Shown: positions 1 to 4,170 of the stretch, in pieces
How positions within the stretch are numbered: the stretch's first letter is position 1
How the letters are laid out: each line of letters opens with the position of its first letter
IMG/VR virus record: IMGVR_UViG_2713896777_000015
From: a virus
Taxonomy: Duplodnaviria; Heunggongvirae; Uroviricota; Caudoviricetes
Length of the DNA stretch: 4,170 bases
Direction: 5' to 3' (one strand)
Notes under the pieces: generated by a model
The model's database searches: none
What the model was told of the DNA's origin: nothing
The model's input: the letters and a program-made list of their open reading frames with translations, nothing else
Translations under genes and position numbers: made by a program

Positions 1-18
1 TAAACAGATGACGATCAG

Positions 19-38
19 GGCGATTAACATCGCCTTTT
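19..38 (+). terminator. Possible short intrinsic-terminator hairpin (GGCGAT-TAAC-ATCGCC, then TTTT)
   Basis: Seen in sequence: 6-bp perfect stem 19-24/29-34 with a 4-nt loop, followed by TTTT at 35-38 on the + strand. It sits just beyond the stop (45-47) of the - strand gene. On the - strand it lacks a U-tract, so any terminator function is more likely for a + strand transcript entering from the left. Short stem, weak call. Confidence 0.2.
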
Positions 39-44
39 GCTGCT

Positions 45-434
45 TCATAGCCTGCTTCTCCTGCTTCTCCTTGCCTTCCGGCACTCGCGACAGATTATGT
101 TTAGACGACTGTCGTAGCGACGTATTTCTCCGTCAGGTAATGACCAGATAAGGTCCGGATCAACCACAGCAGGTTTCTTCACCTTTGCCCTCGAGAGTTT
201 TTTGCGGGCGTTTTGCCAGTCCTTACGCGCCTGTTCAGACGGGAATAACCCGTAACCAGAGCTGTATACATCGCCACTGGCAACCAGCTCTCTGGCCAGA
301 ACGCTCATCAGATATCTTGTTGCCCCAGTTTTAGCTTCCAGTTGTCGTAACGTCTCGCGCCCACTCTGGCGTACGAGTTCCACCACCTGCCCTTTAATTT
401 TTTCCCGCTCTTCTTGTGTAAAAACTTTTGCCAC
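45..434 (-). CDS. Hypothetical phage protein (129 aa), possible winged-helix DNA-binding protein, last gene of the replication operon
   Basis: Complete ORF from the six-frame track. Start is GTG at 434, preceded by AGGAGG (revcomp of 439-444) with a 4-nt spacer. It lies 40 nt downstream of the replication initiator on the same strand. The segment LRQLEAKTGATRYLMSVLARELVASG resembles a helix-turn-helix, and the C-terminus is basic (RKARRSRRSRL). It occupies the position of lambda P / phi80 gene 14 but is too small for a lambda-P-type helicase loader. Function not established. Confidence 0.6.
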   Translation of the reverse strand: MAKVFTQEEREKIKGQVVELVRQSGRETLRQLEAKTGATRYLMSVLARELVASGDVYSSGYGLFPSEQARKDWQNARKKLSRAKVKKPAVVDPDLIWSLPDGEIRRYDSRLNIICRECRKARRSRRSRL

Positions 435-474
435 AAGTCCTCCTGAACATTACTTTATACCCTAAAATCAACAC

Positions 475-1440
475 TTATCCCCTGAAACCAGGCGGAATTT
501 CTGTATCCGGTTCAGAAATATGATTCACACAACGCTGTACAGGTGAACGTCCCAGGCGGATGACCAGTTCGTCCCATTTTTCGCGGAGTTTTGACGGGCT
601 CATGATGTTTTTTACCCAGAATTGATCTCGCTGTACCCGACCAAACATTTCGCAAATTTGTCTGTGGCTTCTGCCATCCAGCATCCGCATTGTGCGCACG
701 TCATTGGCCCAGGCTGTCCAGTTAGGCTCTTTTGGTCGCATGATCTCTCCATCGTCGCTGGCAGCCTGTTCGTAAAGGTTCACGATCCGCCCCCAAATCC
801 ACTGCGCACACGCCAAATCCTCCCTGCTACCCCACTGGCGTTTTTTCGCACTAAACACAACCGCGTCGGGGTTCCGGGTTAAAAAATCCTGTTCAGCGGT
901 CTGCTGGTCCGGTTGCGAAGCTTCCGGACGAAAAGTGTTTTTATTCTCTGTAGTAATCTCTGTTGTATTCTCTGTAAGATCATCAGGCCATTTTGACCCG
1001 ATGACATTGGGTCGTTTTGAACCAATGGAGCGTTTCATTTTGACCTCTTCCATCGTGTCATTTTGACCTGATGGAGCGGCGCATTTTAAACCGATGGATT
1101 CGCTCAATTTGCCACCATCTAAAAGCTCGCTCCCGTAGTTGATCGTGTAGAAATTGGTCATATCGCGCTTTGATTTATTGAGCTTTTCACAACGCAAAAG
1201 CCCCAGCGTTTTCAGACTTGCAAACGCGCGCTTTAACGTTGACTCTGACCAGAATGGGAACTGTTCCAGCCATTGTTCCGTTGTGTTGTAAATCCAGCGA
1301 ACACCATCACATTCCATGCCGGAATTGGTATCTCTCAACCAGTAATGCAACTGCTGCAACACAATGGCTTCATTTAAGCCAATCTTCATCGCAAGCTGTG
1401 TGTTTATAACCAGTGGGCGTTCAGCAAAAAGAAGGCTCAT
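475..1440 (-). CDS. Phage replication initiation protein (lambda O-like role) with N-terminal HTH domain and DnaT-like C-terminal domain
   Basis: The C-terminal residues VNHISEPDTEIPPGFRG closely match the C-terminus of E. coli primosomal protein DnaT (recalled as ...SEPDSQIPPGFRG). The N-terminal MSLLFAERPLVINTQLAMKIGLNEAIVLQQLHYWL is the typical HTH N-terminus of phage replisome organiser proteins. The gene body contains iterons. The track ORF starts at 1494; I prefer the ATG at 1440 (Met19) because it shortens the overlap with the upstream gene from 74 to 20 nt and has a weak GGA-containing RBS. The start is ambiguous (1494, 1440 or 1389). Confidence 0.8.
   Translation of the reverse strand: MSLLFAERPLVINTQLAMKIGLNEAIVLQQLHYWLRDTNSGMECDGVRWIYNTTEQWLEQFPFWSESTLKRAFASLKTLGLLRCEKLNKSKRDMTNFYTINYGSELLDGGKLSESIGLKCAAPSGQNDTMEEVKMKRSIGSKRPNVIGSKWPDDLTENTTEITTENKNTFRPEASQPDQQTAEQDFLTRNPDAVVFSAKKRQWGSREDLACAQWIWGRIVNLYEQAASDDGEIMRPKEPNWTAWANDVRTMRMLDGRSHRQICEMFGRVQRDQFWVKNIMSPSKLREKWDELVIRLGRSPVQRCVNHISEPDTEIPPGFRG
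943..978. repeat. AT-rich tandem 12-bp repeats (ATTCTCTGTAGT / AATCTCTGTTGT / ATTCTCTGTAAG) next to the iterons; possible DNA-unwinding element of the ori
   Basis: Seen in sequence: three consecutive 12-bp units with 1-3 mismatches in a locally AT-rich stretch immediately adjacent to the iteron block. They encode the repeated TENTTEITTEN peptide in the initiator linker. Confidence 0.45.
989..1100. repeat. Putative origin of replication: five ~23-bp iterons (core CATTTTGACC-GATGGAG) inside the initiator gene
   Basis: Seen in sequence: iteron cores begin at 989 (cattttgacccgatga), 1013 (cgttttgaaccaatggag), 1036 (cattttgacct), 1059 (cattttgacctgatggagcg) and 1082 (cattttaaaccgatgga). Spacing is 24, 23, 23, 23 bp. 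In lambdoid phages the ori iterons lie within the O gene between its N- and C-terminal domains, and that is where these sit. The repeats encode the IGSK peptide repeats in the protein linker. Confidence 0.6.
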
Positions 1441-1942
1441 AATTCCATCCAGCTTTTTGTTGGTATTGCTGTCGATACGCAAGTTTGAAAGCAATTGCTT
1501 TTTCTATAAGTTCGTCAGTTTCACGATCCACTACGGCAGGATCAGCAAAAAGCAGTCCGGACTCCACCACATCGCCATATTCTTTGTTTAACCCGGCGAT
1601 CATGTACGTGATGCTTTTTCCGTCACTAATTTCACGATACAACCTGAAATCATTAATCCGAATAGCCTCCATAATTGCAGGCACTAGCGCCGTGAACTTT
1701 TCACGCTTATCCCTGGTGTCGATAGCCTTCCAGCGTTCGAATATCTTCACTCGATTAACGCCAAGTGCTCGCTGATCAACCGCGCCACCTTCATCTGTGA
1801 CACGCTGAACATCGATGTTCGGGCGCTCTTTCAAAGCCCAGAATGCTTCAGTGATTAATATCGTCGCCTGCTCCTGTGTCATTCCTGGTCGACATATCCA
1901 GGCATCCAGAGCCTCACGAGCCTGTTCAGGAGTGATTTTCAT
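1421..1942 (-). CDS. YdaT-like protein (173 aa) in the cII-equivalent position between the cro-like gene and the replication initiator
   Basis: Complete ORF with ATG at 1942, overlapping the stop of the upstream cro-like gene by 17 nt, which is consistent with translational coupling. It sits where Rac carries ydaT after ydaS. Motifs such as RVKIFERWKA and ALVPAIMEAI fit my recollection of the YdaT family, but this is not verified by a search. Confidence 0.7.
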   Translation of the reverse strand: MKITPEQAREALDAWICRPGMTQEQATILITEAFWALKERPNIDVQRVTDEGGAVDQRALGVNRVKIFERWKAIDTRDKREKFTALVPAIMEAIRINDFRLYREISDGKSITYMIAGLNKEYGDVVESGLLFADPAVVDRETDELIEKAIAFKLAYRQQYQQKAGWNYEPSFC

Positions 1943-2153
1943 TGTTCAACCGCCCCGCCCGCTTCGTCTTACGATATTCGTCATAAACCTTGGGATCATA
2001 CAGAAGCTCGCCGCCAGATGCCTCCTGTAGACGCATCGCGCGACCTTCAGGAACCAGCTCTTGCCATTGAGAAACAGCAGATGGGTCAACGCCAGCAGCT
2101 TTCGCTACTTTGGCTTTCGTACCGTAAAAATTAATTACGTCTGATTTAAACAT
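1926..2153 (-). CDS. dicC: Cro/DicC-like (YdaS-family) small transcriptional regulator, 75 aa
   Basis: Divergent from the repressor gene. The sequence ...LVPEGRAMRLQEASGGELLYDPKVYDEYRKTKRAGRLNNENHS matches my memory of the DicC/YdaS family. I prefer the ATG at 2153 (Met10 of the track ORF) because GGAGGT (revcomp of 2157-2162) lies 4 nt upstream. The track start at 2180 has no RBS and would sit inside the predicted promoter/operator. Confidence 0.8.
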   Translation of the reverse strand: MFKSDVINFYGTKAKVAKAAGVDPSAVSQWQELVPEGRAMRLQEASGGELLYDPKVYDEYRKTKRAGRLNNENHS

Positions 2154-2230
2154 CGCACCTCCAATATTGAGTTTTCTCAATGCTAATCACTCAAGGAATC
2201 TCAAGTCAAGGGTTATTAAGATATCTAAAT
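2154..2230. promoter_or_regulatory. Divergent promoter/operator region of the immunity switch between the cro-like and repressor genes
   Basis: Seen in sequence: a 16-bp palindrome ATTGAG-TTTT-CTCAAT at 2166-2181; direct repeats CTCAAG at 2190-2195 and 2200-2205; a GATATC-centred near-palindrome TTAAGATATCTAAA at 2216-2229 just upstream of the repressor ATG. A candidate - strand promoter for the cro-like gene has -35 TTGACT (revcomp of 2204-2209), an 18-bp spacer and -10 TAGCAT (revcomp of 2180-2185), so the palindrome overlaps the -10 and start site. I could not find a good + strand promoter for the repressor; the best -10-like element is TATTAA at 2214-2219, which would give a near-leaderless transcript as is common for PRM-type promoters. 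Confidence 0.55.
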
Positions 2231-2638
2231 ATGAACGAGAAAACTTTAGGTCAACGCATTAGAGAAAGACGTAAGCAGGTAGGCTTAAGTCAAAACGGTT
2301 TAAGCAAAGCTGCTGGCGTATCTGGCTCATCAATTTCATTATGGGAAAGTGACCATACAGCCCCGCGCGGGCAAAATTTGCATCGCCTCGCCGAGGTATT
2401 GCAATGTTCACCAACTTGGATACTGTTTGGCGACGAGGACAAAACACCAGCTCCCCCTGTTTCACTCGATAGTGCCTTAGACTTATCGGAAGATGAGTTA
2501 GAGATGCTGCGTTTGTATCGCGCACTTCCTAAATCAGAGCAACAAGCACAACTCAGCGAACTCCGCGCCCGCGTTGAGAATTTTAATCGCCTGTTCACCG
2601 AGCTATTAGAGGCTCGCAAACGCAACAAGCATCAATAA
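2231..2638 (+). CDS. dicA: XRE-family HTH repressor, DicA-like (CI-type prophage repressor), 135 aa
   Basis: N-terminal HTH (QRIRERRKQVGLSQNGLSKAAGVSGSSISLWESDHTAPRGQNLHRLAEVL) followed by LQCSPTWILFGDEDK, which I recall as essentially identical in E. coli DicA. The C-terminal region (...LSELRARVENFNRLFTELLEARKRNKHQ) is also DicA-like. Start placed at ATG 2231 (Met18 of the track ORF), matching the DicA N-terminus. The upstream extension to 2180 would overlap the operator and the cro-like start. Confidence 0.85.
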   Translation: MNEKTLGQRIRERRKQVGLSQNGLSKAAGVSGSSISLWESDHTAPRGQNLHRLAEVLQCSPTWILFGDEDKTPAPPVSLDSALDLSEDELEMLRLYRALPKSEQQAQLSELRARVENFNRLFTELLEARKRNKHQ

Positions 2639-2658
2639 TCATCCCTTCACAAAATTTT

Positions 2659-2693
2659 AAAGCCTTACATTTCAATGTATTGGCTTTATCTTG
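2659..2693 (+). terminator. Putative intrinsic terminator after the repressor gene
   Basis: Seen in sequence: AAAGCC (2659-2664) pairs with GGCTTT (2682-2687), with an internal palindrome ACATTTCAATGT, followed by the T-rich ATCTTG. Imperfect hairpin with a large loop, so the call is weak. By position it is analogous to lambda tImm. Confidence 0.3.
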
Positions 2694-2699
2694 CGCCAA

Positions 2700-2760
2700 C
2701 ACTTGAGTTTTCTCATCAAAAAACCTTGACGAAAAATAATGAGAAAACTAAATTACCTCC
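2700..2760 (+). promoter_or_regulatory. Second operator copy plus sigma70-like promoter for the repressor-distal operon (pL / PdicB analogue)
   Basis: Seen in sequence: TTGAGTTTTCTCA at 2703-2715 is an exact 13-bp copy of the operator core at 2167-2179. Immediately downstream are -35 TTGACG (2726-2731), a 17-bp spacer and -10 TAAATT (2749-2754). In Qin, DicA represses the dicB operon promoter located downstream of dicA (established knowledge); this arrangement is consistent with that. Confidence 0.5.
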
Positions 2761-2830
2761 ATCAAGACACCGCACGGTGTTCTCAGCAAACAGTTCCGCT
2801 ACCCCGGCGTTAAGGGGAAATGAGGTCAGC

Positions 2831-2983
2831 ATGGATACTATCGATCTTGGCAACAACGAATCTCTGGTATGTGGCGTGTTTCCCAATCAGGACGGCACGT
2901 TTACCGCGATGACGTATACCAGAAGCAAAACGTTTAAAACTGAAGCTGGCGCGCGTCGCTGGTTAGCCAGAAACACTGACTGA
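2831..2983 (+). CDS. ydfA: YdfA-like small protein (DUF1391 family), 50 aa
   Basis: MDTIDLGNNESLVCGVFPNQDGTFTAMTYTRSKTFKTEAGARRWLARNTD matches my recollection of Qin YdfA, the first gene after dicA. Start at ATG 2831 with GAGGT (2822-2826) 4 nt upstream. The track ORF's 5' extension to 2675 lacks an RBS and runs through the predicted terminator and promoter. Confidence 0.7.
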   Translation: MDTIDLGNNESLVCGVFPNQDGTFTAMTYTRSKTFKTEAGARRWLARNTD

Positions 2984-2994
2984 TGAGGTTGACG

Positions 2995-3633
2995 ATGGAA
3001 TTTAAAGATTTACCTCCTTCAATCCAGGAGATTGCAGCACACACACTTCGTCATCGTCTGAACGAACTTGAATTGGAATCGGTAACGAAAAAAGACACTG
3101 ATAATATGGCTCGTAATGTGCGCGATGCGTTTACCGGATTGTATTTCTGTGCGTCTATAAATAAACACGACTCAGAGAGTGTGGCAAATAAAATTGCAGA
3201 AACGACAGCGCAAAACATCAATACGAAACCAACGGAAGAAGAAATTGATCAGTTTGCTCATGATGCTGGTTTAAAAAACAAGAAAGAAAAATCGCCATAT
3301 GCGGGGAACATGTTTGTTTATGACAATCTCATCAGAATTCGTGGCGAAATTCCGGCGGAATACCTGGCAAGAGTCCATCAGGCATTGCTTAAAAATTTGG
3401 AAACAGAATTATTTGATGGCAACACTAACGGTTTCTTCATGGTATCAGGCCTTGAGAAAGACTGGGATGCAGAAAAACGCTGGAATGTTGCTACATGGTT
3501 ATTCAGTAACAGAGCCGCTGCACTGGAAGCTTCGGCATGTATTTGCGGCCTGTTCTTAACAGACCACAAATATAATCTGGATGTGTACAGTTATATTTAC
3601 GCTGAACACGGTCCACTCTGGATTGACTGGTAA
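2995..3633 (+). CDS. Hypothetical protein, 212 aa, no recognisable motif; AT-rich cargo gene in the repressor-distal early operon
   Basis: Long ORF (track 2983..3633). I prefer ATG 2995 because GAGG (2985-2988) lies 6 nt upstream; the alternative ATG at 2983 overlaps the ydfA-like stop (TGATG). GC content is visibly lower than the flanking backbone. I see no Walker A, HTH, HNH or other motif I can name. It sits where Qin carries ydfB-ydfC-dicF-dicB and where lambdoid phages carry accessory genes. Confidence 0.75.
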   Translation: MEFKDLPPSIQEIAAHTLRHRLNELELESVTKKDTDNMARNVRDAFTGLYFCASINKHDSESVANKIAETTAQNINTKPTEEEIDQFAHDAGLKNKKEKSPYAGNMFVYDNLIRIRGEIPAEYLARVHQALLKNLETELFDGNTNGFFMVSGLEKDWDAEKRWNVATWLFSNRAAALEASACICGLFLTDHKYNLDVYSYIYAEHGPLWIDW

Positions 3634-3843
3634 TTATAAGGAAACACCAGCAGGGCCGCGGCGACCAACAGAACGATTAAAATCAATAATGCCATTATAA
3701 AGGACATTATTTAATTTATCGTCGAATGCTGATTCTGTGAGCCTCAACTCTGAATGAGTTTTTAATAACCCTGATTGCCTGAGTTGATTTACCAGGCATT
3801 CAATCTGTTTTTCAATAAGCGGATTTCTTTTTTTGTTTGGCAT
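3634..3843 (-). CDS. Hypothetical small protein (69 aa), convergent with the 212-aa gene
   Basis: Preferred start ATG at 3843 (Met5 of the track ORF) with GGAGG (revcomp of 3849-3853) and a 5-nt spacer, a near-ideal RBS. The track start at 3855 has none. Its stop codon (revcomp of 3634-3636) directly abuts the + strand gene's TAA (3631-3633), giving TAATTA. Basic N-terminus (MPNKKRNPLIEKQ...). AT-rich. No clear promoter found in 3844-3900. Confidence 0.5.
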   Translation of the reverse strand: MPNKKRNPLIEKQIECLVNQLRQSGLLKTHSELRLTESAFDDKLNNVLYNGIIDFNRSVGRRGPAGVSL

Positions 3844-3903
3844 TTTATCCTCCATTGAGGTTCTGGGTTAAAAATGGAGACCAACACGCTGTCACGTGTG
3901 GTC

Positions 3904-4170
3904 GTGCGCCGGACACGGATAAGAATCCGGTACTGACAGTTTACTGAAAGGATATTTCCCTGAAAAGTCAGGGCATAACGCGAAAGCGTACGGCGAAGCT
4001 CTTTCCCTTAGAAGGCTTGTCGTTAGATTTCTTCGAACGTGCGCTTCCGGTTGTGGCACTCCGCGAAATGGCGCGGCGGTAAGTATGGCGGGGTTATTCC
4101 TTCCCCATTGAGGACACCGGGTTGTCAGGTTGACCATACGCTTAAGTGACAACCCCGCTGCAACGCCCTC
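3904..4170 (+). ncRNA. GC-rich highly structured segment, probably the 5' part of a structured RNA or RNA-based mobile element (truncated by the window edge)
   Basis: Seen in sequence, + strand: GTGCG at 3904-3908 (second copy 4039-4043); hairpins CGGAT-AAGA-ATCCG (3916-3929), CCCTGA-AAAG-TCAGGG (3958-3973), ACGC-GAAA-GCGT with a GNRA loop (3978-3989), CCGCG-AAATGG-CGCGG (4061-4076), GGGG-N9-CCCC (4090-4106) and a 9-bp stem GGGTTGTCA/TGACAACCC with a 19-nt loop (4119-4155). Loops are purine-rich on the + strand and pyrimidine-rich on the - strand, which favours a + strand RNA. All three + frames hit stops between 4109 and 4149 and the only - strand ORF uses a TTG start with no RBS, so the segment is non-coding. 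Identity unresolved. Confidence 0.35.

Follow-up and report, generated by a model that had tools for sequence, protein, structure and literature searches.

What is a tight array of short repeats doing in the middle of a prophage gene for a replication initiator: does it mark the place where replication begins, does it serve mainly for control, or is it simply the trace left in the DNA by a repetitive protein linker? The question is raised by a 4170-bp stretch (the window, by which we mean all of the DNA analysed) in which a lambdoid prophage has its immunity/replication region, lying in reverse orientation. It holds a cI/DicA-like repressor gene on the plus strand (2180-2638) and, on the minus strand, a Cro-like gene (1926-2180), a cII/YdaT-like gene (1421-1942), the 321-aa initiator gene (475-1440; ATG 1440-1438, stop 477-475) and, directly after it, a DUF977/Ren-like gene (45-434). 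The mechanical initiator ORF reaches 1494; annotated homologues begin at the ATG at 1440-1438. In front of the cro-like gene a consensus scan offers one candidate for a pR-like promoter (TTGACT-18-TAGCAT, 2180-2209, minus strand), which might drive the cro-like, cII/YdaT-like and initiator genes and hence the repeats, although the promoter/terminator scan gave a site count not above that of shuffled sequence and no site inside the array. An Rfam search gave no match at the gathering score and one sub-threshold chance match.

The initiator gene matches PHROG 391, “replication initiation O-like” (E=5.5e-93), and the ORF at 475-1494 is 100% identical to its counterpart in E. coli O26:H11 str. 11368 and in many other genomes. 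Megablast recovers at least 80% of the gene from 1747 complete E. coli genomes out of 5426, with O26:H11 Shiga-toxin-producing strains among them. The initiator/origin module is thus common in E. coli yet unlabelled in RefSeq, where the gene is called a “hypothetical protein”, and no Pfam model exists for the DNA-binding domain of the initiator.

The array consists of six iterons in 23-bp phase at 981-1119, the best of which are semi-palindromic with the form CATCNGGTCAAAATGNCCNGATG on the coding (minus) strand. A sequence-only reading of this DNA had proposed five iterons of about 23 bp set 23-24 bp apart, and a repeat search places 23-nt units where it had put them, at 981-1003, 1005-1027, 1028-1050, 1051-1073 and 1074-1096 (spacing 24, 23, 23 and 23); the count has to be raised to six, a degenerate further unit lying in phase at 1097-1119, with core-to-core spacings of 23, 23, 23, 23 and 24 bp. 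The core that the same reading had called conserved, CATTTTGACCNGATGGAG, has four matches at up to three mismatches against 0.02 expected, a number that none of 200 shuffles reached, but its conservation is uneven along the array. Good semi-palindromes are found only at 981-1003 (iteron 6, CATCGGGTCAAAATGGCCTGATG, the best palindrome, which adjoins the 12-mers described below), 1005-1027 (iteron 5, CATTGGTTCAAAACGACCCAATG) and 1051-1073 (iteron 3, CATCAGGTCAAAATGACACGATG). The other three are degenerate and retain mainly the central (T/G)CAAAWTG or TTAAAATG: iteron 4 (1028-1050, GAAGAGGTCAAAATGAAACGCTC) is a core only, iteron 2 (1074-1096, CATCGGTTTAAAATGCGCCGCTC) a half-site with a core, and iteron 1 (1097-1119, GATGGTGGCAAATTGAGCGAATC) has a good copy, GATGAGGTCAAAGTGACCAAATC, as its Klebsiella counterpart. 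All six are given on the minus strand. Iterons 6 and 3 are the two best-conserved units; iteron 3 shows almost no variation among 57 alleles, and iteron 6 has one common polymorphism at an N position and one singleton variant.

Next to iteron 6 lies a putative DNA-unwinding element (937-980, minus strand) made of three tandem 12-mers, ACAGAGAWTACW, and an A-run. The 12-mers occupy 942-977 as units at 942-953, 954-965 and 966-977 (TRF score 50), as the earlier reading had it, although the “AT-rich” character it gave to this stretch is modest: 937-980 is just 71% A+T, with 67% purine on the coding strand. Within the gene, GC reaches its lowest value for any 40-bp segment at 940-979 (30%), and duplex stability its lowest for any 36 bp at 937-972, where the nearest-neighbour dG is -41.3 and the gene mean -50.8 (sd 3.3). 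The block is conserved in its exact sequence, beyond base composition.

Plasmid iteron arrays also serve copy control, and three of the six units here are degenerate, so it may be asked whether these iterons are initiator-binding sites mainly for control (operon autoregulation, titration/handcuffing or exclusion of related phages), with replication starting elsewhere in the prophage. Cloned fragments of the lambda ori are reported to inhibit related phages (PMC3349717, PMC4488673). Such a purely regulatory role nevertheless seems very unlikely to us: the iterons always adjoin the conserved low-stability 12-mer block, in the lambda order, the equivalent region is a proven ori in both lambda and pSK41, and neither the repeat search nor TRF found any other repeat cluster in the 4.2-kb window.

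A more elementary doubt is whether the repeats have any function in cis at all. The sequence-only reading had placed them in the linker-coding part of the gene, and indeed residues 85-203, which the region encodes, are predicted to be disordered (AlphaFold pLDDT <50) between folded flanking domains; it had also noted that the DNA repeats are mirrored in the protein, and the translation does contain SIGLK/SIGSK/VIGSK and TENTTEITTEN. The array might therefore be a by-product of a low-complexity linker built of IGSK and TExT peptides. For the 12-mers this has some appeal, since a DNA-pattern scan of IMG/VR with ACAGAGAWTACWACAGAGA, which returned at least 120 stretches, showed the motif in the T-E-x-T frame near the middle of an ORF in 117 of the 120 matches listed. 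For the iterons it fails on arithmetic: the core offsets modulo 3 are 2, 1, 0, 2, 1 and 1, so that successive iterons fall in all three reading frames and encode differing peptides, which rules out a repeat at the peptide level as the source of the repetition.

Polymorphism points the same way. Eighty IMG/VR loci gave 57 distinct alleles free of indels, with 90-100% identity to the window; this locus search, made with the N-domain alignment, gave near-identical E. coli loci only, and the more diverse relatives considered below come from a phage tblastn search and the DNA-pattern scan. Variable third-codon positions number 12 of 61 in the origin region (gene nt 319-501) and 152 of 261 elsewhere in the gene (Fisher p=3.6e-8, a value that overstates independence because the 57 alleles share descent). 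First and second positions are not depleted of variation there and, if anything, vary more (26/122 against 72/522), and the positions that do vary in the origin coincide with the N positions of the palindrome. The usual coding signature is reversed: the constraint on this region is on DNA and not on peptide. Codon choice in the 12-mers is equally rigid. Across nine phages picked by N-domain homology alone, Glu is encoded by GAG in 23 of 23 cases (against 78 GAG:101 GAA in the remainder of those genes; p=6e-8) and Thr by ACA/ACT in 48 of 48 (65:75 elsewhere; p=2e-13). The bias is kept even in A+T-rich Gram-positive phages, and the phages of Staphylococcus, Bacillus and Acinetobacter all conform; one of the Bacillus copies is translated in a different frame.

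The relatives add a further line of evidence. A tblastn search with the 108-aa N-domain gave 155 phage records from many genera, eight of which we examined (43-76% identity; phages of Klebsiella, Erwinia, Pseudomonas, Hafnia, Providencia, Staphylococcus, Bacillus and Acinetobacter). Seven of the eight carry NNNCAAAWTGN'N'N' iterons in 22-24-bp phase starting right behind the N-domain, and ACAGAGA-type repeats are present in all eight, in degenerate form in those of Staphylococcus, Bacillus and Acinetobacter; in Pseudomonas phage AF the 12-mers remain, with at most one iteron core. Across 61 distinct origin regions the triplets that flank the core change jointly (GGT/ACC, GGG/CCC, GGA/TCC, GAT/ATC, TAT/ATA, GTT/AAC), the pattern that would be expected of a symmetric dimer site. 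Moreover, the base just 5' of the core is matched by the identity of residue 67, which stands at the beginning of the predicted recognition helix (66-78): S goes with T (arm classes GGT, GTT and TGT), D with G (GGG and ATG), K/R with A (GGA and GAA) and V/I with AT (GAT, AAT and TAT). The D-G and K/R-A pairings are each seen in two arm classes and S in three, in classes that share descent and so are not phylogenetically independent. The co-variation of the arms with residue 67 supports specific binding of the iterons by the initiator, if only indirectly. With palindromic arms that co-vary, synonymous sites that are conserved where first and second positions are not, and 12-mer codons that are fixed, the idea of a linker by-product is largely refuted and we give it next to no credence.

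Taken as a whole, 937-1119 is very probably the theta-type replication origin of a lambdoid prophage/phage (E. coli O26, mEp460-like), set inside its own initiator gene, in the part that codes for the linker. Defective lambdoid prophages are common in E. coli, and it might be argued that this one is an origin by descent that has died in the present copy, a remnant in a defective O26 prophage; a natural 290-aa allele even exists that lacks exactly 31 codons, that is 93 nt (23+23+23+24), or four iterons removed in frame. We consider this unlikely. The gene is intact, and its 966-nt CDS differs at 3 positions from that of phage mEp460_ev081, none of them in the origin, whose sequence is the same in that phage genome record and in the window (97.7% identity across 77% of the window length overall). 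Phage HannyBb, an isolated phage, has exactly the same N-domain (100% identity), and the 57 alleles speak of strong purifying constraint on the origin. The searchable literature yielded no paper describing this origin and no binding, unwinding or replication data on the element.

How such an origin might fire is suggested by the architecture of the initiator. Its N-terminal part (residues ~1-105; 1126-1440, minus strand) is predicted to be a winged-helix DNA-binding domain of RepA_N/DnaD-like fold, and its C-terminal part (residues ~186-294; 559-885, minus strand) is a helical homologue of the lambda O C-terminal domain (pLDDT 67-87), residues ~147-294 aligning with lambda O residues 135-270 at 34% identity over 148 columns (BLASTP, E=2e-28). 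The full-length AF2 model is poor (pLDDT 54.5) and informative for the disordered linker only, while a model of the N-domain from a deeper alignment of 36 diverse homologues reached a pLDDT of 79.6, and its structural matches include the Gram-positive primosome proteins DnaB and DnaD. BLASTP gave no alignment of the N-domain to lambda O, and sequence searches of Pfam, NCBIfam and the PDB with this domain returned just weak winged-helix noise (PadR, MarR, Cdc6_C, DnaD_N). None of nine N-domains matched Pfam RepA_N (PF06970) at E<=1, and a comparison of the N-domain profile with pSK41 RepA by hhalign was without signal (probability 0.1). The structures 4PTA and 4PT7 are S. aureus plasmid (pSK41/pTZ2162) RepA initiators and 5kbj is a RepA-iteron DNA complex (PMC7145576). 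The available evidence supports an N-domain family distinct from that of lambda O, with a predicted fold and an iteron design that match the RepA_N plasmid initiators; because sequence profiles give no signal, this link is drawn wholly from predicted structure and origin design.

The last 21 residues of the initiator form a DnaT-like tail, VQRCVNHISEPDTEIPPGFRG (478-540, minus strand; phmmer, NCBIfam), which matches the extreme C-termini of the DnaT chains 2ru8, 6aep and 9zbt (phmmer against the PDB) and aligns with positions 160-179 of the 179 in NCBIfam DnaT. The signature [IV]PxGFR[GS]-COOH is present in 21 of 96 related initiators whose C-terminal domains differ. Behind the initiator gene there is no gene of P, DnaC or DnaB type, either in the window or in mEp460_ev081, where the DUF977/Ren-like gene again comes next. 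Because the three carriers of PxGFR examined (the window, Klebsiella and Hafnia, where it is internal and not terminal) are without an annotated loader gene and the tail-less Staphylococcus and Pseudomonas relatives have their own helicase or loader, the distribution suggests that the tail may substitute for a P-type loader. A 2026 preprimosome paper does not state the contact partner of the extreme C-terminal tail of DnaT.

By analogy with lambda (PMC7466680) and pSK41 (PMC5703833) we propose the following course of events. The winged-helix domain would bind the six semi-palindromic iterons, probably as dimers, at arms converging on an A-tract (core GGTCAAAATGACC), and the bound array may then fold into a bent protein-DNA assembly resembling the O-some of lambda or the RepA-ori complex of pSK41. 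That assembly, helped by supercoiling and probably by transcription from the pR-like promoter, would melt the three adjacent 12-mers, after which the lambda-O-like C-terminal domain and the DnaT-like tail could recruit the host helicase-loading machinery directly.

Why the 12-mers are kept in their exact sequence is a separate matter: they may simply melt, they may be read by a sequence-specific factor, or they may act as a recombination patch through which modules are exchanged. A role for the encoded peptide may also contribute, the block being only 71% A+T and nearly always in the T-E-x-T frame. Among the matches listed, the ORFs that carry the 12-mer are mostly about 250-370 aa long and most loci share the N-domain of the window, but in 20 of the 110 loci that could be used the N-domain is another one and the upstream iterons are of quite another kind, for instance TAAAACGGAACA, CAGTYTGTCTACMCAAGACAAAC and TGCAAATCAYGAATCCGTG, and the 12-mer array is therefore a module common to several initiator families. 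One 19-nt string stands at the module junction between four unrelated N-domain/iteron classes and several types of C-terminal domain.

This leads us to speculate, as a tentative idea that we would bet against, that the 12-mer array is no passive A+T-rich patch and is a portable, sequence-specific origin element read by something common to very different hosts, which may be the initiator, acting on single-stranded DNA as in the case of DnaA-trios, or else the helicase or loader as it arrives. Such a reading would explain the nucleotide-level conservation of the 12-mers from E. coli to Staphylococcus phages, their position behind at least four unrelated iteron/initiator classes, and the resemblance of the lambda A+T-rich region to a decayed copy. 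If true, the 12-mers and the DnaT-like tail would define a widespread “initiator-solo” phage route, in which the host helicase is loaded without a P or DnaC protein. Alternatively, the block might be conserved as a homology patch for recombination that swaps N-terminal (iteron-specific) and C-terminal (host-specific) modules, with no specific need for it in unwinding or loading. The junction string shared by four unrelated classes speaks for such a patch, and lambdoid genomes are mosaic, as the patchy coverage in our phage comparison of the window illustrates. We think this explanation of the 12-mers improbable, since the motif is kept in phages from phyla too far apart for recent exchange to be likely, and since the block is the least stable duplex of the gene, with a position and strand bias that match the lambda unwinding region. 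A role in recombination is in any case compatible with one in unwinding.

Several consequences follow for phage biology. The locus provides a concrete, clonable candidate origin of about 185 bp, a predicted specificity code relating residue 67 to an iteron arm base, and possibly a way of recruiting helicase without a loader gene through the DnaT-like tail. RepA_N proteins are thought to be rare in Gram-negative hosts (PMC7145576), and yet RepA_N-like initiators may be widespread in enterobacterial prophages.

Among known systems, the “DnaD-like” or replisome-organizer initiators of Gram-positive phages, for instance gp20 of Staphylococcus phage P954 and gp32 of Bacillus phage TP21-L, have homologous N-domains (46-51% identity) and share CAAAWTG iterons of 22-23-bp period followed by ACAGAGA-type repeats. 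They differ in having other C-terminal domains, and C-terminal domains also vary among the N-domain homologues; downstream of its initiator P954 has, in addition, genes for a helicase loader and a DnaB-like helicase. No experimental work on the origins of initiators of this type turned up in the searchable literature. Rac prophage oriJ/ydaU was considered as the closest relative and rejected, YdaU being an unrelated DUF1376 protein that is followed by the DnaC-like YdaV.

That an origin should lie inside its initiator gene is a textbook principle, and the sequence-only reading had recognised here the classical lambda arrangement (ori inside O), with a different iteron sequence and number; both points hold. 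The gene runs from DNA-binding domain through iterons and A+T-rich repeats to C-terminal domain, and the lambda ori (four iterons) and its Stx-phage variants (six) likewise lie in the middle of the initiator gene. The likeness extends to iterons that are semi-palindromic around TCAAAAYG at a spacing of ~20-24 bp, to the operon position of the initiator gene behind cro-like and cII-like genes, and to a block rich in A+T and purine that comes straight after the iterons as transcription proceeds and agrees in position, stability and strand bias (74% A+T and 67% purine in lambda, 71% and 67% here). In lambda this region is crucial for unwinding at initiation, and two iterons together with it make up the minimal unwinding-competent fragment (PMC7466680). 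There are also differences: the iteron arms are CATCNGG here and ATCCCTC in lambda, with six units against four, the 23-bp period here is strict, and the putative unwinding block is an array of 12-mers conserved in sequence. The DNA-binding domain at the N-terminus shows no sequence relationship to that of lambda O, there is no P gene, and the C-terminus is DnaT-like, unlike that of lambda O.

The iterons themselves match in design those of the RepA_N replicons, whose origins consist of semi-palindromic direct repeats converging on an A-tract, central in the rep gene (PMC7145576), just as the repeats do in the present initiator gene. For instance, pSK41 repA has four GTGTCAAAAGGACAC iterons of 23-bp period and then three 15-bp GATACTGATTTTATT repeats, again in the middle of the gene, a region that is the proven ori and that encodes a dispensable linker peptide (PMC5703833). 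Sequence similarity between the window initiator and the RepA proteins of pSK41, of pTZ2162 and of the Vibrio cholerae PLE is, however, undetectable, the C-terminal domain is lambda-O-like here and DnaG-binding in pSK41, and the present element is a phage module of a Gram-negative host. Judged by its sequence and by the predicted fold of its N-domain, the element is very probably an iteron origin embedded in an initiator gene and a natural hybrid of RepA_N-like and lambda-O-like parts, one that would link the lambda ori with the RepA_N origins of Gram-positive bacteria.

We note that the 12-mer array at 942-977 (repeats of ACAGAGAWTACW) is conserved at the nucleotide level across phyla and that at least four unrelated classes of iteron and N-terminal DNA-binding domain precede it (loci L091, L094 and L177), so that the array behaves like a portable module. 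In the initiator of L091, an IMG/VR contig, an HNH-nuclease-like insertion separates the N-domain from the iterons; the C-terminal domain is of the lambda-O type and the 12-mers are the same as those of the window. The A+T-rich region of lambda (ACAAAAGA... TCAGAGAAT) resembles a degenerated copy of this array.

The iterons vary in number under a constraint from the reading frame. In P0015, a natural 290-aa initiator allele, exactly 31 codons are lost in frame relative to window positions 1005-1097; the deletion of 93 nt (23+23+23+24) takes out four of the iterons. A 23-bp unit is not divisible by 3, so the number of iterons can change only in sets that preserve the frame.

The C-terminal tail of the initiator (VQRCVNHISEPDTEIPPGFRG; 478-540, minus strand) closely matches the extreme C-terminus of the host primosomal protein DnaT (PDB 2ru8, 6aep, 9zbt). 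The motif [IV]PxGFR[GS]-COOH ends 21 of 96 related initiators, whose C-terminal domains differ, and no helicase-loader gene comes after the initiator of the window. Upstream, the initiator gene shares 20 nt at its start-codon end (1421-1440) with a cII/YdaT-like gene on the minus strand (1421-1942), an overlap that suggests translational coupling. As the gene is transcribed, a short inverted repeat, GTCCGG-N11-CCGGAC (907-929), comes just after the 12-mer block.

Elsewhere in the window, a plus-strand 216-aa ORF (2983-3633) follows the DUF1391 (YdaF-like) gene (2675-2983), and a 73-aa ORF (3634-3855) lies on the minus strand. Neither ORF has a Pfam match, and their region is variable among related phages, as seen in patchy megablast coverage.

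With regard to known systems, the RepA protein of plasmid pSK41 has no detectable sequence similarity to the E. coli phage initiator. Within pSK41 repA (L212, 13613-13754), four 23-bp GTGTCAAAAGGACAC iterons are followed by three 15-bp GATACTGATTTTATT repeats, a repeat period (23 bp) and layout identical to those of the E. coli phage origin.

Follow-up and report, generated by a model that had tools for sequence, protein, structure and literature searches.

Why should a short word from the control switch of a phage recur on the far side of the repressor gene? The question is raised by a stretch of caudoviral DNA from IMG/VR record IMGVR_UViG_2713896777_000015, here referred to as the window (the whole 4,170 nucleotides that were analysed). 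An earlier note on this stretch had pointed to a 13-bp word shared exactly by the operator of a divergent switch and by a site in front of a second promoter, and had proposed that one DicA-like repressor acts on both a pR-like and a pL-like promoter. The comparisons below support this proposal, through homology and synteny with the Qin prophage and through covariation of the word with the repressor HTH. The 13-mer is very probably the operator core of a DicA-type repressor, occurring once at the switch and twice at the early-left (PL) promoter, sites at which the repressor would be expected to bind and repress.

A Qin-like immunity region

By its gene content and order, the window is the immunity region of a Qin-like lambdoid prophage (Table 1). 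It shares with Qin the order cro-like gene, repressor, ydfA...dicF, dicB, an order also found in phage mEp460, where it continues onward to exo, xis and int. With K-12 DicA the repressor shares 57% identity (E 3e-52; both 135 aa), and the Cro-like protein is 71% identical to K-12 DicC. Their genes are divergent and lie 77 bp apart, with the RBS GGAGG just upstream of the Cro-like gene. The loci differ in the ydfA-dicF interval, which in the window holds the 212-aa gene and the convergent 69/73-aa gene and in Qin holds ydfB and ydfC. They differ also on the right arm, where the window has YdaT/CII-like, O-like and DUF977 genes and Qin has the remnants ydfX and ydfW. Inside the O-like gene, at positions 981-1110, there are four to five iterons (CATCnGGnCATTTTGACCnGATG) with a 23-24-bp periodicity, presumably the phage origin.

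An S24 peptidase or Ala-Gly autocleavage domain is absent from the repressor, and its Pfam matches are to HTH families only; DicA has likewise been described as having no S24-type cleavage domain (PMC10448788). In this respect the window repressor, without a RecA cleavage motif or domain, resembles Qin DicA/Rem and Gifsy-type systems, and it differs from lambda CI and P22 C2 in being short (135 aa) and in having no LexA-like S24 cleavage domain. Given that the cleavage domain is missing, induction would be expected to proceed via a Rem-type antirepressor or a flip of the switch, and not via RecA cleavage. The window itself contains no antirepressor gene; a rem homologue is annotated in mEp460, which is closely related, and the link to Rem is drawn by analogy only.

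Table 1. Features of the window. Positions are those of the 4,170-nt stretch, with the strand in brackets where it applies.
Feature	Position	Sequence or size	Basis and remarks
DUF977 gene	45-434 (-)		
O-like replication gene	475-1494 (-)		Contains iterons
YdaT/CII-like gene	1421-1942 (-)		
Cro/DicC-like gene	1926-2153 (-)	75 aa	ATG at 2153; Pfam P22_Cro, E 3.2e-16
Switch operator A	2166-2181	ATTGAGTTTTCTCAAT	16-bp inverted repeat, 6-bp arms around TTTT, 0 mismatches
pR-like promoter of the Cro-like gene (predicted)	2180-2209 (-)	TTGACT / 18 bp / TAGCAT	Consensus scan
Candidate second switch operator	2191-2204	TCAAGGAATCTCAA	8/10 arm positions; 24 bp from A
Candidate third switch operator	2216-2229	TTAAGATATCTAAA	25 bp further on; abuts the repressor ATG
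DicA-like repressor gene	2231-2638 (+)	135 aa	Pfam HTH_3, E 2.1e-15
Distal PL operator B	2703-2715	TTGAGTTTTCTCA	Centre 16.5 bp upstream of the -35
PL-like promoter, dicBp homologue (predicted)	2726-2754 (+)	TTGACG (2726-2731) / 17 bp / TAAATT (2749-2754)	Consensus scan and positional homology to Qin
Proximal PL operator C	2740-2752	TGAGAAAACTAAA	Inverted; over the spacer and the -10
PL transcript leader	2761-2830 (+)		Putative start; conserved across heteroimmune relatives
ydfA-like gene	2831-2983 (+)	50 aa	Pfam DUF1391, E 1.4e-29
212-aa gene	2995-3633 (+)	212 aa	PHROG 2151, function unassigned
69/73-aa gene	3634-3855 (-)	69/73 aa	PHROG 4274, function unassigned; convergent to the PL operon
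dicF precursor region, 5' part	3903-4170 (+)	268 bp	90% identical to K-12 L003 3603-3872

Copies of the operator word

The duplication reported in the earlier note is real, with TTGAGTTTTCTCA found exactly and on the + strand at both 2167-2179 and 2703-2715. The downstream promoter was thought to carry this single site; it in fact carries two operator copies, the duplicate and an inverted copy at 2740-2752 (+ strand coordinates) that had been missed, which reads TGAGAAAACTAAA, is 12/13 identical and overlaps the -10 TAAATT. An exact 13-nt repeat is by itself weak evidence (some repeated word of at least 13 nt was present in 23% of 300 first-order Markov random sequences of the window's length and composition), and its significance comes from context. 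Matches to the 13-mer at two or fewer mismatches number three in the window against 0.23 expected, a count reached in none of 200 shuffles, and all three copies are located on core promoter elements.

The window also holds a longer repeat than the 13-mer. Its longest exact repeat is a 14-nt perfect inverted one (2089-2102 / 2306-2319) that encodes K-A-A-G-V, on opposite strands, in the HTH of the Cro-like protein and of the repressor.

The word was also found to be restricted in its occurrence. In the complete 45.9-kb mEp460 genome, allowing one mismatch, it is present at the three homologous sites only, and over 83 related loci (419,936 bases) it was recovered at the switch and the two PL sites and nowhere else. 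The word is present in 83/83 loci at the switch, in 83/83 at the distal PL site and in 80/83 at the proximal PL site. Across the 83 loci and the mEp460 genome, the many copies that would mark a dispersed genomic repeat element are thus not seen. A search of the searchable literature for the operator words found none, the only match being an unrelated Drosophila paper.

The switch region

The first copy of the 13-mer forms the core of operator A, which is invariant in 82 of the 83 loci and abuts the -10 TAGCAT of the minus-strand promoter. Operator A would sit at about +1 of the pR-like promoter, for which a start near 2173 on the minus strand is predicted. It is the positional equivalent of the Qin operator Oc (TTGTTAGTCATAACTAACAA, L003 2366-2385), A lying 13 bp from the ATG of the Cro-like gene and Oc 15 bp from the dicC ATG. 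DicA binds Oc, a 20-nt inverted repeat beside dicC, in vivo, a single base change abolishes the binding, and from Oc DicA represses dicC and activates dicA (PMC3441716).

Two further words, at 2191-2204 and 2216-2229, have two arm mismatches each and follow operator A with a phasing of 24/25 bp. The candidate at 2191-2204 is weak by itself, its phasing matching that of Qin Om, and the two words correspond to Qin Om and Oa. The switch thus appears tripartite with ~24-bp phasing, and the repressor gene lies between both operator sets, as in lambda and P22. The predicted Qin switch operators Om and Oa were not bound by DicA in vivo (PMC3441716), so that similarity to the operator word does not guarantee occupancy. 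Moreover, the third word, TTAAGATATCTAAA, is also kept in Citrobacter braakii, where the Cro-like helix matches that of the window and the repressor HTH differs. As it is common to both despite the differing repressor HTH, this word may be Cro-specific or may be promoter sequence.

The repressor ATG (2231) has no Shine-Dalgarno sequence, and a -10-like TAAGAT (2217-2222) is found 8 nt upstream of it. The repressor mRNA may accordingly be leaderless, like that of lambda cI transcribed from PRM. The Qin dicA gene is also without a Shine-Dalgarno sequence.

The PL-like promoter and its probable operators

The promoter that had been named downstream of the repressor gene, with its TTGACG and TAAATT elements, is present in the window. 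The promoter scan by itself was not enriched in this AT-rich region, where such sites occur at chance frequency (2 sites vs 1.7 expected). What identifies the promoter is its position together with its homology to Qin dicBp. The latter is a lambda-PL-like promoter that is derepressed 22-fold by deletion of dicA and 165-fold by the antirepressor Rem, and each of two Qin intergenic regions, dicA-dicC and dicA-dicBp, is described as carrying operator sequences (PMC10448788). A large-scale promoter study records the location of DicA binding at dicB as unknown (PMC7567609). The published dicBp 'position 813/814' was set aside as an anchor for the transcription start site, as its numbering origin is not stated.

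Operators B and C bracket the -35 and cover the -10, and the Qin promoter (TTGACC / 17 bp / TAATCT) has the same layout. Its distal word TGTTAGCTATAGCATACA has the offset of B, with its centre 16.5 bp ahead of the -35 TTGACC, and its proximal word TGTTAGTCATGGCTAATC overlaps the -10 TAATCT, as C does in the window. The two loci become homologous again from just past the -10 to the ydfA ATG. The operator word itself differs, being TTGAG-TTTT-CTCAA in the window (6-bp arms, 4-bp centre) and TGTTAG-N6-CTAACA in Qin. Their repressor recognition helices differ as well (VSGSSISLWES in the window, ISHVSVSQWER in Qin), on which ground the two should be heteroimmune. In having one repressor, two divergent early promoters and repeated imperfect palindromes that overlap -35 and -10 elements, the arrangement predicted for the window is also like that of lambda and P22. 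It differs from these phages in that the window PL has two recognisable sites 36 bp apart, not three at 20-24 bp, and in that no N gene follows it.

The second site had been described as keeping only one perfect half of the palindrome. It is indeed imperfect, but B keeps 13/16 positions and not just a half, and C keeps 14/16. The single deviation of C from the palindrome, CTCA to CTAA, creates the -10 (TAAATT; TAACCT in Buttiauxella). This deviation is kept across lineages, Buttiauxella included, and no compensating change is seen in B. Both operators form a clear conservation footprint, with 0.23 (B) and 0.15 (C) variants per column among 43 distinct PL regions of the window class against 2.0-3.25 in the flanks and inter-site spacers. 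In relatives the distance between B and C ranges over 34-36 bp, and for this reason cooperative binding is not implied.

Point mutations inside B or C occur in loci L008, L078, L079, L081 and L083 (e.g., ATTGAGCTTTCTCAT, TTGAGTTTTATCA and ATGATAAAACTAAAT); judging by these changes, the prophages concerned may be decaying or derepressed cryptic prophages.

A hairpin of the form AAAGCC-TACATT..AATGTA-GGCTTT is encoded at 2658-2688 (+), 20 nt past the repressor stop codon. It is nearly invariant, a variant being seen just once, in a single column, over 43 distinct sequences; it is partly kept in Buttiauxella and has no U-tract. A terminator scan of positions 2100-2900 called no intrinsic terminators, this hairpin included. 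Its role could be that of a weak terminator or of a site for a protein.

The early-left operon and its leader

The promoter had been credited with driving the ydfA-like and 212-aa genes. Both are included in its operon, but the operon extends further, to the dicF precursor and beyond. The homology to the dicF precursor at 3903-4170 is non-coding, and its K-12 counterpart lies immediately upstream of dicF. The dicF precursor is processed by RNase III/RNase E. In the closest complete-genome relative (L001), dicF starts ~12 nt past the end of the window (Rfam RF00039 at L001 6708-6759, the window end being L001 6696) and is followed by dicB, a DUF1482 gene and an exonuclease gene. In mEp460, xis and int belong to this transcription unit as well. 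Searched against Rfam with an E cut-off of 1, the full window gave no match. Since the promoter heads what in relatives is a ydfA...dicF-dicB-exo-xis-int unit, it is identified as the early-left (PL-equivalent) promoter, and its genes are expected to be silent in the lysogen.

Neither Pfam nor PADLOC gave a match for the 212-aa and 69/73-aa proteins, whose PHROGs have no assigned function and whose homologues are all labelled 'hypothetical' or 'Ybl81'. Neither protein matched PDB sequences below E 0.28, and a Foldseek search of the PDB with a low-confidence AlphaFold model of the 212-aa protein (pLDDT 62.7) gave nothing at E <=0.001. The N-terminal ~50 aa of the 212-aa protein (MEFKDLP...) are common to a 121-aa protein at the same position in mEp460, and four other PHROGs match it over the N-terminal 50-75 aa only. 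This pattern suggests a conserved N-terminal module with variable C-termini. The stop codons of the 212-aa and 69/73-aa genes abut without a spacer (TAA 3631-3633 / TTA 3634-3636).

Heteroimmune relatives, including those of other genera, keep the sequence of the predicted 70-nt PL leader, and they do so even if another gene comes first in the operon (L003 2932-3008, L086, L088, L091 and L093 1488-1566). Its motif reads CATCAA..CAC-loop-GTG..CTCAG..A-rich..GTTCCGCT.CCC.GCG(T/A)TA..GGG. RNAalifold, applied to six diverse leaders, supported just 8 pairs with one compensatory change only, and on this basis a structured RNA was rejected as a demonstrated feature of the leader. A second copy of the leader core motif, such as a putR-like partner, was not found in mEp460, and a search of phages with the leader DNA did not match HK022. 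The leader could be a nut/put-like element or a processing element, in a phage group that has no annotated N gene.

Covariation of operator words and repressor helices

The relatives compared carry repressors 46-100% identical to that of the window; a Tritos phage was left out of the covariation analysis, as it has a repressor of another family and gene starts that seem to be wrongly annotated. Switch word and PL word were found to change together, with diverging flanks, in five specificity classes, covering the window class in E. coli and Buttiauxella, C. braakii, the Qin class and phiES15. Two Buttiauxella species, with repressors 76% and 74% identical to that of the window, the recognition helix VSDSSISLWES and heavily diverged flanks, keep the three-site layout. 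Their switch carries ATTGAGTTTTCTCAAT or CTGAGTTTTCTCAAT, and this word is found again ahead of the -35, with TTGAGAAAACTAA covering the -10. In C. braakii (ISHATISLWES), TTGTTGAGTTT... is present at both the switch and PL. The Qin class (ISHVSVSQWER) has TGTTAG words, and the Cronobacter phage phiES15 has ACTAAC-N4-GTTAGT, its switch holding three phased sites and its PL two.

This relationship was also evident in the length of the longest word shared by switch and PL. Within the VS[GD]SSISLWES class (E. coli and two Buttiauxella) it measures 12-17 nt. For C. braakii it is 12 nt against itself vs 7-10 nt across classes, and for the Qin class it is 9-11 nt within the class vs 6-8 nt across classes. 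The switch-versus-PL matrix of shared words is therefore block-diagonal over three repressor classes, to which phiES15 adds a further class. As the repressor gene and the Cro-like gene are inherited together, this covariation cannot tell which of the two proteins reads each site.

Alternative explanations

An unlikely alternative is that the PL words are read mainly by the Cro/DicC-like protein, or that the repressor occupies C only, B being a remnant that could be dispensed with. Partial occupancy has a precedent in Qin, where DicA bound only Oc among the three predicted switch operators (PMC3441716), and a reading by Cro would fit the observation that the window and C. braakii have nearly the same Cro-like recognition helix (DPSAVSQW in the window, DRSAVSQW in C. 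braakii) and share TTGAGTTT and TTAAGATATCTAAA, although their repressor HTHs differ. However, deletion of dicA, and not of dicC, derepresses Qin dicBp (PMC10448788). A remnant status of B is at odds with its conservation, which is as strong as that of C by the variant counts given above, and with the distal site being the best palindrome of the locus in Buttiauxella and phiES15.

It is considerably less probable still that the inverted pair B/C (2703-2716 / 2739-2752) acts not as DNA bound by a protein but as an RNA hairpin, which would terminate, attenuate or direct the processing of transcripts that read through from the repressor gene. The fold of 2639-2765 does pair 2706-2749 with a total of -22.5 kcal/mol and a z of -4.55, matched by 0/200 shuffles, but such pairing follows by itself whenever a palindromic operator is present in two inverted copies. 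The loop of the B/C stem measures 22 nt and contains the -35, the stem has no U-tract, no terminator was called there, and its G/T mismatch is never compensated in any lineage. In addition, the third copy of the word stands at the switch, 536 bp off and without a partner, and the hairpin would be missing from a transcript begun at the PL-like promoter. A chance repeat or a generic dispersed genomic repeat without regulatory meaning, for which the frequency of such repeats in random sequences could be cited, is hardly credible for a word that has a third copy, lies on core promoter elements in every copy, is absent from the rest of 420 kb of loci and of the whole mEp460 genome, is kept across genera while its flanks diverge and co-varies with repressor class.

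A model for the immunity region

The reading preferred here remains that of an operator core for the DicA-type repressor at both promoters. By analogy with lambda, the word is probably read by the Cro/DicC-like protein as well. In the lysogen, a dimeric repressor on operator A, near +1 of the cro-like promoter, would block rightward (lytic) transcription and may also activate its own weak promoter, as at Qin Oc. Repressor on B and C would keep RNA polymerase off the PL-equivalent promoter. This homologue of dicBp is predicted to drive ydfA, the 212-aa gene, dicF and dicB and, in intact relatives, exo-xis-int. Both lytic arms would thus be silenced by one protein, and derepression would follow from a Rem-type antirepressor or from a flip of the switch.

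Two extensions of this model are improbable in our estimation. In the first, the repressor would bridge the switch operator and the PL pair, which are separated by 536-572 bp with the repressor gene enclosed, in an OL-OR loop. If true, such a loop would sharpen repression and autoregulation, and long-range looping would be convergent in a second repressor architecture that is short, antirepressor-controlled and without a CI-like C-terminal domain. In the second, a separate proposal, the leader would be a put/nut-like antitermination RNA; if true, antitermination would be factor-independent in a phage group that has no N gene.

Implications for Qin-like prophages

The architecture described here is already known from the Qin and lambdoid OR/OL arrangement and is no new principle. 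What is new is the operator word TTGAG-TTTT-CTCAA and a three-site map for an uncharacterised immunity type. The value of this is modest, and the immunity type occurs in 797 of 5426 complete E. coli genomes. The cross-class comparison also predicts DicA sites at K-12 dicBp, in the form of two TGTTAG-N6-CTAA words at the -35-upstream and -10 positions. More broadly, the correspondence between operator word and repressor class would allow the heteroimmunity groups of Qin-like prophages to be predicted from sequence by a simple rule.

Follow-up and report, generated by a model that had tools for sequence, protein, structure and literature searches.

Polymorphic toxin-immunity systems (CdiA-CT/CdiI, Rhs and colicin-type) combine a conserved N-terminal part with a swappable C-terminal part, and the cognate small gene lies past the 3′ end of the toxin gene. 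A second arrangement is found in prophage type I toxin-antitoxin loci whose units are convergent and overlap at their 3′ ends, such as txpA/RatA and bsrG/SR4 of B. subtilis and ralR/RalA of Rac, and in phage lambda the OOP RNA opposes cII. BstA/aba and P22 sieB/esc are prophage defence genes that are carried with their cognate self-immunity beside the repressor.

The locus described here consists of a 212-aa gene (the target) and a 69-aa gene on the opposite strand (the partner), and lies in the window, by which we mean the whole stretch of 4,170 nucleotides that was analysed. Like the polymorphic toxin-immunity systems, the family of the target has a conserved N-region and exchangeable C-domains, with several unrelated types per locus, and the small gene adjoins and co-varies with the C-module (types A–E, below). 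In contrast to those systems the partner is on the opposite strand, no secretion or delivery, toxin or immunity domain was found in the window proteins (Pfam, PADLOC), and the cassette proteins are 110–212 aa long and encoded inside a phage early operon. As in the type I loci and OOP, the units are convergent and meet at their 3′ ends in the window or overlap there in Salmonella relatives, no terminator was found between them in the window, and in EDL933 lysogens the opposing unit appears active while the phage operon is silent. However, the product of this opposing unit is a conserved protein that evolves under purifying selection, and the candidate for the ‘toxin’ is a 24-kDa acidic soluble protein rather than a small hydrophobic peptide. 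Nor is this a type II toxin-antitoxin locus, the genes being convergent and no toxin or antitoxin domain being found (Pfam, NCBIfam, PADLOC). The position beside an immunity region, with one component expressed in the lysogen and the other predicted to be early lytic, recalls BstA/aba and sieB/esc, yet the window proteins have no homology to these and no PADLOC match. By analogy, the locus would work most like a polymorphic effector-immunity locus built with the convergent geometry of a type I toxin-antitoxin or OOP/cII locus. It fits none of these classes fully: no toxin, antitoxin or defence domain was found, the genes are not co-directional, there is no hydrophobic peptide and the partner is protein-coding.

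The immunity region and its early operon

The window spans the immunity region and early genes of a lambdoid prophage that has a Qin-type dicBF early operon, and contains the following features:

45–434, minus strand: DUF977/Ren-like gene
475–1494, minus strand: O-like replication initiator gene
1421–1942, minus strand: YdaT/CII-like gene
Minus strand: P22-Cro-type gene
2165–2180, unstranded: operator-like palindrome ATTGAG-TTTT-CTCAAT in the cro/dicA-like intergenic region (exact 13-mer repeat, read from the sequence)
2231–2638, plus strand: DicA-family repressor gene, 135 aa from the annotated start, which was taken from L001 (NCBIfam NF007257, Pfam HTH_3)
Within 2703–2754, plus strand: candidate PL/dicBp-like promoter, TTGACG-17-TAAATT, with the –35 at 2726–2731 and the –10 at 2749–2754 (motif, operator copies)
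2831–2983, plus strand: ydfA (DUF1391), first gene of the operon (Pfam PF07151, 1.4e-29)
2995–3633, plus strand: target ORF, 212 codons from ATG to TAA, with a predicted helical N-module, polar linker and α/β C-module
3634–3843, minus strand: convergent partner gene, 69 aa, basic (PHROG 4274, match 1.4e-51; dN/dS)
3844–3896, minus strand: upstream region of the partner, conserved in cassette types A, B, C and F (alignment, breakpoints)
3897–4170, plus strand: conserved untranslated leader preceding dicF (90% identity to K-12 Qin)

The repressor matches the DicA subfamily model NCBIfam NF007257 over its whole length (1.2e-71) and Pfam HTH_3 at 2.2e-15. The 13-mer TTGAGTTTTCTCA occurs exactly at 2167–2179, in the cro-repressor intergenic region, and at 2703–2715, and is found inverted with one mismatch at 2740–2752; these three matches compare with 0.23 expected, and none of 200 shuffles reached three. 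The copies at 2703–2715 and 2740–2752 bracket the promoter-like site at 2726–2754, upstream of ydfA. The first-pass annotation had proposed a second repressor operator in this operon, and the sequence found in the cro/repressor region indeed recurs twice around the ydfA-side promoter. In relatives of the window, DicA represses dicBp and the antirepressor Rem lifts this repression (PMC10448788), and PaaR2 and YdaS repress PL933P, a promoter of CP-933P, about 100-fold (PMC8630535); a homologue with 75% identity to the target occupies that operon position in CP-933P-type loci. Repressor control of this type of promoter has been shown in such relatives, and it is by analogy with dicBp and PL933P that we infer PL/dicBp-like function for the window site.

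The closest described counterpart of the locus is the ydfB/ydfC slot of K-12 Qin. The two share a skeleton of DicA-family repressor, operator-flanked promoter, ydfA, variable slot, leader, dicF and dicB, continuing with a ydfD-like gene, exonuclease, xis and int, and the slot genes are without known function in Qin and the window alike (PMC5069750, PMC8630535). Two blocks are ∼90% conserved relative to K-12, namely ydfA (91% nucleotide identity for the gene itself) with its 5′ UTR and the dicF leader at 3897–4170; the window ends about 13 nt 5′ of DicF. Between these blocks K-12 has ydfB and ydfC, two small genes on the same strand, whereas the window has the 212-aa gene and the opposite-strand gene. 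Neither YdfB nor YdfC resembles the target in sequence. In the O157 genome that most resembles the window, the genes farther along the operon are dicB, a DUF1482 gene, an exonuclease gene, xis and int. The cassette of some prophages (L019, L020) is placed after ydfB/ydfC and does not replace them. Rfam gave no match on the whole window, and a reading of 3897–4170 as an IS end or group II intron was dropped when alignment with K-12 identified the segment as the conserved dicF leader.

The first-pass annotation had placed the target after a ydfA-like gene, had predicted it to stand under immunity control and had taken its AT-richness to suggest horizontally acquired cargo. Its position is as described, the target start lying 11 nt after the stop codon of the DUF1391 gene. 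The AT-richness is real though modest (41.3% GC in the target and 37.1% in the partner gene vs 47–51% in neighbouring genes and 54% in the downstream leader), and acquisition as cargo is supported both by this lower GC and by the replacement of K-12 ydfB/ydfC between conserved flanks. Expression bears on the control of the operon. EDL933 carries an identical cassette in CP-933O, in the order int′, recE′, DUF1482, dicB, partner, target, ydfA, repressor, and strand-specific RNA-seq is available for this strain under 11 conditions (PMC4048457, supplementary file 3; RPKM). With Z numbers mapped to EDL933 genes by gene order only, the target is essentially silent in these lysogens, whereas expression of the repressor is high and transcripts of the partner are present (PMC4048457; RPKM values low), the assignment of reads being ambiguous because the genome holds two cassette copies. 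On this mapping the RPKM pattern indicates that the PL-type operon is off in EDL933 lysogens and that the partner is transcribed on its own. A DicA-family repressor, its operator repeated at the ydfA promoter and a target silent in lysogens support the proposed immunity control.

The 212-aa protein and its convergent partner

The target is a real, conserved prophage gene under purifying selection, and neither a chance ORF nor a dead gene. Its homologues all begin with MEFKDLP, the RefSeq annotation is an identical 212-aa hypothetical protein, and a GAGG Shine-Dalgarno sequence at 2985–2988 lies 6 nt 5′ of the ATG; the ORF list held a variant of 216 aa (2983–3633) that starts from an upstream ATG overlapping the ydfA stop. 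A chance ORF is excluded because dN/dS is 0.27–0.28 relative to three diverged copies (dS 0.4–0.8), 75 of the 80 IMG/VR loci carry the gene at full length (tblastn) and the exact protein is present on more than 990 contigs. This confirms the ORF as first annotated, and the same dN/dS and full-length copies argue against the degenerate pseudogene that the first-pass annotation had considered. A minority of alleles is frameshifted or truncated (P0121, P0122, P0128; L029, L165, L172), as is expected in cryptic prophages.

Three parts can be distinguished in the target:

2995–3189, plus strand: N-terminal helical module, residues 1–65, ‘MEFKDLPxSIQ’ (PHROGs, HMM relatives)
3190–3285, plus strand: polar linker, residues 66–97 (low pLDDT, indels among homologues)
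3286–3633, plus strand: C-terminal α/β module, residues 98–212 and stop codon (predicted model, dN/dS, Salmonella fusions)

The family PHROG 2151 (function unknown) matches the target over its full length (E = 1.8e-147, residues 1–212 vs profile 1–212), and PHROGs 1363, 9419, 6937 and 33007 match residues 1–50/75 only. When 1.84 billion representative proteins were searched exhaustively by HMM, only 49 relatives emerged, about 40 of which share residues 1 to about 60 only and have unrelated C-termini. Outside E. coli-type targets the C-module was found only in Salmonella proteins of 206–220 aa, where it follows an unrelated N-module; homology of that N-module to the MEFKDLP module was considered and rejected (hhalign probability about 1%). 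Because ∼40 of the 49 relatives share the N-terminus only and the C-module recurs behind another N-module, comparison with relatives shows the target to be a modular protein. Selection differs along it as well, with dN/dS at 0.40–0.56 for residues 1–65 and 0.13–0.18 for residues 98–212, and the C-module is conserved at 31–38% identity across genera. In P0140, a Salmonella variant of 286 aa, an inserted XRE-type HTH separates the N-module from the C-module.

Helices are predicted at residues 8–24, 32–55 and 60–73 of the N-module, and the C-module is predicted to have a β-β-α-β-β-α-β topology with a conserved FDGxxNGxF loop (model pLDDT 75, pTM 0.70). The protein is acidic, with a pI of 5.2, a net charge of –10 and a GRAVY of –0.48. 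The first-pass annotation had recognised no motif in it, and this is upheld for the target by Pfam, NCBIfam, PADLOC and PDB sequence searches: Pfam, NCBIfam and PADLOC gave no match for target or partner, PADLOC-DB 2.0 returned 0 families for either at E ≤ 1, and PDB sequences, searched with single-sequence queries and with C-module, N-module and partner profiles, gave chance-level matches only. Comparison of the predicted structure, which that annotation had suggested, likewise leaves an unrecognised protein. The fold matches of the C-module are generic two-layer α/β sandwiches, among which ACT-like, SUI1/eIF1, BMC shell, RNA polymerase alpha and CutA folds score equally, and BFVD TM-scores for the target are all <0.5; because the matches are generic, no activity was assigned by fold. 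A Prp/YsxB-like cysteine protease appeared among weak BFVD matches only (TM-scores 0.34–0.40). Cys182 and His205 are invariant in the E. coli copies of the target and absent in the Salmonella relatives, and the protease reading was rejected because no Cys or His is found among the family-wide invariant columns. By Pfam and PHROG annotation the target has no homology to Kil, DicB, Ral, SieB, RexA/B, CIII or Gam, and kinship with the DicA antirepressor Rem was also rejected, the two being unrelated.

The partner meets the target tail to tail, its stop codon directly abutting that of the target at the 3633/3634 junction (overlap 0 nt). It is preceded by a strong GGAGG Shine-Dalgarno sequence at 3849–3853 on the minus strand, and its dN/dS of 0.15–0.26 indicates purifying selection. 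The charges of the two proteins are complementary, the partner being basic (pI 9.7, net charge +3.6, GRAVY –0.53). A search of the junction found no intrinsic terminator between the two genes. No partner promoter was found; the sole consensus match in the region, a sigma-70-like site at 3871–3842, was rejected because its –10 overlaps the partner ATG and it cannot drive the partner mRNA.

A homologue of the partner lies tail to tail with every C-module gene examined. The pair is present in E. coli dicBF-type prophages and in Salmonella prophages with a 70%-identical target, and in more distant Salmonella prophages of the Cox type identity falls to 38% for the C-module and to 54% for the partner, with 11–53 nt of overlap between the two genes. 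Both immediate flanks of the pair differ in these distant prophages, and the target-type gene follows Cox. The first-pass annotation had asked for a neighbourhood survey to see whether the gene always follows the repressor and ydfA; an immunity switch adjoins the target gene in every context. The partner is present in about 72 of the 80 IMG/VR loci, with identical junction spacing in 70 of these 72. In ‘FKG’ alleles, which make up about 10% of family clusters, an internal deletion of ∼165 nt destroys the partner and leaves the target ORF intact, so the partner is not indispensable for carriage of the target. The modularity of the target, its tail-to-tail pairing with the 69-aa gene and its membership of a polymorphic cassette family were missed in the first-pass annotation.

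Of 5,426 complete E. coli genomes, 565 (about 10%) cover ≥80% of the 861-bp segment 2995–3855, at up to five places per genome, and the segment is 100% identical in O157:H7 (including EDL933), O145, O26, O103 and O121 STEC strains. Among 50,697 deposited phage genomes tblastn found N-module matches only and no full-length target, an absence that is weakly informative because ydfA-type operons are rare among deposited phages (19 records). Tblastn likewise gave no match for the partner in phage genomes or for the C-module in plasmids. The range of the partner family is narrow and matches that of the target (Escherichia and Salmonella), with no member in another context.

Cassette types behind the MEFKDLP module

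At least six C-terminal types occur behind the MEFKDLP module at one locus, and seven arrangements were distinguished:

Type A: N-module protein of 200–212 aa (the window; PHROG 2151) with a small gene of 69 aa (PHROG 4274); E. coli and Salmonella prophages
Type B: N-module protein of 112–119 aa with a convergent gene of 64 aa (PHROG 4987); L007, L059, L072
Type C: N-module protein of 179–186 aa with a convergent gene for an 80-aa zinc-ribbon protein (PHROG 10133); L017, L083
Type D: N-module protein of 201 aa with a convergent gene of 63 aa (PHROG 2605); L019, L088
Type E: N-module protein of 121 aa with a convergent gene of 66 aa (PHROG 34441); phage mEp460
Type F: N-module protein of 129–147 aa with an overlapping convergent ORF of about 100 aa; includes Stx phages
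Type G: N-module protein of 124 aa without a convergent partner; E. albertii and IMG/VR loci

Types A–E each have their own unrelated convergent small gene, which abuts or overlaps the 3′ end, and the small genes of types B and C have dN/dS values of 0.27 and 0.16, respectively. In the Stx phages of type F the convergent ORF is at most truncated and unannotated. Types A and B stand in tandem in some Salmonella prophages. Pfam and PHROGs returned no functionally annotated member for the other cassette types and their partners, and our literature search found nothing published on either protein of the window or on the cassette architecture; both proteins are catalogued as hypothetical.

By blastn, the left breakpoint between types falls in the N-module or linker, at about 3140–3200, and the right one at the first codons of the partner, 3831–3842. 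Given the position of the right breakpoint, the ribosome binding site of the partner and the region upstream of it are common to types A, B, C and F, and the partner's start is conserved across types as well. The two positions together define a variable unit that comprises the effector C-terminus and the partner body. Both the pairing and the variation among cassettes are concrete observations, and they suggest that prophages of E. coli and Salmonella contain an undescribed family of exchangeable two-gene cassettes, of which this pair would be one type.

Co-inheritance of target and partner could, for its part, partly reflect linkage between conserved recombination flanks.

Explanations for the pair

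The explanation that we consider best, and put forward tentatively, is an antagonistic cognate pair made up of an early-lytic effector and a lysogen-expressed partner. The 212-aa protein would be an accessory effector that a lambdoid prophage of the Qin/DicA type makes early in lytic growth. Its gene, the second in the ydfA-…-dicF-dicB operon, would be read from the PL-like promoter under repressor control and would be off in the lysogen. The protein's helical N-module would be common to a family of early proteins, and its acidic α/β C-module would be cassette-specific and carry the specificity. It would work with the 69-aa basic protein, which would be transcribed in the lysogen independently of PL, and this small protein together with a read-through antisense transcript may neutralise leaky effector in the lysogen. 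On loss of the repressor, strong PL transcription would collide with and override transcription of the partner, and the effector may then accumulate and, as lytic development proceeds, act on a target in the host or in a competitor. The pair would be the type A allele of a cassette whose outer 5′ ends, formed by the N-module and by the translation-start region of the partner, are conserved and whose centre is exchanged by recombination. In favour of this reading are the operon context with its operators, purifying selection on both genes, the conservation of the pair, the cassette polymorphism with its breakpoints, the complementary charges, the expression pattern in EDL933 and the lack of a terminator at the junction. 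The ‘FKG’ alleles weigh most against an obligatory antidote role, and the partnerless type G also counts against the pair.

A broader version of this explanation is possible, if doubtful. The pair would then be an allele of a new class of phage conflict cassette, in which an early protein with a shared N-module and a swappable C-module is matched by a lysogen-expressed cognate small protein. At least five to six non-homologous types would be exchanged, providing type-specific effector-antidote or exclusion-escape functions among competing temperate phages of Escherichia and Salmonella, STEC genomes rich in Stx phages included.

It is also conceivable, and in our judgement somewhat unlikely, that the two genes are unrelated neighbours: the target would act alone in host takeover or anti-defence, and the small gene would be an independent moron that co-varies with it through shared flanks. 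The coincidence of the mosaic breakpoints with conserved flanks fits this idea, as do the ‘FKG’ alleles that keep the target without the partner, the partnerless type G and the type F cassettes of Stx phages with at most a truncated, unannotated convergent ORF. Against mere neighbours speak the persistence of the pair in Salmonella at deep divergence, with an unrelated N-module on one side and a different region upstream of the partner on the other, and the recurrence of the tail-to-tail geometry with four to five unrelated partner families.

The roles could instead be reversed, with the small protein acting as a type-specific exclusion or abortive factor against superinfecting or co-resident lambdoid phages and the 212-aa protein serving as the prophage's own antidote, produced first on induction to let the prophage evade its own block, much as in P22 sieB/esc or BstA/aba. 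We regard such defence with self-immunity as unlikely. Transcription of the small gene in lysogens in which the target is silent is consistent with it, as is the loss of either partner in cryptic prophages without obvious cost; a polymorphic cassette and a narrow, fast-moving family are what an arms race would predict, and dicB of the same operon is known to block phage entry (PMC6832061). Stand-alone soluble proteins of 63–105 aa with no PADLOC match would nevertheless be unusual defence effectors, and the conserved N-module of the antidote would be left unexplained.

Quite unlikely is a regulator in which an ACT-like C-module provides ligand binding or oligomerisation. Such a protein, possibly a co-regulator or an anti-repressor, would modulate the lysis-lysogeny switch or the expression or processing of dicBF. 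The XRE-type HTH between the modules of the Salmonella variant P0140 and the adjoining immunity switch in every context point in this direction. However, the fold matches are generic, with SUI1, BMC shell proteins and RNA polymerase alpha being equally good, and the target module differs from the ACT-like/ferredoxin-like sandwich by an extra N-terminal strand. The target also has no Pfam ACT match and is without an ACT signal at the sequence level, no DNA-binding motif is present in the window's 212-aa protein, and it is not a relative of Rem.

A functionless remnant decaying in cryptic prophages is extremely unlikely, as the frameshifted or truncated alleles, the very low expression in lysogens and the weakly informative absence of the full-length gene from deposited phages (50,697 genomes, of which 19 records have ydfA-type operons) stand against dN/dS values of 0.13–0.28 over dS 0.4–1.0, the full-length protein in 75 of 80 IMG/VR loci (tblastn) and a C-module that is 31–38% identical across genera.

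The cassette is present in roughly one in ten complete E. coli genomes, often in several copies, and shares its operon with the host-toxic dicF and dicB. If its genes are merely neighbours, the locus is an ordinary ORFan in a mosaic hot spot. If instead the antagonistic cognate pair is true, it would represent a new architecture for phage conflict modules, in which the genes converge, the 5′ ends are kept and the centre is exchanged, and a single finding would assign functions to at least five PHROG pairs now listed as ‘unknown’. It would also offer a way to study how lambdoid prophages that share a pathogenic host compete, exclude one another or control host killing.

Alleles retaining the 212-codon ORF after partner loss

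In three related prophage loci (L178, L184 and L188), aligned to positions 3630-3845 of the window, we found alleles in which an internal deletion of ∼165 nt takes out most of the 69-aa convergent partner gene. A 2-nt deletion in these alleles also removes the stop codon of the 212-codon ORF, adding the residues FKG to its product, and apart from this change of the stop codon the ORF is intact.

Cassette variants in related prophages

In the 286-aa Salmonella protein P0140 (loci L014-L016) an inserted XRE-type HTH domain separates the protein's own N-module from the C-module, and its gene, which lies immediately 3′ of a Cox-like gene, retains a convergent partner with an 11-nt overlap. Other Salmonella prophages (L006-L009, about 5000-6500) hold tandem MEFKDLP-type cassettes, type A followed by type B, each with a separate convergent small gene. 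In phage ArgO145 an unannotated 57-aa convergent ORF is predicted on the minus strand (L002, about 5320-5444), where it overlaps the 3′ end of the Stx-phage type F N-module gene. A sequence homologous to this ORF makes up the C-terminal portion of the ∼100-aa partner found in dicBF-type prophages. In the CP-933P-type relatives (L010 and L011, 3550-4413) the repressor is PaaR2 and is followed by the PaaA2-ParE2 toxin-antitoxin pair (PMC8630535), inserted between the repressor and ydfA, 5′ of the same cassette as in the window.

The untranslated leader 5′ of dicF

The untranslated leader 5′ of dicF (3897-4170) is ∼90% conserved relative to the K-12 prophage Qin, and the window ends ∼13 nt short of DicF. 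Rfam returned no match for this leader, and its folding energy is nothing unusual (z = –1.1). Salmonella Cox-type prophages carry a block 76-81% identical to positions 3974-4167, located 3′ of the C-module/partner pair, with counterparts as follows.

Salmonella counterparts of the dicF leader block
L005, 8940-9142
L014, 7180-7378

Repeats in the regulatory and replication genes

A perfect 14-nt inverted repeat (2089-2102 and 2306-2319) arises because the Cro-like and DicA-like genes, on opposite strands, encode the same ‘KAAGV’ helix-turn-helix segment, and is probably incidental.

Two further sets of repeats were found at lower coordinates.

942-977, three copies of a 12-nt repeat, TATTCTCTGTAG
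981-1096, five iterons of ∼23 nt each, consensus CATnnnGnCATTTTGACCnGATG

The 12-nt repeats precede the iteron array and, since both sets lie entirely within the O-like replication gene, the region that they span (942-1096) is probably the prophage origin.

Follow-up and report, generated by a model that had tools for sequence, protein, structure and literature searches.

What does it mean when two genes of a prophage run into each other so closely that their stop codons abut? The window analyzed here, a 4,170-nucleotide stretch of IMG/VR virus record IMGVR_UViG_2713896777_000015, contains such a convergent pair, and a preliminary description raised the possibility that its members form a toxin-antitoxin, abortive-infection or exclusion pair with transcripts overlapping at their 3' ends. 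The locus thus asks whether both reading frames are genuine genes, whether they belong together, and what their opposing orientation might do.

Two genes that meet tail to tail

The pair and its parts were laid out in the window as follows.

2995..3633, plus strand: 212-aa modular gene ('Ybl81', phrog_2151), with an N-domain, a low-complexity linker and a C-domain
2995-3150, plus strand: N-terminal domain of the 212-aa gene, codons 1 to about 52
3280-3630, plus strand: C-terminal domain of the 212-aa gene, codons about 96-212
3631..3636: abutting stops TAATTA of the convergent pair (TGGTAATTA in 73/77 copies)
3634..3843, minus strand: 69-aa small gene (phrog_4274), predicted to form two helices and a conserved basic C-terminal tail, GRRGPAGVxL

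On direct reading, the plus-strand gene extends from an ATG at 2995 to a TAA at 3631-3633 (212 aa, or 216 aa if the alternative ATG at 2983 were used). The minus-strand gene, of 69 aa, runs from an ATG at 3843-3841 to a stop read from the complement of 3634-3636. The two stops abut at 3633/3634, just as first described, and the GGAGG ribosome-binding site ascribed to the small gene was found at 3853-3849, 5 nt ahead of the ATG at 3843. A further in-frame ATG upstream at 3855 would yield 73 aa; it is out of frame in Salmonella locus L097, and thus the ATG led by the SD sequence is the start consistent from locus to locus. The junction itself (TGGTAA/TTA) was identical in 73 of the 77 C-domain copies on IMG/VR viral contigs, in every diverged E. 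coli allele that was compared (~84-86% nucleotide identity), and also in a non-dicB Salmonella element. Terminator-like sites were predicted on neither strand from 2600 to 4170, in agreement with the claim that no intrinsic terminator separates the genes, and folds spanning the junction were no better than those of shuffled sequence (z -0.8 and -1.0).

Both reading frames behave as genuine genes. Between diverged copies, the 69-aa gene had a dN/dS of 0.15-0.29, with variable sites distributed 13/10/32 over the three codon positions, and the C-domain of the 212-aa gene had a dN/dS of 0.12-0.18 with a third-position bias as well. To judge by these substitution patterns, each of the two genes is under purifying selection; the 69-aa reading frame thereby passed the test of protein-level conservation that the preliminary description had itself proposed. 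Families in RefSeq and PHROGs exist for the 69-aa ORF. The full-length 212-aa protein falls into phrog_2151, its N-terminal 50 to 75 aa into four other PHROGs families too, and the exact-sequence clusters of both proteins bear only the names "hypothetical protein" or "Ybl81."

Structural predictions gave outlines. The small protein was modeled by AF2 with helices at 8-24 and 42-58 (pLDDT 59, low confidence); it has no membrane segments and is predicted to be soluble and helical. For the 212-aa protein, which is hydrophilic, the AF2 outline of secondary structure was also of low confidence (pLDDT 51), and the ~50-aa N-domain was predicted to be a short helical hairpin without a secretion or delivery signal. 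A weak likeness to Prp/YsxB-like cysteine proteases, found with Foldseek among viral structures (TM up to 0.49), was rejected because of the poor model and because the C-domains of E. coli and Salmonella have no conserved Cys or His in common.

Operon setting in a Qin/dicB-type prophage

By its gene content, the window is part of a Qin/dicB-type lambdoid prophage, and the prophage accessory setting assumed in the preliminary description was recovered, with a repressor/cro pair, ydfA, DicF, dicB, xis and int around the pair. Genes are arranged in the order cro-like, dicA-like repressor, dicBp-like promoter, ydfA, 212-aa gene, reverse 69-aa gene and leader, and past the leader in the order DicF, dicB, DUF1482, exonuclease, xis and int. 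The following features bear on how the pair may be transcribed from the plus strand.

1926-2153: P22_Cro gene (Pfam-type domain match)
2168-2179: third copy of TGAGTTTTCTCA, beside the cro-like gene
2231-2638: HTH_3 repressor gene (domain match)
2704-2715 (plus) and 2740-2751 (minus): two operator-like copies of TGAGTTTTCTCA that flank or overlap the promoter
2726..2754, plus strand: dicBp-like early-left promoter TTGACG, 17-nt spacer, TAAATT (promoter scan; positional homology to K-12 dicBp)
2831..2983, plus strand: ydfA homologue (DUF1391, 50 aa), the operon's first gene (Pfam PF07151, E 1.4e-29; RefSeq in L001)
3880..4170, plus strand: conserved untranslated leader of the DicF precursor (E. 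coli genome matches)

DicF has its start 12 nt after the last position of the window, at what would be window 4182-4233 (Rfam, 75 bits at L001 8583-8634), so that Rfam searches of the window with E up to 1 gave no match; dicB follows downstream on the same strand (L001 8809-8997). Of 5,426 E. coli genomes, more than 4,300 contained a match to the stretch from 3903 to 4170. The 5' UTR after the dicBp-like promoter was nearly identical to that of K-12, and the scan predicted no further plus-strand promoter. As for TGAGTTTTCTCA, 4 matches were found versus 0.5 expected by chance, and from their position, and by analogy with DicA at dicBp (PMC10448788), these copies may well be operators.

The genes and promoter that mark a dicBF-type operon were present: a DicA-like repressor with a Cro/DicC-like gene, a divergent promoter, ydfA in first place, and DicF and dicB downstream on the same strand. 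The likeness to K-12 Qin (dicA/dicC, dicBp, ydfA ydfB ydfC, dicF, dicB, ydfD) extends to the repressor/cro pair, the promoter position, the 5' UTR, the long untranslated leader and DUF1482/ydfD. K-12 Qin, however, has the co-directional ydfB and ydfC where the present prophage has the 212-aa gene and the reverse 69-aa gene instead, and the operator sequence is unlike that of K-12, which implies a different immunity.

In K-12, DicF and dicB are made from a transcript that starts upstream of ydfA, with no other promoter detected (PMC10448788), and dicF and dicB are toxic and expressed via read-through and RNase III/RNase E processing (PMC10448788, PMC5069750). The dicBp-like promoter of the present prophage is predicted to drive ydfA and the 212-aa gene and, further downstream, dicF/dicB, by homology with K-12 as a single polycistronic transcript, in keeping with the lack of predicted terminators and of other plus-strand promoters. 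Because the 212-aa gene lies in such an operon with dicF and dicB downstream, the plus transcript would run antisense through the entire 69-aa gene. Transcript overlap would then span the whole small gene, beyond the 3' ends to which it had been ascribed, and since the plus transcript needs to reach dicF and dicB, the missing terminator would be a requirement of the operon rather than an oddity.

Convergent antisense control in temperate phages and type I toxin-antitoxin loci is represented by lambda OOP RNA versus cII, by the face-to-face promoters of 186 and P2, and by 3'-overlapping prophage pairs of the txpA/RatA type. The present locus is like these in its predicted opposing transcription within a lysis-lysogeny-controlled operon and in having no terminator between the two units; unlike in these, the antisense unit here encodes a conserved protein that is under purifying selection and co-varies with the protein of the opposite strand.

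Upstream of its ATG, the small gene is preceded by a leader of its own.

3844..3932, minus strand: conserved structured leader of the minus-strand gene, with three hairpins, H1, H2 and H3
about 3930-3909, minus strand: leader hairpin H1 (fold)
about 3899-3884, minus strand: leader hairpin H2 (fold)
3879-3874 pairing with 3855-3850, minus strand: leader hairpin H3, predicted to sequester the SD at 3853-3849
3938..3966, minus strand: candidate promoter of the minus-strand gene, TTTTCA, 17-nt spacer, TAAACT (weak, by eye only)

This leader is common to at least 10 unrelated minus-strand genes, and its folds in five contexts surpassed those of shuffled controls (z -2.5 to -3.4). In L096 and L097 the sequence of the H2 stem had changed yet pairing was retained, and the extended leader stems contained G.U pairs on the minus-strand RNA. 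In four different contexts, a -10-like hexamer (TAAACT, TATAAC or TATAGG) preceded H1 by 6 to 8 nt. The candidate promoter in the window has 8/12 consensus matches, which places it below the scan threshold, and may be a weak promoter of the small gene; a promoter-like match at 3871-3842 (minus) was discarded, as its -10 element overlaps the start codon.

An exchange slot for matched convergent pairs

The same leader, SD and ATG were found at 119 sites, where they precede at least 10 unrelated small genes, each matched one-to-one with its own plus-gene C-terminus. The plus genes have in common an N-terminal domain of ~50 aa (MEFKDLP..NVRDAFTGLY), which occurs on at least seven C-terminal types and of which at least three alleles occur on the same C-domain. 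Recombination boundaries lie at about codon 50 of the plus gene and at the ATG of the minus gene, and tail-to-tail spacing is zero or negative in most cassette types. On these comparisons, the interval from ydfA to the DicF precursor is an organized exchange site for matched convergent gene pairs, in which the N-terminal coding segment is provided by the left flank and the structured initiation leader by the right flank. Cassettes can stand in tandem, as in Salmonella L012/L013, and RelBE/ParE pairs are found near the slot in related prophages.

Within this slot, the alleles compared indicate that the present pair is inherited as a unit. Both genes were intact and abutting in 65/77 IMG/VR copies. 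Among 1.84 billion representatives searched exhaustively with HMMER, the C-domain was found elsewhere only in the Salmonella proteins P0162 and P0163, whose N-terminus differs from that of the 212-aa protein. At these distant Salmonella loci (int, repressor, Cox, gene), a convergent small gene was again present and homologous to the 69-aa protein (52% and 46% identity; E-values 4e-24 and 2e-12), the two genes standing tail to tail with an overlap of 11 or 53 nt. Pairing was therefore kept down to 36-39% identity in the C-domain and 46-52% in the small protein. Conservation of the pair as a unit in other genomes, which the preliminary description had proposed as a check, is seen in the 73 copies with the same junction, in the diverged E. 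coli and Salmonella alleles and in the distant Salmonella pairs; because adjacency alone keeps neighbors together over short distances, only the last of these argue beyond linkage.

The small gene was lost in 11/77 copies (~14%) with the 212-aa partner intact, by a frameshift in an A7 tract in 8 copies and by deletion in 3, and is thus dispensable for carrying the large gene. Scans with one genome per species found no relatives of the small protein or of the C-domain, and nothing matching the 69-aa protein was found in the phage collection with tblastn. The distant Salmonella pairs represent few independent events.

The slot resembles the accessory and defense hotspots of P2 and P4 (PMC9122126) in its fixed position, conserved flanks and many unrelated cargoes. 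Unlike in those hotspots, every cargo here consists of a convergent small-gene pair, matches no PADLOC defense model, and has N-domain coding sequence and a translation-initiation region in common with the flanks. Neither the pair nor the slot was found described in the literature on ybl81, DUF1391, early-left-operon hotspots or antisense near dicF. The dicBF locus is present in most E. coli genomes, with several copies in EHEC, and its promoter-proximal genes have so far been treated as unknown filler; the slot yields about ten new co-varying protein pairs as effector/partner candidates and a natural system for opposing transcription within a toxic, repressor-controlled operon, and the reverse gene and its leader may affect the amounts of DicF and DicB in pathogenic strains.

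Possible roles of the pair

We consider it somewhat more likely than not that the two genes make up a single conserved and mobile cassette in the exchange slot of a repressor-controlled early-left (dicBF-type) operon of enterobacterial prophages, with the small protein as partner of the C-domain. The plus gene would encode a modular early protein, composed of an exchangeable ~50-aa N-domain from the left flank and a ~115-aa C-domain from the cassette, and the minus gene would provide the cognate small protein of that C-domain via its own structured leader in the right flank. Because the dicBp-like operon transcript would cross the minus gene on its way to dicF, dicB and later early genes, the two genes would be expressed by opposing transcription. 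In a lysogen, with the promoter repressed, only the small protein could be made; upon derepression or infection, the large protein would be made while the small gene is crossed by antisense transcription. The most likely role of the small protein is that of a direct functional partner, neutralizing or regulating the C-domain, and the arrangement suggests an uncharacterized effector-plus-partner module. The comparisons show that both genes are real and inherited together, as well as the architecture of the slot and the operon context; the transcription pattern, the physical partnership and any toxicity are inferred.

The logic would be like that of pore-forming colicin operons, in which the immunity gene is on the opposite strand, between the toxin and lysis genes (PMC4436062). 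Common to both are a promoter under stress or repressor control, a modular protein whose N-part is exchangeable and whose C-domain varies, an opposite-strand small cognate gene directly downstream, and read-through (predicted for the present locus) to lysis or toxic genes (PMC4436062). The colicin operons differ in being borne on plasmids rather than a prophage and in lacking sequence or fold kinship with the present pair; the N-domain here is ~50 aa without receptor-binding or translocation features, and colicin immunity is conferred by an inner-membrane protein, whereas the 69-aa protein is predicted to be soluble. Polymorphic toxins and colicins alike combine a conserved N-region and variable C-domains with a co-varying cognate small gene directly downstream, all of which was found here; an N-terminal secretion, translocation or receptor module was not, nor were secretion genes nearby. 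CdiA-CT/CdiI and Rhs-CT/RhsI are similar in that a conserved N-region ends in a motif (here NVRDAFTGLY) followed by divergent C-termini, each family has its own small partner gene, and cassettes occur in tandem. In those systems, however, the partner is co-directional, and here it is convergent; the present proteins also differ in having neither a secretion system nor a known toxin domain, in their size of 52 to 212 aa, and in their place in a phage early operon. A short helical-hairpin N-domain without a delivery signal and a small protein without membrane segments make the detailed mechanics of colicins or polymorphic toxins inapplicable.

A bolder proposal, which we regard as rather unlikely, is that the slot is a previously undescribed convergent expression slot of enterobacterial prophage early operons, holding polymorphic effector/neutralizer pairs that serve in conflicts among phages or between phage and host. 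The early effector, with its common N-terminal adaptor and variable C-domain, would come from an incoming or induced phage, and a resident prophage would make the matching neutralizer from the repressor-independent structured antisense leader. If true, colicin-like immunity logic would operate in a phage operon, with opposing transcription as the switch.

Less likely again is a mainly cis-regulatory device, in which the antisense promoter and leader throttle dicBp read-through into the toxic dicF/dicB/ydfD, through transcriptional interference or through antisense RNA plus RNase III, and the small protein is secondary. That at least 10 small genes of unrelated sequence have a conserved leader, SD and ATG in common would fit such a device, but a pure transcription device would not need small ORFs that are under purifying selection and co-vary with the plus-gene C-terminus. 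Similarly, the slot always lies directly upstream of the DicF precursor, and yet K-12 Qin runs its operon without a reverse gene, and in Salmonella the pair occurs without DicF in the Cox-type and L012 contexts. The significant folding of the leader relative to shuffled sequence, and the toxicity and the read-through- and RNase III/RNase E-dependent expression of DicF/dicB in K-12, remain in its favor.

The toxin-antitoxin, abortive-infection or exclusion type proposed in the preliminary description found no backing in family searches. Against Pfam, NCBIfam and PADLOC toxin, antitoxin and defense models at E up to 10 the pair had no match, nor had it any among the PADLOC-DB v2 defense models; Pfam, NCBIfam, PADLOC and PDB gave nothing significant for both proteins, their profiles, the N-domain, the distant homologues or the alternative cassette proteins, the last of which had one weak match in PADLOC-DB v2 (PDC-M14A, E 3.5e-4). 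We therefore hold it quite unlikely that the 212-aa protein is a classical toxin and the 69-aa protein its antitoxin, keeping the prophage stable or killing cells upon infection. In outward form the pair is like such a system, being a unit of two genes among prophage accessory genes in which a small partner co-varies strictly with the large one; RelBE/ParE pairs lie nearby in related prophages, and an alternative slot occupant of 94 aa reaches Pfam GhoS (type V antitoxin) at 21.2 bits versus a cut-off of 21. The genes are convergent, however, rather than the co-transcribed bicistron of a type II system, and the survival of the 212-aa gene in the 11 copies without an intact small gene speaks against a classical addiction-type antitoxin, with the caveat that the large gene is probably repressed in lysogens. 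The location of the large gene behind a repressor-controlled promoter also counts against this reading. Nor does a type I system fit, as the minus-strand unit encodes a conserved protein and the plus-strand product is 212 aa long and hydrophilic.

Could the two genes be functionally unrelated morons, hitchhiking as neighbors via breakpoints in the conserved flanks? Since the breakpoints lie outside the pair (about codon 50, and the ATG of the minus gene), linkage alone would keep the pairing within E. coli. It would not explain why pairing persists at 36-39%/46-52% identity, in another prophage type and with another N-domain, why every alternative cassette has its own specific pair, or why tail-to-tail spacing is zero or negative in most cassette types, and we deem this explanation very improbable. 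That the 69-aa ORF is no gene and its conserved region non-coding is scarcely credible: the ORF is short, has no known domain and has a low-confidence AF2 model, but its dN/dS and third-position bias, canonical SD, RefSeq and PHROG families and homologues at 46-52% identity all mark it as coding. The adjacent 86-aa minus-strand ORF (3892-4152), by contrast, fails the same kind of test and was rejected as an upstream co-directional gene because its frame is broken by indels or stops in homologues; it also had no Pfam match here, although for a similar ORF in L010 a Pfam DUF1883 match is recorded.

Convergent genes within a dicB-type operon

The window is part of a lambdoid prophage of the Qin/dicB type, which is common in STEC. 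Its region 2984-3900, the cassette formed by the convergent gene pair, was 100% identical to that of O157:H7 EDL933 and many other strains, and at least 80% of it was found in 597 of 5,426 complete E. coli genomes. The features were as follows:

Upstream part of the window, - strand: DUF977, replication protein, YdaT-like and Cro-like genes
2231-2638: DicA-like HTH repressor
2726-2754: promoter-like site, with TGAGTTTTCTCA repeats on its flanks
2831-2983: ydfA/DUF1391, followed by the 212-aa gene and then the reverse 69-aa gene
2995 (ATG) to 3631-3633 (TAA), + strand: ORF of 212 aa
3843 (ATG) to the complement of 3634-3636 (stop), - strand: ORF of 69 aa
Beyond the 69-aa gene to the window end: ~330 nt of conserved noncoding DNA

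DicF began 12 nt beyond the window end (Rfam, 75 bits; 8583-8634 of L001, the full surrounding locus) and was followed by dicB, a DUF1482/ydfD homologue, exonuclease, xis, and int. The promoter at 2726-2754 was positionally homologous to dicBp of K-12, and the 5' UTR was nearly identical to that of K-12, in which a polycistronic transcript starting upstream of ydfA yields DicF and dicB, with no additional promoter detected (PMC10448788; PMC5069750). By this homology, the + transcript would have to run antisense through the entire 69-aa gene.

Three features claimed in the preliminary description were upheld: the abutting stop codons of the two ORFs, read directly as TAATTA at 3631-3636; the near-ideal ribosome binding site of the 69-aa gene (GGAGG at 3853-3849, 5 nt upstream of its ATG); and the lack of an intervening terminator. 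No terminator-like sites were found on either strand of 2600-4170, and RNA folding across the junction was no better than for shuffled sequence (z -0.8 and -1.0); since the operon must read through to dicF and dicB, this absence is what it requires. An alternative in-frame ATG at 3855 had no Shine-Dalgarno (SD) sequence, and the equivalent upstream ATG in L097, a Salmonella locus with a distant homologue, was out of frame relative to the small gene, so that the ATG with the SD is the start consistent between loci.

Both ORFs are genes. In comparisons of diverged copies, the 69-aa ORF had a dN/dS of 0.15-0.29 (variable sites per codon position, 13/10/32), bearing out the protein-level conservation suggested earlier as a check on it, and the C-terminal 115 codons of the 212-aa gene had a dN/dS of 0.12-0.18 (21/14/48). 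The control for these tests was an 86-aa, TTG-initiated - strand ORF in conserved leader sequence (3892-4152); it is probably spurious, as indels and stops break its frame in homologues and it had no Pfam match. A Pfam DUF1883 match is on record for a similar ORF in comparison locus L010.

TGAGTTTTCTCA occurred in three copies (2168-2179, 2704-2715, and 2740-2751), the first next to the cro-like gene and the others around the dicBp-like promoter, with 4 matches including one 2-mismatch site versus 0.5 expected; these copies are probably operators of the prophage's DicA-like repressor, with a sequence unlike that of K-12. Four related prophages (L004, L006, L010, and L014) had a toxin-antitoxin pair, RelB/PaaA2 and RelE/ParE, located between the repressor gene and ydfA, and a ydfB homologue between ydfA and the gene bearing the N-terminal domain of the 212-aa protein. 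The untranslated leader of the DicF precursor (3903-4170) was ~90% or more identical in >4,300 of these 5,426 complete genomes of E. coli, and a single genome often carried several copies.

Co-inheritance of the pair

The pair was conserved as a unit in other genomes, a point that had been put forward for checking. Diverged E. coli alleles with 75-90% amino acid identity in the large protein (L004, L005, L010, and L014) kept the 69-aa gene at the same junction, TGGTAA|TTA, as did a Salmonella element that lacks ydfA and DicF and is built on a very different backbone (integrase, HTH_Tnp_Mu_1, HTH_35, and Phage_ASH genes). In IMG/VR, 77 C-terminal domain copies had sufficient flanking DNA: the 69-aa gene was intact and abutting in 65, 1 nt shorter in an A7 tract in 8, and internally deleted in 3; the junction was rearranged in 1. 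The A7 tract (T7 on the + strand, 3826-3832; codons 4-6 of the - gene) became A6 in those 8 copies, giving a 17-aa product beside an intact 212-aa gene, which could reflect phase variation, pseudogenization, or assembly error. In one IMG/VR lineage (L291, L294, and L300; proteins P0140 and P0145), the small gene was mostly deleted, with ~12 codons remaining, and the large gene was intact, ending in WIDWFKG.

An exhaustive HMMER search with the C-terminal 153 residues against 1.84 billion representative proteins gave only 9 matches. The genuine distant homologues were two Salmonella proteins (P0162 and P0163; 36-39% identity) with another N-terminal domain (MFNVKRNG...) and, in one, an inserted HTH_3; their genes lay in the order integrase, C-like repressor, Cox, C-domain gene, exonuclease genes. 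At both loci, a convergent small gene overlapped the 3' end of the + gene (by 53 or 11 nt) and encoded a homologue of the 69-aa protein (identity of 52% and 46%; E values of 4e-24 and 2e-12), the proteins all sharing a C-terminal GRRGPAGVxL. That the two genes still occur together at this divergence, in another prophage type and with another N-domain, is the strongest argument for a functional link over mere linkage. The family was narrow: members were found in Escherichia and Salmonella accessory genomes only, and none in a one-genome-per-species collection.

An exchange slot between ydfA and the DicF leader

Whereas the K-12 Qin prophage carries co-directional ydfB and ydfC at this position, here it held the 212-aa gene and the reverse 69-aa gene. 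The 212-aa protein is a mosaic: its first ~50 residues (MEFKDLP...NVRDAFTGLY) matched four further PHROG families, and at least three alleles of these codons (2995-3150; proteins P0040, P0122, and P0128) were recombined onto one C-domain. The joint lay close to NVRDAFTGLY. At the same position in other prophages, + genes of 52-186 aa began with this N-domain and continued into unrelated C-termini, and downstream of each lay a convergent small gene, again unrelated. When IMG/VR was scanned for the conserved stretch that precedes the - gene, the 119 sites analyzed revealed at least 10 unrelated small genes of 59-101 aa, all starting at the same ATGGAGGATAAAATG and each paired one-to-one with its own + gene C-terminus.

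Small genes, their + strand partners, and stop-to-stop spacing
69 aa; partner 212 aa; 0 nt (50/50 analyzable cases)
64 aa; partner 112 aa; -12 nt
61 aa; partner 52 aa; -29 nt
61 aa, Zn-ribbon; partner 129 aa; +186 nt
80 aa, Zn-ribbon; partner 186 aa; -44 nt
100 aa; partner 122 aa; -77 nt

The variable block thus begins near codon 50 of the + gene and extends as far as the start codon of the - gene, with one flank contributing an N-terminal coding segment and the other a translation initiation region. In Salmonella loci L012 and L013 (2501-4000), two complete units stood in tandem, each with its own conserved leader (200-aa + and 69-aa - genes, then 119-aa + and 64-aa - genes), in an element with an integrase and a Phage_ASH gene, no ydfA, and no DicF. 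The slot in IMG/VR loci L111 and L120, between ydfA and the DicF leader, contained a convergent pair, a + gene of 51 aa and a - gene of 94 aa, with a 4-nt overlap.

The 90 nt upstream of the 69-aa ATG (- strand, 3932-3844) were conserved across cassettes with at least 10 unrelated downstream genes and recognizable even in Salmonella Cox-type loci. This leader was predicted to fold into three hairpins, the last pairing CUCCAU with AUGGAG and covering the SD; in each of five contexts it folded significantly better than shuffled sequence (z -2.5 to -3.4). The middle stem kept complementarity with different sequences in L096 and L097, and the extended first stem includes G.U pairs possible only in - strand RNA. 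The hairpins suggest translational control or an RNA-processing element. In four contexts, a -10-like hexamer preceded the first hairpin by 6-8 nt; the best candidate promoter for the 69-aa gene (TTTTCA-17-TAAACT, 3966-3938) was weak, below scan threshold. Since a repeat search of the window found no operator-like repeats near it and prophages with different repressors share the leader, control by the prophage repressor is unlikely.

Readings of the pair

Two real genes are inherited together and co-vary, in a slot of defined anatomy and operon context. The data are best read as a conserved effector-plus-partner cassette that occupies an early-operon exchange slot, with its two genes transcribed in opposition. 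The small gene would be expressed in lysogens from its own promoter, read-through from dicBp would silence it, and the 212-aa and 69-aa proteins would interact.

A classical toxin-antitoxin or abortive-infection system, raised in the preliminary description, was weakened: the layout is convergent, the large gene was kept without a functional small gene in 11/77 IMG/VR copies, and neither protein matched known families, defense models, or solved structures. Isolated domains, profiles, and alternative cassette proteins likewise gave no such match with one exception, the 94-aa small protein of L111/L120, whose score only just reached the Pfam cutoff for the type V antitoxin endoribonuclease GhoS, a weak hint. 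Low-confidence AF2 models gave two helices and a disordered basic tail for the 69-aa protein, and a helical-hairpin N-domain, disordered linker, and alpha/beta C-domain for the 212-aa protein; fold searches with them returned only generic ferredoxin-like or ACT-like matches, which were not usable. A purely cis-regulatory arrangement fits poorly with small proteins that are under purifying selection and strictly paired with + gene C-termini. Adjacency by chance is weakened by the distant Salmonella pairs.

In architecture, the nearest precedent for the effector-plus-partner cassette comes from operons of pore-forming colicins, whose immunity gene sits between the genes for colicin and lysis and is encoded on the opposite strand (PMC4436062). 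No colicin-like delivery module was found in the pair, and any toxicity would be hypothetical, so the likeness is one of analogy, not membership. We rate the slot and its pair as a form of prophage accessory hotspot or polymorphic paired cassette. The dicBF operon has been described, and nonconserved genes were noted in O157 prophages (PMC5069750); in the literature searched, neither the pair nor the slot was described, nor were the N-domain and the antisense leader that the cassettes share. The slot yields a set of testable co-varying protein pairs inside a widely carried, toxic operon.

A second polymorphic family was observed in Salmonella (L096-L098 and further proteins), with a conserved N-terminus of ~70 aa (MFNVKRNG...) and variable remainders, many with HTH_3. 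In a P2-like immunity region, its genes came immediately after Cox, and one version shared the C-domain of the 212-aa protein.
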